Source: Synechococcus sp. | Lineage (GTDB): Bacteria; Cyanobacteriota; Cyanobacteriia; Thermostichales; PCC-7336 | Assembly (NCBI GenBank): GCA_051439425.1 | Contig: JBFRWD010000075.1 | Location: 14,069-78,068 of the forward strand | Length of the DNA stretch: 64,000 nt | Direction of reading: 5' to 3' | Shown: one piece after another, positions 1 through 64,000 of the stretch | How positions within the stretch are numbered: position 1 is the first letter of the stretch | Layout of the letters: the number at the start of each line of letters is the position of its first letter | Translations under genes and position numbers: made by a program | The notes under the pieces: generated by a model | Told to the model about the DNA's origin: nothing | Database searches by the model: none | Seen by the model: only the letters and a program-made list of their open reading frames with translations

Positions 1-540
1 AACGTTTTATTCTTGCGCAGCCCGAACGAACGAACGAGGTGGGAGGAAATGTTACCGGTAGTGGCCGAGGCCCGTCGTCTCAAAATGGGAGTAGTTTTGC
101 TGGGCTTGCATTCAGTCGCTGGACTCGGCCGAGCGGAGATCGTCAACCTGTGGATACGGCCACAATCAGAAACATTGCCACTATCAGAGCGACTTCAGAA
201 AGGCAGTAGCAATCTTGGGATTTTGATGGCGCTACGGCTAACGCGAGCCTGGAATGCCCAGCTTAATCTGATTGCAGCGGTGTCTGACGATTGCGACCCC
301 AAAGAAGCTAGACATTATATGGAGGAATTACGCGATTACTGCCGCGTTCCCATCCAGGCCCGCACGATTGTGATGGCGGGCAGTTTTGAGGACTGTCTAT
401 CGAAAGCTCCTCAATCGGATATGGACTTTATGGGATTGCAAACGGTGCCGGATTTCGAGTTCGTCCAAAAAGCGCTATCTCTGACAGGCTCTTCCTGCAT
501 TTTTACCAGTGATTCGGGCATAGAAAGTGCTTTAGCTTAG
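1..540 (+). CDS. C-terminal part of an amino-acid permease / cation-chloride cotransporter-like protein (5' end outside window)
   Basis: Frame 1 is open from the window edge. INLWIRP...NLGILMALRLTRAWNAQLNL...APQSDMDFMGL resembles the cytoplasmic C-terminal domain of prokaryotic SLC12/CCC-like permeases. Confidence 0.6.
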   Translation, partial: NVLFLRSPNERTRWEEMLPVVAEARRLKMGVVLLGLHSVAGLGRAEIVNLWIRPQSETLPLSERLQKGSSNLGILMALRLTRAWNAQLNLIAAVSDDCDPKEARHYMEELRDYCRVPIQARTIVMAGSFEDCLSKAPQSDMDFMGLQTVPDFEFVQKALSLTGSSCIFTSDSGIESALA

Positions 541-900
541 GGCTGGCTTTTCTCGTATTGAATTAAGAGCCCAACGGAAGATGGCGGATTGGGTATTGAG
601 TAACTGATAAGCACACCTGCACCCGACCCGACTCTGCGTTTTAGTGATCGCGTCGAACACTACATCCGCTATCGTCTCAACGATTCTTGAGCCGTCCTCA
701 ACATCGTGCACTAAACAACCAACCTCACCCCCTCCGCGATCTCAGACATCGGCTTCAGCACTTACTTCTGCTTCGGCACCTACTTCTACTGCTAAGGCTC
801 TACAGCGTGAAGGTTTTTGCAGTCTCGCGCCAGACGATCGCGCACACCGGTAAGATACTGCAGGTATTACAAGACCCAGACTTTAAAGATCCATACAGTA

Positions 901-1224
901 ATGAGCCAGACCTACTACTACCTTGCAGCTAGCAAAGCCTTCTTCGATTCGGAACCTTTTGATGAGGTACTGGCCGAGCGTCGACGCAACTATGCCGAGC
1001 GCAACAAGCCGATTGACTTTGAATACATCGAAAATCCAGCCTTCCTGCAGGCCCCTGAGTTCGCCGATCTACGTGGCAAACTCGATGCTCCTGCCGCTGC
1101 ATTGGTGTCGACCGATCCGAAGCTCGTGCGCTGGTTGAAATTGCGGTTAGAATTCGTCGAAATGGGTGAGTTTGCTGCCCCCAGCGACACCATCCCCGAT
1201 GCTATGGCTGCCCAGCCGGAGTAG
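901..1224 (+). CDS. ycf54: Mg-protoporphyrin IX monomethyl ester cyclase accessory protein Ycf54
   Basis: MSQTYYYLAASKAFF..EPFDEVLAERRRNYAE...IDF...PAFL...WLKLRLEFV is the Ycf54 signature. ATG at 901. Confidence 0.9.
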   Translation: MSQTYYYLAASKAFFDSEPFDEVLAERRRNYAERNKPIDFEYIENPAFLQAPEFADLRGKLDAPAAALVSTDPKLVRWLKLRLEFVEMGEFAAPSDTIPDAMAAQPE

Positions 1225-1229
1225 ATGCT

Positions 1230-1799
1230 TTGGGCTATACCTGCCCCCGCTGCCACGATACGTTTCTGTTCCAACCCGACCAATGCCCCACCTGCGCTGC
1301 TGACAGTTCTCGCAAGCAGCGTAGCAGTCGTGCGCGCGAGCGACGAGCCAGTTACGACACGCAGGGCAAGATTTCTGAATCGGAGTTCTGGCAACTGTTA
1401 AGGCTATATCCTTGCTGTCCGAGTTGTGGGGAACCGTGGGAGCGGACAGAGGGGGCAATCGCCCGCGACCACATTATTCCCATTAGCCGAGGGGGCCCCA
1501 ATACGTCTGCCAATATTCAACCGTTGTGCCAGACTTGCAACTTATGGAAGTCCGATCGTCTGATTTACTTCGATCGCGCTCTTCCCGGTCGCGTGACTGC
1601 CTTACCTGCTGTGCTGCGGCCAATTTTTGCAGCGATTGACGACTATCAGCCGCAAACCAACCAACAGCAGCTTTCGTTTATCTCTCAGTCGGATGAAGTG
1701 GCCTATCCTAATGCCACACCGGAAGCATTAGAGCGGCAGACTATTTCACAAACTTGGCAGGCGATCGAAGCTGAGAGGCCAACGACATACCGCCTTTAA
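1230..1799 (+). CDS. HNH endonuclease domain protein
   Basis: CPSCG...DHIIPISRGGPNTSANIQPLCQTCNLWK HNH motif, plus an N-terminal CxxC zinc ribbon. Confidence 0.85.
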   Translation: MGYTCPRCHDTFLFQPDQCPTCAADSSRKQRSSRARERRASYDTQGKISESEFWQLLRLYPCCPSCGEPWERTEGAIARDHIIPISRGGPNTSANIQPLCQTCNLWKSDRLIYFDRALPGRVTALPAVLRPIFAAIDDYQPQTNQQQLSFISQSDEVAYPNATPEALERQTISQTWQAIEAERPTTYRL

Positions 1800-1863
1800 T
1801 GGGTGTTTCAACAGCTTGTAGACAAATTCTAAGTAACGTAGCGAAATATCAAAATCAGACAGT

Positions 1864-1882
1864 CATGCCCTAGGGGGGCATG
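1864..1882. promoter_or_regulatory. Putative CsoR/RcnR-family (InrS-like) operator
   Basis: Palindrome CATGCCC-TAGGG-GGGCATG with a G/C tract, about 90 bp upstream of the Ni/Co uptake operon. Confidence 0.55.
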
Positions 1883-1974
1883 TCCGCAGCCTGGATCTTG
1901 TGTCACTATCGCCTGTAACTCTTGCCCAATAACTGTTCTGGATGATTTAGAGGAATTAAGAGACAAGGGGGATT

Positions 1975-2583
1975 ATGACGAGAAGGTGGCTGGTGAACAT
2001 TTGCCATTGGACATACAACTCGCTGTGCGGACTGAGTTTGGGGGTCGGGATATTTGCCATATCCCCAGCTTCATGGGCTCATGGTGTTAACGTCACTCAC
2101 GATGCCGGTGAAGCCGTGAGAGTGCAGGCGTCGTATGACTCCGGCGAGCCGATGGCTGCGGCGCAGGTATCGGTATTTGCTCCGGGCAATGTGGAGACGC
2201 CGTGGATAACCGGCACCACCGATCCGACTGGAAATTTCGCCTTCGTGCCCGATTTCACACAAACGGGTCGCTGGGAAGTGCAAGTGCGCTTGGCCGGTCA
2301 CGGGGATATCGTGTACGTGCCAGTCGAAGACGTCTCCACTGCCGCAGAACTATCGAGCAATGCATCTCAGAACACAGAAGAATCAGAATCATTAGCGCCT
2401 CCAGCGACTCGATCTCCGTCGCGAGCCGTTGCATCCCCTCCGCGATCGCCTGTAGGTCTATCCATTGGTCAAAAGCTTGTGATGGGAGCCGTGTTTTCCT
2501 GGGGATGTGTGGGCACCGCACTGTATGTCAAGCGGAAGACTATCAAGCCGAGTAACCCTGCCAAACAAGGGGGCCTTCTCTAA
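1975..2583 (+). CDS. Ni/Co ECF transporter accessory subunit (NikL/CbiL-like; signal peptide, beta-sandwich, C-terminal TM)
   Basis: Signal peptide ending WA-HG, YDSGEPMAAAQVSVFAP...GTTDPTGNFAF motif and C-terminal TM helix. Its stop overlaps the ATG of the next gene. Confidence 0.7.
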   Translation: MTRRWLVNICHWTYNSLCGLSLGVGIFAISPASWAHGVNVTHDAGEAVRVQASYDSGEPMAAAQVSVFAPGNVETPWITGTTDPTGNFAFVPDFTQTGRWEVQVRLAGHGDIVYVPVEDVSTAAELSSNASQNTEESESLAPPATRSPSRAVASPPRSPVGLSIGQKLVMGAVFSWGCVGTALYVKRKTIKPSNPAKQGGLL

Positions 2584-3317
2584 TGCATATCCCCGATGGT
2601 TTCTTGCCGACGCCACTGTGGTTGGGAGGCTACGCCATTTCAGGGACCGCTCTGTGGTTTTCCCTGCGTCAGATCGATCGCCTACCCAATCCGCAAGCAG
2701 GCGTGCCGAAAGCTTCTCTACTAACCGCAGCCTTTTTTGTAGCCTCCTGGATTCATATCCCGGTTCCGGTTCCAGGCGCTAGCGTCCATCTAATGCTGAA
2801 TGGATTGTTGGGGGTATTGTTGGGGCCATTTGCCTTTCCGGCTATTGCCATCGGATTGTTTTTTCAAGCGGTTCTGTTTCAACACGGTGGACTCTCCACG
2901 TTAGGGGTTAATGCTGCAGTGTTGGGAATTCCGGCCATGCTGGCATCGCAGCTCTATCGATTGAGATGGCGGTTGTCTTCAACTCATAATTCTTCAACTC
3001 ATAATTCTTCAACGCATAAATCTTTAACGCATAAGTCTTCAACACATCTGGATTCAAATAAATGGATGTCGGAGCGGTGGGTGACCGGTGCCTTTGCTGC
3101 AGTGGCTGGCGCGGGAGGTTTGTTGCTATCGGCAGTCGTGTTTTGCGCGCTGTTAATCGCTGTCATTCCAGCCTCGTTTGACGTACAGGCCGAGCGAATA
3201 GCGATCGCCTCCTTGACTGTGGCTCACCTGCCGCTAGCCCTGCTGGAAGGCGCCATGACGGCAGCTGTTGTGCTGTTTTTGGAGCGGGTCAAGCCTACTT
3301 TGCTGCAACAGCTATGA
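2583..3317 (+). CDS. nikM: Ni/Co ECF transporter substrate component (NikM/CbiM)
   Basis: N-terminus MHIPDGFL (NikM-type rather than MHIMEG), plus SVHLMLNGLLGVLLG and FQHGGLSTLGVN. Confidence 0.85.
   Translation: MHIPDGFLPTPLWLGGYAISGTALWFSLRQIDRLPNPQAGVPKASLLTAAFFVASWIHIPVPVPGASVHLMLNGLLGVLLGPFAFPAIAIGLFFQAVLFQHGGLSTLGVNAAVLGIPAMLASQLYRLRWRLSSTHNSSTHNSSTHKSLTHKSSTHLDSNKWMSERWVTGAFAAVAGAGGLLLSAVVFCALLIAVIPASFDVQAERIAIASLTVAHLPLALLEGAMTAAVVLFLERVKPTLLQQL
2976..3050 (+). repeat. In-frame 15-bp tandem repeat x5 (SSTHN-like) inside nikM
   Basis: tcttcaactcataat x2, tcttcaacgcataaa, tctttaacgcataag, tcttcaacacatctg. Confidence 0.9.
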
Positions 3318-3355
3318 GCCGGGTTTAACTAGACTGGCACTAACAGGGGTCTGGA

Positions 3356-4138
3356 ATGAAATCAATTGCGATCGATACCTACAGTCATTTGGACTCCCCC
3401 CTGCACCGGTGGGATGCGCGCGCCAAGTTGATTGGGTTGTTTGCCATCATGCTGGCCTTTGCCAGTATTCAGCAGTTGGTGTTGTTGCCGCTGCTGATGC
3501 TGCTCAGCGGTTTGGCGTATTGGCTGTCAAAGTTGCCCTATCACTTCTGGCGCGATCGCTTGCGCTGGCCGGGTCGCTTGCTATTTATGCTGGCGCTGGT
3601 GTTGCCATTTGCAGGGGGACAGGTGGAGTGGCTGCGATTGGGGCCGATTGCTATTTACCAAGATGGGGTAATGACCTTATTGCAGGTAACGACTCGCGCC
3701 ATCTCGATTCTGACAGTAGGGTTAGTGTTGTTCGGAACCACTCCATTCCCCACTCTGATCTCTGCGACGCGATCGTTGGGGCTTCCCGCCATCTTGGCTG
3801 ACATGGGGTTGCTCACCTACCGCTACCTCTACGACTTGGGCAGCACCCTCGACACCATGCAAACCGCCCTCCGTTTGAGAGGACTGCGGATAACTCGACT
3901 GCAGCGGTCTCAGGTTCCAGTGGTGGCATCGCTAATCGGGTCTTTATTAGTGCGCAGTTACGACCAATCCGAGCGCATTTACTGTGCAATGCGGCTGCGG
4001 GGGTATGGCGATATTCCTCAACCCCAAACTCGCCTCTGGCCCTCACGCCGTCACCTATGGGGAACGGGAATAGCGCTAGCGATCGCGCTCGGCTTGCTAT
4101 CCGCTGAGGGGGGGTGGAGCCTGCTGCCGCTGACGTGA
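3356..4138 (+). CDS. cbiQ: Ni/Co ECF transporter T component (NikQ/CbiQ)
   Basis: SPLHRWDARAKL...YRYL...ALRLRG...LLVRSYDQSERIYCAMRLRGY. Confidence 0.9.
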   Translation: MKSIAIDTYSHLDSPLHRWDARAKLIGLFAIMLAFASIQQLVLLPLLMLLSGLAYWLSKLPYHFWRDRLRWPGRLLFMLALVLPFAGGQVEWLRLGPIAIYQDGVMTLLQVTTRAISILTVGLVLFGTTPFPTLISATRSLGLPAILADMGLLTYRYLYDLGSTLDTMQTALRLRGLRITRLQRSQVPVVASLIGSLLVRSYDQSERIYCAMRLRGYGDIPQPQTRLWPSRRHLWGTGIALAIALGLLSAEGGWSLLPLT

Positions 4139-4223
4139 CAGCCGTGCATTTTTCAGGCTGGCCGAACTCGCTCAACGAACCCCTTCCTTATCCGCGTGCC
4201 CTCTCTTCTCCATCCTCTGTCCT

Positions 4224-5117
4224 TTGCCTTTGCTTGCCATGACCGCCCTTTCTCCTCGTCCCCAATCCGATCTCGCCCAGTCTGCCCATGACATTACTTT
4301 GTCTGAGGTTGTTGCCGGCCTGGATAGTCGAGGGGCTCGCCCGATCGCCCTTTCGGTGCGGGATGTGTGTTTTGACTATGACGCAGGTGCGGGGATTAAT
4401 AAAACTCCTGTTCTTCAGCATTTAGATTTGACGGTATATGCTGGCGATCGCGTCGGCGTCATTGGCTGCAATGGAGTGGGCAAGACGACGCTATTTCACT
4501 CTATTTGCGGAGTGCTGACACCTGCATCCGGAGACATTGAGTTATTCGAGCGGCTCGTGCAGCCCGGTCATTTTTTGCCAGATGTGGGGCTAGTGTTTCA
4601 AGATCCGAACGATCAGCTTTTTTCCTCGCGAGTGTGGGATGACATTGCCTTTGGGCCGCAAAATATGGGGCTGACTGATGATGACGTTCATCGCAGGGTA
4701 GAGCAGGCAATGCAGGTGACGGGGACGCAGTCGCTGGCCGATCGCCCTCCCCACCAACTGTCGGGGGGGCAGAAGCGAATGGTGGCGATCGCGAGCATTT
4801 TGGCCATGCAGCCCAAGTTGACCATTTTTGATGAACCCAGCGCTAACTTAGACTGCCGCTCTCGTCGCCGCTTGATTCATTTCTTACAAGAGATGTCTCA
4901 CACGATTCTGTTGGCGTCTCACGACCTCGAATTAGTGCTGGAGGTATGCGATCGGGTGGTGATTTTGGATGGCGGACAGGTGGTGGCTGATGGTCCTGTT
5001 CGGCAGGTGATGGCCAATCGCGACATCATGGAGTATCACGGCCTGGAATGCCCGCACTCGTTGACCCACACCCACACATATCCTGCGCAGAACGCTTCGC
5101 AAAATGCCGTACACTGA
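4224..5117 (+). CDS. cbiO: Ni/Co ECF transporter ATPase (NikO/CbiO); exact start uncertain
   Basis: Walker A GCNGVGKTT, VFQDPNDQLF, LSGGQKRMVAIA, FDEPSANLD. Confidence 0.9.
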   Translation: MPLLAMTALSPRPQSDLAQSAHDITLSEVVAGLDSRGARPIALSVRDVCFDYDAGAGINKTPVLQHLDLTVYAGDRVGVIGCNGVGKTTLFHSICGVLTPASGDIELFERLVQPGHFLPDVGLVFQDPNDQLFSSRVWDDIAFGPQNMGLTDDDVHRRVEQAMQVTGTQSLADRPPHQLSGGQKRMVAIASILAMQPKLTIFDEPSANLDCRSRRRLIHFLQEMSHTILLASHDLELVLEVCDRVVILDGGQVVADGPVRQVMANRDIMEYHGLECPHSLTHTHTYPAQNASQNAVH

Positions 5118-5147
5118 ATTCGTCTGACGCATCGGTTTAATACATCT

Positions 5148-5237
5148 ATGGATATCGTTACCCTCGGCTGGGCTGCCGTTCTAGCATTTTTTGTGTTCTC
5201 CATTTCCTTCGTTGTGTGGGGGCGCGGCGGCATGTAA
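5148..5237 (+). CDS. petN: Cytochrome b6f subunit VIII PetN (29 aa; not in ORF track)
   Basis: Manual translation [29 protein letters not shown]. Confidence 0.92.
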
Positions 5238-5499
5238 TGCCCCCTGCTTGTCGTTGCCCGATTGAGTTGCGGTCTACATCAGTGCTTGCAGTACTGGCGG
5301 CACTCCGAGCCACCTGACTCGGGCACATCTTAATTGGGGCTAGATGCCACGTTTGGCATGACCAACATGACCAGCGTCATGAATCCGCGATCGCTTAATC
5401 CCCAGATTGCAATTATCTAATCCCAGATTTCAATCTTCTATTTCTGAAGTTGAGGATCGGTCCTGGTGACGATCGAGCCCCACTGTTGAGGACGAGCAC

Positions 5500-5655
5500 A
5501 TGTTTCTTGAATCCACCTCTGCGCTGGTACAGCAGTTTGCCTTTGGCCTACTGATTTTATTGTTGGGTGGAGTGACGCTGGGTGTGGGATACCTGACAGT
5601 ATCTGACTGGCGCGATCGCAAGCGCCGTAAACAGTCGTCCCCTTCGCGGAAGTAA
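5500..5655 (+). CDS. Small single-TM cyanobacterial membrane protein (51 aa; not in ORF track)
   Basis: MFLESTSALVQQFAFGLLILLLGGVTLGVGYLTVSDWRDRKRRKQSSPSRK*, with a GAGGA RBS upstream and a TM helix followed by a basic tail. Confidence 0.7.
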   Translation: MFLESTSALVQQFAFGLLILLLGGVTLGVGYLTVSDWRDRKRRKQSSPSRK

Positions 5656-5914
5656 AGGTTTGCGGACATAAGGTTTGTTGTTCCCCGATTCGCGTCCCCC
5701 ATTTGGTGGGAAATGCTGAGTCCATTGGCTTAAATGTTTTACTCGGATTTGTGTCGATTTCAGTTTGAGAGTTGCGTTCGAGCGGCTGTAGTTTAGGCAG
5801 GGGAAAGGCTTGGAGCTCTGTCGATACCTTGGCTGCAAAATGTCACTCTCTGATACGATCTGGGTGATGCTGTTTTAAGTTATGCAAACAGTCAAACGCT
5901 GCGAGGTATAGCGG

Positions 5915-6991
5915 GTGCGCATTGCCGTTGACGCCATGGGAGGCGATTACGCCCCTGCCGAAATTGTGAAAGGAGCCCTGCTGGCTCGCGACGAATACGC
6001 TATTGAAATATTGTTGGTGGGTCGCCCTGACGCTATCCGCCCTCACCTGCCGCAGTCGCTACCGCGTGGTATCGAGATTGTTGAGGCGGAAGACGAGATT
6101 GGCATGAGCGAAGAGCCAGCTGTGGCGATTCGCCGCAAACGGAAGGCCTCGATTCGCATCACTATGGATATGGTGCGCAAGGGTCGGGCAGATGCCGCTG
6201 TGGCCGCTGGTAATACCGGGGCTGCGATGGCAGCGGCTCTACTACGGTTGGGTCGCATTCCTGGAATTGACCGTCCGGCGATCGCTGCGTTAATGCCCAC
6301 ATTGCTACAAAAGCCAGTCATGTTGCTGGATGTGGGCGCCAATGTTGATGCCAAGCCGAAGTACTTAGAACATTTCGCGATTATGGGCTCCATCTACAGC
6401 CAGTACGTGCTGGGTGTGAGGGAGCCGCGAGTCGGATTGCTCAATATTGGTGAAGAATCCAGCAAGGGTAACGATCAGGTGATTACTGCTTACCAGCATT
6501 TGTCGAGTGTGAGCCACATTAACTTTGCTGGCAACGCTGAAGGTCGTGACGTGCTGACTGGCGATTTTGACGTTGTTGTGTGCGATGGATTTGTTGGCAA
6601 CATCCTGCTGAAATTTGCTGAAAGTGTGGGCATGGTGGCCACCCAAATTTTGCGAGAAGAACTGCCGAGAGGCTGGCACGGAAAGTTGGGGGCGACGATT
6701 TTGAAGCCCAACCTCAAGAGTGTGAAGCGACGGATGGATTACGCCGAGTATGGTGGCGGATTGTTGTTGGGGGTGAATGGGGTTTGCATTATTACCCACG
6801 GCAGCTCGAAGGCTCCGATGGTGTCGAATGCCATTCGCTTGGCCAAAGAAGCGGTAGAAGCGGATGTGATCGAGCGCGTCCATACTGAGGTAATTGCTGC
6901 GCAAGAGGATATTGATCGCAGCGAGGAGAAAAAAAAATTGACCCCCCTAGAGCCGGTCGCGTCTGCGAAAGCTTCTGATGCTTCTAGATGA
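5915..6991 (+). CDS. plsX: Phosphate acyltransferase PlsX
   Basis: MRIAVDAMGGDYAP, GNTGA, GIDRPAI, LLDVGANVD, VVCDGFVGNILLK. Confidence 0.97.
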   Translation: MRIAVDAMGGDYAPAEIVKGALLARDEYAIEILLVGRPDAIRPHLPQSLPRGIEIVEAEDEIGMSEEPAVAIRRKRKASIRITMDMVRKGRADAAVAAGNTGAAMAAALLRLGRIPGIDRPAIAALMPTLLQKPVMLLDVGANVDAKPKYLEHFAIMGSIYSQYVLGVREPRVGLLNIGEESSKGNDQVITAYQHLSSVSHINFAGNAEGRDVLTGDFDVVVCDGFVGNILLKFAESVGMVATQILREELPRGWHGKLGATILKPNLKSVKRRMDYAEYGGGLLLGVNGVCIITHGSSKAPMVSNAIRLAKEAVEADVIERVHTEVIAAQEDIDRSEEKKKLTPLEPVASAKASDASR

Positions 6992-7078
6992 TGCCTTCGC
7001 AAGACTGTCCTCGTAACCCTTGCATCGAAGACCCGCTTGCCTTTTGCCCGTGCTGCTTATCTGTAACTGCGAACCACT

Positions 7079-8104
7079 GTGACTGTCGATTCTCCTGCCT
7101 CCAATTCTCTCAACTCGGTACAACTAGTTAGTGTGGCGACGGCTGTTCCTGAGACAGTTTTGACGAATGACGAGCTGGGACAGATTGTCGATACCTCCGA
7201 CGAATGGATTCGCCCCCGCACCGGAATTCGCGAACGTCGCATCTTAGAGCCGAGTCGCACTTTGGTCGATCTTGGTGCGGAAGCCGGTCGGTTGGCGATC
7301 GCGCAGGCTGGCCTTGAGCCGATGGACATTGACCTAATTGTGTTGGCGACATCTACCAGTAGCGAACGATTTGGGGCGGCTGGTGCCATTCAAGGACAGT
7401 TGGGAGCCAAGCGAGCGGTGGCGTTTGACCTAACGGCGGCTTGCACTGGGTTTGTGTATGCGGTGGCGACGGCGGCGCAGTTTTTGCAGACGGGGGTGTA
7501 TCGGCGGGCATTGATTGTGGCGGCAGATGTGTTGTCGCGCACAGTGGATTGGAGCGATCGCCGTACCTGCGTTCTATTTGGTGATGGTGCCGGAGCGGTT
7601 GTATTGGAAACTGGTTCGACTCAGGGATTGCTGGGGATGGAGTTGCGTACGGATGGTACGGGCAGCGATTTGCTGACGTTAGAGAATAAGTCGGAATCGG
7701 TGGAGCTGACTGACTCCATTTCTGTAGGGCAGTATCGCAATCAGTTCATTGCCATGAATGGGCGCGAGGTTTACAAGTTTGCGGTGCGAGAAGTGCCGGA
7801 GGTCGTGGAGAAGACGCTGTTTCGGGCGGGTCTGGATGCGGCGGATGTGGATGGATATTTCATGCATCAGGCGAATCAGCGGATTTTGGATGCGATCGCC
7901 AAACGCCTGAAAGTAGACAATGACCGGTTTGCGAGCGTTCTCGATCGCTACGGCAATACCTCAGCGGCGTCGATTCCGTTGGCGCTGGCGGATTGGGTGG
8001 AGTCGGGCAAGTTGAAGACCGGACAGACGGCGCTGGCGGCAGGGTTTGGTGCAGGACTGACTTGGGGGGCGATCGCTTTTAAGTGGGGGCGATTGGACGG
8101 TTAG
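7079..8104 (+). CDS. fabH: Beta-ketoacyl-ACP synthase III
   Basis: DTSDEWI..RTGIRERR, AACTGF, FGDGAGA, HQAN, GNTSAASIP. Confidence 0.97.
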   Translation: MTVDSPASNSLNSVQLVSVATAVPETVLTNDELGQIVDTSDEWIRPRTGIRERRILEPSRTLVDLGAEAGRLAIAQAGLEPMDIDLIVLATSTSSERFGAAGAIQGQLGAKRAVAFDLTAACTGFVYAVATAAQFLQTGVYRRALIVAADVLSRTVDWSDRRTCVLFGDGAGAVVLETGSTQGLLGMELRTDGTGSDLLTLENKSESVELTDSISVGQYRNQFIAMNGREVYKFAVREVPEVVEKTLFRAGLDAADVDGYFMHQANQRILDAIAKRLKVDNDRFASVLDRYGNTSAASIPLALADWVESGKLKTGQTALAAGFGAGLTWGAIAFKWGRLDG

Positions 8105-10866
8105 TCGCTCTTCTGATTTTCTTGGATGTTTTCGGAGAGAGCTTTTTGGCGATCGTGAATGCGTTTAGCTATGTCTTGAGCAACCTCGGTGATCTCTTGC
8201 GCTTGGCGTGGGTTTTCTCCTTGAAAGAGTTTGATTCCTATAATTAGGGGCTCTAGTTTGGACGCTATTGGGCAGTTGGTGAGAACTCGTACCGTTTCTA
8301 GGGTGTTACCTCGGACAACAGCTTCGACGAAGAAACTCGTAATTGGTCCAATGAAATTAGATGCGTTTTTGAGAGTCAATAGTTTTGCAAAGGCTGTAAA
8401 CGCCTCGTCGTAGAGCTCCAAATGCTCGTGCAGTAACTGTCCTAGTCTTACCCAAAGCTCTGCGTTATCTGGTTTGAGCTCGATAGCTTTGCGATAAGCT
8501 TCCTTTGCCTCACCATAGTTCTTCAAACATTCATGCAATAACTTTCCTCGAAATAGCCATAGTATCCATTCATAATTTGGAGGAACGAGTTCGATGGCTT
8601 TGCGGTAGGCTTCTTCAGCCTCGTCGTAGCGTTCCAAACGCACGTGTAGTAGTTTCCCAAAGTGAGCCCAAAAGTTCCATGCTTGACTGGACTTGATAGA
8701 GATTCCTTTACAATAAGCTGCTTCAGCTTCGTCGAACCGCTCCAAATGCTCGTACAGTAACCCTAGTTGTCCCCAAGCCCATTCGTAATCGGGTTCGAGC
8801 TCGATAGTCTTGCGATAAGTCTGTTCAGCCTCGTCGTAACGCTCCAAACACTCGTGCAGTAACTGTCCAAGTTGTCCCAAAGCCCATGCGTCATCGGGTT
8901 TGAGCTCGATGGCCTTGCGATAAGTCTGCTCAGCCTCGTCGTAACGCTCCAAGCGCTCGTGCAGTAATTGTCCGAGTTGTGCCCAATCCCATGCGTCATC
9001 GGGTTCGAGCTCGATGGCTTTGCGATAAGCCTGCTCAGCCTCATCGTAACGCTCCAAACGCTCGTGTAGTAATTGTCCTAGTTTTGCCCAATCCCATGCG
9101 TCATCGGGTTTGAGCTCGATGGCTTTGCGATAAGCCTGCTCAGCTTCGTTGTAACGCTCCAAACGCTCGTGCAGTAATTGCCCTAGTTTTGCCCAATCCC
9201 ATGCGTCATCGGGTTTGAGCTCGGTAGCCTTGCGATAAGCCTGCTCAGCCTCGTCGTAACGCTCCAAACGCTCGTGCAGTAACTGTCCTAGTTTTGCCCA
9301 AGCCCATTCGTAATCGGATTTGAGCTCTATGGCCTTGCGATAAGCTTCCTCAGCCTCGTCGTAGCGCTCCAAATGCTCGTGCAGTAATTGCCCTAGTTGT
9401 GTCCATGCTTTATGGTCATGTGGATTTATCTCGATGCGCTTGCGAAGCTCTTTTTCAGACTCTATCGGCGATAACGAGACAGCAGATTCTGAGGTGTCTG
9501 TAAGTGCGTTTGAAAGCTGTTTCAACTCTTCAGGAAGATCGAAAGCGGTAAAAAAGTCTTCTGGAGTTGCCTTTAATATTTCCGTCTTGAGTGATTTGGT
9601 GATTCCTTTATGATTGACAATTTCGCCATATGCACAATACAAATCTTGCCGGAAATCTTGATTGATCCCACCAATTTCCTTCGCCAATTTTGTAGTTGCA
9701 AGTACAAGATCTTGCTCTTGATAATATTGCACCATAAAATCGACAGCCGCTCTTACCCGACTGGCGGCTGTGCTGCGGCGTCGCATCAAATAGTAAATGT
9801 TGTAAAGCCTTTCAGTTGCCTGATAGTACTTCCTACGTCCTTCTTTTTCAACAACTTCTACTGCCCCTCGATTTACCAAACGATTCAATACAGAGCTCGC
9901 TTTGTTAATGTCTAACCGTGCTTTTTGTGAAACTTCTTTTGCTGTCGCAGGATCCCAGATCTCCAGCAATGCAACAAAAATCTTCCGTTCCTGGGCTGGC
10001 AGACTTTCAAGTTGGCCTTTAAAATAATCCGTGTGCTCATCAATTAATCGAGTCAGATTAGTCATTAAGTCTTGAAATGACAATTGCGCAGCAAACTCCG
10101 CCAAAATTCTAACGAGCCGAGGATTTCCTCCAGTCAATATTCTGACGGGATGTAATTGCTGTTCTGAAATTTCTTGTCCTGTGATTTTGTTCCAAAGCGG
10201 TTGACAATCTGCTGTACTTAAAGGTTTTAATTCAATCTGCTCAAATAGCTCGAACCAAGCTTTATCGATGTTTGAAATCTCATCAAAACTGGCTGTTGCC
10301 GTTCCCAATAGCATTGCACGCGGCTCGTTCATTAACGTATGGCGCAACGTCCAATCATCATCGCTACCAAGCTGTTCCTCCAACAACATGTTCAGATTTT
10401 CAACAACCAGTAGTAGCTTCCCCCCCCGTTCATCCACAAAATCCATTAGCTGCGCTAACGCCCTTGCCGCCAGCCGCTGGTCGTCCATCTCCGATTCCAG
10501 CTCGTCGTATACCAATTGCCACCGACCGTCTTTCGTTTGTTCCCCTAAATAAAACAACGCTTCCCGCCAAAATTCCCCCGGACTTGTAACCGAATAGACC
10601 TCTTCACCAAACACCAGCGGATACCAATCCGCATCCAACTCTTTGCTCCGACGAATCTCCGCAGCTACTCGTCGCACCAGCGTTGTCTTTCCAGTCCCTC
10701 GCGCCCCAATCAACAACACGTGCTGGTTGCTTTCCGCCTCCACGTTGTCCCGGATCCGTTCTATCGTCAGGTCGAGATACTCATTGCGCACCACAAACTG
10801 TTTGATGACCTCGTCATCGCTGCTAAACCCCGGATTGTATTTGGGAGCTGACAGAACCACCATCAC
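8101..10866 (-). CDS. STAND/AAA-type ATPase with winged-helix and C-terminal TPR array
   Basis: Walker A GARGTGKTT, Walker B-like LLLVVEN, GGNPR (GxP), wHTH (ATAKEVSQKARLDINKASSVLNRL) and about ten 35-aa TPRs. Confidence 0.8.
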   Translation of the reverse strand: MMVVLSAPKYNPGFSSDDEVIKQFVVRNEYLDLTIERIRDNVEAESNQHVLLIGARGTGKTTLVRRVAAEIRRSKELDADWYPLVFGEEVYSVTSPGEFWREALFYLGEQTKDGRWQLVYDELESEMDDQRLAARALAQLMDFVDERGGKLLLVVENLNMLLEEQLGSDDDWTLRHTLMNEPRAMLLGTATASFDEISNIDKAWFELFEQIELKPLSTADCQPLWNKITGQEISEQQLHPVRILTGGNPRLVRILAEFAAQLSFQDLMTNLTRLIDEHTDYFKGQLESLPAQERKIFVALLEIWDPATAKEVSQKARLDINKASSVLNRLVNRGAVEVVEKEGRRKYYQATERLYNIYYLMRRRSTAASRVRAAVDFMVQYYQEQDLVLATTKLAKEIGGINQDFRQDLYCAYGEIVNHKGITKSLKTEILKATPEDFFTAFDLPEELKQLSNALTDTSESAVSLSPIESEKELRKRIEINPHDHKAWTQLGQLLHEHLERYDEAEEAYRKAIELKSDYEWAWAKLGQLLHERLERYDEAEQAYRKATELKPDDAWDWAKLGQLLHERLERYNEAEQAYRKAIELKPDDAWDWAKLGQLLHERLERYDEAEQAYRKAIELEPDDAWDWAQLGQLLHERLERYDEAEQTYRKAIELKPDDAWALGQLGQLLHECLERYDEAEQTYRKTIELEPDYEWAWGQLGLLYEHLERFDEAEAAYCKGISIKSSQAWNFWAHFGKLLHVRLERYDEAEEAYRKAIELVPPNYEWILWLFRGKLLHECLKNYGEAKEAYRKAIELKPDNAELWVRLGQLLHEHLELYDEAFTAFAKLLTLKNASNFIGPITSFFVEAVVRGNTLETVRVLTNCPIASKLEPLIIGIKLFQGENPRQAQEITEVAQDIAKRIHDRQKALSENIQENQKSD
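8730..9400 (-). repeat. Near-identical 105-bp tandem repeats encoding TPRs
   Basis: gtaacgctccaaacgctcgtgcagtaa-type block recurs at about 8836, 8941, 9046, 9151, 9256 and 9361. Confidence 0.9.
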
Positions 10867-12107
10867 CCATCCCCCCGATCGCTAGCAGACACGTAGCTAA
10901 AACCGTAATGGTTTTTCCACCAATCCCTCAATAAATTCGATTCAAATTCATAACAGGCATCCCGTTGAATCAAATACCCGTCGTGCTTCAAGATCCCCAA
11001 AATCTCTATCAGCGAACTGTCTTCTCCAACCTCTCCGTAGTCTTGGCAAATCATCTGTGCTGCTGCTGGAGTTAACTGCCCAACAACTGCCGCTTCAGTC
11101 AATAGCTCTAACGTCAGTGGATGTTGTTTCACACTCAACACCATCTTGATGCGCTCTTCTAAGTGACTCAGATCGGCATGTCCCCTTACTCCCAACATGT
11201 CTTGCTGGTAAATACGCTCGGCTAGATCGAGAGAAATCGTTTCAAGGCTATTCTTCCTGCAATGTTGGTAGAGGTGGCTAAAGAACATCTGGACGTGGTA
11301 CGGAATGCAAACCCCTAGTAACGCCGCCATCCGCTGCTGCACATCATCTTCAAACGTGAGCTGAACCTCATTTGCTAAGGCATCCCAACAGGCACAAGCA
11401 ACGTTTACCGACCATGCCTTCAAATCAAATGGTGTCAGATGATTGATCGTGGCACTTAACCCCGCCTTTCGTAACAGCGGCTCTAACCCAATCGACCCCG
11501 TTACCACAAACCTCAACGTCCCCTGGTGTTGCAAGCAATTCCTTCTCAGCCAAGACATCCATAGCTCGGCTTCCTCCTTACGCTCATTGGTCATGCTGTA
11601 GTCCGAGCCTTTCAGCATCCGACTCACTAGAATCGGCACTTCATCGCAGAAAATCGCCACTGGTTGTTCCGAACTGGCCAATATATCCAAGAGACGATTG
11701 CCCTTACTCTGCCAATCACCTGGTGAGAGTCCCCCACGTAGTTTGATCTTCAACTCGCTGACTTGGATACTCCCTACACTTTGAGCTAGGCCATCCAATG
11801 TATTGGCAAACAAGTCCTGAGTTTTGATCCACAAGGGTTTATGCTCGCGTGTTGCTACGCTCAACTCGGCGATCGCGTCTGCAGCGTCCTTTGCATCTTG
11901 CAAGTCGATATGCAAACAGATGTATCGATCGGAAATCCGCCGCGACACCTCGTGCATCAAACTTGTTTTTCCCATCCGCCGCTGTGCCACCAACAGCAGA
12001 TGGTCGCCGCTATCCAACGACTCTTCAAATAGCTCTAGCTCTGCTTCTCGCCCAAAGAACCGATTGCCCGTTACGTAGTTGCCGACCGTACGCTTGAGCT
12101 TGTCCAC
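10863..12107 (-). CDS. STAND/archaeal-type ATP-binding protein (probable GTG start at 12107)
   Basis: GNYVTGNRFFGREAEL, degenerate Walker A AQRRMGKTS, Walker B IFCDE, VVTGSIGL, C-terminal LLRDWW. Overlaps the downstream gene by 4 bp. Confidence 0.75.
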   Translation of the reverse strand: MDKLKRTVGNYVTGNRFFGREAELELFEESLDSGDHLLLVAQRRMGKTSLMHEVSRRISDRYICLHIDLQDAKDAADAIAELSVATREHKPLWIKTQDLFANTLDGLAQSVGSIQVSELKIKLRGGLSPGDWQSKGNRLLDILASSEQPVAIFCDEVPILVSRMLKGSDYSMTNERKEEAELWMSWLRRNCLQHQGTLRFVVTGSIGLEPLLRKAGLSATINHLTPFDLKAWSVNVACACWDALANEVQLTFEDDVQQRMAALLGVCIPYHVQMFFSHLYQHCRKNSLETISLDLAERIYQQDMLGVRGHADLSHLEERIKMVLSVKQHPLTLELLTEAAVVGQLTPAAAQMICQDYGEVGEDSSLIEILGILKHDGYLIQRDACYEFESNLLRDWWKNHYGFSYVSASDRGDG

Positions 12108-12123
12108 AGCCAAATGCCTCTTT

Positions 12124-12199
12124 TCAACAATTCCATTGCCAACAAATTTGTTGGCAAGGTTAATATATCCAACAATTCTGTTGCCAACAAATCCGTTGG
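12124..12199. promoter_or_regulatory. 15-bp-periodic array of palindromic CAACAA-N4-GTTG sites upstream of the ATPase pair
   Basis: CAACAA starts at 12125, 12140, 12170 and 12185. ttgccaacaaatttgttggcaa (12136-12157) is a perfect palindrome. Confidence 0.65.
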
Positions 12200-12291
12200 G
12201 GATATTCAGAAAGAGAAAAGCCCCCATTGAGAACTGCTCAATAGAGGCCAAGGTTATTGAATTACCTCTGTCTTCAGGGATCTGAAGGTGT

Positions 12292-13473
12292 CTATCCCTT
12301 CACGCACACCACCTGTTTGAGGGTGGCGACAACTTCTACCAAGTCGGTTTGGCTGGCCATCACCTCCTCAATTGGTTTGTAAGCACCGGGAATTTCATCC
12401 AGAATCCCTTTGTCTTTGCGGCATTCGACACCGGCGGTTTGCTCGATTAGGTCATCGAGTGTGTAGGCTTTCTTTGCTTTGGTGCGGGACATGCGGCGTC
12501 CGGCTCCGTGGCTGCAAGAACAGTAACTGGCGTGGTTACCTTTGCCTTTAACGATGTAGGACTTGGCGCCCATCGAGCCGGGGATGATGCCGTAGTCGGT
12601 GGTGCGGGCGCGGACGGCTCCCTTGCGGGTGACGTATACGTCTTCGCCGAAGTGGTTTTCTTGCTCGGCGTAGTTGTGGTGGCAGTTGACGGCCAGCAGG
12701 GGCTTGGTGGGTTTGCCTCCGGCAAGATGCTTCTCAACGATGTGCTTGAAGCGGGCCATCATGACGTCGCGGTTGAAGCGGGCGTAGTCTTGCGCCCATT
12801 GCAGGTCGTGCCAGTAGGCAGCGAACTCGGGGGTGCCTTTGACGAAGTGGGCCAGGTCGGGATCGGGTAGGGTTTCGTCAGCTAGTTGAGCGAGCCCTTT
12901 TGCCGTTTTGATGTGGTTTTGGGCCAGTTTGTTGCCGATGTTGCGGGAGCCAGAGTGCAGCATCAGCCAGACGGTGTTGTCGGTGTCGAGGCAGAGCTCG
13001 ATGAAGTGGTTGCCGCCGCCAAGGGAGCCCATTTGGTGGAGAGATTTGGATTCTAGTTTTTGGACACCTTTGTGCAGGTTTTTGAACGAGCGCCAGCCGT
13101 TCCAGTTGTAGGCGTCTTTTTCGACGTCCTTGTTTTGGTTGAATCCGGTGGGGATAGCGGCTTCGATGTCTAGGCGAATTTTCTTGAGTTTGCCCTCTAG
13201 CATGTCGCCCGTAAATGGGGTTTTGATGGCGCACATCCCGCAGCCAATATCCACGCCGACAGCAGCGGGGATGATGGAATCTTTGGTGGCGATGACGGAA
13301 CCGACTAGGGCTCCTTTGCCCAGGTGGACGTCGGGCATGAGGGCGACGTGTTTGTAGACGAAGGGGAGGTTGGCGACGTTTTTGGCCATCCGGTATTCGT
13401 CGGAGCTAAGCTCGTGGTTTGCCCAAGAGTAAACGGGCTTATCGGTAGGTAGATTTAGATCTTTCTGTGACAT
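12292..13473 (-). CDS. rtcB: RNA ligase RtcB
   Basis: MPDVHLGKG, VGVDIGCGM, GSLGGGNHFIEL, LHSGSR, CHHNY, RKGA, PGSMG, SHGAGR, DEIPGAYK. ATG at 13473 (MSQKDL). Confidence 0.97.
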   Translation of the reverse strand: MSQKDLNLPTDKPVYSWANHELSSDEYRMAKNVANLPFVYKHVALMPDVHLGKGALVGSVIATKDSIIPAAVGVDIGCGMCAIKTPFTGDMLEGKLKKIRLDIEAAIPTGFNQNKDVEKDAYNWNGWRSFKNLHKGVQKLESKSLHQMGSLGGGNHFIELCLDTDNTVWLMLHSGSRNIGNKLAQNHIKTAKGLAQLADETLPDPDLAHFVKGTPEFAAYWHDLQWAQDYARFNRDVMMARFKHIVEKHLAGGKPTKPLLAVNCHHNYAEQENHFGEDVYVTRKGAVRARTTDYGIIPGSMGAKSYIVKGKGNHASYCSCSHGAGRRMSRTKAKKAYTLDDLIEQTAGVECRKDKGILDEIPGAYKPIEEVMASQTDLVEVVATLKQVVCVKG

Positions 13474-13602
13474 GGTTATTTCTCTCTTTCTTCTTCTTGG
13501 TCGGTGTTTTGGGTCGAATTTGTAGCGAGCAGCTACGACAATTGATGGAATTTGTTGCTGGTGGCAGGCAAGTAAGAATTGCTTTTTGGCAAAAGTGTAG
13601 AT

Positions 13603-13633
13603 AAGCCTCATGCTCACATAGCAGAGGAGGCTT
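13603..13633 (-). terminator. Stem-loop between rsr and rtcB (terminator/attenuator or processing site)
   Basis: Minus strand AAGCCTC-CTC-TGCT-ATGTG-AGCA-T-GAGGCTT, 11 nt after the rsr stop. Confidence 0.45.
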
Positions 13634-13644
13634 GAGGAGCATTC

Positions 13645-15246
13645 CTACAAATCTCCGTTGGCAATCATCTGAATGGCCCGAGGGGCACCGGGGTCAAACC
13701 CAGCGAAATCCCACGACAACGGATCTTGAGGATCGACCAAAGAGATGCGGTACGGAGCCAGCGAAACGTAAACCGCTTTCGCATCGGGATTCACCTTACG
13801 GCGATACTCTGCCAACGCCTGTGCGGGATGTCGCTTGCCTGCCCACGACTCGCAATCTGTCCAGAAGCAAAACACATCCGTCCAGACCCGCTTGGCGATC
13901 GCCCAGTCATACGCCACCGACGCATCCGTCCCCCCAAACGTTTGTCGCGTCGTCTTCTGCAACGCAGACGAGAAACAATCCCGAGCCGTAATCCCCAAGT
14001 CTTTGAAGGTAGTCGAGAATCCGCGAATAACATAGTTTTTCTCGGCTTTCGCCGTTACCAACGCCATCGTTGTCGCAATCTCGCTACAAGACAGATTCAT
14101 AGACCCGCCAGAGTAACAAGACATAGACCCCGAAACATCGACCGCATGCAAGAACGTCTTGCCCGTAGGCTTCACGGTCTCAAACGAACGCTCCAGAGCT
14201 TTCTCTAAAATGTCGCAAATGCGAGGAATCGGTTCCCACGTCTTCTTGCTGCGACCGGATCGACCCCCAGATCGATAAGTCTTCAGCGCCTTCAACACGT
14301 CAATCGGATGAATCCGTCCCTTGCGCAAGCGATCGCGACTGGTCAACACCTTCGCCACCCGCCTCAAGTTCTTAGACTTGTGAACTTGCAACACCCCAAT
14401 TTCAGTCAAAGACCCCAAGTTGCGCAACAGCGCCCCAATCGGCATGTCTTCAAACAGTAACTGCCAAGCGTTGGCATCCATCTTGGCGATCGGAGCCACC
14501 ATCTCGTGGGTCAATCGCCCCTCGGAGATCGCCATGCAGGTACTGTCAGGATTGCGCTTCAACCACTCGTACCACCACACCTGAGCAATCGGTCCATTGG
14601 GCACCCGATCGGGCAATGTCTCCCACCCATTTACCACCCAGTCGTAGAGAGCCTGGTGCCCTTCTGTCTCAGGCTTAACGTGGAATAAACGCAAGGCATC
14701 GCGATTGCTAAACCCATGCCGTTGTCGGTACTTCAACAACTGATAAGTCAACCACTTCACATCAGGATTCGACAACCACCCCTTACCGCATTCCCGCACC
14801 ACCTTACCCAAACCACGCACGGACTTGGTGTAGTTCAACCACTCGTAAAAATGACTGCCGGTGCGCACCACCTTAGGGAAAATCTCCATAAATGCCTGTT
14901 TTGCAGCATGGGAATCCCCCATAGACAGCAACACCAAGGCGTAGATGGGGGCGCTGTTGTTGATGGAACGACCGTCGCTAGCCGAGACAATCTCGCTCGC
15001 GGTGCGGGCTGGGTCTTTGTCCACACAAGCCAAGACCGTATCGGTAAAGTCACCGGTTAAATCGTGTTTGTCGGCGTAATAGGTGCTTTGCGCCGTGCCG
15101 ATCAGCAAGCAGCGGGTCAGCATGGTCCAGGGGCCGGGGTCAAACATGTAACCGCCAGACCGACCACGTACCATCTCCTGTTCACGTCCGGGAATCGGTT
15201 GATGTTGAGGAGTTTTAGTAGTCGAGGTGAAAAATTTATATGACAT
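13645..15246 (-). CDS. rsr: Ro60 ortholog (TROVE + vWA domain protein, Rsr)
   Basis: MVRGRSGGYMF, RCLLIGT..STYY, VVRTGSHF, LLKYRQRHGFS.RDALRL.H, MPIGALLRNLG, RIHP, MIDAS AVDVSGSM, GGTD, TDCE, GFD. ATG at 15246 after a purine-rich RBS. Confidence 0.93.
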   Translation of the reverse strand: MSYKFFTSTTKTPQHQPIPGREQEMVRGRSGGYMFDPGPWTMLTRCLLIGTAQSTYYADKHDLTGDFTDTVLACVDKDPARTASEIVSASDGRSINNSAPIYALVLLSMGDSHAAKQAFMEIFPKVVRTGSHFYEWLNYTKSVRGLGKVVRECGKGWLSNPDVKWLTYQLLKYRQRHGFSNRDALRLFHVKPETEGHQALYDWVVNGWETLPDRVPNGPIAQVWWYEWLKRNPDSTCMAISEGRLTHEMVAPIAKMDANAWQLLFEDMPIGALLRNLGSLTEIGVLQVHKSKNLRRVAKVLTSRDRLRKGRIHPIDVLKALKTYRSGGRSGRSKKTWEPIPRICDILEKALERSFETVKPTGKTFLHAVDVSGSMSCYSGGSMNLSCSEIATTMALVTAKAEKNYVIRGFSTTFKDLGITARDCFSSALQKTTRQTFGGTDASVAYDWAIAKRVWTDVFCFWTDCESWAGKRHPAQALAEYRRKVNPDAKAVYVSLAPYRISLVDPQDPLSWDFAGFDPGAPRAIQMIANGDL

Positions 15247-15300
15247 CTTTTCTTCTCCGTCCCTGATGGGATAAACGAACGGTGTCCCCAAATGGGGAAG

Positions 15301-15425
15301 GGAGACGGACGGGAATCGAACCCGTATCTCGGCGGACAAAAGGGGGGATCGTTAACAGCGATAACCTTGAGTCCTTCAGCCCTTGCGGGCAATCAGTGCG
15401 CTCTACCGTTTGAGCTACCGACTCC
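15301..15425 (-). ncRNA. tRNA-shaped Y-like RNA, copy D
   Basis: (G)GAGUCGG-UAGCUCAAACGGUAGAGCG-[CACUGAUUGCCC-GCAA-GGGCUGAAGGACUCAAGGUUAUCG...CCUUUUGUCC...]-ACGGG-UUCGAUU-CCCGU-CCGUCUC-C. Confidence 0.8.
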
Positions 15426-15447
15426 ATATAGGTTTTGGGAAAAACAT

Positions 15448-15552
15448 TGGTGGACGGGAAGAGATTCGAACTCCTGACCGATAACCCTCGCTCGACGACC
15501 TATGAGGTAAAGAGTGAACGAGGGGTTGCTCTACCATTTGAGCTACCCGCCC
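15448..15552 (-). ncRNA. tRNA-shaped Y-like RNA, copy C (encoded ACCA end)
   Basis: GGGCGGG-UAGCUCAAAUGGUAGAGCA-[ACCCCUCGUUC-ACUCU-UU-ACCU-CAU-AGGU-C-GU-C-GAGCGAGGG-UUAUCGGUC]-AGGAG-UUCGAAU-CUCUU-CCCGUCC-ACCA. Confidence 0.88.
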
Positions 15553-15582
15553 ATATTGAGTTTTGAGAATGAGAGGGGATTT

Positions 15583-15687
15583 GTTCGCGAAGCGTCTCCG
15601 TCAGGAGATACCCCGCCTTCCAGCTACCGATAACCTTCATCCGGCGTCCCTTTCGGGTCAGTGGTGAATAAAGAGGAAGACTCGCCC
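15583..15687 (-). ncRNA. Y-like RNA copy B (Ro-stem module without canonical D/T arms; ends approximate)
   Basis: GUCUUCC-UCUUUAUUC-ACCAC-UGA-CCC-GAAA-GGG-ACGCC-GGAUGAAG-GUUAUCG-GUAGCU-GGAAGGC, then hairpin UCUCC-UGAC-GGAGA. Confidence 0.65.
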
Positions 15688-15697
15688 GTATTGAGGT

Positions 15698-15828
15698 TGT
15701 AGTGGAGGAGGACTCGAACCTCCAGATGACGCAGTTCCCTACGATAACCCTCACTCTTCGACCCAATGGGTAAGAAATTGAATAAGGTAACTCGACTGCC
15801 GCCTTTACCAATTTGGCCACCCACTACA
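15698..15828 (-). ncRNA. tRNA-shaped Y-like RNA, copy A
   Basis: (UG)UAGUGGG-UGGCCAAAUUGGUAAAGGCG-GCAGU-[...CCUUAUUC-AAUUUC-UU-ACCC-AUU-GGGU-C-GA-A-GAGUGAGG-GUUAUCG...]-ACUGC-GUCAUCU-GGAGG-UUCGAGU-CCUCC-UCCACUA-(CA). Confidence 0.85.
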
Positions 15829-16015
15829 GGTGTTTGACTTGATAGTGGTGCGATGAAGTGTGTTTGGCTTGCGCCGCCCGTCCCTCATCGACATCCCAAG
15901 ACTAAGAGCCACTTGCCCCCCTATTCGAATGCAGCTCAAAACCCGGCCAACGCAGACTGGATAAGAGATGGGAGTTAGGGGGGAGGTGTGAAGTTGGGGG
16001 GCCCCCCTAACTTTG

Positions 16016-19000
16016 TTAGTGGAATTGCTGTTGGGATATTGGAGACTGAGCGACTCGATCTTGCGGGCGGGCAAATCGGTGCTTGGTGCGATCGTAGATT
16101 TCGTAGCGATTGCGGCCGCCTGTTTTTGCTGCGTACATGGCGGCATCTGCGTCGCGCAAAATCTCGGCTGGCGAGTTATACCTCGGATTACCGAGCGCTA
16201 TGCCAATGCTGGTGCTGGTGGAAAGTTGGCGATCGCCAATCACGACGGGTTGCATCACTGCCGTGAGAATGCGCTCGGCGGTTTGCTGGATGCCGACAGT
16301 ACTCTCCAAGTCATCCAGCAAAATTGTAAACTCGTCTCCCCCCAACCGAGAGACTGTATCCCCCGTGCGTACGCACTGCTGCAAGCGCTGAGCAATGGTG
16401 CGCAACAGCCGGTCTCCTGCGGCGTGACCGAGGGTATCGTTCACCGATTTAAATCGATCCAGGTCGAGGAACAGAACGGCGTATTGTTCGCTGAGACGGC
16501 GTTTGCTCCGTTCGATCGCCTGTCCCAGCCGATCGTTAAAGAGCGATCGATTGGGCAATCCGGTTAAGGGATCGTGGAAGGCGTGGAACCGTAGCTCTTG
16601 CTCCATCACCTTGCGAGTTGTGATGTCTTCCACCGTGCCGACATAGTACAAAAGCTGACCGGAACTATCCTGCACAGCCCGCCAATTTTCACTCACCCAA
16701 AATGTGTTGCCGTCGCGGTGGCGCACCTCAGATTCGTAAGCTTCCACTGCAAAATCTGTTGCCAATTGCTGCAGCAATTGCTGGCGCTGTTGAGAGTCAA
16801 CGTAGAGCAGCTGGTGAACGTTTGCCACCGATGCCATCATTTGGGCTGGACTTTCGTAGCCGTACATGGCGGCCAGTGCAGGATTTGCCCCGATCAACTG
16901 CCCGTCTGGGGCGACTTGGAAGATTCCCTCTAGTGCTTGCTCGAAAATGCTGCGATATTTGGCTTCTGCTTGTTGCAGGGCGTCCTGGGCCTGCTGTCGC
17001 TCGGTGATGTCGTTGCCCACGTACAGTACGCACAACTCACCGGACAATTCAATCAAATTCGCTGACAGCAATAGAGTGCGGGTATTGCCAGAATGTTGCT
17101 TGAACTCCACCTCCAGATTGCGGACAACACCATCTGTTTTCAGCCGTCTAAAAATCTCCCTTCGGGTCAGATCGCGGTGCCACAAGCCCAATTCTTTAGC
17201 GGTGCGCCCGATCGCCGCCTCCCGCTCTAATTTGCAGATGCTGAGGAAGCTGTCGTTAACCTCCAACAATTTGCCGGAGCGTACTGCCACAATGGCCACC
17301 GGACTGGAGCTGGATTTAAAGGCGGCGGCGAACTTTTCTTCCGATTGTCGTAGGGCTATTTCCGCATGCTTGCGCTCGGTGGTATCGCGAGCGACTAACA
17401 GGGCTGTGGTGGCTCCAGCAGGTGAAATTCGTCCGGAAAAGCATCTCTTTTGCCCGTTAATCTCCAACTGGTATTCCAGATCGGTGGTTTCGTTGCGATC
17501 GATCGCGGCTTGAATCGCCGTCAAACAGCGATTGCTATCATCGTCACTAATCAGATGTTGGAGGTGAATGCGCAATAGCTCTTCGGAAGGGGAGATGGGA
17601 GAGGAGGGATCGCTGGAGGTGATGTGGGTGTAGCGACCGACGCGATCGAACATCAGAATCACTTCGGTCATGGCGGAGAACACCACCCGCATGTGTCGTT
17701 CGGCGGCTTCCAGAGTAGCGGTGCGCTGCTGTACCCGATGCTCTAGTTCTACGTTGGTGGTGGCGAGGCGATCGATCGTGCCGCGCAATTGTGTGGCCAG
17801 TCCTTTGACAGAGGTGGAGAGAATTTCAAGCTCCGAGATCGTGCTGTGGGGAACAGCTAAGTCCAAAGCATTTGGGCCACCGGCCGCCATTTTTCGCGCC
17901 ACCGAGCTGAGTTCGTGGATGGAGCGAGCCATCCACCGGGCCGTCGCATTGCCGAACACGATGGCTAGTAACAGGGCGACTAAATACAGTGCTAGGGTGT
18001 CCCGCATGCTGCGACTGAGAGTACCGATTAGATCGGAGCTGGGGATGGCCACGATCATGAGCCAATCCAATCCCAGATCTCCTTTCATGGAGTCAACCTG
18101 AACGTAATAGGTTTCTCCGGCTGGGTCGCGAACCAATCCTTGAAAGGCGTCAACGGCTGCGTAGCTGCCAAATTCGTTGAGGAGGTGTTGCTCCACCGCT
18201 TGCATGTAGCTGTTGCTGCTGTCCGATACTGTGAACGGAGTTGGGGTTTCGCCCTCCGCGATCTGAGGAAACGTGTCTGCTTGGGAGCTGGCGACCACCG
18301 AGCCGCTGCGCTCTAGGATGATGGCCTCGCCCCGCTCGCCAATTTGCAATTCAGTTAGGAAGTCATCCAGTTGCGACAGAGTGATGTCCACCGCCAGGAC
18401 CCCATCAAGTTGATTGTTGCTGTCGCGGATGGGGATAGTGGGGGTAACGCCTCGCACCGGCTGGGCCGCAAAGTAGTAGATCGGAGACCAGGTGGGGCCG
18501 TTACTTTCCCTGGCAGACTCGTACCATGGCCGGATTCGCGGATCGTAACTATCCGTTCTCAGAAGAGTTTCTGGCTCGCCGTTGCTATCTAACTGATAAA
18601 TTTCGCGGGTGGGGGCGATGTCGGATGTGACGCGGTAGGAGAGGGGCTCGTCTTCACTTTGAGTGACGAGTATAAACTGGCCGGATTCATCACCGTAGTA
18701 CATCGTACGGACAGATTCTTCTAACCGTACGACTTGATAGAAGTAGCGTTGTAGGTCCTCGAAATTACTGGGATCGATTTGGCCGGTGGAGATGGCCGCT
18801 TGCGTGATTTGCAAAAAGGTGTGGGGCTGCTTGGCAAAATCAATCAGGTGATGTTCGATATGTTCGGTTGCTTCGGAACTCAGCTCGAAGGCGAGCGATC
18901 GCACGGCTCGCTGGCCGTTATAGAACGATAGGGCACCGGTAAAACCAGTGACCAGGACGATTTGTAGCAGGAAGGGTGCTACCAGCGCTTGCTGGAGAGA

Positions 19001-19045
19001 GAGCCTGGACAACCTACGTTTGATGGGATGGTCGTTCGCCATCAT
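16016..19045 (-). CDS. Membrane-bound diguanylate cyclase (dCache-HAMP-PAS x3-GGDEF)
   Basis: Two TMs flanking a Cache domain (YDPRIRPWY), PAS/PAC repeats, HDPLTGLPNR, FLDLDRFK, RLGGDEF. Confidence 0.92.
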   Translation of the reverse strand: MMANDHPIKRRLSRLSLQQALVAPFLLQIVLVTGFTGALSFYNGQRAVRSLAFELSSEATEHIEHHLIDFAKQPHTFLQITQAAISTGQIDPSNFEDLQRYFYQVVRLEESVRTMYYGDESGQFILVTQSEDEPLSYRVTSDIAPTREIYQLDSNGEPETLLRTDSYDPRIRPWYESARESNGPTWSPIYYFAAQPVRGVTPTIPIRDSNNQLDGVLAVDITLSQLDDFLTELQIGERGEAIILERSGSVVASSQADTFPQIAEGETPTPFTVSDSSNSYMQAVEQHLLNEFGSYAAVDAFQGLVRDPAGETYYVQVDSMKGDLGLDWLMIVAIPSSDLIGTLSRSMRDTLALYLVALLLAIVFGNATARWMARSIHELSSVARKMAAGGPNALDLAVPHSTISELEILSTSVKGLATQLRGTIDRLATTNVELEHRVQQRTATLEAAERHMRVVFSAMTEVILMFDRVGRYTHITSSDPSSPISPSEELLRIHLQHLISDDDSNRCLTAIQAAIDRNETTDLEYQLEINGQKRCFSGRISPAGATTALLVARDTTERKHAEIALRQSEEKFAAAFKSSSSPVAIVAVRSGKLLEVNDSFLSICKLEREAAIGRTAKELGLWHRDLTRREIFRRLKTDGVVRNLEVEFKQHSGNTRTLLLSANLIELSGELCVLYVGNDITERQQAQDALQQAEAKYRSIFEQALEGIFQVAPDGQLIGANPALAAMYGYESPAQMMASVANVHQLLYVDSQQRQQLLQQLATDFAVEAYESEVRHRDGNTFWVSENWRAVQDSSGQLLYYVGTVEDITTRKVMEQELRFHAFHDPLTGLPNRSLFNDRLGQAIERSKRRLSEQYAVLFLDLDRFKSVNDTLGHAAGDRLLRTIAQRLQQCVRTGDTVSRLGGDEFTILLDDLESTVGIQQTAERILTAVMQPVVIGDRQLSTSTSIGIALGNPRYNSPAEILRDADAAMYAAKTGGRNRYEIYDRTKHRFARPQDRVAQSPISQQQFH

Positions 19046-19372
19046 GGAGTTCGAATGGTGAGGTAGAGACAGTTAATCCCCTTGGGGAAAATCGGAAGGT
19101 TCAACGAATGAGACTGATAATCATTTGCAAATGCACCTGCGTCCACATGTAATCGGTGAAATCGAGTCAACCGAGCCCAATAGTAGAAGTCTAATGACTA
19201 GCCAGCGCACCAGACCTGCTGGAAACATCTGTTCCGTGTTGGCCTTGGTTTATCACCTGTCGCGATACGACCTGGAAAACCTCCGGATGGATAACTAACC
19301 TGCAAGTCAGCGATCGAGAAAAAGACGCCAAGAACACGTATCTGACTGAAGACCGAAGCCCATCCCTACTCC

Positions 19373-20116
19373 TCATACTAAATACGGCAACATAAAATCC
19401 AATGTCTGTTGCTTGAGGTAGTGATGGGCTACAGCCAGTTCACCAAACCGGATGGAGCAAATTCGTTGAGTCGATAAAACCCTAGAGATCTGCTCTTCTG
19501 TGAGCAACTTGGCTGCTTTGAAATACTGACCAATTGGTTGACGTTCGACTTCTGCGGCGATTTGATACAGAGTTTCTGCAAAAAAGTCAGCTGTGCCCTG
19601 GTCGATCCAACCTCTTAAGGCCAGGATTTCACCGAATTTGAGATCGGTGCGATCCCGAGCATCCCTCAAGGCTACTTCCACATGGTGAGCGTTAATCAAC
19701 CCCGCACGAACCAAGCTTTCTCCTAGTAATAACTTATCCGGTTGCAGTTGCGCGCGCGCTGATGCAGAGGCCGGTTGGGGGGCAATGTAAACGGGGAGGG
19801 TATCCGACTGGTCAGAATTTGACTGCAACCTGCGGGTCATATGGGAACCTCGTTCGCTTGCATGAGAGCAAGATTGAGTCCGAAGATCACTAGATGCCTG
19901 CAAAGAAGCATCCCACTGCTTGAGTACGGTTTTAGCAATGAAGGGGCTGATACCCTCCACTTTGTTTAGGCGTCGTTTGGCAACCTTATATCTGATGGTG
20001 TGGGGAATGTCCGTTCGCGTTTTGTAGAAGGTTTCAATTTCGCCGAGGGGATCTCTGATTGTCTCACACCAATCAGAACGCCTCGATGATAGGAACCAGG
20101 AGAAGAGTGACAACAT
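19373..20116 (-). CDS. Hypothetical protein with MshEN-like (GSPII_E N-terminal) motifs
   Basis: LLGESLVRAGLI...ALRD, KFGEILALRGWI, PIGQYFKAAKLLTEEQI..L..Q, RFGELAV. Confidence 0.6.
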   Translation of the reverse strand: MLSLFSWFLSSRRSDWCETIRDPLGEIETFYKTRTDIPHTIRYKVAKRRLNKVEGISPFIAKTVLKQWDASLQASSDLRTQSCSHASERGSHMTRRLQSNSDQSDTLPVYIAPQPASASARAQLQPDKLLLGESLVRAGLINAHHVEVALRDARDRTDLKFGEILALRGWIDQGTADFFAETLYQIAAEVERQPIGQYFKAAKLLTEEQISRVLSTQRICSIRFGELAVAHHYLKQQTLDFMLPYLV

Positions 20117-20391
20117 GTTCCTTCAGCTCGAAAAGCCTTCAGGCGACACCTCACACACACTTACACCATATGAAATTTATTTTTTGGATGCCTGTTAATA
20201 TTCATTGAGTTACCGCTATTCGTTGTCATGAATGACGGTCGCGATTGTGGTTCTCCGTCCAAGATCGACGAGAATGCCGATGAAATTGTTTGATAAGACA
20301 CTGGCTTTGAAACAGGCTTATATTGTTCTGTTGTAGTCAAGTCTTCAAAAAATAGGTATTCACCTGCAATTCTTGCGAGTGGAGATGAGAA

Positions 20392-21345
20392 CTAGCTGAC
20401 CAAATATGCGTGCAAGCCGTGCTGTTGCTGGCGTAACTTTTTGAGGGCTGCCCGTTCGATCTGGCGGACGCGTTCGGGGCTGAGGTCGAGGATGGCGGCG
20501 ATTTTTCTTAGGGTGAGGCCTTTGCTGCCGCTATCGAGGCCGTAGCGCAAGGAGAGAACCGTTTGCTCGTTGGGGTTGAGCTTGTCCATCAGGGCGGTGA
20601 TGTCGGCTTTGAGGCTGCGCTGCAGCACGTAGTCTTCGGCGGAAGTACGGGTGTCTTCTAGCAGGTCGCCGAGTTCGGTGTCGCCGCTGTCGCCAACGCG
20701 CACATCTAAGGAAATGGGCAGGCGGGAGTAACGTAGGTAGCTACGGACGTCTTCGGGCTTGAGTTTGGTCTCGGCTGCTAGTTCTTCGACATTGGCGGCG
20801 CGGCCCAGCTTCTGGCCCAGTGTACGCTGGGCTTTTTTGAGCTTGTTGAGCTTCTCGACGATGTGGACGGGGAGGCGGATGGTGCGGCTGGTTTGGGAAA
20901 TGGAGCGGGTAATGGCTTGGCGAATCCACCAGTAGGCGTAGGTGGAGAAACGGTAGCCTTTGCCGGGATCGAATTTTTCGACACCCCGTTGCAGGCCGAT
21001 ATTGCCTTCTTGGATCAGGTCGAGGAAATCGACACCGCGATTCAGATATTTTTTCGCGACAGAGACCACCAGGCGCAGGTTGGCTTCTACCATGCGGTTT
21101 TTGGCGCGATCGCCCCGCTTAAGTGTTTGCTTGAGCTCGAGAACTTCCATACCCGCTTTAGTAGCCCACTCTGAATGGGTGGGTTGGCGATCGAGGGTGT
21201 CTGCTAGCTCAGCTTTTAGTGCTTCCAACTGCATGAGCTGCTGGACTTGATTGCCGTATTGGATTTCTTGTTCGTGGGTCAGCATGGGGATGCGGCCCAT
21301 GGCTTGGAGGTAGTCTCTGACGGTATCTGCTTTGAGGGGTTTCAT
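20392..21345 (-). CDS. Group 2 RpoD/SigA-family sigma factor
   Basis: DTVRDYLQAMGRIPML, MVEANLRLVVSVAKKY, DLIQEGNIGL, FSTYAYWWIRQAITR, ERVRQIE. No region 1.1. Confidence 0.95.
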   Translation of the reverse strand: MKPLKADTVRDYLQAMGRIPMLTHEQEIQYGNQVQQLMQLEALKAELADTLDRQPTHSEWATKAGMEVLELKQTLKRGDRAKNRMVEANLRLVVSVAKKYLNRGVDFLDLIQEGNIGLQRGVEKFDPGKGYRFSTYAYWWIRQAITRSISQTSRTIRLPVHIVEKLNKLKKAQRTLGQKLGRAANVEELAAETKLKPEDVRSYLRYSRLPISLDVRVGDSGDTELGDLLEDTRTSAEDYVLQRSLKADITALMDKLNPNEQTVLSLRYGLDSGSKGLTLRKIAAILDLSPERVRQIERAALKKLRQQQHGLHAYLVS

Positions 21346-21471
21346 GTGAAGACTTGAAAAGAGGGTTGAGGGAGCAGCGAAACCGAAATCGCAATGTTAA
21401 TGAAAGGGTATTATGTGATGCCGATGTTACCGAATGTTGGGAGTGCTTGTTGTATCGGTTGTGGCGGGTTT

Positions 21472-21485
21472 GTAGTAACTAATAC
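21472..21485. promoter_or_regulatory. Possible NtcA box upstream of the sigma factor
   Basis: GTA-gtaactaa-TAC (GTA-N8-TAC), about 127 bp upstream of the ATG. No canonical -10 at the class II spacing. Confidence 0.3.
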
Positions 21486-21510
21486 CCAAGAATGTGTTTG
21501 AGGACCTCCT

Positions 21511-22167
21511 TCAAACGAGAGGCTCTAGGGTGGCGGCGATGACTTGGTGGTCGGGATCTTTGCGCAGGGTGGCGAGGGAGGCTTTGGCGGCTGGGGTATC
21601 GAAGTGGGCTAGGGAACGGGCAGCGTTGGCGCGGGTTTCGGCATCCTTCGATTCTGCTGCTTGGAGAAGGATAGTTTGGGCGCTTTCCTCGTATTGTGTG
21701 CCGCTGAGGCGTTTGAGGGATTGGTAGGCAATTTGTCGAACGACGGGGTCGGGGTCTTGGGTGCCGGTGCGGCAGAGTCTGGAGAGAACGTCTAGGTTAT
21801 CGAAGTCTTCGAGGGCGGCGAAGATGCTTTGGCGGACGAGCCAGTGGGGATGTTGATTAAAGATGATTTCGAGGTGGGGGAGGGATCGCTCTCCGAATTT
21901 GGCGAGGGCGTTGGCGGCTTCGGCGATGACGTTGCTGTCGGTTTCGCGGGCAACGATTTCTAGGAGGGCTTCGTAGCCTTCTTCGGGTTGCGTGTGGCCG
22001 AGGCCCATGGCGACGCAGGAGCGGATGAGGAATTCTTTGTCGTACATCCGTTTGACGAGCAGGGGGACGGCGTCTTCGGGCTCGTGGTGGCGCAGTTCGG
22101 TGATGCCTTTCATGCGCTGCTGGGGATCGGAGCTGTCGAGGAGGGTGGCGATTTGCTGCAAGTACAT
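21511..22167 (-). CDS. HEAT-repeat protein (PBS lyase/NblB-like)
   Basis: Repeated D.D..VR..AA.AL helical repeats. Confidence 0.85.
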   Translation of the reverse strand: MYLQQIATLLDSSDPQQRMKGITELRHHEPEDAVPLLVKRMYDKEFLIRSCVAMGLGHTQPEEGYEALLEIVARETDSNVIAEAANALAKFGERSLPHLEIIFNQHPHWLVRQSIFAALEDFDNLDVLSRLCRTGTQDPDPVVRQIAYQSLKRLSGTQYEESAQTILLQAAESKDAETRANAARSLAHFDTPAAKASLATLRKDPDHQVIAATLEPLV

Positions 22168-22196
22168 GAGGAGTGATGGCTAGTTCACTCATTTAT

Positions 22197-22214
22197 TTTA
22201 CATAAGTTTACATA
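22197..22214. promoter_or_regulatory. HLR1 (RpaB-binding) direct repeat
   Basis: TTTACATA-ag-TTTACATA matches (G/T)TTACA(T/A)(T/A)-N2 repeat consensus, 30 bp upstream of the HEAT gene. Confidence 0.6.
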
Positions 22215-22293
22215 AATAGGCCAATCAGTAATTTTGATGGATGTATTGCTGGGGTTGGGGAATTGCTGTTGGCGATGAGTCTTGAGGGGGAGT

Positions 22294-25200
22294 TTATGAG
22301 CTGTGATCTATTGCTCCGAGGGATAGTAGGTTATCTCGTTGGGCGTCGGTGAGACCTTTTACTGCGGTTATGTTGGCTCCAGCGCAGGGGCGATGGTCAA
22401 TTGTCGAGACGCAGGCTCCAGTACGCAAATCCCAAAGCTTTACAGTCTCATCGAGACTGCAACTCGCTAGGATGCCGCTAGAGGCATCGAAACAGAGTTC
22501 ACGAACGCCGCCTGAATGCCCTGTCAACGAATCAATATGCCTTCCGTCGACTATGTTCCATAGCTTTATGGTCTTGTCATTGCTGGCAGTCGCTATTACG
22601 TTGTTGCCAACAAAACAAATCGAATTTACATAGCTACTATGGCCGTGAATGTGTCTTTCAAAAAGAATGTGCTGGTCAGGATTTGGCCTGATGCTCCATA
22701 TTTTTATTGAGTTGTCTTCGCTGCCTGTTGCGATCAAACCTCCCTCTCTAGAGAAAGCTAGACAAGAAACTCTTTGATCGTGAATGTCAGAAACAATTAA
22801 AGGCTTTAATTCTGTTCTCAAAAACCTCAACACCAATTTCTTGTCTTCCCCTACGCTGGCTAATATTCGGCTGCAAGGACTAAATACAACTGCTCTAACT
22901 GTTTTGTCATGCTCTTTAAATGTTTCAACGCATTTCCAAGTGTCTATATCCCAGAGTTTGACTGACTTGTCGTTGCTTCCACTTGCTAGATAGTTTCCAT
23001 CTGAACTGAAAGCAACGCTTCTAATCCAGTTGGAATGCTCATCTAAAGATATTTCTTTTTTACCCGTTTCTACATTCCAGATGGTGATGTCTCCTCCATC
23101 ACATCCGCTGGCTAATAACACTGAATTTGGATGAAAATCAGTGGTTCTCACCGATCCTTGATGGCCGGTAAAAGACTTAATGCATTGGCCAGTATTTATA
23201 TCCCAATATCTAATTACTTTGTCTTCTGTCGCACTTACAAATCTATTTTTCCTAAAGGCAATCGACCATACCCAGCTTGTGTGTCCCTGGAGAGTAGTGT
23301 GACAGGTCAAAGAATTCAAATCACATACCTTGACGGATTTATCTTCACTGCCACTAGCAAGAAGAGAGTTGCTCGGATTGAGAGCAACAGACCTTACCCA
23401 GTTATTGTGTTTGAGAAGAGTTTGCTCGCACCTATTCAGCTCTACATCCCACTTTCTAACCGTTCTGTCTTCACTCCCACTTATAATGTATTTCCCATCT
23501 GAACTAATTGTAATTGACCAAATAGGCATGGAGTGTCCAATGAGCAGTGAAGTGCATTCCCAATTATCGATATTCCATACTCTTATTGATGTATCTTCGC
23601 CTCCACTGGCGAGAATTCTTCTTCTTGGCGAGTATGCAAGTGCTAGGATTGAACCCGAATGCTCTCTTAAGGTTTTCTTGCATTCACAACGGCTTAAATC
23701 CCAGATTTTAATTGTTCCATCTTGACTTCCACTAGCCAAATACTGACCATCTGCGATAAATGCAACCGATCTAACAGGATGTTCATGTCCATTTAGAAGA
23801 GTTATGTTGTCCCAGTTGCTAACGTCCCACAAACGAATTCTCCCATCATCTCCACTGCTTGCTAATTGTTGTCCGTCTGGACTAAATGAGAGCGCCCTAA
23901 TTGTTCCCTGATGTCTACTTAATTTCTTTAAACATTCCCCAGTATAGGCATCCCATATTCTTATGTCGTGGTCGTAGCTACCGCTTGCCAGCAACTGCTG
24001 TTTTTCTGGGGAGAATGCAATTGTTCGAACCCAGTCTTCATGGCCTTTTAGCACTGTTTCTTGCACTATGCCAGATATATCTGTTTCTTCTTCGATTTTC
24101 CACAGACAGATCTCGTCCCCTTCTGCAGTTGCGAGTAGGCTACCATCACAATTAAATTCAACTTTGATCACTGGAGCAGAAAATTTTCCGACGTTACAGT
24201 CCTGAATCGTGGCACCGTGAAAGTTCACATCACGTAAGCTTGCATCTGTAAAATCTGCTTTCACGATAAGGCAGTTACTTAAATTCTTTCCCTCAAGTAC
24301 ATAAGGATCTAACTTGACTAAAAGATTGACCGCATTACCTCCTGAATATTGACCTATATTCGGTTTCTCAACCTTGGTTTCATTCAAGATGGATAGCAAC
24401 TTAGATTTGATATTCTTGTCAGAAGTTACCATTGGGATAACTAAATCAAAGACTGCTTGAGTTAAAGGAATTGTGCCTAGAGACCTGTGGAGTAACTCCA
24501 TATTCTCTAGGATGAATGTTTTCAATGGAGGGATTGATAAAACTTTACTTTCAGAATCCACTTGTCTCTGGAAGTAAGCAGACCACCTGTAATCAATTTC
24601 TTTCAAATTTTTGTTTATGTATGACTGTGATTTAGAGATATCCAACAAATCACCATTCAGTGCACCGAGTAAAGCCGCCAATCTATATGCAACAAAAAAC
24701 TCAAGAAGAGATCGGTGGCCAGGCATATAGTCACCGGATGCGTTCCGAATTAGCATTGAATTTCCGGCCATATCATAACGCCAGTAATCTAGTTCCTTTG
24801 GTTTCACCAATATTGGGCCAAATAGGTTTAGTAGTCGTTCTGGAAACTCCCTGTAGTTCAAGCTCAAACGATTTGTGGAAAGCATTTCCCAAGCTACTTC
24901 ACACAAGAAAAATAACTTATCAGGCAAGGAAGTGAAGGTTCTTTTTGTGGCAATATCTCGTTCCATTTTCCGTCGTGTTGCATACAAGTAAACACGAGTA
25001 ATATCAACAATCTTTCCTGCCTCAATTTCTGGCAATGCTTCTAGCACTAATTCCACCATTACCGGCCTTCGTAACAAGTCCAGCAGTTGTTCATTTCTCA
25101 TTATCTCGCTGATGTATTGTGATTTAGTTCGTTTGTCCAATACATTTCTGATCTGATCATCATCAAATTTTAATAGTTCCAGTACCTCGAAATATGGTGG

Positions 25201-26487
25201 ATCTTGGCGATCCATCTCAAATGAAGGATCTACTTTCCCTGACAAGACCTCATTTGCAGTTTCTGCATCACGAAAGAGTTCTGGCCTACAGGTCAGCACT
25301 GCTTTTGCTCCAGGAACGACTACTTTGGCTATCTCCCAAAAATTATCGACTATCTCTTGATAGTCGACTTTCATAGCCATCTCATCAAAGCCATCAAAGA
25401 CCAAAAGCAGCTTGCCCATTACATTGAGCTTGTAGAATGCTTGACTATTGAGGCGGATGTTGTGTTTTGTGAAGAAGAAATTTGCTAATACACTTTCTAC
25501 ATTGAGTGACTTTGTATATTCCCTTAATTGAATCACTAACGGAAGTCTAGGCCTTGCTACACCTCTATTTTTTGCATCTAAATACTGCTTCATCTTTGTC
25601 CATGCGTAGTGCAGTACCAGCCAAGTTTTACCACTCCCAAACTCTCCCATTATCGAGATGTGCCCCTTGGATGGATCGCTCAACCAGGTGTCTAGATATC
25701 TCTCTGTATTGGTGTACTCACTTACAGCTAATATCCGATGAGTTTTCTGCTCTACCTCTTCTTTTTTGCAACCCAATGGAACATATAATTTTTCTAATTT
25801 CTTGCTGCGAATCTCTGTTTCTAGCCACTCCATATACGGTGTAAAATCCGCCGTTTCGTCTATAAATTCATCAAATGTGTAACAAAGTAGCGTTTCGCCC
25901 GCCTCTCCCAACGTCTCCGCCTCTGCCCGGGCTGCTCGACTTACCCGCCGCACAGCAATTAGCCATCCCTCATCCGCCCGCCATTCCTTTACCCCATCCC
26001 GCAACCGGCTCAAATCCTTCAACTCCGCTTCTCCATACACCCCTCGCACCAAAACTCGACTAAACCCGCGCCGCTCTCTCACCCGCAATACAAACTCAAA
26101 CCACCGCTCGGTTTGCTCTAAACGCCGTTCTACTTCGTAACTCAACGTCTCGAACCACCCTTCCAATTGCACCTCAAACGGATCAATCCCCAGTTCTCCG
26201 GATTCTGTAGTCGGTACCTCGGGCTCGGCCTGAGCAATTTTGATCGCGATCGCCTTAAACCCTTTCTTCGTAACCCGTCGCCCTAATACCTCTGACAACG
26301 CTGACCACAACTTGGCCCCCTCATCCTTTATGTGCCCGAGGGAATACCCAGTCTCATCCGCGATTGCCTGATACGACAGCCCAGATAAACTGCTGAGAGC
26401 GATCGTCGCTTGCAATTCTGTTAATTCCGACTGCCCGGCTTCAAGCAACAGTCGGTTTACCCAGTCCAGATCGGTGTGCAATGACAT
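22294..26487 (-). CDS. wHTH - restriction-endonuclease-like - NACHT - pentapeptide - WD40 protein
   Basis: N-terminal HTH (YQAIADETGYSLGHIKDEGAKLW), Mrr-like segment (FEVQLEGWFETLSYEV), Walker A GEFGSGKT, LLVFDGFDE, pentapeptide stretch and about 14 WD40 repeats. Confidence 0.88.
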   Translation of the reverse strand: MSLHTDLDWVNRLLLEAGQSELTELQATIALSSLSGLSYQAIADETGYSLGHIKDEGAKLWSALSEVLGRRVTKKGFKAIAIKIAQAEPEVPTTESGELGIDPFEVQLEGWFETLSYEVERRLEQTERWFEFVLRVRERRGFSRVLVRGVYGEAELKDLSRLRDGVKEWRADEGWLIAVRRVSRAARAEAETLGEAGETLLCYTFDEFIDETADFTPYMEWLETEIRSKKLEKLYVPLGCKKEEVEQKTHRILAVSEYTNTERYLDTWLSDPSKGHISIMGEFGSGKTWLVLHYAWTKMKQYLDAKNRGVARPRLPLVIQLREYTKSLNVESVLANFFFTKHNIRLNSQAFYKLNVMGKLLLVFDGFDEMAMKVDYQEIVDNFWEIAKVVVPGAKAVLTCRPELFRDAETANEVLSGKVDPSFEMDRQDPPYFEVLELLKFDDDQIRNVLDKRTKSQYISEIMRNEQLLDLLRRPVMVELVLEALPEIEAGKIVDITRVYLYATRRKMERDIATKRTFTSLPDKLFFLCEVAWEMLSTNRLSLNYREFPERLLNLFGPILVKPKELDYWRYDMAGNSMLIRNASGDYMPGHRSLLEFFVAYRLAALLGALNGDLLDISKSQSYINKNLKEIDYRWSAYFQRQVDSESKVLSIPPLKTFILENMELLHRSLGTIPLTQAVFDLVIPMVTSDKNIKSKLLSILNETKVEKPNIGQYSGGNAVNLLVKLDPYVLEGKNLSNCLIVKADFTDASLRDVNFHGATIQDCNVGKFSAPVIKVEFNCDGSLLATAEGDEICLWKIEEETDISGIVQETVLKGHEDWVRTIAFSPEKQQLLASGSYDHDIRIWDAYTGECLKKLSRHQGTIRALSFSPDGQQLASSGDDGRIRLWDVSNWDNITLLNGHEHPVRSVAFIADGQYLASGSQDGTIKIWDLSRCECKKTLREHSGSILALAYSPRRRILASGGEDTSIRVWNIDNWECTSLLIGHSMPIWSITISSDGKYIISGSEDRTVRKWDVELNRCEQTLLKHNNWVRSVALNPSNSLLASGSEDKSVKVCDLNSLTCHTTLQGHTSWVWSIAFRKNRFVSATEDKVIRYWDINTGQCIKSFTGHQGSVRTTDFHPNSVLLASGCDGGDITIWNVETGKKEISLDEHSNWIRSVAFSSDGNYLASGSNDKSVKLWDIDTWKCVETFKEHDKTVRAVVFSPCSRILASVGEDKKLVLRFLRTELKPLIVSDIHDQRVSCLAFSREGGLIATGSEDNSIKIWSIRPNPDQHILFERHIHGHSSYVNSICFVGNNVIATASNDKTIKLWNIVDGRHIDSLTGHSGGVRELCFDASSGILASCSLDETVKLWDLRTGACVSTIDHRPCAGANITAVKGLTDAQRDNLLSLGAIDHSS

Positions 26488-26679
26488 AGTGGAGACAGTT
26501 TGGCTGCAGACTACCCCCCCCTTTTACTCCGAGTATATCCAGTCAGACAGCCACGATCTGACTTAAAATCCGACTTTTCCGACTTTCTGTTACTTCGATA
26601 GTAAATCTTTCCGACTGAAATTTTTCAGGCAAACGGGTCAAGCTGAACTTGGAAAAGTCTACTCAACCAAAAGGTCGGT

Positions 26680-26937
26680 ATGGCATTTGCCCCTGTCTCC
26701 AACAATCGGCTAACGAAGTCCGACATGAAACAGGCGCTTGCCCGCGATACGACCGGCGAGCTGGAAACATTGCTTGCCCGATTGGTTGTGCTTATGGGTG
26801 AAGCAGAGTCTCGAGCTTGGTTAGTTACTCCCAACGTTCATTTAGACGACGAAACTCCTTGGTCGTTCATCGCCAAAGGTGATTTGAATGTTTTAGGATT
26901 CTTTGTCGAGGCGATTGAATCCGGTCAGCCTGGATAG
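26680..26937 (+). CDS. Xre/MbcA/ParS-type antitoxin toxin-binding domain protein
   Basis: GEAESRAWLVTPNVHLDDETPWSFI..G....L...VEAIESGQP, immediately upstream of a RES gene. Confidence 0.8.
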   Translation: MAFAPVSNNRLTKSDMKQALARDTTGELETLLARLVVLMGEAESRAWLVTPNVHLDDETPWSFIAKGDLNVLGFFVEAIESGQPG

Positions 26938-26987
26938 GGTGTGTTTGGGGACTGTTCTAGCTAAGTGGCAAAAATTTAAGAGCGGCC

Positions 26988-27611
26988 TTGCAGGGACTGT
27001 CTCCCTCGTTTGAAACTGGTTACGCGTTTCGCATCTCTAGCATCAAATATCTGAAAACACCTCTGTCTGCAATCGGCTCTTTACGGGGAGGAGGACGCTA
27101 CAACATTGGCAAACGCGAATCTTGCTCGGACTTTCAGTCAAAAGCCTTCGCCGCATTGTATCTGTGTGACAATCCCGTCACAGGCTTTTTGGAAGTTCAG
27201 TGTTTGACCAATGCAAGAGGGCGACTGATGGCTCATCTGGCCGTGCCCCAAGTGTCATTCACCATCGAATACAAACTTAAATCCGTTCTAGACATTACGG
27301 ACGACTCTGTGATGGCCACCTTAGAGACCAGCTTCATGGAACTCACCGGGAAGTGGACGCGCTATCTGGCAGACTCTAGCGGCATTGCACCAACCCAGGA
27401 ACTGGCGTGTTATGCCTATCACGACACCCCCATCCAAGCGCTCAAAGTACCGACTCAGTACGTTTCCGAGACATCAAAACACAACTGGGTCATTTTTCCA
27501 GACAAAGTACAGGCAGATTCGGATTGCTCGCTTAACGTTGTGTTCCCCAATGACTGTTTGGACGCTATTGACGGGCTCAAATCGGGAGATATTGACCTTC
27601 AGCTCTCGTAG
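26988..27611 (+). CDS. RES domain toxin (NAD+-consuming family)
   Basis: AFRI...PLSAIGSLRGGGRYN...ALYLCDNPVTGFLEV...VLDIT...PTQEL...ALKVPT...NWVIFP. Confidence 0.85.
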   Translation: MQGLSPSFETGYAFRISSIKYLKTPLSAIGSLRGGGRYNIGKRESCSDFQSKAFAALYLCDNPVTGFLEVQCLTNARGRLMAHLAVPQVSFTIEYKLKSVLDITDDSVMATLETSFMELTGKWTRYLADSSGIAPTQELACYAYHDTPIQALKVPTQYVSETSKHNWVIFPDKVQADSDCSLNVVFPNDCLDAIDGLKSGDIDLQLS

Positions 27612-27662
27612 TCAAATAGCCATTTCAAAAAGCATCTTTGTTTCTAGAGAATGAAACAAATC

Positions 27663-27704
27663 TAGCTCTAGTCTTTTAGCTCTAATCTTTTAGCTCTAAT
27701 CTTT
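27663..27704. repeat. 14-bp tandem repeat x3
   Basis: tagctctagtcttt, tagctctaatcttt, tagctctaatcttt. Confidence 0.85.
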
Positions 27705-27864
27705 TCAAGGCGATCGTTGTCAGACTTGTCAGCCCGACTTTGCGGCAGACCTTTCATACGCTGCTGTCGGTCTTGAGCCTCCGACTTGTTTCCCGAGCTT
27801 TCTGGCTGTATCTGCGATAGAACTTTCCGAGGATTGAGTCAAGTTAATCCAAGGACATATTGCA

Positions 27865-28017
27865 GTGAAACTCAATCGTCGAACTCTTCAGAAATGGGTG
27901 TTGATTTTCTCTCTACTTGCCAATACCTCGACTGCAGCCTTCAACGGAATTCGAATGTATGACTACTTCCACAGTGCCGATGAAATCGAGGTTTGTTGCG
28001 AGCAGTACGAGGTTTAA
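27865..28017 (+). CDS. Putative 50-aa small protein (not in ORF track)
   Basis: GTG start after AAGGA. MKLNRRTLQKWVLIFSLLANTSTAAFNGIRMYDYFHSADEIEVCCEQYEV*, with a signal-peptide-like N-terminus. Confidence 0.4.
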   Translation: MKLNRRTLQKWVLIFSLLANTSTAAFNGIRMYDYFHSADEIEVCCEQYEV

Positions 28018-28283
28018 GTTCGCTTCGGACAACTATGCTGTGTCAGCAACTTGTCACGAGATTTTTCCTGTCTATCTTGTGAGTTTCTGACAACTTTATA
28101 CAGCTATGCTGCGCTACTACTCATTGCCCAATTCCCACACCAACACAGCATGTATACCTCGACCCGATTCCATCATTTCCCCTGAAAATAACTGAACTTT
28201 TTCTAAGTCGTTCTCGCAATACTGAGCCTATCCACGCAAGGGTTCATTCCTTGCAAACAGCTACTTAACTAGAGAGCGACACT

Positions 28284-28460
28284 ATGATGACTCAACTGAC
28301 CTATCGCGGATTACCCATTAACTTCTCTGCCCATACCAGAGTCGAAACCCCCGAGTCCGCGCGCTTCTTTGGCCGCACCGCCCCCCTCGACCGCTCCGTC
28401 CAGCCCACATCTCTACCCGCCGACCTGCAGTTCTTCGGTCGTAAAACCACCGCATCTTAG
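28284..28460 (+). CDS. DUF4278-like small protein (58 aa; not in ORF track)
   Basis: MMTQLTYRGLPI...RFFGR...LQFFGRK. The LxYRG motif and its internal repeats are typical of cyanobacterial DUF4278. Confidence 0.65.
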   Translation: MMTQLTYRGLPINFSAHTRVETPESARFFGRTAPLDRSVQPTSLPADLQFFGRKTTAS

Positions 28461-28786
28461 TGGGGTGCCAGGCTTACTTGGAGAGATACCATTCCTCGGC
28501 CAACACATTGCAGTAAGCCTGGCCCCAGAGAAATGCCCCGATCGTTACATCACCCAAACTACGTTCAGGGCATCGAATTTTCTAACAAAAGAGCATCACT
28601 TGTAAAAATGATGCACCGTTAAGCGACATCATGAACGTTCCTACCAATAATCAGTCCTCTCGCCAACCTTCAGCCGTCAAAATCCAGCTACTGGAATTAG
28701 AGACCATACAATTTGGCGATCGCGGAGAAGACATCGGAGAAAGATGCGTCCCCTACGGGCTCGCACATGCTAGAGCCAACTGGTCC

Positions 28787-30106
28787 TCACAATAGCTGCG
28801 CCGCCCTTTCCGCCAACTCCGATCGCTCCCCTTTCTTCAGCAAAATATGTCCTGCCAGCGGCTCATCCCGAAACTTCTCGATCACGTAAGTCAAGCCATT
28901 ACTGGCCGCATCCACATAGGGGTTGTCGATCTGCTCCAAATCTCCGGTCAGAACGATCTTGGTGCCCTCTCCAGCCCGCGTCAAAATCGTCTTCACCTCG
29001 TGTGGCGTTAAATTCTGCGCCTCATCCACGATTAAATACTGCTTCGGAATTGTCCGTCCGCGAATGTAGGTCAGCGGCTCGATTTGCAACAGCCCCCGCT
29101 CCATCAATTCCTCGTGACCGTGCTTCCAATGTTCGGGGCGATCGATGATATCCTGCGTGCCAAAAATTAAATCGAAATTGTCATACAGCGGCTGCATCCA
29201 CGGAGCTAGCTTCTCCGTCACATCTCCAGGCAAATAACCAATATCGTTTCCCATCGGCACCACCGGGCGGGAAATCAATAACCGATTGTACACGTTCGTA
29301 TCGGCCACCTGGTGCAATCCGGCGGCGATCGCCAGCAACGTTTTTCCCGTCCCAGCTTTACCCACCAACGTCACCAGCTGGATGGCAGGTCGCAACAGTA
29401 ACTCAAACGCCAATTTTTGCTCGCGATTGCGGGGGCGAATACGAGAGACCGACGTGCCCAACACCTCCAGACGGGTGGCGCTGCTGTTGCCTGTAGCAAT
29501 GGCCAGCGCCGTATGGGAGGGGTTGCTGTTGTCCACCAGCGTCAGCGCTTGGTTGGCTGGATAGTGGTTGGGTAATGCGGTCTTACCTTCTGCATACAAA
29601 ACGTTAATGGTGGCAGCATCCACCGTTACTTCGTTTGTCCCCGCATACAGCTCGTCTACGTCTACCTTGTCGGTTTCGTAATCCTCTGCATCCAGCCCCA
29701 ACGCATCTGCTTTAATGCGCAGGTTGGTGTCTTTGCTGACTAACACTACCGGACATTGGCAATTTCCCTTTAGATCCAGCGCCACTGCCAAAATTGCGTT
29801 GTCGTTTTTGTCCCCTTCCAACTCGGGAGGCAGCGACTTGAGAATCTCAGCATTCGACAGCTCCACCCGCAACTGTCCCCCTTTGCCCAGATCGATGCCC
29901 TCGAACAAATGTCCTTTGGCACGCATTTCATCCAAAATCCTGGACACCATTCGGGCATTGCGGCCAATATTCGACGCCTGTTTCTTGAACCGATCCAACT
30001 CCTCAATGATGGTGATGGGCAGAACGATGTCGTTCTCCTGAAATTGATGGATGGACATCGGATCGTGCAGCAGCACGTTGGTATCAAGAACGTAGGCTTT
30101 TTTCAT
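28787..30106 (-). CDS. PIN-PhoH (PhoH2) ATPase/RNase
   Basis: YVLDTNVLLHDP PIN domain, GKAGTGKT, IRGRT, IVDEAQN. Confidence 0.93.
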   Translation of the reverse strand: MKKAYVLDTNVLLHDPMSIHQFQENDIVLPITIIEELDRFKKQASNIGRNARMVSRILDEMRAKGHLFEGIDLGKGGQLRVELSNAEILKSLPPELEGDKNDNAILAVALDLKGNCQCPVVLVSKDTNLRIKADALGLDAEDYETDKVDVDELYAGTNEVTVDAATINVLYAEGKTALPNHYPANQALTLVDNSNPSHTALAIATGNSSATRLEVLGTSVSRIRPRNREQKLAFELLLRPAIQLVTLVGKAGTGKTLLAIAAGLHQVADTNVYNRLLISRPVVPMGNDIGYLPGDVTEKLAPWMQPLYDNFDLIFGTQDIIDRPEHWKHGHEELMERGLLQIEPLTYIRGRTIPKQYLIVDEAQNLTPHEVKTILTRAGEGTKIVLTGDLEQIDNPYVDAASNGLTYVIEKFRDEPLAGHILLKKGERSELAERAAQLL

Positions 30107-30496
30107 TCAAGTCCTTCTTCATTCAATGAGGGGAGCCAGAGGGTGTGGCAAACGTTGTAAGGTCGAACGGGATATGCCAAGCCTGGAAAAGTAGCAGTGG
30201 CCATACCAATGCGGACATTTCAGCTCCGTTCAACCCTGACTGCGATCGGAACCTGTGTCCTAACTGAAATGGCAAACGCTATATCTAGGCGCTGATGGAG
30301 TGTAACCGTGATGGTAACGGGCGGCATGCAATCTTTCCCTGCATTCTAAGGAAAATACAATCTTCCCAGCAGGCGATCGCCTTCTGTGCGAACAAGGGGC
30401 ACGGCTACTCGCGCAATGACGGATGTCCCCACAGCACTTCTGGCCCGGAATAATAAAGTGCAAGCTCCCGATCGTTGTCTGTTCATCCGCCCTCTA

Positions 30497-31117
30497 ATGC
30501 CTAAACTGCCCCCCAAAGACTACATACAAGCTGTCGAATTCCCCACCTCTGTTAGCCTGACCCCCATCGGCAGAGTGCGATCGCCCTACACCGAACGCCA
30601 CGGTACTCCTCGCCAGTCCCAACTGCATAACCAGCCCCAGAACTACCAGCCTGCTAGCGCTACTATCGAACTGTTTGAGGAGGTCGTTCCGGCGATCGCC
30701 CTCAAAGATCTGGAGGGATTCGACTGGATTTGGGTGATTGCCTGGTTGCACCTCAATCACCATTGGAACCCGACGGTCGTCCCTCCCCGTGGCCCGCGCG
30801 TGCGCCGAGGAACTTTAGCCACCCGTGCCCCCCACCGTCCCAATCCCATTGGTCTCAGTGCAGTTAGGTTGTTGAAGATAGAAGGCCCCATTCTGCACGT
30901 GGAAGGCATCGACTTGCTCGATCGCACCCCCATCCTCGATATCAAACCCTATGTCAGTTACTGCGACGCTTTCCCCGACGCATATTGTGGATACGTCAGC
31001 GAGATGGAGCAGCAGGGGGAGCGTGAAACCGATATTTTTGGCGATCGGGGGCACCCACTGCGAGCTCGCCCCGCTGCCCACAGCAGAGATTCAAACACAG
31101 GCATCCGCGATACATAA
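30497..31117 (+). CDS. tsaA: tRNA m6t6A37 methyltransferase TrmO/TsaA-like
   Basis: LTPIGRVRSPY, GTPRQ, GTLATRAPHRPNPIGLS, GIDLLDRTPILDIKPY. Confidence 0.9.
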   Translation: MPKLPPKDYIQAVEFPTSVSLTPIGRVRSPYTERHGTPRQSQLHNQPQNYQPASATIELFEEVVPAIALKDLEGFDWIWVIAWLHLNHHWNPTVVPPRGPRVRRGTLATRAPHRPNPIGLSAVRLLKIEGPILHVEGIDLLDRTPILDIKPYVSYCDAFPDAYCGYVSEMEQQGERETDIFGDRGHPLRARPAAHSRDSNTGIRDT

Positions 31118-31167
31118 CTCAGCCACTGAGGCCCTATCAATTGCCGAGTCCCTGAACAGTTAGCCAA

Positions 31168-32313
31168 TTAGTAGTAGGTGCTTGCCACATTTTGAGAAGG
31201 GCTGGAGCCATTCAACACCGTTAGAGGGTTGATGGCATAACCATTCTGGCGCACTTCGAAATGGAGGTGAGGACCGGTAGAACGTCCAGTATTTCCCATT
31301 GCCATGATGGGTTGCCCCTGCTTCACTTGTTCCCCAACAGAAACGTACAGGCGACTGGCATGGGCGTAGCGGGTTACGGTGCCATTGGCATGCTCGATAT
31401 CCACCATGTACCCATAGGCGTAATACCAGCCAGAGTAGATCACCCGCCCCGACAGAGCGGCTACCACTGGTGTTCCCTCTGGCCCCGCAATATCGATACC
31501 TGCGTGGATGCGACCCCACCGCCATCCGTACCTCGACGTTATGAGACCATTTGTCGGCCAAATCATGACATCTTCCACCGGGATCGTATCCAAGCGGGCA
31601 AGTTGAAAGGCTTCGTGATTGGCAGTTGAAAAGTCCTCGTGGCCCAATACGGTGGGCACCCAGGGGAGTTGAATAATATCTCCCTCGCTCATCTCAGTGA
31701 GGGACTCTGCTTCATTGGCCGCCAAAATCGATTGCTCAGATAGCGCAAACCGATTAGCCAGACTATCCACGGACTCGCCGGTTTTGAGTCTGTACGGTAC
31801 GGTGCGGGTCCGATCGGAGGTTGATTCGGGTGCAAGTTCGAGGTTGTCTGCAGTTGTTTCAGGCTCGGTTGCAGTGCCTAAGTTAGTTTGAGGACTGGGG
31901 TTGGCTGGGGGGCTAGAACCGGTTTGAGGAATGGTGTCAGTTGAGGAAATGTCCTCAGTCGGTCCTCCGATAGATTCATCGAGTCCATAAGGTAGCCTAA
32001 AACTCGATACTGGCTGGTGAAGATCGTGCGATCCGTTTAAAAGCTGGGGGGACAGCAGAGGAGTCCCAGGAGCGGGTTCTAGGTTCGTGAGGTCCAGTAA
32101 TTCATCGGGTAAAGACTTGTCCGAGCTTGACAAAGAGCTACTAAGTTCGGGCTTCTCCAGCTCATTCAACGGCTTAGTTGTGGTCGTCGATGGACCGTAT
32201 GCCATCTCGAAAAAGGACGATGCTGCCCCCGCCGATCCCTGAATGGTTAAGCCGCCGATCGCCACCAGCCCAGCAGATATCAGCAATGTTGTAGCGCTAA
32301 TGCACAGTCTCAA
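31168..32313 (-). CDS. LysM + M23 metallopeptidase
   Basis: LysM (YRLKTGES..SLANRF), HAGIDI, YAH, STGPHLHFEV. Confidence 0.9.
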   Translation of the reverse strand: MRLCISATTLLISAGLVAIGGLTIQGSAGAASSFFEMAYGPSTTTTKPLNELEKPELSSSLSSSDKSLPDELLDLTNLEPAPGTPLLSPQLLNGSHDLHQPVSSFRLPYGLDESIGGPTEDISSTDTIPQTGSSPPANPSPQTNLGTATEPETTADNLELAPESTSDRTRTVPYRLKTGESVDSLANRFALSEQSILAANEAESLTEMSEGDIIQLPWVPTVLGHEDFSTANHEAFQLARLDTIPVEDVMIWPTNGLITSRYGWRWGRIHAGIDIAGPEGTPVVAALSGRVIYSGWYYAYGYMVDIEHANGTVTRYAHASRLYVSVGEQVKQGQPIMAMGNTGRSTGPHLHFEVRQNGYAINPLTVLNGSSPSQNVASTYY

Positions 32314-32868
32314 CTGTCGAACCTCTCACACCTTGCGAGTACTTTTACTTAGAAAGGTTCTCCTGGCAAGCGCTGCAGGCTAGCGTCAATCCGGACAACT
32401 GGTTTAACTATTTATGTTTAAAAATCGCTAGACCGGCCTGGTTGTAACCGATGTGGCGCAGTGGGTGTTGCTAAATTTCTAGGTGACACACATGTAGAGG
32501 TGTGCGCTGGCTAGCAAAATATTGCGAATTCGCGTAGGTTGGCAGGACAGTATGCGTACCTCGAACGAACAGTTTGTTTGCATGTCATTGCGTGGTTTGG
32601 GATGCGTTTTTTGCTCCTGAACTCCTGGTGAAGTAGTGTCCGGACTGACGTCATCCGGTGGACGCGATTCCCATGACGAGAGCCCCATCGCGCAATTCCC
32701 AGATCCCCATCACCGGATTGCTGACAACTTGCTTCCGATCGCCGCAACGAGCTTTATCCTCGTCTATGGAATTTATGCCCTATGGGCTGACAAACTTTAG
32801 TAGCGTCAATATGCACCAACAAACACTCGCGTTACCATCAACTCAGCGACCCATCACGAAAGCAAACC

Positions 32869-34338
32869 ATGTCCACCACCGTTGCACAACCAAACTGGTC
32901 TGTAGTGATTCGCGAATTCGAGCAAGCGGTCGGTCAACGTCAGGTGGTGAAACATCGAGAAGAATTGCTGGTTTATGAATGCGATGGGTTGACTAGCTAT
33001 CGTCAACCGCCAGAAGCCGTGGTGTTCCCACGGACAACTGAAGAAGTGGCGGCTGTTGTTCGGATTTGCGATCGCCACGGCATCCCCTTCATTGCTCGGG
33101 GGTCCGGCACAGGCTTGTCAGGTGGGGCCCTTCCCACAGAAGGGAGTGTATTGATTTCCACTGCCCGCATGCGGCAGATTCTCGATATTGACTTAGCAAA
33201 CCACCGAATCGTGGTTCAACCGGGAGCGATTAACAATTGGGTCACCCAAGCGGTCAGCGGCGATGGATTCTACTACGCCCCCGATCCCTCCAGTCAGATC
33301 ATTTGTTCTATCGGCGGAAACGTGGCCGAGAATTCCGGAGGAGTTCACTGCTTAAAATACGGCGTTACGACCAACCATGTCCTCGGTCTCAAGCTGGTAC
33401 TGCCAACCGGAGACATCGTAGAAACCGGAGGAGCAGTTGCGGAAAGCCCTGGCTACGACTTGACTGGAGTGTTTGTCGGTTCGGAAGGGACCTTGGGCAT
33501 TGCCACCGAGATTACCCTGCGCATTCTCAAACGACCGGAATCCATTCGGGTATTGCTCGCCGACTTTTCTAGTGTGGAAGCCGCGGGGGGGGCCGTTTCG
33601 GACATTATTGGTGCGGGGATTGTTCCTGGCGGCATGGAAATGATGGATAACTTCAGCATCAATGCGGTTGAAGATGTTGTTAAAACCGATTGCTATCCCC
33701 GAGATGCCGCTGCCATTTTATTGGTGGAACTGGATGGTTTGGAGGTTGAGGTGGATGTTAACAGCGATCGCGTTGCTGACATTTGTCGCCAGAACGGAGC
33801 CCGCAATGTGACCTCAGCCACCGATCCAGAAGAGCGCTTGCGCTTATGGAAAGGTCGGAAGGCTGCCTTTGCGGCAATGGGAAAATTAAGCCCGGACTAC
33901 TACGTTCAGGATGGAGTGATTCCTCGGACAAAACTTCCCTACGTTCTCAAAGAAATTGAAGCCCTGAGCCAAAAGCACGGCTATCCGGTCGCCAATGTTT
34001 TTCATGCGGGAGACGGCAACCTCCACCCCCTAATTCTCTACAACAACTCCGAACCCGGAGCCCTAGAGGCGGTTGAGACCTTGGGGGGCGAAATCCTCAA
34101 GCTGTGCGTCTCGGTCGGCGGCAGCATTTCTGGTGAACATGGCATTGGGGCAGACAAGCGATGCTACATGCCCGAAATGTTCTCCCCTGCAGATCTAGAC
34201 ACCATGCAATGGATTCGAAGTGCATTTAACCCGAAGGGTCTCTCGAACCCCGAGAAAATCTTTCCCACCCCCCGCACCTGTGGGGAGAGTGCTCGCATGC
34301 ATAACGTCGAATCCCTGAAAGGGGCAGAGGTCTTTTAG
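32869..34338 (+). CDS. glcD: Glycolate dehydrogenase subunit GlcD
   Basis: YECDGL, RGSGTGLSGG, PDPSSQ, GGVHCLKYG, HAGDGNLHP, GEHGIG. Confidence 0.93.
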   Translation: MSTTVAQPNWSVVIREFEQAVGQRQVVKHREELLVYECDGLTSYRQPPEAVVFPRTTEEVAAVVRICDRHGIPFIARGSGTGLSGGALPTEGSVLISTARMRQILDIDLANHRIVVQPGAINNWVTQAVSGDGFYYAPDPSSQIICSIGGNVAENSGGVHCLKYGVTTNHVLGLKLVLPTGDIVETGGAVAESPGYDLTGVFVGSEGTLGIATEITLRILKRPESIRVLLADFSSVEAAGGAVSDIIGAGIVPGGMEMMDNFSINAVEDVVKTDCYPRDAAAILLVELDGLEVEVDVNSDRVADICRQNGARNVTSATDPEERLRLWKGRKAAFAAMGKLSPDYYVQDGVIPRTKLPYVLKEIEALSQKHGYPVANVFHAGDGNLHPLILYNNSEPGALEAVETLGGEILKLCVSVGGSISGEHGIGADKRCYMPEMFSPADLDTMQWIRSAFNPKGLSNPEKIFPTPRTCGESARMHNVESLKGAEVF

Positions 34339-34412
34339 CCTGCGGGACAGGAAGACACGATTAGCGATCTAAGTGATTTGCCATTTTCTCGATACCAGCA
34401 AGCAACAGACAC

Positions 34413-34742
34413 ATGGCAAACTCAAAGCCTCTGTACGACAAGATTTACGCTACGGTTCGCCGAATTCCATATGGCAAAGTGGCCACCTACGGCCAGGTGG
34501 CCCGATGGTCTGGCTATCCGGGATATGCTCGCCAGGTCGGGTATGCATTATTCCGGCTGGACAAAGATACTGACGTCCCTTGGCAGCGAGTGATCAATGC
34601 CAAGGGGGAAATCTCTTCGTCCCCAATGCGGTATGGCAGTGATGACTTGCAACAACAAATCCTGATGGATGAGGGGGTGACTTTCAAACGCAACAAAATA
34701 GACCTGGTTACCTTCGGTTGGGAAGGAGAACCAGATCGGTAA
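34413..34742 (+). CDS. Alkyltransferase-like (ATL) O6-alkylguanine-binding protein
   Basis: IPYGKVATYGQVA...ARQVG. PWQRV replaces the catalytic PCHRV. Confidence 0.88.
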   Translation: MANSKPLYDKIYATVRRIPYGKVATYGQVARWSGYPGYARQVGYALFRLDKDTDVPWQRVINAKGEISSSPMRYGSDDLQQQILMDEGVTFKRNKIDLVTFGWEGEPDR

Positions 34743-34797
34743 AATAGCGTTTGCTTGAATGCTCTAGCCGTAAACCAGTGAGACAAACACTAGAAAA

Positions 34798-35160
34798 TTA
34801 GGTGGCAGAAGCTGCTGCTGTGGCAGTTTCTCCAGGAGTGAAGGACGTACCGCAACCACAGGTATTCACTGCGTTGGGGTTTTCGAAGCGGAAGCCGCCA
34901 CCCAATAAGTCTTCGCTGAAATCAACTGTCATGCCGTCAATAATTGATAGGCTCAGCGGATCGATAACGACCTTGCAATCGCCAAACTCAAATACTTCGT
35001 CAGCATCCTTAGGCTCGGATTCGAACGCCATTGTATAGGACATGCCCGAACAACCGCTGGGCTTTACCCCCAGACGTAGGTGCATATTGGGGTCGTCATA
35101 TTTCGCACGCAACCGCTTAACTTCGCGAACTGCTGAATCCGTGAGGTTGATGTTGAACAT
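34798..35160 (-). CDS. iscA: A-type Fe-S carrier IscA/HesB
   Basis: GCSGMSY, GGGFRFENPNA, CGCGTSF. Confidence 0.92.
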   Translation of the reverse strand: MFNINLTDSAVREVKRLRAKYDDPNMHLRLGVKPSGCSGMSYTMAFESEPKDADEVFEFGDCKVVIDPLSLSIIDGMTVDFSEDLLGGGFRFENPNAVNTCGCGTSFTPGETATAAASAT

Positions 35161-35283
35161 AGAGCACTATACAATCAACGATTTTGCTTAATTCCAGGCT
35201 ACACCAACTTTCCTTAGAGCTCGTCTCAGAGTATCGCTGGACGTCAATATATAGAGCCACAGCCCAAAATCGTCAAAAGAGGG

Positions 35284-35751
35284 TTACCGCAATCGACTAG
35301 GAGGGCTGTTGTTGGCTCGGTTCAGCGGCAGGGTTTGTGGGGAAGGAGGCAGGTTGGGGGAAGTCAGCGGTCGTTCCTGGCCCGCCCCAAATCGTTCGAG
35401 CTGATAGGCAACGCGATCGCGAAACTCCGGGTCTTGATTGGCCAGGTTCATTAATTGGCTATAGAGACCAACTGTTAGCCCTTCTTGCTGCACGATATCG
35501 GCTGCGGTTTCGACAAACTGGCGTTCGATCGCCTGTTCTTCAACCGGAGACTGAGCTAACTGCAGTTCTCGACTGGCGGTTTCTAGCAGTGGTTGGATGC
35601 TCAATAGCGATCGCACCAATCCTTCCACCTGCTGCGGCGCCACCTGTTCGCTGGTTAAGGTTGCGGTTTGGGCTTGCAAGGAAGAGGTTCCTGCAACGAC
35701 TGTACCTGCCAGTAAGGCTCCGATGAACCCAGGAATCCAACGAACGTTCAT
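35284..35751 (-). CDS. Secreted DUF4168-like protein
   Basis: Signal peptide. IVQQEGLTV..Y..L...ANQDPEFRDRV resembles DUF4168. Confidence 0.6.
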   Translation of the reverse strand: MNVRWIPGFIGALLAGTVVAGTSSLQAQTATLTSEQVAPQQVEGLVRSLLSIQPLLETASRELQLAQSPVEEQAIERQFVETAADIVQQEGLTVGLYSQLMNLANQDPEFRDRVAYQLERFGAGQERPLTSPNLPPSPQTLPLNRANNSPPSRLR

Positions 35752-36400
35752 CTACCACAACCCATGTCTTCAGTATTTCTTTTACTCGAAAGTGACTGCC
35801 TTGGCTCCAAATCCTGTTCCGAGGTGTATGAACTATTTGCCTCCCAGTTGTTACAAGCTCGATATAGCAAGTCCACGAAAGCCTAAGCCAAAAAATTCTA
35901 TCGATTGGCAGTATCGCCTACTCCGACGACGCTTGATATTTTCTATACATTCCGGCCAAAAATAAACGGCTAGTACTATACCCCTGGCCAACAAATAGTT
36001 AAATGGCTGTAATGCTGCTTTGCCAACAAAGATCCCGAAGACAAATACAGAAAAATCGTCCATTTACCCGAGGATTCTGATTAAGAGAAGCTATGTTTTC
36101 TAGCCGGTTGCTCTTTTGATTTCGTTTACAAAATGCACTGCTGCTGGAAAACAAATGAATCCCTCCAATACCAGTCTAGAAGTGGTTTGAGGCGCTGATA
36201 GCCAGGATGTTGATGGCTTTGGCAAGCCCAGCAGAATAATGTGTGATGTTCTGCAGGTGGGTATTAGCACCCAAACAATTTTCAACATCCATCACTCTTG
36301 TCTTGACAGACCTAGATGAAAGCCCTAGAAATAGGATGATAATTTTGCCTATAGGATTACGGTTGCGGTCGCCAACCAATAGTTTCGGGGACTATTCAAA

Positions 36401-37210
36401 ATGGATGGAATTGTAGAATTTATAACCACAAAAGGTGTCAGTATCGCAGGCAATATTGCATTTGCGCTCATCATCTTAATTGCTGGCTTGTGGGGAGCAG
36501 GTATAGCCCGTAGACTCGCCAAGCGACTCATGGTCAATGCCAAAGTGGACCCGACCTTGGTTGGCTTCCTTAGCAACATGGTTTACTACGCTATTGCGGC
36601 ATTCATTGTGTTGGCAGCACTGAGTCGCATTGGCATCCAGACTGCATCCTTGGTTGCCATCTTTGGTGCGGCTGGTTTGGCTGTAGGTCTAGCGTTGCAA
36701 GGGTCTCTGTCCAACTTTGCAGCAGGTGTGTTAATCCTGATCTTCCGCCCCTTCAAGCTCGGAGACTTAATTGAGGGGGGTGGAACGACGGGGTTTGTTG
36801 AAGAAATTCAATTGTTCACCACCATTCTTGTCACGCCTGACAACAAGTATGTGATCGTGCCCAACGCAAAAATTGGCGGAGACAATATCGTCAACTACTC
36901 CACCAAGCCCTATATTCGATTGGATATGGTATTTGGGATTGGATACGAAGCCGATATCGATCGCGCCAAAGCAATTGTCCAAGATATTCTGGCTGGCGAT
37001 GAGCGAGTATTCAAAGATCCGGCTCCAACCGTTGCCGTTACCGAGCTAGCCGATAGTAGCGTCAACCTCGCAGTTCGCCCCAATGTCACAGTGGCCGATT
37101 ACTGGGGGGTCTACTTCGATACTCACGAGCGAATCAAGAAACGTTTCGACCAAGAGGGCATCAGCATTCCCTTCCCTCAACGGGATGTTCACATGTTCAG
37201 TGCCAACTAA
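36401..37210 (+). CDS. mscS: Small-conductance mechanosensitive channel
   Basis: GAAGLAVGLALQGSLSNFAAG, RPFKLGD, IPFPQRDVH. Confidence 0.93.
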   Translation: MDGIVEFITTKGVSIAGNIAFALIILIAGLWGAGIARRLAKRLMVNAKVDPTLVGFLSNMVYYAIAAFIVLAALSRIGIQTASLVAIFGAAGLAVGLALQGSLSNFAAGVLILIFRPFKLGDLIEGGGTTGFVEEIQLFTTILVTPDNKYVIVPNAKIGGDNIVNYSTKPYIRLDMVFGIGYEADIDRAKAIVQDILAGDERVFKDPAPTVAVTELADSSVNLAVRPNVTVADYWGVYFDTHERIKKRFDQEGISIPFPQRDVHMFSAN

Positions 37211-37309
37211 CGCAGCACCGAATTTTTAGTCAAAGTCTACGTTTATTGTGTTGTACGGGCTCTTGCGCGGTCTCCGCTGAGAGCTTTTCTGTTGGTTACC
37301 TCAAGTTCT

Positions 37310-37906
37310 CTAGTCACCAGAACCGGTCGCTGGGCTTGCTGGCGATCTCACCATAGTGGATGCTAAGGCGATCGCTTCCGGATAAATCCGATGTTCTTCC
37401 ACTTGGATGCGAGCTTGCAAGGTATCTTCTGTGTCGTCAGGGTGTACCGGGACGACTGCCTGATGCACAATCGGGCCGCTATCGACCTCAAGTTCTACCC
37501 AGTGGACGGTGCAACCGGAAAACTTGACGCCATAATCGATGGCCTGTCGGACTGCGTGTAGTCCTGGAAAGCTGGGCAGCAGGCTGGGGTGGATATTTAG
37601 CATTCGACGAGGGAAGGCGTCAATTAATTCTTGGGTGACGCGCCGCATCCAGCCTGCCATTACAACCAGCTCGACATTATGCCGAGTAAGTTCGGTGGCA
37701 ATTTCGAGATCGACGTCTTCTCTCGACGCATACTTACGATGATCGATCAATACAGCAGGCACCCCAAATTCGCGGGCTTTATTCGCGACTCCGGCCCCTG
37801 GATTGTTATAAATCACAATCTCTACTGAAGCGTCCAATTGGCCGCGGTGAATAGCCTCCGAGATTGCCACGTAATTACTGCCCTTCCCAGACGCTAAGAC
37901 CCCCAA
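37310..37906 (-). CDS. purN: Phosphoribosylglycinamide formyltransferase (start uncertain)
   Basis: LASGKGSN, MAGWMR, LNIHPSLLPSFPG, GCTVH, DSGPI. Confidence 0.93.
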   Translation of the reverse strand: MGVLASGKGSNYVAISEAIHRGQLDASVEIVIYNNPGAGVANKAREFGVPAVLIDHRKYASREDVDLEIATELTRHNVELVVMAGWMRRVTQELIDAFPRRMLNIHPSLLPSFPGLHAVRQAIDYGVKFSGCTVHWVELEVDSGPIVHQAVVPVHPDDTEDTLQARIQVEEHRIYPEAIALASTMVRSPASPATGSGD

Positions 37907-38286
37907 TCTTAAGGGGCTGCCTGAGAGAGACGATTGAACAATTGCCGGGTGGACAGCAGAAATAATGACAATAGGGAGTGCAAGCAGGGCGATGATACCT
38001 CATCTATTGTGGGTTCATGTCTGTCCTGACTGGTAACGCGCCTGGTGTAAAGTGACATCGCAAAATTGATGGCTCCGTATTTTCCCCGCATATATTCGCA
38101 CGCCCGACATACAGAATAGGCATTATCACTTACAAGACGCCCTGTCTCGATGTGTAGGATTTCTACAATCCAATCAACGAATTGACTCTGATTGTGTCGA
38201 TACGCAACATCACATCAATCCTGGTGACAGACTGAGCGTAGGACCCCAAAGGTTTCTAGATTGGAATTTGAGAACTATTCTGCTGG

Positions 38287-38478
38287 TTGAGGTTATCCCC
38301 CATGCACGCCCTCAAAGTTCGCCGCCGTGTTTATACTGCCGGAACTGATGCAACTCAACAGGCTGCGAGCGATCGCCGTGAGATGCAAGTAACTACTGCC
38401 GTACAAATCCTAACGATAGGTCTACTGTCGGGTCTGTGCTGCTTTACCGGTTCTCTGCTTTTTCTGCAGGTTCTGTAA
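38287..38478 (+). CDS. Possible small membrane protein
   Basis: 63-aa ORF with a C-terminal hydrophobic helix. No recognised family. Confidence 0.35.
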   Translation: MRLSPMHALKVRRRVYTAGTDATQQAASDRREMQVTTAVQILTIGLLSGLCCFTGSLLFLQVL

Positions 38479-38865
38479 CGGCAGTTTCTACCAACCGAAT
38501 CGATCTGAATTGTCGGGCTGGATATTCAGAATATTCGGGTGGCTTTGGCCGTACCTTCATAAACTGGCTCTGTCAGATTGGTGTTGATGGCGGCTAAAAT
38601 TGGTATTCTTTACGAGCTTTTCTGCAAACACCTGAGTTCAGGTGTTGAATGGCTGCAATTATAGTCACCGACAACGATTGCAAGTCTTGTTGGCTAGAGG
38701 CAAGCAGGAGTTTGAGAGTATTAATCGTACTGGCATTTCTATCATGAGTCAGTCGGCAAATTCCTCTACTTCAGTGGTTCTGAATAGCTGTGACGCTTTG
38801 CCGTTTTGTCGGTGGCATAATAATCTCTGGACTTCGCCCAGACGTTTTGTGAATAGAGGCTACTC

Positions 38866-39198
38866 ATGGCAGGATTTGGACCCTTTGGCAAGATTCAAGA
38901 AGCCCTTAAGAAGGCTCAGGAAGTAAAAGAAGGGGCTCAGAAGCTTCAGGTAGAGCTGGATGAGATGGAAATTGTCGGCGAAGCTGGCGATGGTCTTGTC
39001 AAAGTCACTGTTAGTGGCAACCAAGAGCCCAGAAGTGTCACGCTAGCGCCTGCTGCGATGGAAAAGTCGGCAGAAGATTTGCAGGCTCTGGTGTTTGAAG
39101 CCATGCAGAAAGCTTACGGCGAATCCACTGAAACGATGCGCACCCGCATGGAAGAGTTGACCGGTGGATTGGGCAATCTTCCTGGTTTGGGCTTCTAG
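38866..39198 (+). CDS. YbaB/EbfC nucleoid-associated protein
   Basis: KKAQEVKEGAQKLQ.EL..MEI.G....GLVKVTVSGNQEP. Confidence 0.92.
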   Translation: MAGFGPFGKIQEALKKAQEVKEGAQKLQVELDEMEIVGEAGDGLVKVTVSGNQEPRSVTLAPAAMEKSAEDLQALVFEAMQKAYGESTETMRTRMEELTGGLGNLPGLGF

Positions 39199-39224
39199 CA
39201 AACCGATCGCTATCATCTGCCTAC

Positions 39225-39253
39225 AAACTCTTCGTCTGTCTGGCGGAGAGTTT
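39225..39253 (+). terminator. Stem-loop downstream of the YbaB/EbfC gene
   Basis: AAACTCTTCGTC-TGTCT-GGCGGAGAGTTT. Confidence 0.5.
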
Positions 39254-39347
39254 ATGTATTGGTTCTCTGTTGGCCCAGATTAAGGCCGTATTAGGAAAGT
39301 GTACTGTTGACATCTAGCCGTTCGACCCTTCTGCGAATCGTTGTTCG

Positions 39348-39395
39348 ACTGTCCTTCTTGGGTACTGTCCTTCTTGGGTACTGTCCTTCTTGGGT
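39348..39395. repeat. 16-bp perfect tandem repeat x3
   Basis: actgtccttcttgggt x3, about 115 bp upstream of ndhQ. Confidence 0.9.
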
Positions 39396-39510
39396 ATTGT
39401 TCAACCCTCCCGTGTTCCAGAGCCAATTTAAGTTTTTCCCCGCTAATTGTCGCCGTTGCTCCCAAACAAATGAGATAGACTGACTTCGGCGTTATTCGCA
39501 TGTGGAAGCC

Positions 39511-39648
39511 GTGGCAAATTTCAACCGAGGCATCATGAAGTTTCGCGGAGCCGATAGTCCGCTCGCCATTTTGCTCTCAACCATCGTCGTTGGCGGGCTA
39601 GTCGGCACCTTAATTTGGTGGGCGGTCAATTATGCTTATGCTTTTTAA
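39511..39648 (+). CDS. ndhQ: NDH-1 small subunit NdhQ (45 aa; not in ORF track)
   Basis: GTG start. MANFNRGIMKFRGADSPLAILLSTIVVGGLVGTLIWWAVNYAYAF* carries the FNRGIMKF.GADSP...LIWWA...AY signature. Confidence 0.88.
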   Translation: MANFNRGIMKFRGADSPLAILLSTIVVGGLVGTLIWWAVNYAYAF

Positions 39649-39974
39649 AGTCAAAACCTCCTCATTGGACCTGGCCTAAGCAAATCGGGAAGAGGTCTTC
39701 TCGCTCTGAATGCACTCCCTGTTGTAGACAATGGGGCTTGGTTTTTACTGACTGCCTATTTTGCGTTTTGACTGCGTCCAACGGTGTCCTTCAGTTTTGA
39801 GCAGAGATTGCGCAGCGCAACATAAGAAGCGCAGGTGTGGATGGTTGTGATAATCCAGCTTCAACGACCGGAACATCGCACTACAAGTCCACATCTGCGC
39901 AGATAAAAACAGTACCGATGATTTGGAACTGAGACCAGTCAGGCGATCTCAGGACAAGGAACTCCAAACTCCGG

Positions 39975-40274
39975 CTACAGCTCGAATAAAGCGTCTTCCT
40001 GCTCGGTGTAAATGACGCAATCGGAGCTGGGGGATGCCATACAGGTGAGAACGAAGCCAGCGTCTACTTCACTGTCTTTCAGGAAGTCATGGTCTTGCTT
40101 GACAGCACCACTTTTCACTCTGGCAACGCACGAAATGCACTTTCCGGCCCGGCAAGAGTAAGGGATGTCGATGCCGGTTTCTTCAGCAATATCTAAGATG
40201 TATTCCCCTTCGGGAACCGCAATAGTTTTATCCAGCCCAGTTTCGGCATTAATCAGTCTGACGCTATAGCTCAC
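39975..40274 (-). CDS. Plant-type [2Fe-2S] ferredoxin
   Basis: YILDIAEE.GIDIPYSCRAGKCISC...GFVLTC.A.P.SDC. Confidence 0.93.
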   Translation of the reverse strand: MSYSVRLINAETGLDKTIAVPEGEYILDIAEETGIDIPYSCRAGKCISCVARVKSGAVKQDHDFLKDSEVDAGFVLTCMASPSSDCVIYTEQEDALFEL

Positions 40275-40855
40275 GGAATCTCCTTTGTGGAATCAGCCAA
40301 ACAATCGGTAATAAGGGTGAGTTCTTGAAAAACTCGCGATCGCTGATACGACGACTGCGCTGAGAGGGCACCTTACTTTCCGTCAGGAAGAGAGTAACGG
40401 AGTAAGGGTCAATCCTTTGCAATTCAAATGTTTCAGTGACCTTGTTTAGAATTGTAACAAATGTTTGCAATTTTGTGTAGCCATTCTATCCAATTAGTCT
40501 GGATCTTGAGTTATACAAGATACATAGTTGCCTAGACCTCCCCCAAAAGTAGTGCCTCCACCCGATCTAGAGCGTTCCCGGAGTTGGGGGCAAGCAATAC
40601 AAGTACATGAAATGTGAAGCTGTCTATGTATGTTTGTTGTGTAGTTGGCCTGTATTGAGTGGTCGCGGCAAGCAGTTGTCAGGTCGGAACGTCGTTTCTT
40701 GGGGCCAACATGGCAAACCTCTTTGTTTTGGGTAATAGTTCCTAGGGGCTAATGCTGAGGAGAAGGAGGGTCTTTAGAGAAAGGATGTCGCGCCGACGTC
40801 ATTCTGAGAACTCGTTACAATCTTGCAAGTTGTGACCTTGCACCGAGAACGAAGC

Positions 40856-42037
40856 ATGCAATATCGCCGCTTTGGCCGAACCGAACTGCAAATGCCGGTC
40901 TTTAGCTGTGGTGGAATGCGCTATCAGCATAAATGGCAGGATATTCGTCCTGAGGAAGTGCCTGAAGAGGGTCAAAAGAACTTAGAAGCAACTATCCACA
41001 GGGCCTTGGAACTGGGTATTAACCATATCGAGACGGCGCGAGGATACGGATCCTCCGAAATGCAACTGGGCTATGTGCTGCCCAAGCTGCCGCGCCAAGA
41101 GCTGATCGTTCAGACTAAAGTGGGTCCGTCTGCGGATTCGAAGCAGTTCAGGCGGACATTTGAACAGTCCCTGAGTTACCTGCAGCTCGATTACGTCGAT
41201 CTACTCGGTATCCACGGCATTAACACTCCCGAACACGTCGAGCAAACGTTGCGGCCCGGTGGCTGTATGGATGTGGCTCGCAAGCTGGTGAGTGAGGGGA
41301 AGGTGCGCTTCGTGGGATTCTCCACTCACGGCCCCTGCGAGGTAATTGTGAAAGCGATTAACTCGGGTCGCTTTGATTATGTCAATTTGCATTGGTATTA
41401 CATTAACCAAGCCAATTGGCCGGCGATCGCCGCTGCCACCGAGCAAGACATGGGGGTATTCATTATTAGTCCCTCCGACAAGGGAGGACGGTTGTACGAG
41501 CCCCCGCAGCGTCTGATGGATCTCTGCCGTCCCCTCAGTCCGATGGTGTTTAACGACTTGTTTTGCCTTTCTTACCCACAAGTACACACCCTCAGCCTGG
41601 GGGCCGCCCGTCCTGGTGATTTTGACGAGCATATGAAAGCCCTGCCCTTGTTGGAGCAAGCCTCTGAGATTTTGCCCGACATCATCTCTCGGCTAGAGCA
41701 GCGCATGGTGGACACGTTTGGGGAGGAATGGGCGAAAACTTGGCATGTGGGGTTACCCACTCACGATCGCACCCCCGGCGGCATTAATATTCCGACGATT
41801 TTGTGGTTGCGCAATCTAGTGTTGGCCTATGACATGGTGGAGTACGGCAAGGCCCGCTACAACTTGCTCACGAATGCGGGTCACTGGTTTCCAGGAGGGA
41901 AGGCGGAACATGTATCGGCTAGCAAGCTAGCGGACTGTTTGGCCAATAGCCCCCACCGCGATCGCATTCCTGACTATCTCAAAGAAGCTCACGAGTTGTT
42001 GAAGGGGGCAGCCGTCAAGCGGCTTTCTCAAAGTTGA
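40856..42037 (+). CDS. Aldo/keto reductase family oxidoreductase
   Basis: MQYRRFGRTELQMPVFSCGGMRYQ, GINHIETARGYG, GFSTHG. Confidence 0.9.
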   Translation: MQYRRFGRTELQMPVFSCGGMRYQHKWQDIRPEEVPEEGQKNLEATIHRALELGINHIETARGYGSSEMQLGYVLPKLPRQELIVQTKVGPSADSKQFRRTFEQSLSYLQLDYVDLLGIHGINTPEHVEQTLRPGGCMDVARKLVSEGKVRFVGFSTHGPCEVIVKAINSGRFDYVNLHWYYINQANWPAIAAATEQDMGVFIISPSDKGGRLYEPPQRLMDLCRPLSPMVFNDLFCLSYPQVHTLSLGAARPGDFDEHMKALPLLEQASEILPDIISRLEQRMVDTFGEEWAKTWHVGLPTHDRTPGGINIPTILWLRNLVLAYDMVEYGKARYNLLTNAGHWFPGGKAEHVSASKLADCLANSPHRDRIPDYLKEAHELLKGAAVKRLSQS

Positions 42038-42208
42038 TGGATATTGACAATACAGTATCTGGTGAAGTTTCCAATGGGTGATTGCCCAATTACCATCCAG
42101 CATCCACAGATTCGCGAGGGAAATGCTACTACAGCCTGGGCAGCAGGATTATGCCAAAGTTGTGATGGATAAATTGCCGACAAAAAAAACTAACTCCCTA
42201 GGTCATTT

Positions 42209-44686
42209 CTAACTTTGCCCAAACAGGACAGCTCGCACTAGGCGAATCTCTTCGAAACTAAATGATTCTCCTAATAGCTCGCGGATGGGGGTGAGGCTGG
42301 AGTAGCTACCGACATCGTAAATGGCGCGAAAGATTTGTCGCTGGCGCGCGGGAGTAACGATCGCATCAATATGCACTTCTTCTCCTGCAGCCAGCAACTG
42401 AGCCAAATGGGTCATGATGGTCTTTGGCTTGAGCTGGCGTGATTCGGCAATCTCATTCACAGATAGTCCCTGGCGATGCAAGTCTAATGTTTCTTGCTGC
42501 GTCGCACTCAGAGTAATAAATTGCGATATCGGAATCGGAGTTTCCGAGACGTCTGGAGCGGGTTTAGATTGGGCAGGTTTGGATTGAGTGGAAGCGATCG
42601 CCTTCTCCTCAACTGCCACAGCCCCAGTGGTTGTTCCGGGGTCGTAGACAGGATAAAGGGAGAAATTCTGAGGCGTTAGTAAGTTGTCTTCCTCATTTTC
42701 TGAACGTTCGTCAGAGGCGCTGTCTGCTAATGGCCTAATGTCGAACGTAGCGGTATCTTCATCGTCGACAACGGGATTAGTCTCTGCATCCAGCGGCAAA
42801 TCCCCCAAATTGTTCTCCTCAACCTCTATTCCAATTTCAGGTTCCACCACCAGAGCAGCCCCAGGACTGGCCCCTAAAAAATCATCCAAAGCATTCAAAA
42901 AAATCTCGCCATACTGGTTCAGTTTCTTTTGCCCCACCCCCACCAATTGACCAAACTCCTCCAACGTTTCCGGCTGCTCCTGCGCCATCGCCTTCAGAGT
43001 GCGGTCGGAAAAAATGATGTACGGAGGCACCGACTGTTGGTCTGCCAACCGCTTGCGTAGCTTGCGTAAATGCTGAAATAACTCCTCATCGGCAGCCGAT
43101 AACTCCTCCACCTCCCGACGCTGCACCACCGCCACATCTTGGCCGTTGCGCAACTGCGGTACCGACACCTCCAACTGTCGCTTCAGCACCTGAAACCCGC
43201 GATCGCCAATCGACAGAGTGCCGTACCCGTCCGTGCTCTCCTCCATAAAATCTTGATGCAGCAGTGCCTGACCCAATTCCTGCCACTGCTTAATCGTCAG
43301 TTCTCCTCCAATCCCATAGGTGGACAGCGTATCGTGACCGTTGCGTCGAATGCGATCGTCCGACTTCCCCTTCAGTACATCGATGATGTAGCGCATGCCA
43401 AACCGCTGATCGCAGCGATACACGCAGGATAAAAACTTCTGGGTCTCGATCGTGCGATCCTCCATCGGAACCGGATTGAGACAGTTATCGCAGTTGCCGC
43501 AATCTTTGGCCAACGTCTCGCCAAAATAGCCCACCAATACCCGCTGGCGACATAGGAATGATGACCCATAGTCGATGGTTTGGCGTAATTGCTGGCGGGC
43601 AATCCGCTGCTCGTCCGGGTCGGACTTTTGTTTGATTAAAAACTCAATTTTGCTGCGATCTCCGTAGCTAAACAGCAACACGCAATCGGCAGGCAATCCA
43701 TCCCGACCCGCTCGCCCAGATTCTTGATAGTAGCTTTCCAAATTGCGGGGCAGATCGGCGTGAACCACCAGTCGCACATCCGGCTTATCGATGCCCATAC
43801 CAAATGCGATCGTGGCCACCATCACTTGGGCATCATCTCGCACAAACGCGGTCTGGTTCTCCTCCCGCGACTCCGAACTCATGCCCGCGTGGTAAGGCAA
43901 CGCCGAAATTCCGGCACTCTGCAACGCCGCCGCCAACTTGTCTACAGAAGCACGGCTTTGGCAGTAGACGATCGCCGAACCGTCTTTGAGGTCTCGCACC
44001 ATCCGAACAAGTTCTAGCGGCAATTGCTTGGGTTTGGGTCGCACGGTGTAATGCAGGTTTGTGCGATGGAAGCTGGCTACGTGGGTGAATGGCTCTGACA
44101 GCTCTAGCTGGCGAGCAATATCCTCTCGCACTCGTTCCGTGGCGGTGGCTGTTAATGCCGTAACGGGAACCGATGGAAAGCGCTGGCGCAGACTGCGCAG
44201 TTGGCGATATTCCGGGCGAAAATCGTGTCCCCATTCGGAGACGCAATGGGCTTCGTCGACAGCAATTCGGGCAATGCCGACATCGTTGGCCAACTCGCTC
44301 AGAGTGGATTGAAAACTCTCGCTCAGTAACCGTTCGGGGGCGACATACAGTAACTTGTATTCGCCATCCAACAAGGAATTCTCGCGGGCTCTGGCTTCTG
44401 CCCCCGGCAAGGAACTATTGAGATAGGTAGCGGCAATGCCGTTATCCAACAGGTGAGCCACCTGATCTTGCATGAGAGCGATCAGAGGGGACACCACGAT
44501 CGTGACACCAGGCGTCAGCAATGCAGGCAGTTGATAGCACAGGGATTTGCCGCCCCCAGTGGGCATTAGCACGAGTAGGTCTTCGCGGGCGATCGCACGG
44601 TCGATAATTTCCGCCTGCCCCGGTCGAAACTGGTCGTAACCAAAGTACTGTTTCAGAGCCTCTGCAGGGGAGGGGGCGATCGTCAT
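42209..44686 (-). CDS. recQ: DNA helicase RecQ (RQC, HRDC, C-terminal HTH)
   Basis: FGYDQFRPGQ, MPTGGGKSLCYQLPA, DEAHCVSEWGHDFRP, QESGRAGRDG, HRDC. Confidence 0.96.
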   Translation of the reverse strand: MTIAPSPAEALKQYFGYDQFRPGQAEIIDRAIAREDLLVLMPTGGGKSLCYQLPALLTPGVTIVVSPLIALMQDQVAHLLDNGIAATYLNSSLPGAEARARENSLLDGEYKLLYVAPERLLSESFQSTLSELANDVGIARIAVDEAHCVSEWGHDFRPEYRQLRSLRQRFPSVPVTALTATATERVREDIARQLELSEPFTHVASFHRTNLHYTVRPKPKQLPLELVRMVRDLKDGSAIVYCQSRASVDKLAAALQSAGISALPYHAGMSSESREENQTAFVRDDAQVMVATIAFGMGIDKPDVRLVVHADLPRNLESYYQESGRAGRDGLPADCVLLFSYGDRSKIEFLIKQKSDPDEQRIARQQLRQTIDYGSSFLCRQRVLVGYFGETLAKDCGNCDNCLNPVPMEDRTIETQKFLSCVYRCDQRFGMRYIIDVLKGKSDDRIRRNGHDTLSTYGIGGELTIKQWQELGQALLHQDFMEESTDGYGTLSIGDRGFQVLKRQLEVSVPQLRNGQDVAVVQRREVEELSAADEELFQHLRKLRKRLADQQSVPPYIIFSDRTLKAMAQEQPETLEEFGQLVGVGQKKLNQYGEIFLNALDDFLGASPGAALVVEPEIGIEVEENNLGDLPLDAETNPVVDDEDTATFDIRPLADSASDERSENEEDNLLTPQNFSLYPVYDPGTTTGAVAVEEKAIASTQSKPAQSKPAPDVSETPIPISQFITLSATQQETLDLHRQGLSVNEIAESRQLKPKTIMTHLAQLLAAGEEVHIDAIVTPARQRQIFRAIYDVGSYSSLTPIRELLGESFSFEEIRLVRAVLFGQS

Positions 44687-44878
44687 TACAGTCCCGTAAA
44701 GACAGCGTCCGATCAGTATAGATGCTCCCTCGGACTTCATCCTTGCATCAACATGACCATCTTTATAGTGTTTGCCATTGTCGTGAGGACATGTGGCAAA
44801 GTGCCCTCAAGTAGGGGACTCGGAAGCCTCTTTACTTGACGTATTCAACAAGGTTCGAATAATCTGAGCGCTTTGCTC

Positions 44879-45230
44879 GGCATCGTCAAATCAATTCATC
44901 GGCGCTGTAAGCCTTTCAGTGTGAGGCTTTGAGAAATGAGCATCAGTTACAATCATCATCGCTTTCCCGCAGAGATCGTCTCGGACTGCGTCTGACTACA
45001 AGACAGTTTTTCCCAAGCTATCGAGATATCAAGACGCTGACGATCTATCGCAGCATCAGCTTGATTTAGGGCCTTCTGCAATCAGCGGTGGAGAATCCCC
45101 TCGCCAATTTTTGTAGGACTTAGGGCTTGAGCTGTCCTCGCACTCCGGATCTTTCAGCCAATTGCCACACGAAACAATCCGCCACTGGTGACTTGAGTTA
45201 CGTCAGGCCTAGGAAACAAACTTCGTTACC
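44879..45230 (+). mobile_element. Degenerate IS6-family remnant (N-terminal transposase fragment, interrupted by about 100 bp of unrelated sequence)
   Basis: YNHHRFPAEIVSDCV*L... then THETIRHW*, resembling IS6 RHRFP.EII...W...YE.IR.W. Possible decayed IR ggcatcgtcaa at 44879. Confidence 0.6.
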
Positions 45231-45361
45231 GAAGTCAAAAGTCTAGACAGACATAAAACATACACCAATTCCCTTCTTATCAGACAACTGTTACTTTAAA
45301 ACATGCGCCAAAGGGATGGTTCTCCTTGAGGCATAGAAAGAACTTACATCTGATAGTTGAT

Positions 45362-45384
45362 AAACTCTACCAGAGGTAGAGTTT
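45362..45384. other. Perfect 10-bp inverted repeat in intergenic region
   Basis: AAACTCTACC-AGA-GGTAGAGTTT. Confidence 0.6.
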
Positions 45385-45699
45385 TCATCATGTATTGCCT
45401 AACTGCAGGTGTCCATACAGACGGTGGTACTCAGCTTTAGAGATTTCTTTGCTGCGAGAATCTTTTAAGGACGGTAGTTTGTTGAAAACCTTCGACTTTT
45501 GAGCAAGTAAACATAACTTGCAATTTGGTTCCATACAGCTACTTAAGCAGTGAGGATAGTCGTTCATCGTCGTAGTTTGTAACCTTTATATACCTTAACT
45601 CTCCACGGGGTTTTCTTTTTCAGGGTGACAGGTATTGTTACATAAAGTCGTCATCAAAAAAACGACGAGTCTGTTTATAGCTAAACTGCGACTTTACTC

Positions 45700-45990
45700 T
45701 GCTGCAGACATACGTACGATCTCTTGCTCACGTGTAAGTTGATGAGACGCCACCGTCCGATTGTTCAGGTCTTGGTGTTGTTGACACCCCACATTCGACC
45801 TCATTTCTCGATGAACTGCTCTATAGCGTCTTCGGTTATTCGTCAGACACAAATCCTGGTCCCAGGAGTAAACGTCGGACAAATCTCTTTGCAACCCACC
45901 TAGGGGGTATGCCCATCCCCATCAGCACAAACTCGCGGAACACAATATCGAGAAATAATGAGTCAGCGCTTCGAGATCTGGCAGGGTGCG
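45700..45990 (-). mobile_element. Degenerate IS6-family transposase C-terminal fragment
   Basis: FLDIV... and Y.AVHREM....QHQDLNNRTVASHQLTREQE resemble IS6 LNNR.E.SHQPTR.RE. Confidence 0.45.
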
Positions 45991-46227
45991 ATGCGCAAGA
46001 AAACAGTGTCGATTTTCGCTGATTCTCAGGTGGCTTGACGATTCCCCTTGTTAACTGCCATGGCGTTAGTTTGCCAAATGCTTGCAAAATCCGAATACGC
46101 TGCCAAGCGTAACTTTGGCAGCGTATTTTATCGTTGCCTATCGGCTAACGTTGGTTGGGTTTACGTTTGCAGAAGAATAACGATTCAAGAATTTTCTGCA
46201 TTAGATGCCAATCTCAGCAACGAGAAC

Positions 46228-46536
46228 TTAATACACAATTCCTTGTCTGGGACTAGTACTTCTTAAGTCATGCAATCGATCGAAAATCGCGCTGTTCGGA
46301 GTGCCATCATCGACCCGAGTTGAGACGGCACTGGGCTCGCCTGCCATTTCAACCCCTTCAAGACTGCGATCTTGGCGGATTAAGGGGTTGGTCACTTGAT
46401 TTTCGCGTGAGCCCCTTTGATCTTGTAAATCAGCTAGACGATTGAGAATCCCCGAGGCATTAGCCGAGGATGCAAACAAGGCAGTAGAACCAGCGATTAC
46501 GGCTGCAGTCACTGCTAAATTTCGCAAAATAGTCAT
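46228..46536 (-). CDS. Hypothetical secreted protein
   Basis: Signal peptide ending ANA, GGAGG RBS, duplicated motif ILNRLADL / IFDRLHDL. Confidence 0.65.
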   Translation of the reverse strand: MTILRNLAVTAAVIAGSTALFASSANASGILNRLADLQDQRGSRENQVTNPLIRQDRSLEGVEMAGEPSAVSTRVDDGTPNSAIFDRLHDLRSTSPRQGIVY

Positions 46537-47114
46537 AACTTATTTTCCTCCGAAGAGAATCGATTGAATGAGTATCGACAGCTCAAGGCGGAATCGACAA
46601 CATAAAATTTTATTAACCCACTAAGATATCAAATACCGCCAGGGAAAAATGTAATTCCCGATACATACATAATACGCCATTGCGTGTGAGAGAGATCTGG
46701 GTGTGTTGCTGTCAGGAGGTGAAAAAGGCATTAGAAGTCCCTCATATTCTCGTAAGACTTTCTTAAGATTAAGTGGCCTGCGAGTTCCGCTACCTGTTAA
46801 GAGATTCAACGGTTCCAAACTAGCCAGTCTGGCCTATGGCGACCTCAAAGCAGTCGAGAGTATTTCCACTCGATGCCATATCGGTATGTCGTTCGGTTTT
46901 CTGAATTACTTTTGCTAGTTGGTTTACTAATTTCAATGGGCATGTGCAGAGCGTAAGAGCTTGTCTGCTGACTGGGCGAGCCAAACGTTGTAATTGGTGT
47001 TTCATGGGGTGCGCACCGCCATTCAAGCAGTGGCATTAAAGTGTCGTTCTCTCAGCGAGAGTCCAGGCCAATGAAGCTCGGGCTTTCATATGTCATCTTG
47101 GAGGTTAGCTGCTT

Positions 47115-48569
47115 GTGCAGGGAGCCTCTCTATTCGTGAATTTGCATCAATATCTGGAGAACTTACCGATTGACGCCGACTGGGTGGGACTGCGCCTAAT
47201 GTCCGAAACCACCACTATGCGGTCGGTGCGCGATGGAAAACCGCAGGGAAATCGCCGCCGCCGCGATCGCGGCCTGATGGTGGAAGTGTTGGCCAACGGT
47301 CAATTTGGCTATGCCTCCACCAATAATCTCTCCCCTGACAGCATCCAAGCTGCCGCCACTCGCGCCCACCAACAAGCCGTTGCCGCATCCCAATGGGCCG
47401 TTCATTCCTTCACTAGCGATGCCCGCCCCAAAGCCGTCGGTCATTACCAATCCCCTCAGCAACAACCATTAGGAGCTATGTCTGTCAAAGACCTAGTCGG
47501 GCTCCTGCAGCAATCCTGCGAACACTTGAAAGCCTCCGACCAGATCGTCAAAACAGCAGCGATGGCACAGACGGTTGAGGTGGAGCAGCAGTTTGTCAGC
47601 AGCAACGGTTCCGACATTTCCCAGCAGTTTGCGATCGTCAATACCCACTTCACGGCTACAGCTCAGGACGGAACTGTCACCCAGCAGCGGTCGGACAATG
47701 GAGACATTTCCCACTGCTACCAGGCCGGTATGGAAGTGTTTGCGGAAGCTGATGTATTGAACCGGGCTCGGCGGATTGGGGAACAGGCGATCGAGCTGCT
47801 GGAGGCGGAGGATTGCCCCGATACGCGCACTACTCTTGTGCTGGCCCCCGACCAGATGATGCTGCAGATTCACGAGAGCATCGGTCATCCGCTAGAACTC
47901 GATCGCATTTTGGGAGACGAGCGCAACTACGCCGGATCTAGCTTTGTGAAGCTATCTGACTTCGGTTCGTTGGTGTACGGTTCGCCGTTGATGAACATCA
48001 CCTTCGACCCCACCATGCCGGGAGAGTTGGCTAGCTATGCCTTTGACGATGTGGGGATACCGGCTCAGCGGGAGTATTTGATTCTGGACGGTGTGTTGCT
48101 GCGAGGGTTGGGCAGTATCGAAAGCCAACTGCGGTCTGGAGTGCCGGGGGTGGCCAATTCCCGTGCCTGTTCGTGGAATCGCCCGCCGATCGATCGCATG
48201 GCAAACCTAAACCTAGAGCCGGGAGATACCAGCTTCGATGACATCATTAGCTCGATCGAACATGGCGTGTATATGGAATCCAATCGCTCTTGGTCGATTG
48301 ATGACTATCGCAATAAGTTTCAGTTTGGCTGCGAATACGCCAAGCTAATCGAGAATGGCAAATTGACCAAGACGCTGCGGAATCCCAACTATCGCGGCAT
48401 CAGCAATCCCTTCTGGCGCAGTTTGTCTAAAGTGGGCGATCGCAGCACGTTCGAGATGTTTGGCACGCCGTTTTGCGGCAAGGGAGAGCCCAATCAATGT
48501 ATTCGCGTCGGTCATGCATCTCCGGTCTGTGCATTCGACAATATTGAAGTGTTTGGAGGTGCGGCATGA
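47115..48569 (+). CDS. tldD: TldD metalloprotease (start may be GTG 47137)
   Basis: QIHESIGHPLELDR (HExxGH), PPIDRMANLNL, CGKGEP.Q. Confidence 0.92.
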   Translation: MQGASLFVNLHQYLENLPIDADWVGLRLMSETTTMRSVRDGKPQGNRRRRDRGLMVEVLANGQFGYASTNNLSPDSIQAAATRAHQQAVAASQWAVHSFTSDARPKAVGHYQSPQQQPLGAMSVKDLVGLLQQSCEHLKASDQIVKTAAMAQTVEVEQQFVSSNGSDISQQFAIVNTHFTATAQDGTVTQQRSDNGDISHCYQAGMEVFAEADVLNRARRIGEQAIELLEAEDCPDTRTTLVLAPDQMMLQIHESIGHPLELDRILGDERNYAGSSFVKLSDFGSLVYGSPLMNITFDPTMPGELASYAFDDVGIPAQREYLILDGVLLRGLGSIESQLRSGVPGVANSRACSWNRPPIDRMANLNLEPGDTSFDDIISSIEHGVYMESNRSWSIDDYRNKFQFGCEYAKLIENGKLTKTLRNPNYRGISNPFWRSLSKVGDRSTFEMFGTPFCGKGEPNQCIRVGHASPVCAFDNIEVFGGAA

Positions 48570-49909
48570 GTTTGGGGGAGATTGGAGCTTGGGAATCGAG
48601 TTTTGGTTCGTTGTGTGACGACGCCATCTCGGCACTGCAGGGAGACGAGCAGCTGGCGATCGAGCTAAGTGGTGAAGCCAGTCATTTCATGCGGCTCAAT
48701 AACGGTCGAGTGCGCCAGACGGGAACGGTCACGGATGGGGCGGTGACGCTTCAACTCATGCATCGCGATCACACCGCATCGGCTACGGTTCCGTTTACGG
48801 GTGATACCGACAGCGATCGCGCCGAAGCTTTGGAGAATCTGGAGTACTTGCGCCAAGAACTCCGGCAACTGCCTGAAGATCCGTACATTGTCTTACCCGA
48901 AAATTCCGGTAGCAGTCGCGAAGTCTTTCACGGTCAGCTATTGCCTCCCGAGCAAGTGGCGGCGGAAATTCTGCCATCCGTCCAGGGGATTGATTTCACC
49001 GGCATCTATGCGTCTGGAGCCGTAGTGAGAGCGACGGGCAACTCTGCCGGTCAGCGCCATTGGTTTGCGACCGAGACGTTTAATTTGGATTATTCGGCGA
49101 TCGCCCCATCCGAAAAAGCCGTCAAATCGACGCTGGCAGGACAAGTGTGGGATCGGGACAAGTTTGAAGCGCAGATTCAGCGATCGCGCACTCAGCTAGA
49201 GGTGATGGATCGTCAGCCCCATCAGGTGCAACCGGGACAGTACCGCACCTATTTCGCGCCGGCCGCAACTGCAGAGCTGGTAGGGATGTTGTCATGGGGA
49301 GCAGTGAGTGAAGCGTCAATGCGCCAGGGGGCAAGTGCGTTGGCCAAATTACGGGAAGGCAAATCGCTGTCGTCTAAATTCACCTTGGTGGAGGATTTTA
49401 GTCAGGGGACGGTGCCCCGCTTTAACCAACTGGGCGAAGTGACGGCGGAAGAGGTGCCGATCGTTGTGGATGGGGAGTTGAAGAATACTCTGGTGAGTAC
49501 CCGTACAGCGAAGGAGTATGGGGTAAAGGGCAATGCGGCAGGTGGCCGAGAAGGGATGCGGGCTCCCCGGATGGCAGTAGGGTCTTTGGCTCAGGATGAT
49601 GTGTTGACAGCGATCGATCGCGGCTTGTATCTCTCAAATTTGCACTATCTCAATTGGAGCGATCGCACGGGGGGACGGGTGACGGGGATGACTCGCTATG
49701 CCTGTTTCTGGGTGGAGGATGGCGAGATTCAAGCGCCGATTCAGGATTTGAGATTTGATGACAGTCTTTACTCGTTTTGGGGAGAGAACTTAGTCGATTT
49801 GACGACGGTGGCTGAGTTTGTACCGGAGGTGGGGACCTACGAACGGCGATCGCTGGGGGGGTCGATGGTGCCGGGGATGTTGGTGAAAGACTTCACGTTT
49901 ACGCTGTGA
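48566..49909 (+). CDS. TldE/PmbA family subunit
   Basis: Overlaps tldD. PGQYRTYFAPAA, TGMTRYACFWVE, LRFDDS. Lacks HExxH. Confidence 0.88.
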   Translation: MSLGEIGAWESSFGSLCDDAISALQGDEQLAIELSGEASHFMRLNNGRVRQTGTVTDGAVTLQLMHRDHTASATVPFTGDTDSDRAEALENLEYLRQELRQLPEDPYIVLPENSGSSREVFHGQLLPPEQVAAEILPSVQGIDFTGIYASGAVVRATGNSAGQRHWFATETFNLDYSAIAPSEKAVKSTLAGQVWDRDKFEAQIQRSRTQLEVMDRQPHQVQPGQYRTYFAPAATAELVGMLSWGAVSEASMRQGASALAKLREGKSLSSKFTLVEDFSQGTVPRFNQLGEVTAEEVPIVVDGELKNTLVSTRTAKEYGVKGNAAGGREGMRAPRMAVGSLAQDDVLTAIDRGLYLSNLHYLNWSDRTGGRVTGMTRYACFWVEDGEIQAPIQDLRFDDSLYSFWGENLVDLTTVAEFVPEVGTYERRSLGGSMVPGMLVKDFTFTL

Positions 49910-50047
49910 TTGCCCAAACAGCGGCAGGTGACAAATTTCCGAGATGTCGCATAGTCCTAGGCATGGTTGAGGGCGATCCTCTTTTGAAGAGTTGAGGATC
50001 GCTTTATGGAGTAATGGCTACGCTAAGCGATCGTGCCGAACTGTGGC

Positions 50048-50371
50048 TCACAAGACCTCTTTCAAGGCATCGCTAAATTCCTCATACGGCTTTACTCCCA
50101 CAACCGTTTTGACCAATTCCCCCTGCTTGAAATACATAACAGCGGGAATGCTTCTAATGCCAAATCGCTTGGCCAAAGATTGATTCTCGTCCAAATCTAA
50201 TTTGAAGACCTTGGCACTATCTGAATATTCCCCTGCCAACTGGTCCATCAAAGGGCCTACCACTTTACAAGGACCGCACCAAGGGGCAGTAAAGTCTACG
50301 ACCAGTAAGGGTTCGCTTGCTAACAAACTATCAAATTCGGTCTCGTCTTTAATAAACGCAGTTGCACCCAC
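50048..50371 (-). CDS. Thioredoxin
   Basis: WCGPC. Confidence 0.95.
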   Translation of the reverse strand: MGATAFIKDETEFDSLLASEPLLVVDFTAPWCGPCKVVGPLMDQLAGEYSDSAKVFKLDLDENQSLAKRFGIRSIPAVMYFKQGELVKTVVGVKPYEEFSDALKEVL

Positions 50372-50592
50372 AATCTATCTCCTGATATCAATATTTGTTT
50401 GCCAAGTCGAATGAAATTGGCAATTCAAACTAGCCAGCTGTGAGAGCAAAGTGCCTCCACATGCAAGCGCTTAGGCAGTATAGTATTTACCATTTCAGTT
50501 AGGACAGAGTTTTCCGATCGCAGTCAGGTTTAGACATAGCTGAAATGTCTGCCGTGGTATGGACACTGCGATAAAAACGACTCGCTCCAGGC

Positions 50593-50880
50593 TTATTTGC
50601 CACCGTAATAGAAGGCAACTTCCTTATCCTTCAAAGGCGCAAAATCTGCATCTACCAACCGAGCATTCAACTCATCCAAACTCAAATGCTTTGCCCCAAT
50701 CCGCACGATGCGCGATCGCATACTATTGCTGACTCCGCTGCGCTTGCGATTGGCTTCTAGCCCCATCACATCGTTATACAAACTCAGTTTCTTCTCGGGA
50801 ATCGGCGACCCGTCCAGATCGACCCCTTTCGCGATCGCCGAATCAACCGCTTCCGCCCCAGACAATTCTTTGTCCGCCAT
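50593..50880 (-). CDS. Ssr1528/DUF4090 family protein
   Basis: GAEAVDSAIAKGVDLDGSPIP..KL.LY..VM.LEA.R.RSGV.NSMRSRIVRIGAKH...LKDKE.AFYY. Confidence 0.85.
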   Translation of the reverse strand: MADKELSGAEAVDSAIAKGVDLDGSPIPEKKLSLYNDVMGLEANRKRSGVSNSMRSRIVRIGAKHLSLDELNARLVDADFAPLKDKEVAFYYGGK

Positions 50881-50960
50881 CGTCAACAAGCCTCTAGGTA
50901 ATGTCGGCCCCACTGTAAGCGATCGCTACTCCTCCAGCAAAGGACCGTGTCAGGCAGAGC

Positions 50961-51599
50961 TTACGCAGCAATCGCCTCAAGACAAGCGGGTAGCTGGCAT
51001 GGCGCATCGAGCAAGACTTCGGCCCCCGACTGCTGCAATTCCTGCGCACTTCCGAAGCCCCACAAGACACCAATGGTTCGAGCCCCTACGGCTTGTCCCG
51101 CCAGAGCATCGTGGGAGCGATCGCCCACCATCACTAAACGGAGATCGCGTTCTGTCGCCAAAATCTCCTCTAGTAACTCGTGCTTTTGTCGCTGCAGCCC
51201 GCAACCCAAAATATCGATAAAGTATTGCTGCAACTCGAAGTATTCCACCACTGCCCTCGCGATCGCGGGGCCTTTGCCCGTCGCAATGTACAGCCTGTAA
51301 TTATCTGCGACCAAAGCCTCCAACACATCGCGAATACCGTCAAACAGCACGTTCTCTTGATAACCGATGGAATTATAGCGATCGCGATAGTGACCGATTG
51401 CCTGCTGGATAGTGGCGGTATCGCTGGTGTCCAACAAATCGATGAAAATACTCGGAAGGGGTGGACCGATATATCGGGTTAAGGTGTCGGGATTGCGCTC
51501 CGCAACGCCGAGTTTGTTGAGGGCGTAGTTGAGCGATGCTGCGATTCCTTTGGCCGGATCGCTTAAGGTTCCATCTAGGTCGAATGCAATGACTGTCAT
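50961..51599 (-). CDS. HAD-family phosphatase
   Basis: FDLDGTL, IGPPL, MVGDRSHD, GVLWGFG. Confidence 0.9.
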   Translation of the reverse strand: MTVIAFDLDGTLSDPAKGIAASLNYALNKLGVAERNPDTLTRYIGPPLPSIFIDLLDTSDTATIQQAIGHYRDRYNSIGYQENVLFDGIRDVLEALVADNYRLYIATGKGPAIARAVVEYFELQQYFIDILGCGLQRQKHELLEEILATERDLRLVMVGDRSHDALAGQAVGARTIGVLWGFGSAQELQQSGAEVLLDAPCQLPACLEAIAA

Positions 51600-51724
51600 C
51601 GTGGCACGGCAACCCGCTGTAAGGTCAAGAGGTATAAGGTGTTGTCAGTTTTTGCGGAGCACAAAGTAATCAGTTTGAGAATCTGCTGAGTGGTGGTCTA
51701 CCGCGATCTCAAGGAGCTATACAT

Positions 51725-51979
51725 CTAGCGGCGAGAACGCGGCTTGTTTTGGGTGGGGCAATAGGCCCGGTTAACGTCGGGCGATCGCATTTGTTTGTGC
51801 TTGGTTTTGCGACCGCTGACCCGCTTGCGCCACATGCGAAACGATGACGACTTCATTTCCCGCCGCATTAGCTTAATCACCTCGCCTTCGCTGAGGCCGT
51901 ACAGCTCCTCAATCGCTTCAAATGGGGTGCGATCTTCCCATGCCATCTCCACAATGCGCGAGATATCCGCTGCGTCCAC
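51725..51979 (-). CDS. DUF2805/TIGR03643 family protein
   Basis: RIVEMAWEDRTPFEAI...SSFRMWRKRVSGRKTKH. Confidence 0.85.
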   Translation of the reverse strand: MDAADISRIVEMAWEDRTPFEAIEELYGLSEGEVIKLMRREMKSSSFRMWRKRVSGRKTKHKQMRSPDVNRAYCPTQNKPRSRR

Positions 51980-52075
51980 TCCATTACTCCGTCGCTTGCA
52001 TCAACCGCCATCATAAATGCAGGTATTACAAAGTGAGTGTGCGAGGCACGCCGTGAGAAAACAGGGGCACATTAG

Positions 52076-52723
52076 GTGAACGCTACGATCCCACCTCAGA
52101 TGATCGCCAGTACCGGAACAAACCAGCACAATCGACTCGAACAATCCGCTCAGAGACTGCTCTCCGCCACCGGAGTCCTAGAAGCATTAAGCCAAGTGGG
52201 TGAAGTCAAGATTCACGGTGCCCTTCAGTTGCGAACAATGGCTTGGCCCGAGATCGATCTCTATTTGGGAGTAGCTGGAATACCGACGATGGCGAATGCC
52301 GCCGCTGTCATCATGAATCTCAGCAACTGTATAGCCATTCGTGATGCGCACATCATCAATCAAGTCGAATTCTCTCCTCGCTTTGCATACCCAGAAACCC
52401 TCTTGCTGGATTTCACACTTGGCTGGGAACGCGTCGAGTGGAAATTGGACATTGCCCTACTGCCAAGCAAGCGACTATCTGAAGTATCCACTTATAACAG
52501 CAAACTCCTGACAGTGATGACCGATCTGCAACGACGGACAATCGTTGAAATCAAGCGTCAAGCCATCGAATCCCCACACTACAAACGAAATAACTGGGTC
52601 TACGTTCGAGACAAGAATTGTTTCTATTCGCATGATGTTTATCTGGCAGTGATCAATGGCCATGCAAAGTCATATGAAGAATTCCGCAAAGTCTTGAAAT
52701 TAACTCGAAATATTACGCTTTAG
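52076..52723 (+). CDS. Hypothetical protein, possibly Pol-beta nucleotidyltransferase-like fold
   Basis: GEVKIHGALQLRTMAWPEIDLY and WKLDI resemble a degenerate hG[GS]x9-13DhD motif plus third acidic residue. Confidence 0.5.
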   Translation: MNATIPPQMIASTGTNQHNRLEQSAQRLLSATGVLEALSQVGEVKIHGALQLRTMAWPEIDLYLGVAGIPTMANAAAVIMNLSNCIAIRDAHIINQVEFSPRFAYPETLLLDFTLGWERVEWKLDIALLPSKRLSEVSTYNSKLLTVMTDLQRRTIVEIKRQAIESPHYKRNNWVYVRDKNCFYSHDVYLAVINGHAKSYEEFRKVLKLTRNITL

Positions 52724-52735
52724 ATGGCAAAAATT

Positions 52736-54769
52736 TTAGTCTGGCTCTAACAATTGATTACTGTCGATCCGGACAAATCTTGCACCCCGCTCTTTGGCAC
52801 GACGTACCATATCCTCCGTTCCTCCAGGTCCGTCCCCCGATTGACCGTTCCACAATGCAATCAGGGTGATGTCATCCTGCGATCGCTGCAGCGCCGAATA
52901 GAGTATCCATAGGTTGCTGCGTTCCCAAAAGCTGTAGTTTTCTTTGGCCCGCAGCCAACTGGGTAGCCGCTGCTCTGCGGAGAGTGCGCTAAAGTTTTGG
53001 TCTTGATTGAGATAACGGACAACCGACTGAGGCGTCTCGACCAATCCCTTGAATCGCTCCACCCAATTCCCTTCATCCGCAATTACCGAAGCACGAATGT
53101 AATCGGTCTGCGGACAGGCCAGCAGAATTTCAGTTGGAATTCCTTCCTCACGGCAGACCTCGTGAAACAAAATATCTCCCCCCGATGCTGCTCCAGCTAT
53201 ACCCAGCAGTTTCCTGGGGCGATCTCGGTTTTCAACCGTTTGCTTGATGGCTAGAACGCGATCGCGAATCAACTCGCGGGCCTGTGGTGCACAGCGGTTT
53301 GGAAAGCGAGGGGAGGGGCGATCGGTGGTATCCACTCGATGACCGGTAAATAGCACCACATGCGGATTGTCCTCTACCTGCTGTTCTGGCAGATATCCCT
53401 TGGCCTGTTGGAATGCCGCCATCGCCGCCGCCGTATTGTGCGAGAACACCCCCAATGATTGATAAATCTTGAGCTGTCTGGTTTCCACATCAAAGCTAAA
53501 CGAATCTGGCTGCAGCAGGACTTGACGAAAGGCTTTGGCCACCACCTGAGGTTTCTGTGACATTAGCAACAACACGTGAGCTTCCGACATATCTGCCCAC
53601 GCATCCCGAGTTCCCTGTCGGGCATGCCGTTGCTGGCTGGAGGCGATCGCCAATTTTACTCCCGCTGCTAGATCGGATTGATGCGTTTTCATCCGCTGTA
53701 GCTCAAACCGAGCTTCATCTTCATATTCAAACTCGGCCTCCCACAAATCCGCTTCTAGCTCTGCCAAATGCACCCAGCAACTCAACAATGCCAGTGCATT
53801 TAATCCCGAATAAAAATGACGCCGATCCTCCTCGAACCCCCTGGCATAGTTGTCAAACGTCGCTTTCAAAAACGGTGACATTAACGCCGTGCGGCGACGT
53901 TTCGACAGAGGTTCGAGGAAATTCCACTCAGCCACCCAGCGAGTTTTGGCATTGCGCCCTTTCAAGGCAAACGCTTCTGCCATCTGCCGATCGCTCATAC
54001 GCGGACTGTGCAATACCCTTTCAATCGCTTGCTCGGAACGAACGATGTTCCCGAGCCGTTCGTACACGGTGGCCAGTTGCTCGTTTGCCTCGGCATCCCC
54101 ACGATGGTAAGAGTTGCGAATCGATTCCCATGTGACTCGTGCCCCTTCAAAGTCTCTTAGCGTCATTTGGGCTCGTCCAATCATGCGCCAGCCCGCCTGC
54201 TCCCAACTCAACCCTTTTACATCCGCACAAAAGAGCTGTAGTAAAGCTGTATTGGTTCTGGCTTGAGCGTCTTCGACGTCTTCACCAAATTCAGGTGGAA
54301 CGATCGAGAGTAACGATACTTTGGCTGGAGAGAGATCCGGCAACAACTGATAGATCGGACTATCCACCCGCTGGCTATCTTGAGTTGCCTGCAAGACGTC
54401 TACCAGTCGCTCGACTTCTGCTGCAGGGGTTTGATTGTCGTAGCTGAGATAGCGGTCTGTTTTGAGGTCAAAGGGGACGGTGTCTGCCCGAGATCGAATG
54501 AGTATGGTCTGGCGATCGCGCAGCGCATGACGCACCCCCAACTCGTAAAACACGTTCGCATTGTGAATCGAAATATCTGCAATCACCAAGTCAGCAATCA
54601 GCAGTTGCTCGAACATATCGGTGCGAATGTTGCCCTGAGCCAGCAGTTCGCCGGTGGTGCCCCCTGCGATATCGAGTCGCTGTAACGCCGGATCGATTAA
54701 CTCCGTTTGAACGCGTTCGAAGTCAATGCCTTCTTTGGTGCCAAACGGGCGAACGATAAAAACTCGCAT
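52736..54769 (-). CDS. NDT-like / DUF4071 (TPR-S) / C-terminal SLOG-like protein
   Basis: VFIVRPFG...ADLVIADISIHNANVFYELGVRHAL...PFDL (ASK1/DUF4071 N-terminus), YSGLNAL (TPR-S), VVLFTGHRVD...GAASGGDILFHE...LIALWNG..GDGPGGT (SLOG). Confidence 0.8.
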   Translation of the reverse strand: MRVFIVRPFGTKEGIDFERVQTELIDPALQRLDIAGGTTGELLAQGNIRTDMFEQLLIADLVIADISIHNANVFYELGVRHALRDRQTILIRSRADTVPFDLKTDRYLSYDNQTPAAEVERLVDVLQATQDSQRVDSPIYQLLPDLSPAKVSLLSIVPPEFGEDVEDAQARTNTALLQLFCADVKGLSWEQAGWRMIGRAQMTLRDFEGARVTWESIRNSYHRGDAEANEQLATVYERLGNIVRSEQAIERVLHSPRMSDRQMAEAFALKGRNAKTRWVAEWNFLEPLSKRRRTALMSPFLKATFDNYARGFEEDRRHFYSGLNALALLSCWVHLAELEADLWEAEFEYEDEARFELQRMKTHQSDLAAGVKLAIASSQQRHARQGTRDAWADMSEAHVLLLMSQKPQVVAKAFRQVLLQPDSFSFDVETRQLKIYQSLGVFSHNTAAAMAAFQQAKGYLPEQQVEDNPHVVLFTGHRVDTTDRPSPRFPNRCAPQARELIRDRVLAIKQTVENRDRPRKLLGIAGAASGGDILFHEVCREEGIPTEILLACPQTDYIRASVIADEGNWVERFKGLVETPQSVVRYLNQDQNFSALSAEQRLPSWLRAKENYSFWERSNLWILYSALQRSQDDITLIALWNGQSGDGPGGTEDMVRRAKERGARFVRIDSNQLLEPD

Positions 54770-54880
54770 GATTCCTGCTGAATGGTAAATAGTTAGGCCG
54801 ACGATTCGAGAGCCCCTCTCCCGAGACAGATGCAGCAGTCAGTCCGTGACGGCATCAAATGCCCATGGTGCGTCCCCCCA

Positions 54881-56056
54881 TCACCCCTGCGACACAAAGC
54901 TGCCAAAATGTTTGAGGTCCATTTGCCGAGCCACTGTATCCCCAATAATCTCCAGTTGAGGTATGGCAGCGACCGAATCGAGCTTAGCAACGCTTTTGGC
55001 CTTGATGTTGGGCGTTCCAGCCTTGTCCAATCCGGCCTGAGAAATGTCGATGTTGTAGCGGGCGTAAAGAAATTTTTTGTCCAGGCCATGTTCGAGGGGA
55101 ATGAGCTGTCCGCGCTCGTCTCGCGGAATCATATCTCCCACTTCGTTGTCGATCGCATCACCGTAAACACAACGCCCCACCTGCCGACAGCAAATGTCTT
55201 GCTCGATTGCCGCCCCGTTCATCAACGCACTAATCACGCTGGGTAATGTTTGGATGATGTTGCGATCGATGGTGCGGATGTTGCTGTCTTTGCTGGGGGT
55301 CAATCCCGTTCCAATTGAAATTAGCAGCAGCTTATCTTCCCCAGTCGCCCATTTGAGGTTGTAGGCCGGTTCTGTGGCCATGCGATAGAGCACAAATGCT
55401 GGGTTGTTATAGGGAGTCATCCCCCCGTCCACAAATAGAAACGCCTTTGAATCATCTGTGGGGTCCCAGACTATCTTCTCGGGGGGAAAGAAGACGGGGG
55501 CTGCAGTGCTGGCTCGCACAATATTCCAGATGGGAATCTGCAGATTGCAATCGGGGCGACTGGTGTTGTTGTACTTGGCTAAGGGGTTACTGCTGATGGG
55601 CCAGGGAGAATCAGTGGTATGGTTGCGCGTTACGGCTAAAAGCAAACACTTGAGAAAGCGAGGAGCAAGGGTTGTGTCCTTGCCAAAAATGTCTTCAAGT
55701 TTTGTTCGCAGTGGATCGGCTTTATACAGGGAGTTGACTCGCTCCAACACAAAGCGCGGCTCGAACATCTGCGGGCCAACTTCGATATAAAAATCCAGTA
55801 ATTCTTGGGCGGTCATGCCCAGTGAAAGTCCGGCGGCAATAATGGCTCCGGTACTAGTACCGGCGATGTAATCAAAAAACTGGCAGAGGCGAAAACTGTC
55901 GTCCGCCCCTAGCGCCTCTTTCAGTAGTTGCTCCATCCGCACCAGCACTTTAAGCGGAATAATGCCTCGAATTCCGCCCCCATCTAAGGCCAGTAATTTG
56001 TGTGGCTGGCTTTCCTTTCCTTCGTAGCGGTTAGCGAGGGGACCCCAAACAGACAT
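54881..56056 (-). CDS. Patatin-like phospholipase
   Basis: LALDGGGIRG, GTSTG, RASTAAP, FVDGG. ATG at 56056 (MSVWGP). Confidence 0.92.
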   Translation of the reverse strand: MSVWGPLANRYEGKESQPHKLLALDGGGIRGIIPLKVLVRMEQLLKEALGADDSFRLCQFFDYIAGTSTGAIIAAGLSLGMTAQELLDFYIEVGPQMFEPRFVLERVNSLYKADPLRTKLEDIFGKDTTLAPRFLKCLLLAVTRNHTTDSPWPISSNPLAKYNNTSRPDCNLQIPIWNIVRASTAAPVFFPPEKIVWDPTDDSKAFLFVDGGMTPYNNPAFVLYRMATEPAYNLKWATGEDKLLLISIGTGLTPSKDSNIRTIDRNIIQTLPSVISALMNGAAIEQDICCRQVGRCVYGDAIDNEVGDMIPRDERGQLIPLEHGLDKKFLYARYNIDISQAGLDKAGTPNIKAKSVAKLDSVAAIPQLEIIGDTVARQMDLKHFGSFVSQG

Positions 56057-56190
56057 AAGCCTTTTCCAATGACATGCGCAGAACAAAGTGTAGTGCGATC
56101 GCCAGAAAATGCTAGTGAGTAATGGGTATGTTTTAAACAGATCGCTCCCCACTTGTTAGGTTCAATCAACGAAATCAACTCCGGGTTTTC

Positions 56191-57201
56191 TTGCAAGTTC
56201 GGCGACAAAAAATACTCTTCACATGTCTAAGTGAAGCCATGATTCAGCCGACACAAAGTTTAACTCCAGCTTCAATGGAGATTGGAGCTATTCTCAGTAC
56301 AACATTTAAGGTGTATCGATCTCAGTTTTGGCGTTTTTTTCTAATTTCTTTACGCGCTTTTACTTGGGTGTTTGCTGTTATTTGTGTCTCCACAATTGCC
56401 TTGCTAGCCATTATCGCAGTTCTAGTCGTCATCTTCGGCAGGCAGGATTCGATTAGCTCAAATTTAATTCTTGGTTTGGCAATTTTCGCGAGTGCGATCG
56501 CTTGGCTGGGCTTCTATTTATTCAGTTTTGCAAAGTTTCTAGCGAATTCAGCACTCATATCAAAACTGACGTTTAACATTCTTGCAAATAGCACCGAATC
56601 GCCCCGTCAATCGACTGAAAGCATTAAAGGCAAAACCTGGGCTTTCTTTCGAATTGCATTTTATTCATTCATGACATTTCTCTTGATTTACATTTTCTCT
56701 TGGATCTTGGGTGGCATTCTCGTCTTTACGGTAACAACAATCCTAGAGCTGTCGAATTCTGGGGAAGTAGCCGTAGCAATGGGTTTTATTGGAAGTAGTG
56801 TTATCTATTTCTTGGCTGTCCTATGCTTTTTGGCTTGGCTATTTTCTCGATGGTTTGTTCCTGAAGTTGCACTTGCTGTTGAAGATATTTCAGGTGCTGT
56901 AGACAGCCTTAGCAGGAGCTGGGATTTAAGCAAATCATCTGTTTTCAAGTTAATCGTAGTTGCCTTTATTGGCTGGTTGATTACCACTCCTATTACTGTT
57001 GCGATCTCGCTTCTGCCAATTATTGTGACAGGAGGTTTTGATACCAGTACCACCATGTATCAATCAATAGCAGTGTTGGCATCCATCTTGAACGCGGTTG
57101 TCAGTATTGCCATATTACCGTTTTGGCAAACCATCAAAGGGGTTTTGTATTACGACTTGAGGGCGCAAGCTCGGGAATTACCCCGCTTATCTTCTCAGTA
57201 G
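56191..57201 (+). CDS. Multi-pass membrane protein (GDPD-membrane-domain/DUF975-like); start uncertain
   Basis: IGAILS.TFKVYR, PEVALAVE, SLSRSWDL, PFWQ..K..LYYDLR. Confidence 0.7.
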   Translation: MQVRRQKILFTCLSEAMIQPTQSLTPASMEIGAILSTTFKVYRSQFWRFFLISLRAFTWVFAVICVSTIALLAIIAVLVVIFGRQDSISSNLILGLAIFASAIAWLGFYLFSFAKFLANSALISKLTFNILANSTESPRQSTESIKGKTWAFFRIAFYSFMTFLLIYIFSWILGGILVFTVTTILELSNSGEVAVAMGFIGSSVIYFLAVLCFLAWLFSRWFVPEVALAVEDISGAVDSLSRSWDLSKSSVFKLIVVAFIGWLITTPITVAISLLPIIVTGGFDTSTTMYQSIAVLASILNAVVSIAILPFWQTIKGVLYYDLRAQARELPRLSSQ

Positions 57202-57338
57202 TGCATGGTGTACCTAACCAGCACATTCATGAAAGAGCTTCGCAAGTCGATAATCCTGCAGATTTAAGGATAGAAATGGCGGCAGTCAAACTAAGTCCGC
57301 ATTTATCGGCCACAGCGATAACTCGACGAATCCTGCTG

Positions 57339-58802
57339 CTATTCGCGATCGCCCACTCGCCTGCCATCAGCGATCGACTCCGACGGATGCACGATCGCCA
57401 GCTCCCCCTCTTCCAACCCGGAGAGAATCGCCACCTCAAATCGACTTCGCGGCCCCAGCTGCACACGCCGCAACTGTGCCACTCCCTCTACCTTTACAAA
57501 CACGCACCAGTCGCGATCGCGAATTCCCTCCTCTGAATCGCATCGAAACACGGCATTCAACGGCACTTTTAACTCGCCCTCGACACCACCCACCACAAAC
57601 CGCGCGTCGATGCGAAATCCATCGCCCAACCGCTGCGGTACATCAACAAAATCGGCCAAAACGTTCACCCGCTGCTCCTCAACTCCCAACGCCGACGTCT
57701 CGGTAAACGCCGATGGCTCCACCCGTCTGACCCTGGCAAAAAGCCTATCGCCTCCTCCCCAGTTCTCCACCCAAACCTCTGCCCCTGGTTGAATTTTCAC
57801 CGCATCCGCCGACAGCACATCCACCACAATCTCCATATCCGCCACATTGCCTATCTCCAGCAGCGGTTCCCCTGCCTCAACAAACCGCTCGCTCTCCTGC
57901 ATCACCCGCAACACCAAGCCATCCGAGGGAGCATAGATCTCGGTGCGATTCGCTTCGTCCAACAAGTTGGTCAGCTCAGCTTCCACACTGGCAATGCGGG
58001 CATCGTAAACATCCAACAGGTAATCGGGATCGGTCTGCTCTGCTTCCAAATGCTGCAAATGTTCCCGTGCAGCTTCCACGTCCGCCACCGTTCGCTCGCT
58101 CTCCTGTCGTGCAGCCTCCAATGCTTGAGATTGCGTGTCTTCCTCCAACTGGGCTGTCTCTAGTATTTGCCGCGAAACAGCCCCAGCTGCCTCAAGTCGT
58201 TGAAATCGCTCGCGATCGCGCCGCGCCTGGGCCAACGCGGCGTCTGCCTCTCCCACCTTTGCCAACGCTTCGCGATGAGCGGCCTCTGCCGCCCGAATCC
58301 GAGCTTCGGCTTCCAGCAGTTCCGCCGGTTTGTGCCGCAAGGTTTCCACACCAATGCGCTCGGCCCGAAATTCCTCCAACCGCGCCTGCGCTTCCTGCAC
58401 TTGTGACGTCAGCGGCAGCGGATCGATACGAGCCACCACAGCATCTTGAATCACTTCATCTCCCGGATCGAGATCGATGCGCTGCACCCGCCCCCCCACC
58501 GGAGCCGCCACCACATACCGAGTTCGCACCCGCGTCTTCCCTTCCGCATCCACTGTCACTACCACATCCCCCCGTTCCACCACGGTGGTGTCTACCAAGA
58601 TCGGTGGGGGACGAAATGCCCAAATCAGAAGCGCAAGCACCCCTGCCCCTAAGAATCCGTAAGCCAGTTTACGGGCAATAGCTCGACGGTGTTTGACTTG
58701 ACCCTCCTGTTGAGGTGATCTAGTCGGTTTCTCCAGCTTGGGCGGGGTGTCCTGTGTGGGCTGTTTGTATTGCTTGGGCTGTCTGTACTGTTTTGTGTCC
58801 AT
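57339..58802 (-). CDS. Efflux periplasmic adaptor (MFP) subunit
   Basis: N-terminal TM, EGKTRVR, coiled coil, VEPSAFT..SALGVEEQRV. Confidence 0.9.
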   Translation of the reverse strand: MDTKQYRQPKQYKQPTQDTPPKLEKPTRSPQQEGQVKHRRAIARKLAYGFLGAGVLALLIWAFRPPPILVDTTVVERGDVVVTVDAEGKTRVRTRYVVAAPVGGRVQRIDLDPGDEVIQDAVVARIDPLPLTSQVQEAQARLEEFRAERIGVETLRHKPAELLEAEARIRAAEAAHREALAKVGEADAALAQARRDRERFQRLEAAGAVSRQILETAQLEEDTQSQALEAARQESERTVADVEAAREHLQHLEAEQTDPDYLLDVYDARIASVEAELTNLLDEANRTEIYAPSDGLVLRVMQESERFVEAGEPLLEIGNVADMEIVVDVLSADAVKIQPGAEVWVENWGGGDRLFARVRRVEPSAFTETSALGVEEQRVNVLADFVDVPQRLGDGFRIDARFVVGGVEGELKVPLNAVFRCDSEEGIRDRDWCVFVKVEGVAQLRRVQLGPRSRFEVAILSGLEEGELAIVHPSESIADGRRVGDRE

Positions 58803-58806
58803 ACCT

Positions 58807-61182
58807 CTACTCCCGAGTCTTCAGCACCGCAATCAGATCGAGGCTATTCAGACGACGACGTACCACCCAACCGGAGAGAATGGAGGCGATCGCCACAACC
58901 GAAAACGCAAACGCGTACCCCGATCTCGTCACAATCGCCGGCAGCCGCAACAACTCCGTGCGAAACTCAGCGGCCATCAGCATCACCAACCCCCACCCCA
59001 TCGCAAACCCAATCGGGACCGCCACCAGCGTCAGCAGCGTCTGTTCGCCCAGCAAAATGTAAGCAATCTCCCCCCGCGTAAATCCCATAATTCGCAGGCT
59101 GGCCAACTCCCGCTCCCGCTCCGATAGGGCAATGCGGGCCGAGTTGTAAATCACACTGAAACTGATAATGCTGGCGAAGATGGCCAATACTCTCGTGGTC
59201 ACCCGCAAGTTGGTAGCGCTAATACGTTCGAAACTCTCCAGAGCAGCTTCTCGAAAGGAGATGCCCGTCACGGCAGGTAGTTCTTTCAGGCGGGCATAGA
59301 GCTGGTTGGATTGCTGCGGATCGATCGCCAAATAGGCCCCAGAACTGCTCTGCCCCTCTTCCATCAGTCGATTCAGGGCAGAAATCTCCATGTAGGCAGA
59401 CAGGCCCAACATCTCGTCAATCGTCCCCGCCACCAGTACCGACTTCACCGGACGCGATCCTTCCAACACTTCCACCGTGATGCGATCGCCCGGGCGCACA
59501 TCCAGTAATTCTGCCAATGTGGTGGTGAGTACCATGCCTTCTGAGGGCAACTGCATCCGATTAAGATGGGTATCAATCAATTGCCGCAAGTCCCCATTGG
59601 CCTCCAGTCCAGTGACGGCATTACGGCGCTCCAGATGACCGTGACGTAGGCGGGCAGGCACCAATCGGTAAGACTCCGATTGCAGCACCCCTGGTAGGTG
59701 GGCGACGTCGTATCGCACGCTGGCCGATCGCGGTTCTGTGAAGGTAATCGACACATCCTCCCGCTGGGCGGTATGAAACTGTACCTCCACGAGCAGTTCG
59801 AGGGCAGCGCCAAAAAATCCCGCCACGATCACAATCGCTACCGCGACTCCAATCCCAGCGGTGGAGAGCAGCGATCGCAGCGAGGAACGCTCCAGGCTGC
59901 GCAGAATGATGCGTGTGGGTAGAGAAAACCAGCGCTGCAGGCCCAAGCGTTCGATGACCGTGGGACGAAAATCAGCGGGGGGTTGCGGGCGCATGGCTTC
60001 CGCCGGAGGCAACACCATTGCACGCCGCACGGCGGAAATTCCCCCAACTACCGCTGCTCCCACACTCACCAGTACTGCCGAGGCGATCGTGCGGGTACTT
60101 GCCACGTACTGCAGTAGCGGAAAGCTAAAAAAGGTGGTGTACGTTCGCGTCAGCCCCCTCCCCAGCCACATCCCCATCCCCAGTCCCAACACGGTTCCCA
60201 CTCCAGCCAGTATCAATACCAGCTTGAGATAGTGAAGGCTGATGGCCCAATTGCTATAGCCAAATGCCTTGAGGACAGCAATCTGCTCTCGCTGGGTGGC
60301 CACCAGTCGGGTCATCACGATATTGAGCAGAAACGCCGCCACCGCCAAAAACAAGGTGGGCAAAAAGCTGGCCGTATTCTCCAGTTCTTCCAGCTCGTTG
60401 GACAAAATATTGTGGGAGAGCTGATCCTTGCGCCCGTAGGCCCCAACTCCTCCGTAGATTTCCAGTAAGGCATCAAGGCGCTCGATGACTTCTTCCAGGC
60501 GTCCGTTGCGCGACAGCGTTAGCGCGACATTATTAAATGCCCCATCCATATCGAAGGCCGTTCCCAAGCCCTGTCGCCCCATCCACATCACTCCGAATAA
60601 CCTGTTTTCGGGATAGATCGCGCCGGCTCCGCGCACTTCATACACATACTCGGGAGAGAGGGCAATTCCCACAATCTGCAGCCGCTGCCAGCGTCCGTTG
60701 ATAATCGCCTCGACACTGTCCCCCTCCTTGAGGTTATTTGCCTTAGCAAAGGACTCGCTCACCAATACTTCATCGCTGCGTCCGGGCTCCAGATACCGCC
60801 CCCGCCGCAGAAACACCTCATTCAACACCGGAGCGTAGAGATCGGGCACCGATACCAATCGTCCTGTTGCGGGTTCGTCCAACCCCGGCACGTCCAGTGT
60901 CACATCCCGCACAACCCGCGTTTGCACCTGCTCAACCCCGGGAATGGCCTCGATCTGGGCTGTCAGCGTATCCGGTGCCCGCTTCAATTCCGCAAACACC
61001 TCCGCAAACCGGTAACGGTCGTAATAGGTAGCTTGAGTGAGTCCTAGCGATTCCAACGAACTCAAAGACATAACGAAACTGGCGATCCCGCATGCCACCA
61101 CCAACGCGATCGCGATCGCCTGTCCCCTCAGCCGCACCAAATCTCGCACTAGCTTAAGGTCGAGGGGATGCATGGCTACCAC
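58807..61182 (-). CDS. ABC exporter permease (duplicated MacB/FtsX)
   Basis: [46 protein letters not shown]. Confidence 0.92.
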
Positions 61183-61928
61183 TCCAACTGTGCGGGAGAC
61201 AACTTGCTCTCGTTCTGGCGCACGGTGAGAATTTCGCCACTGCGCATAGTGATGACGCGATCGGCCATCCCGGCAATTCCAGCATTGTGGGTAATCACCG
61301 CTGTAGTGGTGCCCAAATCTTGATTCACCCGTTCCAACACATCCAGCACCAACTTGCCAGTTTCAAAATCCAAGGCTCCCGTCGGTTCGTCGCACAGCAG
61401 CACTTCCGGACGCTTGGCAATGGCGCGAGCGATCGCCACCCGCTGCTGCTCTCCCCCGGATAGCTGAGCGGGAAAGTGATCCACTCGATGGGCCAAACCC
61501 ACCATGCCAAGAGCGTCGTGGGGATGCATGGCTTGACTGGACAGCTCGGTGACCAGCGCCACATTTTCTGCCGCCGTCAGGCTGGGGATGAGGTTGTAGA
61601 ACTGAAACACGAATCCGACGTGTTCGCGTCGAAACTGGGTGAGCGTGGCATCGCTGGCGGCAGTTAAAAGGCGATCTCGAAAGTAGACCTCTCCCGATGT
61701 GGGAACATCCAATCCTCCCAAAATGTTTAGTAGGGTGGATTTGCCACTGCCGGACGGCCCCAACAGCACCACAAATTCTCCGTCGTACAGCTCCAAGTCA
61801 ATCGAACGCAGAGCAGTCACTTCCACTTCCCCCACTTGATAGCTCTTACTGACCGAGCGCATGGCATAAATCGCCTTCGGACAAGGCACGTGAGAGGAGT
61901 TTTGTAGATCGACGGAAAGGTATGCCAT
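61176..61928 (-). CDS. ABC exporter ATP-binding subunit
   Basis: [40 protein letters not shown]. Confidence 0.95.
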
Positions 61929-62298
61929 GGTTTATTCGATCGTTCCCAAACCGCGACTGATAGCAAATGAACCATCGCTCTTGCTTGGCGCGTATCGCAA
62001 TAAGCCGTTGATTTCCAAGCGAATACCGAGCGCACACTCTGTAGCAATAGTGAAAGTGAAGCACTCACCCCAGCCATGGGTCATCTTCTATTGAAGGAAG
62101 AAAGAATGTGAAAGCTGTGAGGCTGGCTTTGTCAACCATGTGAATCCCTCAACCATATGGAGCTCTCAACCATACAGATCTCTAACGTAAAGTCGGTGCG
62201 CTCGACGGGGATGAGGAAAGGATAGAAAGTGTCAGATCTTGGATCTCAGCCGAGAGCAATCAGCCTGATAAGCTGGAAAATCCCTGCCTTGCATATGT

Positions 62299-62739
62299 TC
62301 GCCCAGAACTGCTCGACAACAAGGCTCTAGGCTGTTGACCAGAGTCAACATTCAGACTGCTTTGGCGGCTGAAATGGCTCCAATTAGGGAACGAACCAGA
62401 ATTAGCACCGATCGCCTCGTCCGTGAGCTAGCGGCGAACGCCTTCTCTCGAATTACTGATGTGGTGAGTTGGGACAACGAAGGGATAGTCGTGAAGTCCA
62501 GCAGTGAGTTATCTGAGGAGAGTGCGATCGCCATTCAGCGCGTAACAATGCGTGAGACACAGACTAAAGATGGCACGCTTAGAGTCGTTGAAGTCAAGCT
62601 TCACGACAAGCTATCAGCACTTGAGAAACTATGCCGCCACATTGGTTTCTATAACGCTCGACCCGAGCAGGCCCCAATCAAAATTCAGATCGTGATGGCT
62701 GTGCCGGACTTTGTAGAGGAGGATGAGCGGCTTAACTAG
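62299..62739 (+). pseudogene. Phage terminase small subunit, N-terminally truncated
   Basis: In-frame SPRTARQQGSRLLTRVNIQ...ISTDRLVRELAANAF...VKLHDKLSALEKLCRHIG. The usual N-terminal helix is missing. Confidence 0.7.
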
Positions 62740-62899
62740 CAGCCTTCTTTATTAGTGTTGAAGTCAGGATGCCAGATTGTGTTGAGCATCCTGGCCTCGA
62801 TTTCCTCTGCAATGGCGTGTATGGTTCGTGGCATCAGAAAAGCAGGCCCGATGTCGTAGTTAGTACACCCCTCGACCTCGCAGCAGCGACACTGAGAGA

Positions 62900-63425
62900 G
62901 CCTCTGCCGTCTGTGCTCGACACTTGGGAGCACTTCACGATAGCAGCGGAGTAACTTCTCAACTTATCTGTTATGAATACTCGGGGAACGTACCCATGCC
63001 CCTTGATTAGACGTCGGAAGAATCTTTTGGCGACTTGCTTATTCTGTTGTTTCTAGACAAAGATATCCAGAACCCGGTTGTGCTGGTCAAATGCTCTCCA
63101 CAGTCAATGGAATTCACCATTGATGAGGAGTCGGACTTCATCAAAATGACATTTGTCGCCAGCATGGGCAAATCGACGTTTCAGTTGATTGGCATAGGAT
63201 TGGCCGAACTTGTGACACCATCTACGGATGGTCTCATAGCCAAATGGTATACCTCACTGAGCCGGGAGTTCTTCAACATCTCGGTAACTCAAACTAAATC
63301 GGAAATAGAGCCAGACAGAGTAGCTGATGATTACCCCTGGAAATCTGTGGCGAACGTAGGAAACGGAGGTTTTGCTCATCCTTTCATCTTCCCCGTCGAA
63401 TGCACCGAGTTTACGTGACAGTGCC
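62900..63425 (-). mobile_element. IS6-family element remnant with left terminal IR and transposase pseudogene
   Basis: IR GGCACTGTCACGTAA ending at 63425. From ATG 63379: MSKTSVSYVRHRFPGVIISYSVWLYFRFSLSYRDVEELPAQ*GI..YETIRRWCHKFG...H*LWRA..VLDIFV*...ITDKLRSYSAA, with three stops and a truncation. Confidence 0.9.
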
Positions 63426-63500
63426 GCTAATTTGGTATTACCATTTAAAAAATATATCTATGAAACACTCTTTCATCTGTAATTTATTCTAAGCATATCT

Positions 63501-64000
63501 ATGCAAGCGCTTCGACATATATTAATTACTACAACTTCTCAAATACCAGCTTTGTGTTGTGCTTTAGCTTCTGCTGTTTTCATAAGTGCTCCACCCTGGT
63601 CTGCAGATGAGATCAGTATTCGATTTGGCGCGGCCCAGAGATCGATCTCAGTAGAGGACCTAGAAACTTTTGTCAGTACAGGTGACATCCCCAGTAGTCT
63701 GAAATGGTATGCAGATCGGTTAACGGTAGAGGAGCAGAAGGCAATCCGGGCAATATTGCAGGAACCGCTGAATGTTGAAACCAATGTAGTAACCACATTT
63801 ATTGATTCACCGATTGGCAGCTCTTTACTTCGAAGATTATTGGCATTGTTCTGGGGGGGGCCGAACGAAGAAGCTTTGCTAAAAGCCTTACGAGCCTCCT
63901 TGGGCTTAGGACCCTTTGTGGAAGGGGGGCTAACCGTGGTGAACGCCATTCGCGAGTATCCTGGGTCTCAATTAAGAGTCGACGTGGGGGGTGCTTTGGC
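63501..64000 (+). CDS. DUF1400-containing alpha/beta hydrolase (runs off window; not in ORF track)
   Basis: Manual translation: signal peptide then ADEISIRFGAAQRSISVEDLETFVSTGDIPSSLKWY...SPIG..LL...ALRASL...GLTVVNAIREYP...RVD. Confidence 0.8.
   Translation, partial: MQALRHILITTTSQIPALCCALASAVFISAPPWSADEISIRFGAAQRSISVEDLETFVSTGDIPSSLKWYADRLTVEEQKAIRAILQEPLNVETNVVTTFIDSPIGSSLLRRLLALFWGGPNEEALLKALRASLGLGPFVEGGLTVVNAIREYPGSQLRVDVGGAL

Follow-up and report, generated by a model that had tools for sequence, protein, structure and literature searches.

The question raised by this locus is which kind of RNA is encoded by the four tandem units that lie upstream of rsr, the gene of a Ro60 orthologue, in a 64-kb stretch of Synechococcus sp. 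DNA (the whole stretch analysed, here called the window), and whether the adjacent rtcB gene says anything about their function. The region is very probably a tandem array of four Rsr-ligand Y RNAs that represent a cyanobacterial branch of YrlA (Y RNA-like A) with normal tRNA connectivity. The following elements were annotated; R1 denotes a covariance model described below:

12219..12249, minus strand: terminator-like hairpin with U-rich tail, 3′ of rtcB (consensus scan, weak when taken alone)
12292..13472, minus strand: rtcB, RNA ligase of about 393 aa from ATG 13472 (Pfam RtcB, 2e-124)
13473..13644, minus strand: rsr-rtcB spacer, 172 nt, containing a single hairpin downstream of the rsr stop codon (fold z −0.72)
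13645..15246, minus strand: rsr, Ro60 orthologue of 533 aa (Pfam vWA_Ro60 1.8e-38, TROVE 6.5e-16)
15255..15271, minus strand: rsr leader hairpin UCCC-AUCA-GGGA with a bulged C, then GGAG
15286..15297, minus strand: small hairpin CCCC-AUUU-GGGG directly 3′ of unit 4 (sequence, leader listing)
15300..15425, minus strand: unit 4, type B (R1 54.8 bits, Rfam tRNA 39.3 bits)
15448..15552, minus strand: unit 3, short type A without V hairpin (R1 88.6 bits, Rfam tRNA 42.9 bits)
15567..15687, minus strand: unit 2, Y RNA lacking a D arm (aligned with intact homologues in L020 and L002)
15584..15609, minus strand: structured T-loop insert of unit 2, 26 nt, in place of U55
15698..15827, minus strand: unit 1, type A tRNA-shaped Y RNA (R1 83.5 bits, MFE z −2.5)
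15839..15844, minus strand: possible −10 box TATCAA, weak, 11 nt 5′ of unit 1 (read from the sequence)

A consensus scan detected no sigma-70-like promoter between 12000 and 16300, and TATCAA is a weak candidate that might possibly serve as the −10 box of the array; the same type of scan yielded six terminator-like sites in the scanned region compared with 4.7 expected. The rsr-rtcB spacer gave no Rfam match at E <= 1. The NCBIfam model RNA-bind_Rsr scored 317.7 bits on the window rsr, below its cut-off of 900. The hairpin past unit 4 is also present in L002, L020 and L023.

The initial annotation had described four tandem, same-strand units upstream of rsr, and the sequence between 15300 and 15827 bears this out. 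The motif GGUUAUCG is present in each unit (15742-15749 in unit 1, 15628-15635 in unit 2, 15479-15486 in unit 3 and 15359-15366 in unit 4), and GGTTATCG occurs five times in the window, four copies being on the minus strand at 15359, 15479, 15628 and 15742 (1.38 expected after shuffling; 0/100 shuffles reached five). Its description of three units with acceptor stem, D arm and T arm is likewise correct for units 1, 3 and 4, in which the place of the anticodon arm is taken by a Ro60-type stem consisting of a hairpin, a bulged C (U in unit 4) and a GNCGAAG-like strand. Unit 1 has the acceptor stem GUAGUGG/CCACUAC, the T arm GGAGG-UUCGAGU-CCUCC and a closed Ro-type hairpin in which GUCGAAG matches the motif exactly, and its CCA is not encoded. 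The 7-bp acceptor stem of unit 3 (GGGCGGG/CCCGUCC) contains G3:U70 and is followed by ACCA, with A73 at 15451 and the encoded CCA at 15448-15450. In unit 4 the acceptor stem GGAGUCGG/CCGUCUCC has a single U-U mismatch, the upper Ro-type stem has its partner strand 3′ of GGUUAUCG, and CCA is not encoded. Unit 2 has kept the Ro-type hairpin and GGUUAUCG. Its D arm is missing, the 26-nt insert interrupts its T stem, and its acceptor stem is degenerate with 6/7 pairs; the unit looks partly decayed. Its aligned homologues in L020 and L002 are uninterrupted and end in ACCA, while homologous inserts occupy this T-loop position in L030, L014, L017 and L050.

Folding gave MFE z-scores of −2.5, +0.1, −3.5 and −1.9 for units 1 to 4, and none of 200 shuffles was as stable as unit 3. 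The search with tRNA finders and Rfam models that had been proposed as a check gave a divided outcome: the Rfam tRNA model passed its gathering score for unit 3 (15451-15552) and unit 4 (15301-15424), with inserts of 44 and 67 nt at the place of the anticodon arm, whereas ARAGORN called no tRNA in the window and the Rfam YrlA model stayed below its cut-off.

In order to search for the units elsewhere, the covariance model R1 was built from 33 type A units. A search of 40 sources returned 101 matches, 90 of which were at least 98 nt long and came from 33 sources, while the remaining 11 were tRNA-sized; unit 2 was missed by R1. In the type A alignment (33 sequences) 91.0% of the cells are paired, compared with 42-55% when the partners are slid, and 25/36 pairs change on both sides; in type B (22 sequences) 85.5% are paired and 22/37 pairs show double changes. 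In neither type did any of 500 shuffles reach the covariation score, a statistic that overstates independence because the sequences are related. The acceptor stem, the D and T arms, the lower stem and the core of the upper stem were recovered independently by RNAalifold. Under our own mapping to tRNA numbering, U8, G10, A14, a D-loop G, G53, U54, C56, A58 and C61 are invariant in 33/33 type A units. The motif GGUUAUC is exact in 68/90 units, whereas GNCGAAN0-1G is exact in 26/90 and present in relaxed form in 77/90, unit 1 being the only exact case within the window. Base −1 is U in 50/86 units and base +1 is G in 48/86. The upper helix is wired in two ways, with the partner strand upstream in type A (units 1 and 3) and downstream in type B (unit 4), and the unit without a D arm (unit 2) constitutes a third form. 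The same tRNA-shaped architecture is found 5′ of rsr in other cyanobacteria, and each of its helices has undergone compensatory changes; this upholds the earlier idea of a polycistronic, diversified set of tRNA-shaped RNAs of Ro60-ligand type. The number of units varies among close relatives, with five in L020 and four in the window, and real tRNA genes are embedded in the arrays of Chamaesiphon.

The units co-occur strictly with rsr in a sample of 151 genomes from the phylum. R1 matches at E <= 1e-11 were obtained in 15/151 genomes; 13/13 genomes of the window's class with a strong vWA_Ro60 match had R1 matches on the rsr contig, and no genome of the sample without a vWA_Ro60 match had an R1 match. 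Homologues of the units show both the covariation and the rsr linkage that the initial annotation had called for. Within the own genome the top two R1 matches are units of the rsr array (88.6 and 83.5 bits), a third array unit scores 54.8 bits, and the remaining matches are ordinary tRNAs with at most 57 bits.

YrlA RNAs are represented by Rfam RF02553 and have been described by Chen et al. 2014 (PMC4201824) and Wang et al. 2018 (bioRxiv 10.1101/312249). 'YrlA' candidates with GGTTATCG had already been listed for cyanobacteria by Chen et al. 2014, so the kind has been seen before, and their YrlA-II seed alignment includes rows from Calothrix, Stanieria and Gloeocapsa, which read GG(C/T)CGA...GAGGGTTATCG followed by the T arm and share the GGTTATCG block. 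By these shared motifs the window units are homologous to the seed sequences. Like YrlA, the array lies on the same strand as the adjoining Ro60 orthologue and combines a Ro60-type stem with GNCGAAG-like strand and a tRNA-like module of D arm, T arm, acceptor stem and V hairpin; invariant columns and pair counts identify tRNA-like arms with the nucleotides of tertiary contacts. The bulged C, the unpaired bases opposite and the GNCGAAN0-1G strand, mostly in its relaxed form, correspond to the Ro60-binding helix of Y RNAs, the vertebrate site being described in PMC4726728. YrlA, however, has been described as a circularly permuted tRNA in which the T arm lies 5′ of the D arm, the acceptor stem is closed and the ends are located in the Ro stem, whereas the window units end in the acceptor stem and have a closed Ro stem. 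They also differ from YrlA in their two alternative upper-helix wirings and in encoding CCA in a subset. The stem has been noted as 'predicted to be much longer' in some cyanobacteria (Wang et al. 2018). The best score of the Rfam YrlA model in the window was 20.7 bits against a cut-off of 69, and it gave no hits in 16 cyanobacterial loci. A near system is b7a-tRNA (Burroughs and Aravind 2016); a possible Ro-type stem in it, or a possible overlap with the Y-unit family, would bear on novelty, and the comparison follows the description of it given in Wang et al. 2018.

Under the published YrlA reading, the functional RNAs would be circularly permuted and span two neighbouring units, running from the GNCGAAG strand through the T arm and a long, closed 'acceptor stem' (3′ acceptor strand, spacer and 5′ acceptor strand of the next unit) to an end past the D arm of that unit. 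This register underlies the Chen et al. 2014 alignment of Calothrix, Stanieria and Gloeocapsa, and the entry for Lyngbya aestuarii BL J in their Table S1 (108660-108828) is identical to L030:3474-3642, with its start within the unit at 3414-3549 and its end within the one at 3583-3736. The sole Rfam YrlA match in the window (15399-15480) also has the permuted register, and pairing between units is possible, given how conserved the Ro-stem strands are. The acceptor strands, however, favour the self-contained tRNA topology. For 44 pairs of neighbouring units, pairing of the 3′ acceptor strand averaged 7.55/8 positions with the 5′ strand of the same unit and 5.09/8 with that of the next unit; own-strand pairing was better in 37/44 cases, equal in 6, which both readings accommodate, and worse in 1. 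Nine sources gave a single Y-type match each, so only the tRNA reading is possible there, and a permuted path would leave the first and last units of every array partnerless. Moreover, the lower stem folds locally into a hairpin whose loop has 3-5 nt, and it covaries in place (double changes in 4/6 pairs of helix 4 in type A), and CCA is encoded at the tRNA 3′ position in 25/86 units, often before an AT-rich spacer. Permuted RNAs are hence an improbable account of these arrays.

RtcB is a tRNA-splicing ligase in archaea and eukaryotes. It was considered whether the units are decoding tRNAs from which an insert or intron is removed to restore a functional anticodon arm, perhaps with RtcB (its splicing role is also given in Wang et al. 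2018) as the ligase. In 41/90 units a hairpin with a 7-nt loop lies just 5′ of the variable region, 22 of these loops beginning with CU and 21 ending with AA as in anticodon loops; the linker 5′ of the T arm is often GAGGUC, and the tRNA genes within the Chamaesiphon arrays would fit such an origin. The hairpin, however, has only 3-4 bp and is missing from unit 3 and its homologues, the loop triplets differ among orthologous units, and the supposed insert, besides bearing the Ro60 motif, is more conserved than any other part of the unit. Furthermore, no bacterial endonuclease is known for such a splice (Wang et al. 2018), rtcB is unlinked in other genomes, and ARAGORN made no call, which together render spliced decoding tRNAs highly improbable. 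An unspliced decoding tRNA, with a 5-bp anticodon stem and a 7-nt loop after position 26, was rejected: the inserts of 44-67 nt occupy this place, and the ARAGORN count was 0. That the units are functionless, decaying tRNA pseudogenes or repeats beside rsr by chance, as the degenerate unit 2 and the differing unit number of L020 and the window might suggest, is strongly disfavoured and close to negligible in view of the compensatory changes that keep every helix across genera, the 13/13 co-occurrence with rsr and the frequency of exact GGUUAUC.

We thus return to self-contained Y RNAs with normal tRNA connectivity. Each unit begins and ends in its own acceptor stem and comprises U8, a D arm, a T arm with elbow nucleotides and a closed Ro60-type stem. 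In this stem a lower helix of 4 bp, closed by a loop of 3-5 nt, and a single bulged C (U in unit 4) are followed by the GNCGAAG-like strand, the upper helix and the invariant GGUUAUCG. No Ro60 is known to bind a loop-closed lower stem only 4 bp long beyond the bulge. The array would be co-transcribed with rsr, and the units would be released like tRNAs, with RNase P acting at the 5′ end, trimming at the 3′ end and CCA encoded in some of them. The Y stem may be the docking site of Rsr, the tRNA-like body may offer a handle to a tRNA-binding partner, and the RNAs might act as decoys or in repair. Arrays of several Y RNAs are processed from one precursor in M. smegmatis, where RNase P cleaves YrlA and CCA is added (Chen et al. 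2014, PMC4201824). The final RNA there has the same topology, its 7-bp acceptor stem having been opened by RNase P and bearing a CCA tail, but it consists of two pieces: it is synthesized in permuted form and cleaved into halves of 82 and 65 nt. The window units would give one continuous chain because a loop joins both strands of the Ro stem.

A repair role cannot be deduced from the linkage to rtcB, because the adjacency of rsr and rtcB, although real in this genome as first annotated, is not a family property. The rtcB gene, whose start was revised and is most likely ATG 13472, which leaves the 172-nt spacer, is the single RtcB copy found in the genome. A tblastn search with the window RtcB (E <= 1e-10) found RtcB adjoining rsr at 0/39 other loci, 34 of which extend at least 2 kb past rsr; synteny with a relative whose rsr is 91% identical at the nucleotide level breaks off directly after rsr, and in the phylum sample the other 12 genomes of the class that carry rsr encode RtcB far away from it. 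The Salmonella rsr-yrlBA-rtcBA operon (Hughes et al. 2020, PMC7790460) likewise has rsr, Y RNA genes and rtcB on one strand, but there the Y RNA genes do not precede rsr as they do here, the control is by RtcR and sigma-54, and the adjacency seen in the window is absent from the 34 extended loci and the nearest relative. The reported absence of rtcR and rtcA holds genome-wide: profiles of RtcR (PF06956) and RtcA (PF01137), for which positive controls matched in E. coli, gave no match anywhere in this genome, which is 96% complete.

G3:U70 is the main alanine determinant for alanyl-tRNA synthetase. This pair occurs in 13/18 units with encoded A73-CCA (unit 3 included) compared with 4/61 units without CCA. 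Unit 3 displays G1:C72, G2:C71, G3:U70, A73 and CCA on a 7-bp acceptor and 5-bp T stem, and elsewhere in its genome (37 tRNAs and 2 tmRNA hits) G3:U70 is confined to tRNA-Ala(GGC) and the two tmRNA calls. On sequence grounds unit 3 would qualify as a substrate of alanyl-tRNA synthetase with a tmRNA-like acceptor. It shares G3:U70, A73 and CCA on the acceptor/T minihelix with tmRNA and tRNA-Ala, but unlike tmRNA it has no tag reading frame (ARAGORN calls no tmRNA in the window), and its body is unlike tRNA-Ala, the best match being tRNA-Lys.

Finally, the start of rsr, initially placed at TTG 15339, was corrected to ATG 15246. The rsr leader hairpin overlaps the Shine-Dalgarno sequence (15255-15258) and resembles the lower stem of the Y units. 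Such a Y-stem-like hairpin at the ribosome-binding site was found in 23/32 rsr leaders compared with 6/5198 random 60-nt windows outside the arrays. A weak match of the Rfam model 'Glutamine' (15243-15279, 20.8 bits, cut-off 35) coincides with this hairpin.

The four tRNA-shaped Y RNA units are located upstream of rsr, which starts at ATG 15246 on the reverse strand and encodes the Ro60 orthologue Rsr. The features of this region are as follows (window coordinates).

16016-19045: GGDEF/PAS sensor gene; the four units sit between its end and rsr
15698-15827, reverse strand: unit 1, with its own acceptor helix, U8, D arm and T arm as read in the sequence
15567-15687, reverse strand: unit 2, without D arm, acceptor with 6/7 pairs, T stem split by 26 extra bases
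15448-15552, reverse strand: unit 3, with the same elements read as in unit 1
15300-15425, reverse strand: unit 4, with the same elements read as in unit 1; type B
15255-15271, reverse strand: rsr leader hairpin, UCCC-AUCA-GGGA-C-GGAG
8101-12251, reverse strand: two overlapping STAND-type NTPase genes after rtcB, one with AAA_16, the other with AAA_16, a TrmB-like HTH and many TPR repeats

Since the sequence reading agrees with Rfam and Pfam matches, the initial annotation was right in every checkable particular: four same-strand units with a shared motif precede rsr, units 1, 3 and 4 possess acceptor helix, D arm and T arm, and the gene identities are confirmed by Pfam TROVE and vWA_Ro60 for Rsr and by Pfam RtcB. 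The motif GGTTATCG is present in five copies in the 64-kb window, four of them within the array, with a shuffle expectation of 1.38, and five copies were reached in 0/100 shuffles. The gathering score of the Rfam tRNA model was passed by unit 3 (42.9 bits) and unit 4 (39.3 bits), with inserts of 44 nt and 67 nt, respectively, at the anticodon arm of the alignment. ARAGORN made no call within the 64-kb window, and no promoter for the array was found by consensus scan. The related rsr locus L020 has five units, the window being without one between units 2 and 3 (L020:3405-3537 versus window 15553-15700), and the ACCA end of unit 2 is kept in L020 and in the locus L002 and lost in the window. Judged by the comparison of L020 with the window, the arrays apparently gain and lose units fast.

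In 5′ to 3′ order, a unit consists of the D arm, a Ro-type hairpin, GGUUAUCG, in many units a small hairpin with a 7-nt loop and a GAGGUC-like linker, and the T arm. The upper helix of the unit 1 hairpin is formed by CCUUAUUC pairing with GAGUGAGG; a few bases are unpaired at the 5′ side between the upper and lower helices, and the lower helix has the form UU-NCCC / GGGN-C-GA with one bulged C and a cap loop of 3-5 nt. The 3′ strand of the hairpin runs from G-N-C-G-A-A-G through the upper-helix strand into GGUUAUCG. GNCGAAN0-1G is the Rsr-binding strand motif of YrlA (Chen et al. 2014, PMC4201824), and the vertebrate Ro60 site comprises a bulged C with unpaired bases opposite (PMC4726728). In the window the motif strand reads GUCGAAG (unit 1), GACGCCG (unit 2), GUCGUCG (unit 3) and GCUGAAG (unit 4). 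Two wirings were distinguished. In type A the upper helix has its partner strand upstream, which makes the Ro-type stem one closed hairpin; in type B, of which unit 4 is an example, only about 7 nt separate the D arm from the lower hairpin, and the partner strand (CCCUUAAUC-like) follows downstream, after a UUAUCG hairpin. The idea of V-hairpin loops as decoys for particular anticodons was discarded: the triplets varied (UCU 5, GUC 4, GUU 4, UCC 3, others) and gave no clear signal.

With the Rsr protein as query, 39 cyanobacterial loci were retrieved. Of 33 loci examined, 27 have GGTTATC in the 1.5 kb preceding rsr; nearly all copies stand in a tRNA frame, and the acceptor stems differ yet are fully complementary. 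With 33 type A units aligned by MAFFT, pairing holds in 91.0% of cells versus 42-55% with slid partners, and 25/36 pairs have changed on both sides, a covariation score reached in 0/500 shuffles; for 22 type B units 85.5% are paired, with 22/37 pairs double-changed (0/500 shuffles); kinship of the units inflates these covariation statistics, yet the slid-partner control, which retains the kinship, is far lower. RNAalifold, unaided, recovered the acceptor, D, T and lower stems and the core of the upper helix.

The covariance model R1, built here from the 33 type A units, yielded 101 matches in 40 sources, 90 of them at least 98 nt long (33 sources) and the other 11 tRNA-sized. Its top matches in the window's genome are two rsr units (88.6 and 83.5 bits), a third unit scoring 54.8 bits; the remaining matches there are ordinary tRNAs with at most 57 bits. 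In the phylum sample, 15/151 genomes have R1 matches at E ≤ 1e-11. Within the same class, the 13 genomes with strong vWA_Ro60 matches are exactly the 13 with R1 matches, located on the same contig; in other classes, R1 matches accompany 2 of 17 vWA_Ro60 matches. A metagenome scan with Rsr returned only 11 loci, mostly from the lineages already represented, and no new acceptor types. The record of locus L023 is a Sphingobacterium MAG by title; its rsr is 73% identical to that of the window, its Y units match the window's clade, and the contig is probably cyanobacterial and mis-binned.

According to the prevailing view, bacterial Y RNAs mimic a circularly permuted tRNA whose acceptor end is sealed; we know of no partner of their tRNA-like domain so far. 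In the literature found on cyanobacterial Y RNA topology, YrlA and cyanobacteria are treated together only in work of the Wolin laboratory. YrlAs were described as few in cyanobacteria, some with a 'longer acceptor stem' (Chen et al. 2014, PMC4201824), and the second seed alignment of that study includes rows from Calothrix, Stanieria and Gloeocapsa, which start with GG(C/T)CGA...GAGGGTTATCG, continue with the T arm, a spacer of up to about 90 nt and the D arm, and end with CCTT..TTC. RNAs of the window type are already known, as cyanobacterial rows of this alignment. For Wang et al. 2018 (10.1101/312249), YrlAs are tRNAs in circular permutation whose acceptor stem is closed; for some cyanobacteria this stem is 'predicted to be much longer'.

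In Table S1 of Chen et al. (PMC4201824), the Lyngbya aestuarii BL J entry is 108660-108828, which corresponds to positions 3474-3642 of our locus L030 from this strain; it begins within one unit (3414-3549) and stops within the one that follows (3583-3736). For 44 pairs of adjacent units, pairing of the 3′ acceptor strand was counted over 8 positions: with the 5′ strand of the same unit the mean was 7.55, with that of the next unit 5.09, and the own strand was the better partner in 37 pairs, as good in 6 and the poorer in 1 (a poor match). Nine sources have a single Y-type match only, the lower stem forms a local hairpin and covaries as such, and CCA stands at the tRNA 3′ position in 25/86 units. 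From own-strand pairing, single-unit sources, the local lower stem and the CCA position, we conclude that the units are self-contained and tRNA-wired and that the published YrlA register crosses a gene boundary; coordinates straddling two genes are corrected by the tRNA-wired reading. YrlA is described as permuted with its acceptor end sealed. This whole cyanobacterial branch apparently keeps an open tRNA-style acceptor end, on which RNase P, the CCA-adding enzyme, aminoacyl-tRNA synthetases and EF-Tu could then act. Read from mid-unit to mid-next-unit, the array has exactly the YrlA order, which fits the model of a 'dimeric tRNA' origin of YrlA, credited to Sim and Wolin by Wang et al. 2018 (10.1101/312249); tandem tRNA-wired units would be the intermediate that this idea needs. 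The Rfam YrlA model, which the initial annotation had put forward for recognizing the units, failed on them, with 20.7 bits in the window at a cut-off of 69 and 0 matches in 16 loci.

The acceptor end of unit 3 has G1:C72, G2:C71, A73, an encoded CCA and G3:U70, the pair on which alanine identity chiefly depends. CCA follows 0/37 tRNA genes called by ARAGORN in the window's genome, all 37 continuing with T or G, and in five of them the last acceptor bases and the discriminator merely read CCA. Among these 37 tRNAs and two tmRNA calls, G3:U70 is found only in tRNA-Ala(GGC) and tmRNA. Across the family, G3:U70 is present in 13/18 A73-CCA units versus 4/61 units without CCA, with four gapped rows dropped and seven CCA units with another base 73 kept apart; these seven include one with G3:U70. 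The 13 units have five different acceptor sequences and come from several genera, and since close paralogues are included, there are perhaps six or seven independent events. The other five A73-CCA units carry G3:C70 or A3:U70. A recent origin of unit 3 from tRNA-Ala by copying was rejected, its acceptor, D and T parts best matching tRNA-Lys, with tRNA-Ala outside the top five. That a Y RNA subclass including unit 3 would be genuine AlaRS substrates, with tandem tRNA-shaped units ancestral to the permuted YrlA, is a possibility we consider rather unlikely. If true, it would mean an alanine-charged, Ro60-bound tRNA mimic that could bind EF-Tu or gain exonuclease protection by charging, and the Ro60 RNA-surveillance particle would be tied to the translation machinery, as tmRNA is. 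The alanine-identity subclass makes aminoacylation of Y RNAs directly testable.

Of the rsr-rtcB operon proposed initially, the adjacency is real here. The start of rtcB is most likely ATG 13472, giving about 393 aa as in other cyanobacteria and a spacer of 172 nt, in which neither an RNA family match nor a stable fold was found; a terminator-like hairpin occurs only after rtcB. As a feature of the family, the operon did not hold: tblastn with the window's RtcB (E ≤ 1e-10) found rtcB near rsr in 0/39 loci, 34 of which reach at least 2 kb beyond rsr, and in L020, whose rsr has 91% nucleotide identity, synteny stops right at the rsr stop codon. The rsr neighbours in other loci are unrelated housekeeping genes. 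Each of the 13 rsr genomes in the class sample encodes RtcB, with a single copy in the window's genome; in the twelve others its gene lies hundreds of kb to megabases from rsr or on a different contig. The adjacency is recent, with candidate co-transcription across the spacer, and the rtcB linkage, which gave the locus the look of an RNA-repair operon, is a local accident of gene order rather than a family feature. The remark that rtcR and rtcA context is missing extends to the window's whole genome, in which neither RtcA nor RtcR was found. PADLOC gave nothing on rsr and rtcB and weak partial matches only on the two downstream NTPase genes.

Directly before the rsr start codon, a hairpin of the form NCCY-loop-RGGN with a bulged C or U, then G, is present in 23/32 loci; the pattern occurs in 6/5198 random 60-nt windows outside the arrays, and a stricter version in 14/32 loci. 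The Chamaesiphon leader reads UUGCCC-UCAC-GGGC-U-GAAGGAGG. The hairpin reproduces the lower stem of the Y units together with their GNCGAAG strand, and the Shine-Dalgarno sequence forms its 3′ flank; its bulge is U in 16/23 leaders, that of Y units mostly C. Tentatively, and with the balance slightly against it, Rsr free of Y RNA might bind this weaker look-alike and block its own translation; a Y-stem look-alike at the rsr ribosome-binding site would offer a simple, testable model of Rsr limiting its own synthesis. A glutamine riboswitch was rejected as a candidate, the Rfam match at 15243-15279 being weak (20.8 bits, cut-off 35) and falling on the conserved leader hairpin.

Directly downstream of rsr, a Y unit without D arm was observed in four Nostocales-type loci (L025:5647-5766, L007:5618-5735, L052:3618-3735 and, in Calothrix sp. 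NIES-3974, L006:5654-5752). Its acceptor stem is GGCGGG/CCCGCC followed by a U run, and the acceptor helix may double as intrinsic terminator of the operon. In a Chamaesiphon locus, a 539-aa open frame without Pfam match (L013:1883-3502, forward strand) lies between the Y RNA/tRNA array and rsr; array and rsr are laid out in the same way in L017.

Five different genes have U55 of the T loop replaced by a homologous insert of 23-26 nt, at the following sites.

Window 15584-15609, reverse strand
L030:3583-3736
L014, about 3697-3812
L017, about 1569-1684
L050, about 1434-1533

Two of the host genes are Y RNA units; the others are a tRNA-Glu(UUC)-like gene, present in two Chamaesiphon rsr arrays, and a tRNA-Trp(CCA)-like gene that belongs to a cluster of 13 or more tRNAs not adjoining rsr. 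The insert folds into a 5-bp hairpin, UCUCC-UGNC-GGAGA, and then a 3-bp hairpin that covaries (GGC-UUC-GCC versus CGC-UUC-GCG). Uninterrupted orthologues of the host genes exist, and the insert may be an intron, a mobile mini-insert or a functional arm. When the insert was sought in 401 genomes, 12 gave a match, and in 10 of these it fell in one conserved coding gene of a single genus, read as chance.

Moreover, the Chamaesiphon arrays upstream of rsr contain ordinary tRNA genes in between their Y units (L012:3055-3680, L013:747-1440, L017:953-1541, L018:23-412, L022:3637-3909 and others). They comprise Asp-GUC, Asn-GUU, Lys-UUU, Gln-UUG, Glu-UUC, Met/Ile-CAU and Ile-GAU, several of which are classic targets of anticodon nucleases. 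The two tmRNA calls of ARAGORN in the window's genome, on contigs C135 and C145, have the same acceptor ends and may reflect either a tmRNA in two pieces or a duplication in the assembly.

What the first reader, a model, noticed from the sequence alone, without database searches (positions are those of the whole stretch)
15448..15828. Circularly permuted topology: Ro-binding stem closed by a loop in place of the anticodon arm
Seen: in copy A the insert folds as CCUUAUUC/GAGUGAGG, an asymmetric bulge, UU/GA, a single bulged C, then ACCC-AUU-GGGU. Copy C shows the same layout (CCCUCGUUC/GAGCGAGGG, bulged C, ACCU-CAU-AGGU), with different sequences preserving the pairing. The strand GGGUCGAAGAGUGAGGGUUAUC resembles the 5' strand of metazoan Y RNA (GGUCCGAAGGUAGUGAGUUAUC). 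Established: in Y RNAs and YrlA the bulged-C stem is formed by the 5' and 3' ends, and the acceptor-like stem is loop-closed. Here it is the reverse: true tRNA order with free acceptor ends. Inference: a permuted Y-RNA class, possibly an evolutionary intermediate between tRNA and YrlA. I do not recall it being described but cannot check the literature.
Basis: partly seen in the sequence, partly recalled or inferred. Interest (0 to 1): 0.92.

Follow-up and report, generated by a model that had tools for sequence, protein, structure and literature searches.

The report
tRNA-ordered Y RNA array beside rsr
Just upstream of a cyanobacterial Ro60 (rsr) gene lie four tRNA-shaped small-RNA genes whose anticodon arm is replaced by a loop-capped Ro-binding stem; this is a rearranged form of the known bacterial Y RNAs that keeps a tRNA's free acceptor end and may even be chargeable with alanine.

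Summary
On the minus strand, 15828-15298, four tandem units lie directly upstream of rsr (Ro60) and rtcB. Each unit runs in true tRNA order: acceptor, D arm, insert, T arm, acceptor. The insert is a Y-RNA-type hairpin (bulged C, GGGUUAUCG) closed by a small loop.

A covariance model built from 14 units finds the same unit at nearly every cyanobacterial rsr locus I fetched (123 hits in 32 sources, 278 hits in 79 further loci).

Several results favour self-contained units over the conventional YrlA order spanning neighbouring units:
- Acceptor strands pair within a unit (129/138 full stems) far better than across units (23/69).
- Arrays begin and end on whole units.
- Single units exist.
- 82/123 caps are GNRA or UNCG tetraloops.
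- 46/71 internal units encode CCA.

Chen et al. 2014 already listed these loci as YrlA, read in the conventional frame with a "longer acceptor stem" and unmapped ends. This is therefore a new variant of a known kind, not a new class.

Two new points emerged. CCA-bearing units with discriminator A carry G·U at the third acceptor pair (41/63), which resembles alanine identity. A copy of the Ro-type hairpin overlaps the rsr ribosome-binding site. No RNA data could be obtained, so the mature ends remain inferred.

The parts
15298..15828 (-). Array of four tRNA-order, Ro-hairpin-bearing units (A, B, C, D) directly upstream of rsr.
15699..15827 (-). Unit A. Acceptor UAGUGGG/UCCACUA, extended by the pair G15827:C15699. 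Class-II-like D arm with a 3-bp stem. 5-bp anticodon-stem remnant GCAGU/ACUGC (15799-15795 with 15735-15731) carrying the Ro hairpin. T arm 15723-15707. No encoded CCA (tail CAACC).
   Evidence: R1 101.3 bits; fold; sequence.
15749..15787 (-). Ro-type hairpin of unit A. CCUUAUUC pairs with GAGUGAGG. Cap ACCC-AUU-GGGU, bulged C15760, GUCGAAG motif, followed by GGGUUAUCG (15750-15742).
   Evidence: The GNCGAAN0-1G motif is named in PMC4201824.
15565..15687 (-). Unit B. D-arm-less unit with acceptor 5' strand GGGCGAG and a Ro hairpin capped CCC-GAAA-GGG (15657-15648). It is degenerate: a 25-nt insertion sits in the T loop (within 15609-15584) and the 3' acceptor strand is mutated and lacks CCA, whereas four relatives have an intact ...CUCGUCC-A-CCA.
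   Evidence: Alignment; pattern search.
15448..15552 (-). Unit C. Acceptor GGGCGGG/CCCGUCC with G3·U70, D arm 15543-15528, Ro hairpin 15524-15485, UUAUCG 15484-15479, T arm 15475-15459, A73 at 15451, genomically encoded CCA at 15450-15448.
   Evidence: Rfam tRNA 42.9 bits; R1 98.8 bits; cloverleaf MFE z -3.47.
15301..15424 (-). Unit D, the last before rsr. Acceptor GAGUCGG/CCGUCUC with a U4·U69 mismatch. Cap GCCC-GCAA-GGGC (15390-15379). Here the strand after the cap (GGAC..AAGG, 15374-15365) pairs DOWNSTREAM with CCUU..GUCC (15343-15334), around an AUCG-loop-CGAU hairpin. T arm 15325-15309. C73, then CUU, no CCA.
   Evidence: Rfam tRNA 39.3 bits; MFE z -2.29; R1 94.9 bits.
15255..15273 (-). 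Hairpin in the rsr leader, UCCC-AUCA-GGGA, followed by C and GGAG (the likely Shine-Dalgarno sequence), 9 nt before the AUG at 15246. It has the same layout as the cap + bulged C + GR of the units.
13645..15246 (-). rsr (Ro60 orthologue, 533 aa).
   Evidence: Pfam vWA_Ro60 1.5e-38 and TROVE 5.2e-16.
12292..13617 (-). rtcB RNA ligase.
   Evidence: Pfam RtcB 2e-124.

Best explanation
The array encodes the cyanobacterial form of the Ro60-associated tRNA-like Y RNAs (YrlA lineage). The topology is tRNA-ordered, not the circularly permuted order of characterised YrlA.

Each unit is a complete molecule. Its own 5' and 3' ends form a 7- or 8-bp acceptor stem. It keeps the D/T elbow of a tRNA. In place of the anticodon arm it carries the Y-RNA Ro-binding module: UU / cap stem / bulged C / GA, then a GNCGAA-like strand, then GGGUUAUCG. 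That helix is closed by a small, mostly GNRA or UNCG loop, exactly where all characterised Y RNAs have their 5' and 3' termini.

Inferred biogenesis: the units are co-transcribed with each other, and probably with rsr-rtcB. They are released like tRNAs, by RNase P at the 5' end and 3' trimming that leaves the encoded CCA.

Inferred function: the capped hairpin binds the outer face of the Rsr ring. The tRNA-like body, with its free CCA end, engages a tRNA-handling partner such as RtcB, an exonuclease, the CCA-adding enzyme, or alanyl-tRNA synthetase for the G3·U70/A73 units such as unit C.

Shown here: the gene-level architecture, its conservation, its linkage to rsr, and the failure of the cross-unit reading. 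Inferred: the mature ends, Rsr binding and the partner.
For: (1) Linkage. All 123 model hits in 32 sources lie on the rsr strand. They form arrays of 1-6 units ending about 35-55 nt before rsr, plus one unit after rsr in 21 loci. In 79 further named cyanobacterial rsr loci there are 278 hits, 277 on the rsr strand. By my reading of the table, 74 of 79 loci have at least one hit, and 4 of the 5 misses hold fewer than 171 nt upstream. In the own genome the only hits above 48 bits are these units.

(2) Acceptor stem in tRNA order. All 7 pairs change on both sides and 98.7% of cells are paired. For the whole structure, 0 of 500 shuffles reach the observed values, and sliding the partners drops pairing from 97.2% to 40-54%.

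(3) Within-unit against cross-unit pairing. Within-unit acceptor pairing averages 6.92 of 7 pairs, with 129 of 138 stems full. The 3' strand of unit n with the 5' strand of unit n+1 averages 5.74 of 7, with 23 of 69 full. For cap stems, Watson-Crick pairs are more numerous within than across in 34 of 70 junctions, equal in 31 and fewer in 5 (the within value is favoured by how the hairpin was picked).

(4) Units that cannot be read across neighbours. Single upstream units occur in L044, L065, L080, L086 and L127, and 21 downstream singletons have acceptor, Ro hairpin and T arm in tRNA order.

(5) Caps. 71 of 123 are GNRA, 11 are UNCG and 14 are triloops. The closing pair covaries: GC in 89 and AU in 18.

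(6) Encoded CCA. N(1-2)CCA follows the stem in 46 of 71 internal units, 4 of 31 last units and 0 of 21 downstream units. None of the 37 ARAGORN tRNA genes of this genome is followed by CCA.

(7) Both topologies occur in one distant same-phylum locus, L055. It holds a conventional YrlA with a closed acceptor loop (Rfam 55.4 bits, model positions 1-114) and a tRNA-order capped unit (R1 60 bits; Rfam tRNA 42.9 bits with a 67-nt insert).

(8) Precedent. M. smegmatis YrlA, which has a 7-bp acceptor stem, is cut by RNase P and receives CCA in vivo (PMC4201824, passages read).
Against: No RNA-level data: no RNA run was listed for this stretch, so mature ends, abundance and Rsr binding are untested.

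The two strands of the Ro hairpin are so conserved that duplex energies do not separate the readings: -6.4 kcal/mol within a unit, -5.8 across units, and -5.65 for strands paired from other loci. The hairpin shows little covariation: 88.0% of cells paired against 85.4% in shuffles, and 26 of 500 shuffles reach the observed number of pairs with changes on both sides.

Alignments A2 and A4 were fitted to my model and hold many close relatives, so the counts overstate independence.

Units A and B alone fold no better than shuffles (z -0.38 and 0.04).

Only unit A matches the published GNCGAAN0-1G motif exactly. Units B, C and D are variants.

Unit B is degenerate. Neither A nor D has CCA.
Confidence: 0.72

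Rival explanations
1. The published reading. Each functional RNA is a conventional YrlA that starts at the Ro-motif strand of unit n, runs through its T arm, uses the 3' acceptor strand, the spacer and the next unit's 5' acceptor strand as a long closed 'acceptor stem-loop', continues through the D arm of unit n+1, and ends on that unit's Ro 5' strand. The ends would be made by cutting in the small cap loops.
For: Chen et al. 2014 aligned Calothrix, Stanieria and Gloeocapsa sequences in exactly this frame (Supplementary text 2) and listed such 134-230-nt YrlAs for cyanobacteria (Table S1 rows). Rfam's YrlA model gives weak cross-unit hits: 20.7 bits for window 15399-15480, and up to 35.7 bits over the full model in L003. 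Because paralogous units are alike, 23 of 69 cross-unit acceptor stems are fully paired and 40 of 70 cross-unit cap stems are fully paired.
Against: All cross-unit Rfam hits are far below the gathering score of 69. In the L003 alignment the YrlA 5' strand is laid on GGGUUAUCG, not on the Ro motif. Cross-unit acceptor pairing is much poorer than within-unit pairing. An array of n units would leave two orphan halves, and nothing like a T arm precedes unit A or a D arm follows unit D. Single units and downstream singletons cannot be read this way. The supposed 'acceptor loop' would vary from 5 to 182 nt and would contain an encoded CCA. The supposed termini would lie inside GNRA or UNCG tetraloops. 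The authors themselves marked the ends as undetermined.
Confidence: 0.08
2. The units act mainly in cis, as tRNA-like processing and stability signals (like t-elements) and as Rsr-binding sites in a long rsr-rtcB leader. They would set the 5' end and the translation of the rsr mRNA, rather than acting as free Y RNAs.
For: The last unit ends 35-55 nt before the rsr start codon and usually lacks CCA (4 of 31 have it). A further Ro-type hairpin overlaps the ribosome-binding site in 65 of 74 leaders, against 71 of 1980 control windows. No promoter-like or terminator-like site was found between the array and rsr.
Against: Several diverged paralogous units per locus, each with a full tRNA elbow, an acceptor stem that covaries, and encoded CCA in internal units, is more than a processing signal needs. 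Units also lie downstream of rsr, followed by a run of U. In other bacteria the homologous RNAs are stable, Rsr-bound species (PMC4201824). The two roles are not exclusive.
Confidence: 0.12
3. A decaying tRNA gene cluster with insertions in the anticodon arms, unrelated to Ro60 function.
For: Unit B is visibly degenerate. Rfam's tRNA model matches units C and D.
Against: The insert is the most conserved part of the unit across cyanobacterial orders: GGGUUAUCG, the cap, and the bulged C. The units occur only at rsr. No unit has an anticodon loop.
Confidence: 0.02

Closest known systems
YrlA of Salmonella Typhimurium (Rfam RF02553; tRNA-like domain structure described in bioRxiv 10.1101/312249)
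   Same: Encoded beside rsr and rtcB. Carries a tRNA D/T elbow with the same conserved arm sequences (GUAGCUCA..GGUAGAGC, GGUUCGA). Has a Ro-binding stem with a GNCGAA-type strand.
   Different: In YrlA the T arm precedes the D arm, the acceptor stem is a closed 6-bp hairpin without CCA, and the Ro stem is made by the 5' and 3' ends. Here the order is acceptor-D-Ro hairpin-T-acceptor, the Ro stem is loop-closed, and the acceptor is open. The Rfam score is 20.7 bits against a cut-off of 69.
Cyanobacterial 'YrlA-II' predictions of Chen et al. 2014 (PMC4201824, Supplementary text 2 and Table S1)
   Same: The same loci and the same sequences: GGYCGA..GAGGGUUAUCG, T arm, CCA, spacer, D arm.
   Different: They are framed there as conventional YrlA across two neighbouring units with a 'longer acceptor stem' and undetermined ends. 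My counts favour one molecule per tRNA-order unit.
Mycobacterium smegmatis YrlA (PMC4201824)
   Same: A 7-bp acceptor stem. It ends up with a free acceptor end and CCA, because RNase P cuts it and CCA is added in vivo.
   Different: It is transcribed in permuted order and becomes two Rsr-bound halves of 82 and 65 nt. In the cyanobacterial units the Ro stem is capped, so the processed RNA would be one piece, and CCA is often encoded.
tmRNA tRNA-like domain
   Same: An anticodon-less tRNA mimic with a T arm, acceptor stem, G3·U70, A73 and CCA. The D-arm-less units (B-type, and the units downstream of rsr) share its reduced layout. tmRNA's alanine charging through G3·U70 is established knowledge that I recall, not a result from a call.
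   Different: No mRNA-like reading frame or pseudoknots. The long arm is a Ro-type hairpin. Rfam tmRNA scores are 17 bits or less.
[quoted passage not shown]
   Same: A helix with a single bulged C, followed on the same strand by a UUAUC motif (PMC4726728; sbRNA consensus printed).
   Different: In those RNAs the 5' and 3' ends form the stem, and there is no tRNA-like body. Here the stem end is a loop. No Rfam Y_RNA or sbRNA hit was listed at E up to 10 in window 14800-16400.
b7a-tRNA (Burroughs and Aravind 2016), known to me only as cited in 10.1101/312249
   Same: A predicted tRNA-order ncRNA beside rtcB, said to lie occasionally beside rsr.
   Different: It is described there as strongly resembling an authentic tRNA. 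I could not read the paper (PMC5062991 is not held), so I cannot say whether it carries a Ro-type hairpin.

Membership tests
Y RNA (Ro60-bound ncRNA, functional class) | Encoded with or next to a Ro60 orthologue. | tested here: met
   The array ends 55 nt before rsr. The same arrangement holds in 32 sources and in 74 of 79 further loci.
Y RNA (Ro60-bound ncRNA, functional class) | Conserved helix with a single bulged C and a GNCGAAN0-1G-type strand. | tested here: inconclusive
   The bulged C after the cap stem is present in A and C and conserved across the family. The exact motif is present only in unit A; B, C and D are variants.
Y RNA (Ro60-bound ncRNA, functional class) | The Ro-binding stem is formed by the RNA's 5' and 3' ends. 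| tested here: not met
   The stem is closed by a 3-4-nt loop in every unit.
Y RNA (Ro60-bound ncRNA, functional class) | Physically bound by Ro60/Rsr. | not testable with these tools
   Needs immunoprecipitation or a gel-shift assay.
YrlA (Rfam RF02553) | Score at or above the gathering cut-off of 69 bits. | tested here: not met
   20.7 bits for a partial match (model 26-82) across units C and D. Relatives score 23.7-35.7 bits.
YrlA (Rfam RF02553) | Permuted order: T arm, closed acceptor hairpin, D arm. | tested here: not met
   The order within each unit is D arm, Ro hairpin, T arm. Cross-unit acceptor pairing is poor (23 of 69 full stems).
YrlA (Rfam RF02553) | tRNA-like D and T arms with conserved elbow nucleotides. 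| tested here: met
   The Rfam tRNA alignment of C and D shows GUAGCUCAA..GGUAGAGC and GUUCGAAUC / GGUUCGAUUCC.
tRNA (Rfam RF00005) | Cloverleaf order with acceptor, D and T arms; score at or above 29 bits. | tested here: met
   42.9 bits (C) and 39.3 bits (D), covering model positions 1-71.
tRNA (Rfam RF00005) | Anticodon stem-loop of normal size. | tested here: not met
   44- and 67-nt inserts at that place. ARAGORN finds 0 genes in the window.
Alanine-accepting tRNA-like RNA (tRNA-Ala / tmRNA identity set) | G3·U70 with A73 and a 3' CCA. | tested here: met
   Unit C has G1-C72, G2-C71, G3·U70, A73 and an encoded CCA. Across the family, 41 of 63 distinct A73+CCA units have G·U at the third pair, against 5 or fewer at any other position and 0 of 16 with other discriminators.
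Alanine-accepting tRNA-like RNA (tRNA-Ala / tmRNA identity set) | Charged by AlaRS. | not testable with these tools
   Needs an aminoacylation assay.

The most novel reading that the evidence does not exclude
Cyanobacterial Y RNAs are one-piece, tRNA-ordered molecules. A conserved subclass, including unit C of this window, is a genuine AlaRS substrate. These units have no anticodon, carry G·U at the third acceptor pair counted from the CCA-defined terminus (in both 7-bp and 8-bp stems), have A73, and encode a CCA that the genome's real tRNA genes lack. Ro60 would then be tethered to an aminoacylatable tRNA mimic, giving a direct link from Ro60-based RNA surveillance and RtcB repair to the translation or tRNA-charging machinery, in the manner of tmRNA. 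Rsr would in addition throttle its own translation through a Y-RNA-mimic hairpin over its ribosome-binding site.
Probability: 0.3. Interest if true: 0.85.

Novelty: new variant of a known kind. Interest (0 to 1): 0.66.

Why it matters
Bacterial Y RNAs are described as circularly permuted tRNA mimics "lacking a free CCA end" (10.1101/312249). The tRNA-binding partner of their tRNA-like half is still unknown.

If the cyanobacterial members are tRNA-ordered, with a loop-capped Ro stem and an open, often CCA-encoded acceptor end, three things follow:
- Ro60 recognition does not need RNA termini at the conserved helix.
- The published cyanobacterial YrlA coordinates and lengths are framed across two genes.
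- Both topologies exist side by side in one locus (L055). That makes the proposed origin of YrlA from dimeric tRNA transcripts testable on living examples.

The G3·U70/A73/CCA signature gives a concrete, cheap experiment for the long-open question of what the tRNA-like domain engages: charging by AlaRS.

Tried and rejected
- **RNA evidence.** No RNA holder was listed for window 15200-15920.
- **ARAGORN** on the window found nothing.
The natural cross-unit reading served as a partial stand-in.
- **Duplex energies of the Ro-stem strands** did not discriminate within-unit from cross-unit pairing.
- **Promoter and terminator scan** of 15150-16150 found 0 sites of either kind.
- **Weak glutamine-riboswitch hit** at 15243-15279 (20.8 bits against a cut-off of 35). 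I rejected it as a riboswitch, since 14 model positions are missing, and re-read it as the rsr leader hairpin.
- **Origin of the units.** Comparison with the genome's 37 tRNAs gave no clear parent tRNA; the best matches were 24 of 34 compared positions or fewer, to tRNA-Lys and others.
- **The 25-nt insert of unit B** has no second copy in the own genome at up to 4 substitutions.
- **Reaching other phyla** through the search for related loci returned only cyanobacteria among the best 80.
- **Papers I could not read:** Burroughs and Aravind 2016 and Sim et al. 2020. Sim and Wolin 2018 was neither sought nor read. These may bear on whether the tRNA-order form is in print.
- **Literature searches that found no description of it:**. 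For Rsr autoregulation.
- **Earlier notes of this scan** hold conventional YrlAs in other phyla, none cyanobacterial.
Full report
**What is there.** The feature lies on the minus strand. Reading 15828 to 15298 gives four head-to-tail units (A, B, C, D). They end 55 nt before the start codon (15246) of a 533-aa Ro60 orthologue (rsr; Pfam vWA_Ro60 1.5e-38, TROVE 5.2e-16), which is followed by rtcB (2e-124). Rfam's tRNA model matches units C (15552-15451, 42.9 bits) and D (15424-15301, 39.3 bits) from position 1 to 71, with 44- and 67-nt inserts where the anticodon arm belongs. ARAGORN calls nothing.
- Unit A: CCUUAUUC pairs with GAGUGAGG, the cap is ACCC-AUU-GGGU, and C15760 is bulged.
- Unit C: CCCUCGUUC pairs with GAGCGAGGG, the cap is ACCU-CAU-AGGU, and C15497 is bulged.

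Unit C folds as a whole into a cloverleaf with one long arm (z -3.47, 0 of 200 shuffles as good). Unit D has z -2.29. Units A and B alone are no better than shuffles.

Unit C ends ...CCCGUCC-A-CCA, that is, acceptor strand, discriminator A and an encoded CCA.

Unit B has no D arm and is degenerate. Against four relatives it has a 25-nt insertion in the T loop and a mutated 3' acceptor strand.

Unit D differs in one respect. After the cap, the conserved strand pairs with a downstream partner rather than an upstream one.

**How general it is.** Two of three same-genus genomes searched and a same-class genome carry similar arrays. From 14 units I built a covariance model, R1.
- It finds 123 units in 32 sources: the window, two relatives, and 29 loci around Rsr genes found in 43 of 401 genomes of the phylum.
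- All are on the rsr strand, in arrays of 1-6 units ending just before rsr. In 21 loci one further D-arm-less unit lies just after rsr, followed by a run of U.
- In 79 named cyanobacterial rsr loci (Nostoc, Pseudanabaena, Thermostichus, Leptolyngbyaceae, Spirulina, Acaryochloris and others) R1 gives 278 hits, 277 on the rsr strand. By my reading of that table, 74 of 79 loci have at least one hit, and 4 of the 5 misses hold almost no upstream DNA.
- In the window's own genome only these units score above 48 bits.

The most conserved stretch of the unit is the insert itself..CCUUGUUCA..UUG-CCUG-AAAA-GG-C-CGAC-GAAU..AGGGUUAUCG.

**Which topology.** In a tandem array, tRNA order and YrlA order are circular permutations of each other, so the internal sequence alone cannot decide between them. 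Six observations can.
1. *Acceptor stem.* Counted in tRNA order, all 7 pairs change on both sides and 98.7% of cells pair. For the whole structure, 0 of 500 shuffles reach the observed values and slid partners give 40-54% (the alignment is fitted to the model and the rows are related). Independently of that fit, each unit's own strands pair at 6.92 of 7 positions (129 of 138 stems full). The 3' strand of unit n with the 5' strand of unit n+1, which is the pairing the conventional reading needs, reaches 5.74 of 7 (23 of 69 full).
2. *Array ends.* Arrays start with a 5' acceptor strand and end with a 3' acceptor strand. The conventional reading would leave two orphan halves per array.
3. *Single units.* Five loci have a single upstream unit (L044, L065, L080, L086, L127). 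The 21 downstream units are singletons more than 1,650 nt from the array. They fold in tRNA order.
4. *Caps.* The loops that would have to become RNA termini are GNRA in 71, UNCG in 11 and triloops in 14 of 123 units. The closing pair covaries (GC in 89, AU in 18).
5. *Spacers and CCA.* The inter-unit spacers, which would be the 'acceptor loop', range from 5 to 182 nt. N(1-2)CCA follows the acceptor stem in 46 of 71 internal units, 4 of 31 last units and 0 of 21 downstream units. None of this genome's 37 ARAGORN tRNA genes has CCA after the discriminator. The script's looser count of 5 covers genes whose acceptor happens to end ..CC plus discriminator A.
6. *Both forms in one locus.* A distant same-phylum rsr locus (L055) holds a conventional YrlA with a 7-nt closed acceptor loop (Rfam 55.4 bits, full model), a conventional Y/sbRNA-like RNA, ordinary tRNA genes, and one tRNA-order unit with a capped Ro-type hairpin (R1 60 bits). 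The two forms are therefore distinct gene architectures, not two readings of one.

Evidence that does not discriminate:
- The Ro-stem strands are too conserved for duplex energies to separate within-unit, cross-unit and random pairings (-6.4, -5.8 and -5.65 kcal/mol).
- The hairpin shows only modest covariation.
- Cap stems pair better within than across units (Watson-Crick pairs more numerous in 34, equal in 31, fewer in 5 of 70 junctions). My choice of the best hairpin favours the within value.

**What is in print.** Chen et al. 2014 (PMC4201824; passages, section 18, Supplementary text 2 and Table S1 rows read) found "relatively few" YrlAs in cyanobacteria, some with a "longer acceptor stem", and built a second model including them.
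- In that alignment the Calothrix, Stanieria and Gloeocapsa rows begin at GGYCGA..GAGGGUUAUCG, pass through the T arm, CCA and a spacer of up to about 100 nt, continue through a D arm, and stop in the next cap. This is the conventional frame laid over two neighbouring units.
- The legend of Fig. S1 says the ends were not determined.
- The same paper shows that M. smegmatis YrlA, with a 7-bp acceptor stem, is cut by RNase P and gets CCA in vivo.

Wang et al. 2018 (bioRxiv 10.1101/312249; passages and discussion read) make four relevant statements:
- The cyanobacterial stem is "predicted to be much longer".
- Most YrlAs "likely resemble circularly permuted tRNAs".
- YrlA may have arisen from dimeric tRNA transcripts.

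Searches of the held library found no description of tRNA-ordered, cap-closed Y RNAs. Two works that might bear on this could not be read, and a third review was neither sought nor read. Rfam 15 has no family for the unit: only tRNA reaches its threshold, and YrlA scores 20.7 against 69. Earlier notes of this scan report conventional YrlAs in other phyla and nothing cyanobacterial.

**How it most likely works.**
- *Shown:* the gene architecture, its conservation and its tie to rsr.
- *Inferred:* the units are transcribed together, probably with rsr-rtcB, since no promoter-like or terminator-like site lies between them. They are released by RNase P and 3' trimming, as tRNAs are. The capped hairpin is the Rsr-binding module. 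It keeps the bulged C, the GNCGAA-like strand and the UUAUC motif, in the order seen on the 5' strand of eukaryotic Y RNAs and sbRNAs (consensus printed; PMC4726728). The tRNA-like body presents a free acceptor end to a tRNA-handling partner.

**A signature pointing to one partner.** I set the acceptor register by the encoded CCA. Among distinct units with discriminator A, 41 of 63 (42 loci, 17 of 36 distinct stems) have G·U at the third pair from the terminus. G·U occurs 5 or fewer times at any other position, and in 0 of 16 units with another discriminator.

The G·U sits at alignment column 3 in 7-bp stems (the window's lineage, for example unit C). It sits at column 2 in the 8-bp stems, which carry an extra G-1:C73 pair (72 of 120 units) and are widespread in other orders. 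C-type units keep G3·U70 while pair 5:68 changes from G-C to A-U.

G3·U70 with A73 is the established identity set of alanyl-tRNA synthetase, which does not read the anticodon, and is used by tmRNA. That is recalled knowledge, not a result from a call. Charging is therefore a reasonable but untested prediction. The counts include many related genomes.

**Seen in passing.** Directly before the rsr start codon lies another copy of the cap + C + GR layout, overlapping GGAG. In the window it is UCCC-AUCA-GGGA-C-GGAG (15271-15255). In most other loci it is UUUGCCCGCAAGGGCCGGGAG or similar. A loose pattern matches 65 of 74 leaders against 71 of 1980 control windows. This suggests that Rsr binds its own leader and masks the ribosome-binding site. 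It also shows the hairpin in a setting where no RNA end can be involved.

**Verdict.** The topological reading is well supported at gene level across the phylum, and the rival cross-unit reading fails several independent counts. The mature ends and Rsr binding remain unproven. The loci are not new, since they were published as YrlA. What is new is the frame (one tRNA-ordered, cap-closed molecule per unit), the alanine-like acceptor signature, and the leader mimic. I class it as a new variant of a known kind.

Noticed in passing
window 15255-15273 (-), and the 50 nt before rsr in L067-L145: A hairpin with the same layout as the units' Ro-type cap (stem, 4-nt loop, stem, C, GR) sits on the likely Shine-Dalgarno GGAG of rsr. 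A loose pattern matches 65 of 74 leaders against 71 of 1980 control windows. This is possibly translational autoregulation by Rsr. A literature search found no description.
   Followed up: partly
window 15243-15279 (-): A weak Rfam glutamine-riboswitch hit (20.8 bits, cut-off 35, 14 model positions missing). It is the rsr leader hairpin described above, not a riboswitch.
   Followed up: yes
window 15584-15609 (-): A 25-nt insertion in the T loop of unit B, absent from four relatives. Very similar 35-40-nt stretches occur in several copies in three other cyanobacterial genomes (G039, G027, G040), but only once in the own genome. It is probably a small mobile repeat.
   Followed up: partly
L055 (G139) 1-1360 (-), also L056, L059, L061: In distant same-phylum genomes rsr is flanked by arrays of ten or more ordinary-sized tRNA genes. 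These are interleaved with a conventional YrlA, an sbRNA-like Y RNA (Rfam ceN72-3_ceN74-2, 29.3 bits) and, in L055, one tRNA-order capped unit.
   Followed up: partly
21 loci, e.g. L039:3151-3262 (+): A conserved D-arm-less unit lies just downstream of rsr: GGCGGGU..Ro hairpin..extra hairpin..T arm..ACCCGCC, then a run of U. The window lacks it, because rsr and rtcB are only 27 nt apart.
   Followed up: partly
window 15286-15297 (-): A small hairpin, CCCC-AUUU-GGGG, lies right after unit D. It is conserved in G001, G003, L067 and L079.
   Followed up: no
window 15860-15900 (-): About 30 nt upstream of unit A (cttgggatgtcgatgagggacgggcgg..) is conserved in G001 and G003. It may be a promoter region or another element. 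The simple sigma-70 scan found nothing.
   Followed up: no
window 8101-12251 (-): Downstream of rtcB lie a 462-aa protein with a weak AAA_16 match and a 921-aa AAA/STAND-type NTPase with a TrmB-like domain and many TPR repeats. Their relation to the RNA-repair genes was not examined.
   Followed up: no

Follow-up and report, generated by a model that had tools for sequence, protein, structure and literature searches.

The array of Y RNA units beside rsr and rtcB

The window (i.e., the whole 64-kb stretch of DNA analyzed here) carries on its minus strand a tandem array of four Y-RNA-like units, A to D, which lies upstream of rsr, the gene for a Ro60 orthologue, and then of rtcB, the gene for an RNA ligase. 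The third of these units, copy C, is the subject of this analysis, and rsr follows 201 nt downstream of it on the same strand. Our comparison covers 50 cyanobacterial rsr loci, of which 39 were taken from genomes and 11 from metagenomes (each designated by an L and a number). An alignment of 32 units (A1) was used to build a covariance model, R1, which gave 134 matches in the window and these 50 loci. The features needed for the discussion are as follows, with the support for each in parentheses.

15698..15827, minus strand: unit A, a Y RNA unit of tRNA shape that has an acceptor stem of 8 bp and lacks CCA (R1, 74 bits; fold)
15562..15688, minus strand: unit B, degenerate (R1, 21.7 bits, E value of 0.006; fold no better than those of shuffles)
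15448..15552, minus strand: copy C, a Y RNA unit of tRNA shape, 105 nt long with its encoded ACCA (Rfam tRNA model, 42.9 bits; R1, 93.6 bits; cloverleaf fold)
15546..15552, minus strand: 5′ strand of the copy C acceptor, G1 to G7 (GGGCGGG), with G3 at 15550 (sequence; compensatory change at 7 of 7 acceptor pairs in 32 units)
15528..15543, minus strand: D arm of copy C, positions 10 to 25, with G18 and G19 (Rfam tRNA alignment)
15485..15524, minus strand: hairpin replacing the anticodon arm, with the Ro-module strand (fold; alignment A1, helix 3 being 91.5% paired)
15479..15486, minus strand: GGUUAUCG, the best-conserved stretch across all units (A1 columns invariant or nearly so)
15459..15475, minus strand: T arm of copy C, AGGAG UUCGAAU CUCUU (Rfam tRNA alignment; T helix 100% paired)
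15452..15458, minus strand: 3′ strand of the copy C acceptor, positions 66 to 72 (CCCGUCC), with U70 at 15454 (sequence; covariation in 32 units)
15448..15451, minus strand: discriminator A73 (15451) and encoded CCA (15450 to 15448) (sequence; constant in contigs of close relatives, where the adjacent spacer varies)
15301..15424, minus strand: unit D, a Y RNA unit of tRNA shape that lacks CCA and has G-1:C73 and a mismatched U4-U69 (Rfam tRNA model, 39.3 bits; R1, 84.9 bits)
13645..15246, minus strand: rsr, Ro60 orthologue of 533 amino acids (Pfam vWA_Ro60, 1.5e-38; TROVE, 5.2e-16)
12292..13617, minus strand: rtcB RNA ligase ORF (Pfam RtcB, 2e-124, match from residue 78)

Units A, C, and D share a tRNA shape, and GGUUAUCG, with a purine-rich strand directly before it, is common to all four units. 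Unit B has decayed; it retains only the internal Ro-module motif, its T arm and acceptor being gone, and in contigs of relatives (sequencing runs X3 and X8) an intact unit ending in ACCA stands at its place. A scan of positions 15200 to 16100 for sigma-70 promoters and terminators found nothing. Sequencing runs were also searched for RNA data over 15200 to 15900, and none turned up, a blank that counts neither for nor against expression. On the protein-coding side, the longest RtcB ORF has 77 residues ahead of the Pfam match, a basic extension that does not look conserved. Since the match begins only at residue 78, the true start of rtcB is probably an internal ATG, which would leave a spacer of about 170 nt after rsr. 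Downstream of rtcB and on the same strand, the region from 8101 to 12251 encodes a 462-amino-acid protein with a weak AAA_16 match and a 921-amino-acid protein that matches STAND-type NTPase domains, a TrmB domain, and TPR repeats. When the RtcB of the window was used as a tblastn query, no match was found in the stored flanks of L001 to L050, with the flanks of L020 and L002 being too short to tell.

Elements resembling parts of the Y RNA also occur elsewhere at rsr loci. The rsr leader (15247 to 15279, minus strand) contains a hairpin and a purine run that copy the Ro-module hairpin of the Y RNA and overlap the Shine-Dalgarno sequence. Most of the loci L001 to L048 have such a hairpin within the 35 nt 5′ of the rsr start codon, and in many of them it takes the form UUGCCC-loop-GGGCUGAAGGAGG. 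This arrangement suggests that Rsr may repress its own translation via a Y RNA mimic in the leader. An Rfam call of a glutamine riboswitch before rsr was rejected; it scored 20.8 bits versus 35 and is better read as the copy of the Ro-module hairpin. Several loci have a further Y-like unit just 3′ of rsr (L007:4122-4231, L025:4150-4263, and L006:4157-4249), where the window has rtcB instead. In Chamaesiphon and its relatives (L010, L012, L014, L018, L019, L022, L034, and L048), Y-like units of 120 to 130 nt are mixed upstream of rsr with tRNA-sized genes of 71 to 78 nt; both gene sizes share the acceptor stem GGAACUG, and no unit encodes CCA. It looks as if, in these arrays, one unit may exist both with and without its Ro module.

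Fold, topology, and class of copy C

The first-pass annotation had read an alanine-type acceptor end in copy C, i.e., G1-C72, G2-C71, and G3·U70 followed by A73 and a genomic CCA, and this is what the minus strand carries from 15552 to 15448. The complete acceptor helix is G1-C72, G2-C71, G3·U70, C4-G69, G5-C68, G6-C67, and G7-C66, and the base preceding G1 is U. U8 is present, the D and T arms are canonical (with a T loop of UUCGAAU), and the Rfam tRNA model (RF00005) matches positions 15552 to 15451 at 42.9 bits, with a gathering score of 29. In the Rfam alignment the anticodon stem-loop is missing and a 44-nt insertion stands in its place; the minimum-free-energy fold (−38.4 kcal/mol; z = −3.47, equaled by 0 of 200 shuffles) is a cloverleaf that has a long hairpin for its third arm. 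Both lines of evidence bear out the earlier statement that the unit has no anticodon. Copy C cannot decode. ARAGORN called no tRNA anywhere within the 64-kb window, copy C included.

Where does such an RNA begin and end? In A1, a cloverleaf with the Ro hairpin inside the unit has 96.4% of its cells paired, versus 81.2% in shuffles and at most 57.1% with the partners slid, percentages that are partly built in, since the A1 seeds were picked by a script requiring acceptor pairing and alignments A2 and A3 were fitted to the model; the compensatory changes found at all 7 acceptor pairs across the 32 units, and the tails of the units, are not. Among 59 neighbor pairs, the 3′ acceptor strand finds a better partner in the 5′ strand of its own unit than in the one of the following unit 48 times (10 ties and 1 worse), and for copy C the figures are 7 of 7 pairs within the unit versus 5 of 7 with unit D. 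Nine loci have a single usable R1 match and thus offer no neighboring unit for acceptor pairing across units. Judging from these sequence comparisons, we conclude that the cyanobacterial units are unpermuted, each being a tRNA with a Ro module in place of the anticodon arm.

The alternative is a permuted layout, in which the real RNA would consist of the Ro-module strand of copy C, its T arm, a closed stem-loop (the 3′ strand of copy C, the spacer, and the 5′ strand of unit D), and the D arm of unit D, an arrangement that would place the ACCA inside a loop and never at a free end. The Rfam YrlA model, RF02553, aligns in exactly this way (15480 to 15399, from the T arm of copy C into the D arm of unit D, so that a D arm and a T arm are both taken in), and Chen et al. 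(2014, PMC4201824) delimit cyanobacterial YrlA likewise, in that their coordinates for Lyngbya aestuarii BL J map to L030 positions 1974 to 2142, across two of our units (1917 to 2046 and 2086 to 2233); the legend in their supplement gives the YrlA ends as not determined. However, the RF02553 match scores 20.7 bits, far under the gathering score of 69. The pairing counts above favor the partner within the unit, there is no neighbor to pair with in the nine single-match loci or for the last units of arrays, and the different Ro-module layout of unit D cannot pair with the strand of copy C. Moreover, a permuted RNA does not account for why NCCA is enriched precisely where the helix ends, as described below. 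We therefore regard the permuted layout as highly improbable. If the unpermuted reading holds, the delimitation of cyanobacterial YrlA genes would be corrected, with the published coordinates spanning two adjacent units.

To which class do the unpermuted units belong? In the YrlA-II alignment of Chen et al. (2014, PMC4201824), GGUUAUCG follows a purine-rich strand at the 5′ end of cyanobacterial YrlA, and because units A to D match this 5′ end in both elements, they are, on sequence grounds, Y RNA genes of the YrlA class. YrlA, as the cited parts of the literature describe it (PMC4201824; 10.1101/312249; RF02553), lies beside rsr and has conserved tRNA-like D and T arms, as does copy C. In its Ro60-binding module, GGUUAUCG comes after a GNCGAA-type motif, an order also seen in the cyanobacterial rows of the YrlA-II alignment; copy C shares GGUUAUCG, and its sequence at the motif place is given below. 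In Salmonella the operon also includes rtcB, a gene that lies downstream of rsr in the window too. The difference is one of topology. As published, YrlA has the layout of a tRNA after circular permutation, its acceptor stem-loop being closed and a free CCA lacking, and in the 2018 structure paper, which stresses the absence of a free CCA end, the molecule ends in the Ro stem (10.1101/312249); copy C, in contrast, has an open acceptor stem, a Ro stem closed by a hairpin, an encoded CCA, and alanine marks at that end.

The main text of Chen et al. also describes YrlA as a tRNA mimic that is modified by TruB and DusA and reports for the Mycobacterium smegmatis YrlA a cleavage by RNase P after which CCA is gained, the product having an opened 7-bp acceptor stem that ends in CCA (PMC4201824). 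The M. smegmatis RNA is permuted and in two pieces, with CA added after transcription, whereas copy C is in one piece with its CCA in the gene.

The Ro-module stem and GGUUAUCG are conserved across the units of A1, and the predicted link between copy C and Ro60 is drawn from this conserved motif and from gene adjacency. At the place of GNCGAAG, where most units have GNCGA(A/C)G, copy C reads GUCGUCG (15499 to 15493), and a close relative (run X8) has A at 15495, the first deviating base. Given this departure from GNCGAAG, Ro60 binding by copy C could be weakened relative to its orthologues.

Wobble pair, discriminator, and CCA among the homologues

The comparative signal comes from two sets of units. 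Set 1 comprises the window and the 50 loci; 92 units were kept out of the 134 R1 matches, after the removal of five duplicate loci, matches shorter than 95 nt, rows with acceptor gaps, and units in which fewer than 6 of the 7 acceptor pairs can form. ACCA directly follows the acceptor helix in 23 of the 92 units, against about 0.7 expected (two registers at 1/256 each), so its position at the helix end is beyond chance. In 16 of these 23 units, G·U is the third pair from the end, and in none of the 23 does it occur at pair 1, 2, 4, or 5; a G·U at 3:70 is seen in 6 of the 69 units that lack ACCA. Counted by distinct acceptor haplotype, the wobble pair is present in 9 of 15 with ACCA versus 6 of 51 without. 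Set 2 was examined after the idea had formed. It derives from a search with R1 over 151 genomes sampled across the phylum, from which 17 loci with long matches were realigned; none of its units is identical to a unit of set 1, and the counts cover units with the Ro motif. Here, G·U is found in 6 of 10 ACCA units and, at 3:70 or 2:71, in 0 of 26 units without ACCA. For the two sets combined (67 related loci), 22 of 33 ACCA units have G·U as the third pair from the end, versus 6 of 95 units without ACCA; because the units are related, the raw counts and the Fisher values for set 1 overstate independence.

The first-pass annotation had also proposed the conservation of G3·U70 and A73 among homologues as a check. 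For the most part they are conserved: both are present in all four copy C orthologues (the window, L020:2064, L002:2205, and L023:2189), and the combined counts point the same way. Against this, only two of the four orthologues keep the encoded CCA, with AACA in L002 and AUCC in L023, and the third pair is G-C or A-U, not G·U, in 11 of the 33 ACCA units, including both of L015 and L041 and both of L026. Thus, a CCA end does not require alanine identity.

The units with both G·U and ACCA fall into two types. Type I units, copy C among them, have a 7-bp stem with G3·U70, followed by A73-CCA. Type II units, found in Nostoc, Lyngbya/Capilliphycus, Spirulina, Coleofasciculaceae, Xenococcaceae, and other genomes, have an 8-bp stem with an extra G-1:C73, a G2·U71, and a G-C at 3:70, followed by ACCA; this description presupposes that G-1 is retained after RNase P cleavage, as in tRNA-His. 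The lower stems of the two types are identical in tRNA numbering (C4-G69, G5-C68, and G6-C67), which implies that the wobble pair has shifted by one position along with the helix end, its distance to the ACCA being kept. Paralogues from the same loci that have the same stem and a non-CCA tail (CCUUU or CCUCC) carry G-C at that pair. Such a placement of G·U is the geometry that would be expected for AlaRS, a reader of the top of the acceptor helix and not of the anticodon.

A comparison on a shorter scale is given by metagenome DNA contigs from four runs in four studies, at a likeness of at least 80%, which inform on near-identical relatives only. They show one difference in copy C itself, 15495 A>T in the hairpin in one run, whereas in the 21-nt spacer 3′ of its CCA one run differs by three substitutions plus a 2-nt deletion and a second run by a single substitution.

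Is an encoded CCA simply how this lineage writes its tRNA genes? Of the 38 tRNA genes called in the window's genome, one runs over a contig end, and none of the other 37, all readable, encodes CCA. For two further carrier genomes, the fetched subsets of tRNA genes gave 0 of 23 and 1 of 54, so an encoded CCA is not this lineage's habit. Nor is it present in the genome's two tmRNA genes. A recent derivation of copy C from tRNA-Ala or tmRNA was considered and rejected; tRNA-Ala comes only 8th of 37 in likeness to copy C (over the 5′ and 3′ parts), and the tRNA-Ala and tmRNA genes are without an encoded CCA.

These data bear on the possibility that the alanine-type end is a neutral relic, in which case the units would stem from an alanine tRNA or a tmRNA-like gene with an encoded CCA, and G·U and ACCA would be features that serve no present function and have not yet decayed. 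All of the units are paralogues or orthologues, so features that they have in common can be inherited; G·U-bearing type I units occur only in four related genomes; and the CCA has been lost in some orthologues. Yet G·U is one transition away from G-C and still persists, while the pairs flanking it change (the fifth from C-G to U-A and the last from G·U to C-G), and its tRNA position differs between the subfamilies at an equal distance to ACCA. A relic of this kind also sits poorly with an RNA that is no closer to tRNA-Ala than to other tRNAs (the rank given above), in a genome whose own tRNA-Ala and tmRNA lack an encoded CCA. We consider a relic unlikely.

A predicted alanyl end and its possible use

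The bacterial alanine identity set consists of A73, G2-C71, G3·U70, G4-C69, and G20 and includes no anticodon position (PMC9976931). The same source has G3·U70 governing alanine charging, with G-C or A-U at this pair abolishing it, and this agrees with the first-pass view that G3·U70 and A73 are the AlaRS determinant and that the anticodon goes unread. Copy C has G3·U70 (15550 and 15454), A73, and G2-C71. It lacks the minor determinants, with C4-G69 in place of G4-C69 and U20 in place of G20; in type II units, the fourth pair is G-C and the second is U-A. There are precedents for the charging of molecules other than tRNAs. In alanine minihelices and microhelices, an acceptor-T helix with G3·U70 suffices for AlaRS (PMC9976931), and viral tRNA-like structures can likewise be charged (10.1101/312249). 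The minihelices are synthetic and the viral structures are genome ends, whereas copy C is a chromosomal small RNA gene tied to Ro60. Because the conservation of G·U with ACCA is largely positive and an encoded CCA is rare among the tRNA genes, we regard the charging of copy C by AlaRS as a well-supported prediction from sequence. Whether copy C would carry alanine in vivo we put at even odds.

A cellular RNA of comparable design is tmRNA. Its tRNA-like domain has no anticodon, ends in G1-C72, G2-C71, G3·U70, and A73-CCA, and is charged by AlaRS. The tmRNA of this genome has an alanine-type acceptor stem like that of copy C, and its genes lie on contigs other than that of copy C. Copy C differs in having no mRNA-like reading frame and no pseudoknots and in being 105 nt long, but it has a canonical D arm. 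The Rfam tmRNA and permuted-tmRNA models gave no match on copy C and weak matches on units A and D. As a side observation, the two tmRNA genes called by ARAGORN, on contigs C135 and C145, encode tag peptides that are one residue apart (ANKIVAFSRKPAAVAVA and ANNIVAFSRKPAAVAVA), a difference that points to the presence of two strains in the assembly or to a genuine duplication.

Based on the anatomy of copy C and the comparative signal, we propose a model to which we assign a probability of roughly 0.5, namely, that copy C is an unpermuted Y RNA of the YrlA class that is released like a tRNA and charged by AlaRS. In this model, the array would be cotranscribed with rsr, RNase P would free copy C by cutting at G1, and the 3′ end would be trimmed to the encoded CCA. 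Ro60 would be bound at the hairpin module. AlaRS, reading the acceptor end alone, would then charge copy C with alanine, a step that we posit because the end carries G1-C72, G2-C71, G3·U70, and A73-CCA. What would an alanyl ester be for? This is the weakest step of the model. The use that we favor is that the ester would cap and protect, or gate, a free 3′ end within a Ro60 particle that works with 3′-to-5′ exonucleases. In other bacteria the Ro60 particle includes the 3′-to-5′ exonuclease PNPase, and protection or gating of a free 3′ end has been raised for M. smegmatis in the main text of PMC4201824. As second choices, we speculate that the ester could report charging status or allow binding of EF-Tu.

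The principal rival accepts the free CCA and dispenses with the amino acid. Copy C would never be charged, and its CCA and acceptor would serve tRNA-type processing and stability (RNase P cleavage and protection from exonucleases); the G·U would be kept for another partner or for helix geometry, and Ro60 or the bulky hairpin would keep AlaRS off. That a third of the ACCA units are without G·U implies that the CCA end has a use of its own, and the absence of G4-C69 and G20 from copy C also speaks for this rival. The M. smegmatis YrlA is a further point in favor, in that it receives CCA after RNase P cleavage and charging is not shown for it in the main text of PMC4201824. Left unexplained, however, are the confinement of G·U to the third pair from an ACCA end and its one-position shift with the longer helix, together with the G-C of the non-ACCA paralogues; moreover, even acceptor microhelices with G3·U70 are charged by AlaRS (PMC9976931). 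We judge an uncharged end to be rather unlikely, and charging by AlaRS remains our preferred reading.

Earlier publications describe Y RNA and its mimicry of tRNA, and they raise charging as a bare possibility. The authors of the M. smegmatis work wrote that YrlA “could potentially be aminoacylated,” judged aminoacylation unlikely as a general feature of YrlA, and proposed no amino acid identity in the main text, where the word “alanine” occurs 0 times (Chen et al. 2014, PMC4201824); “alanyl” occurs 0 times in the preprint 10.1101/312249. A full-text literature search, with most subscription journals outside its scope, found no paper linking Y RNA or YrlA to alanine identity or to AlaRS. Nor were the unpermuted cyanobacterial topology, the encoded CCA, and the conserved alanine identity set found in the literature searched, mostly without subscription journals.

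What would follow if copy C were charged? It would belong to a second cellular class of non-decoding RNA charged with alanine, after tmRNA. An aminoacyl end on Ro60 RNA surveillance particles would link RNA quality control and repair to tRNA charging status, EF-Tu, or the ribosome, and Ro60, RtcB, and exonuclease-based RNA repair would be connected to aminoacylation. The purpose of the tRNA-like domain of bacterial Y RNA is a question that has stood since 2014; if the cyanobacterial units are unpermuted and have a chargeable alanine-type acceptor, this question becomes answerable by standard tRNA biochemistry. Among the carriers available in culture are Nostoc strains, and a unit with both G·U and ACCA is present in Lyngbya aestuarii BL J (L030), Capilliphycus salinus ALCB114379 (L028), and Nostoc sp. 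PA-18-2419 (L025).

More tentatively, we would extend the charging model beyond the window. It is possible, though on balance somewhat doubtful, that many cyanobacteria keep Ro60-bound, anticodon-less tRNA mimics that are truly charged by AlaRS and that a second set, defined by the acceptor sequences of four units, may be charged by HisRS. The four units (L036:1982-2107, L085:1501-1631, L089:1501-1652, and L084:1912-2049) end in G-1:C73 followed directly by CCA; unit D and its orthologues have G-1:C73 but no encoded CCA. In bacteria, G-1:C73 is the acceptor mark of tRNA-His, and histidine identity works without the anticodon.
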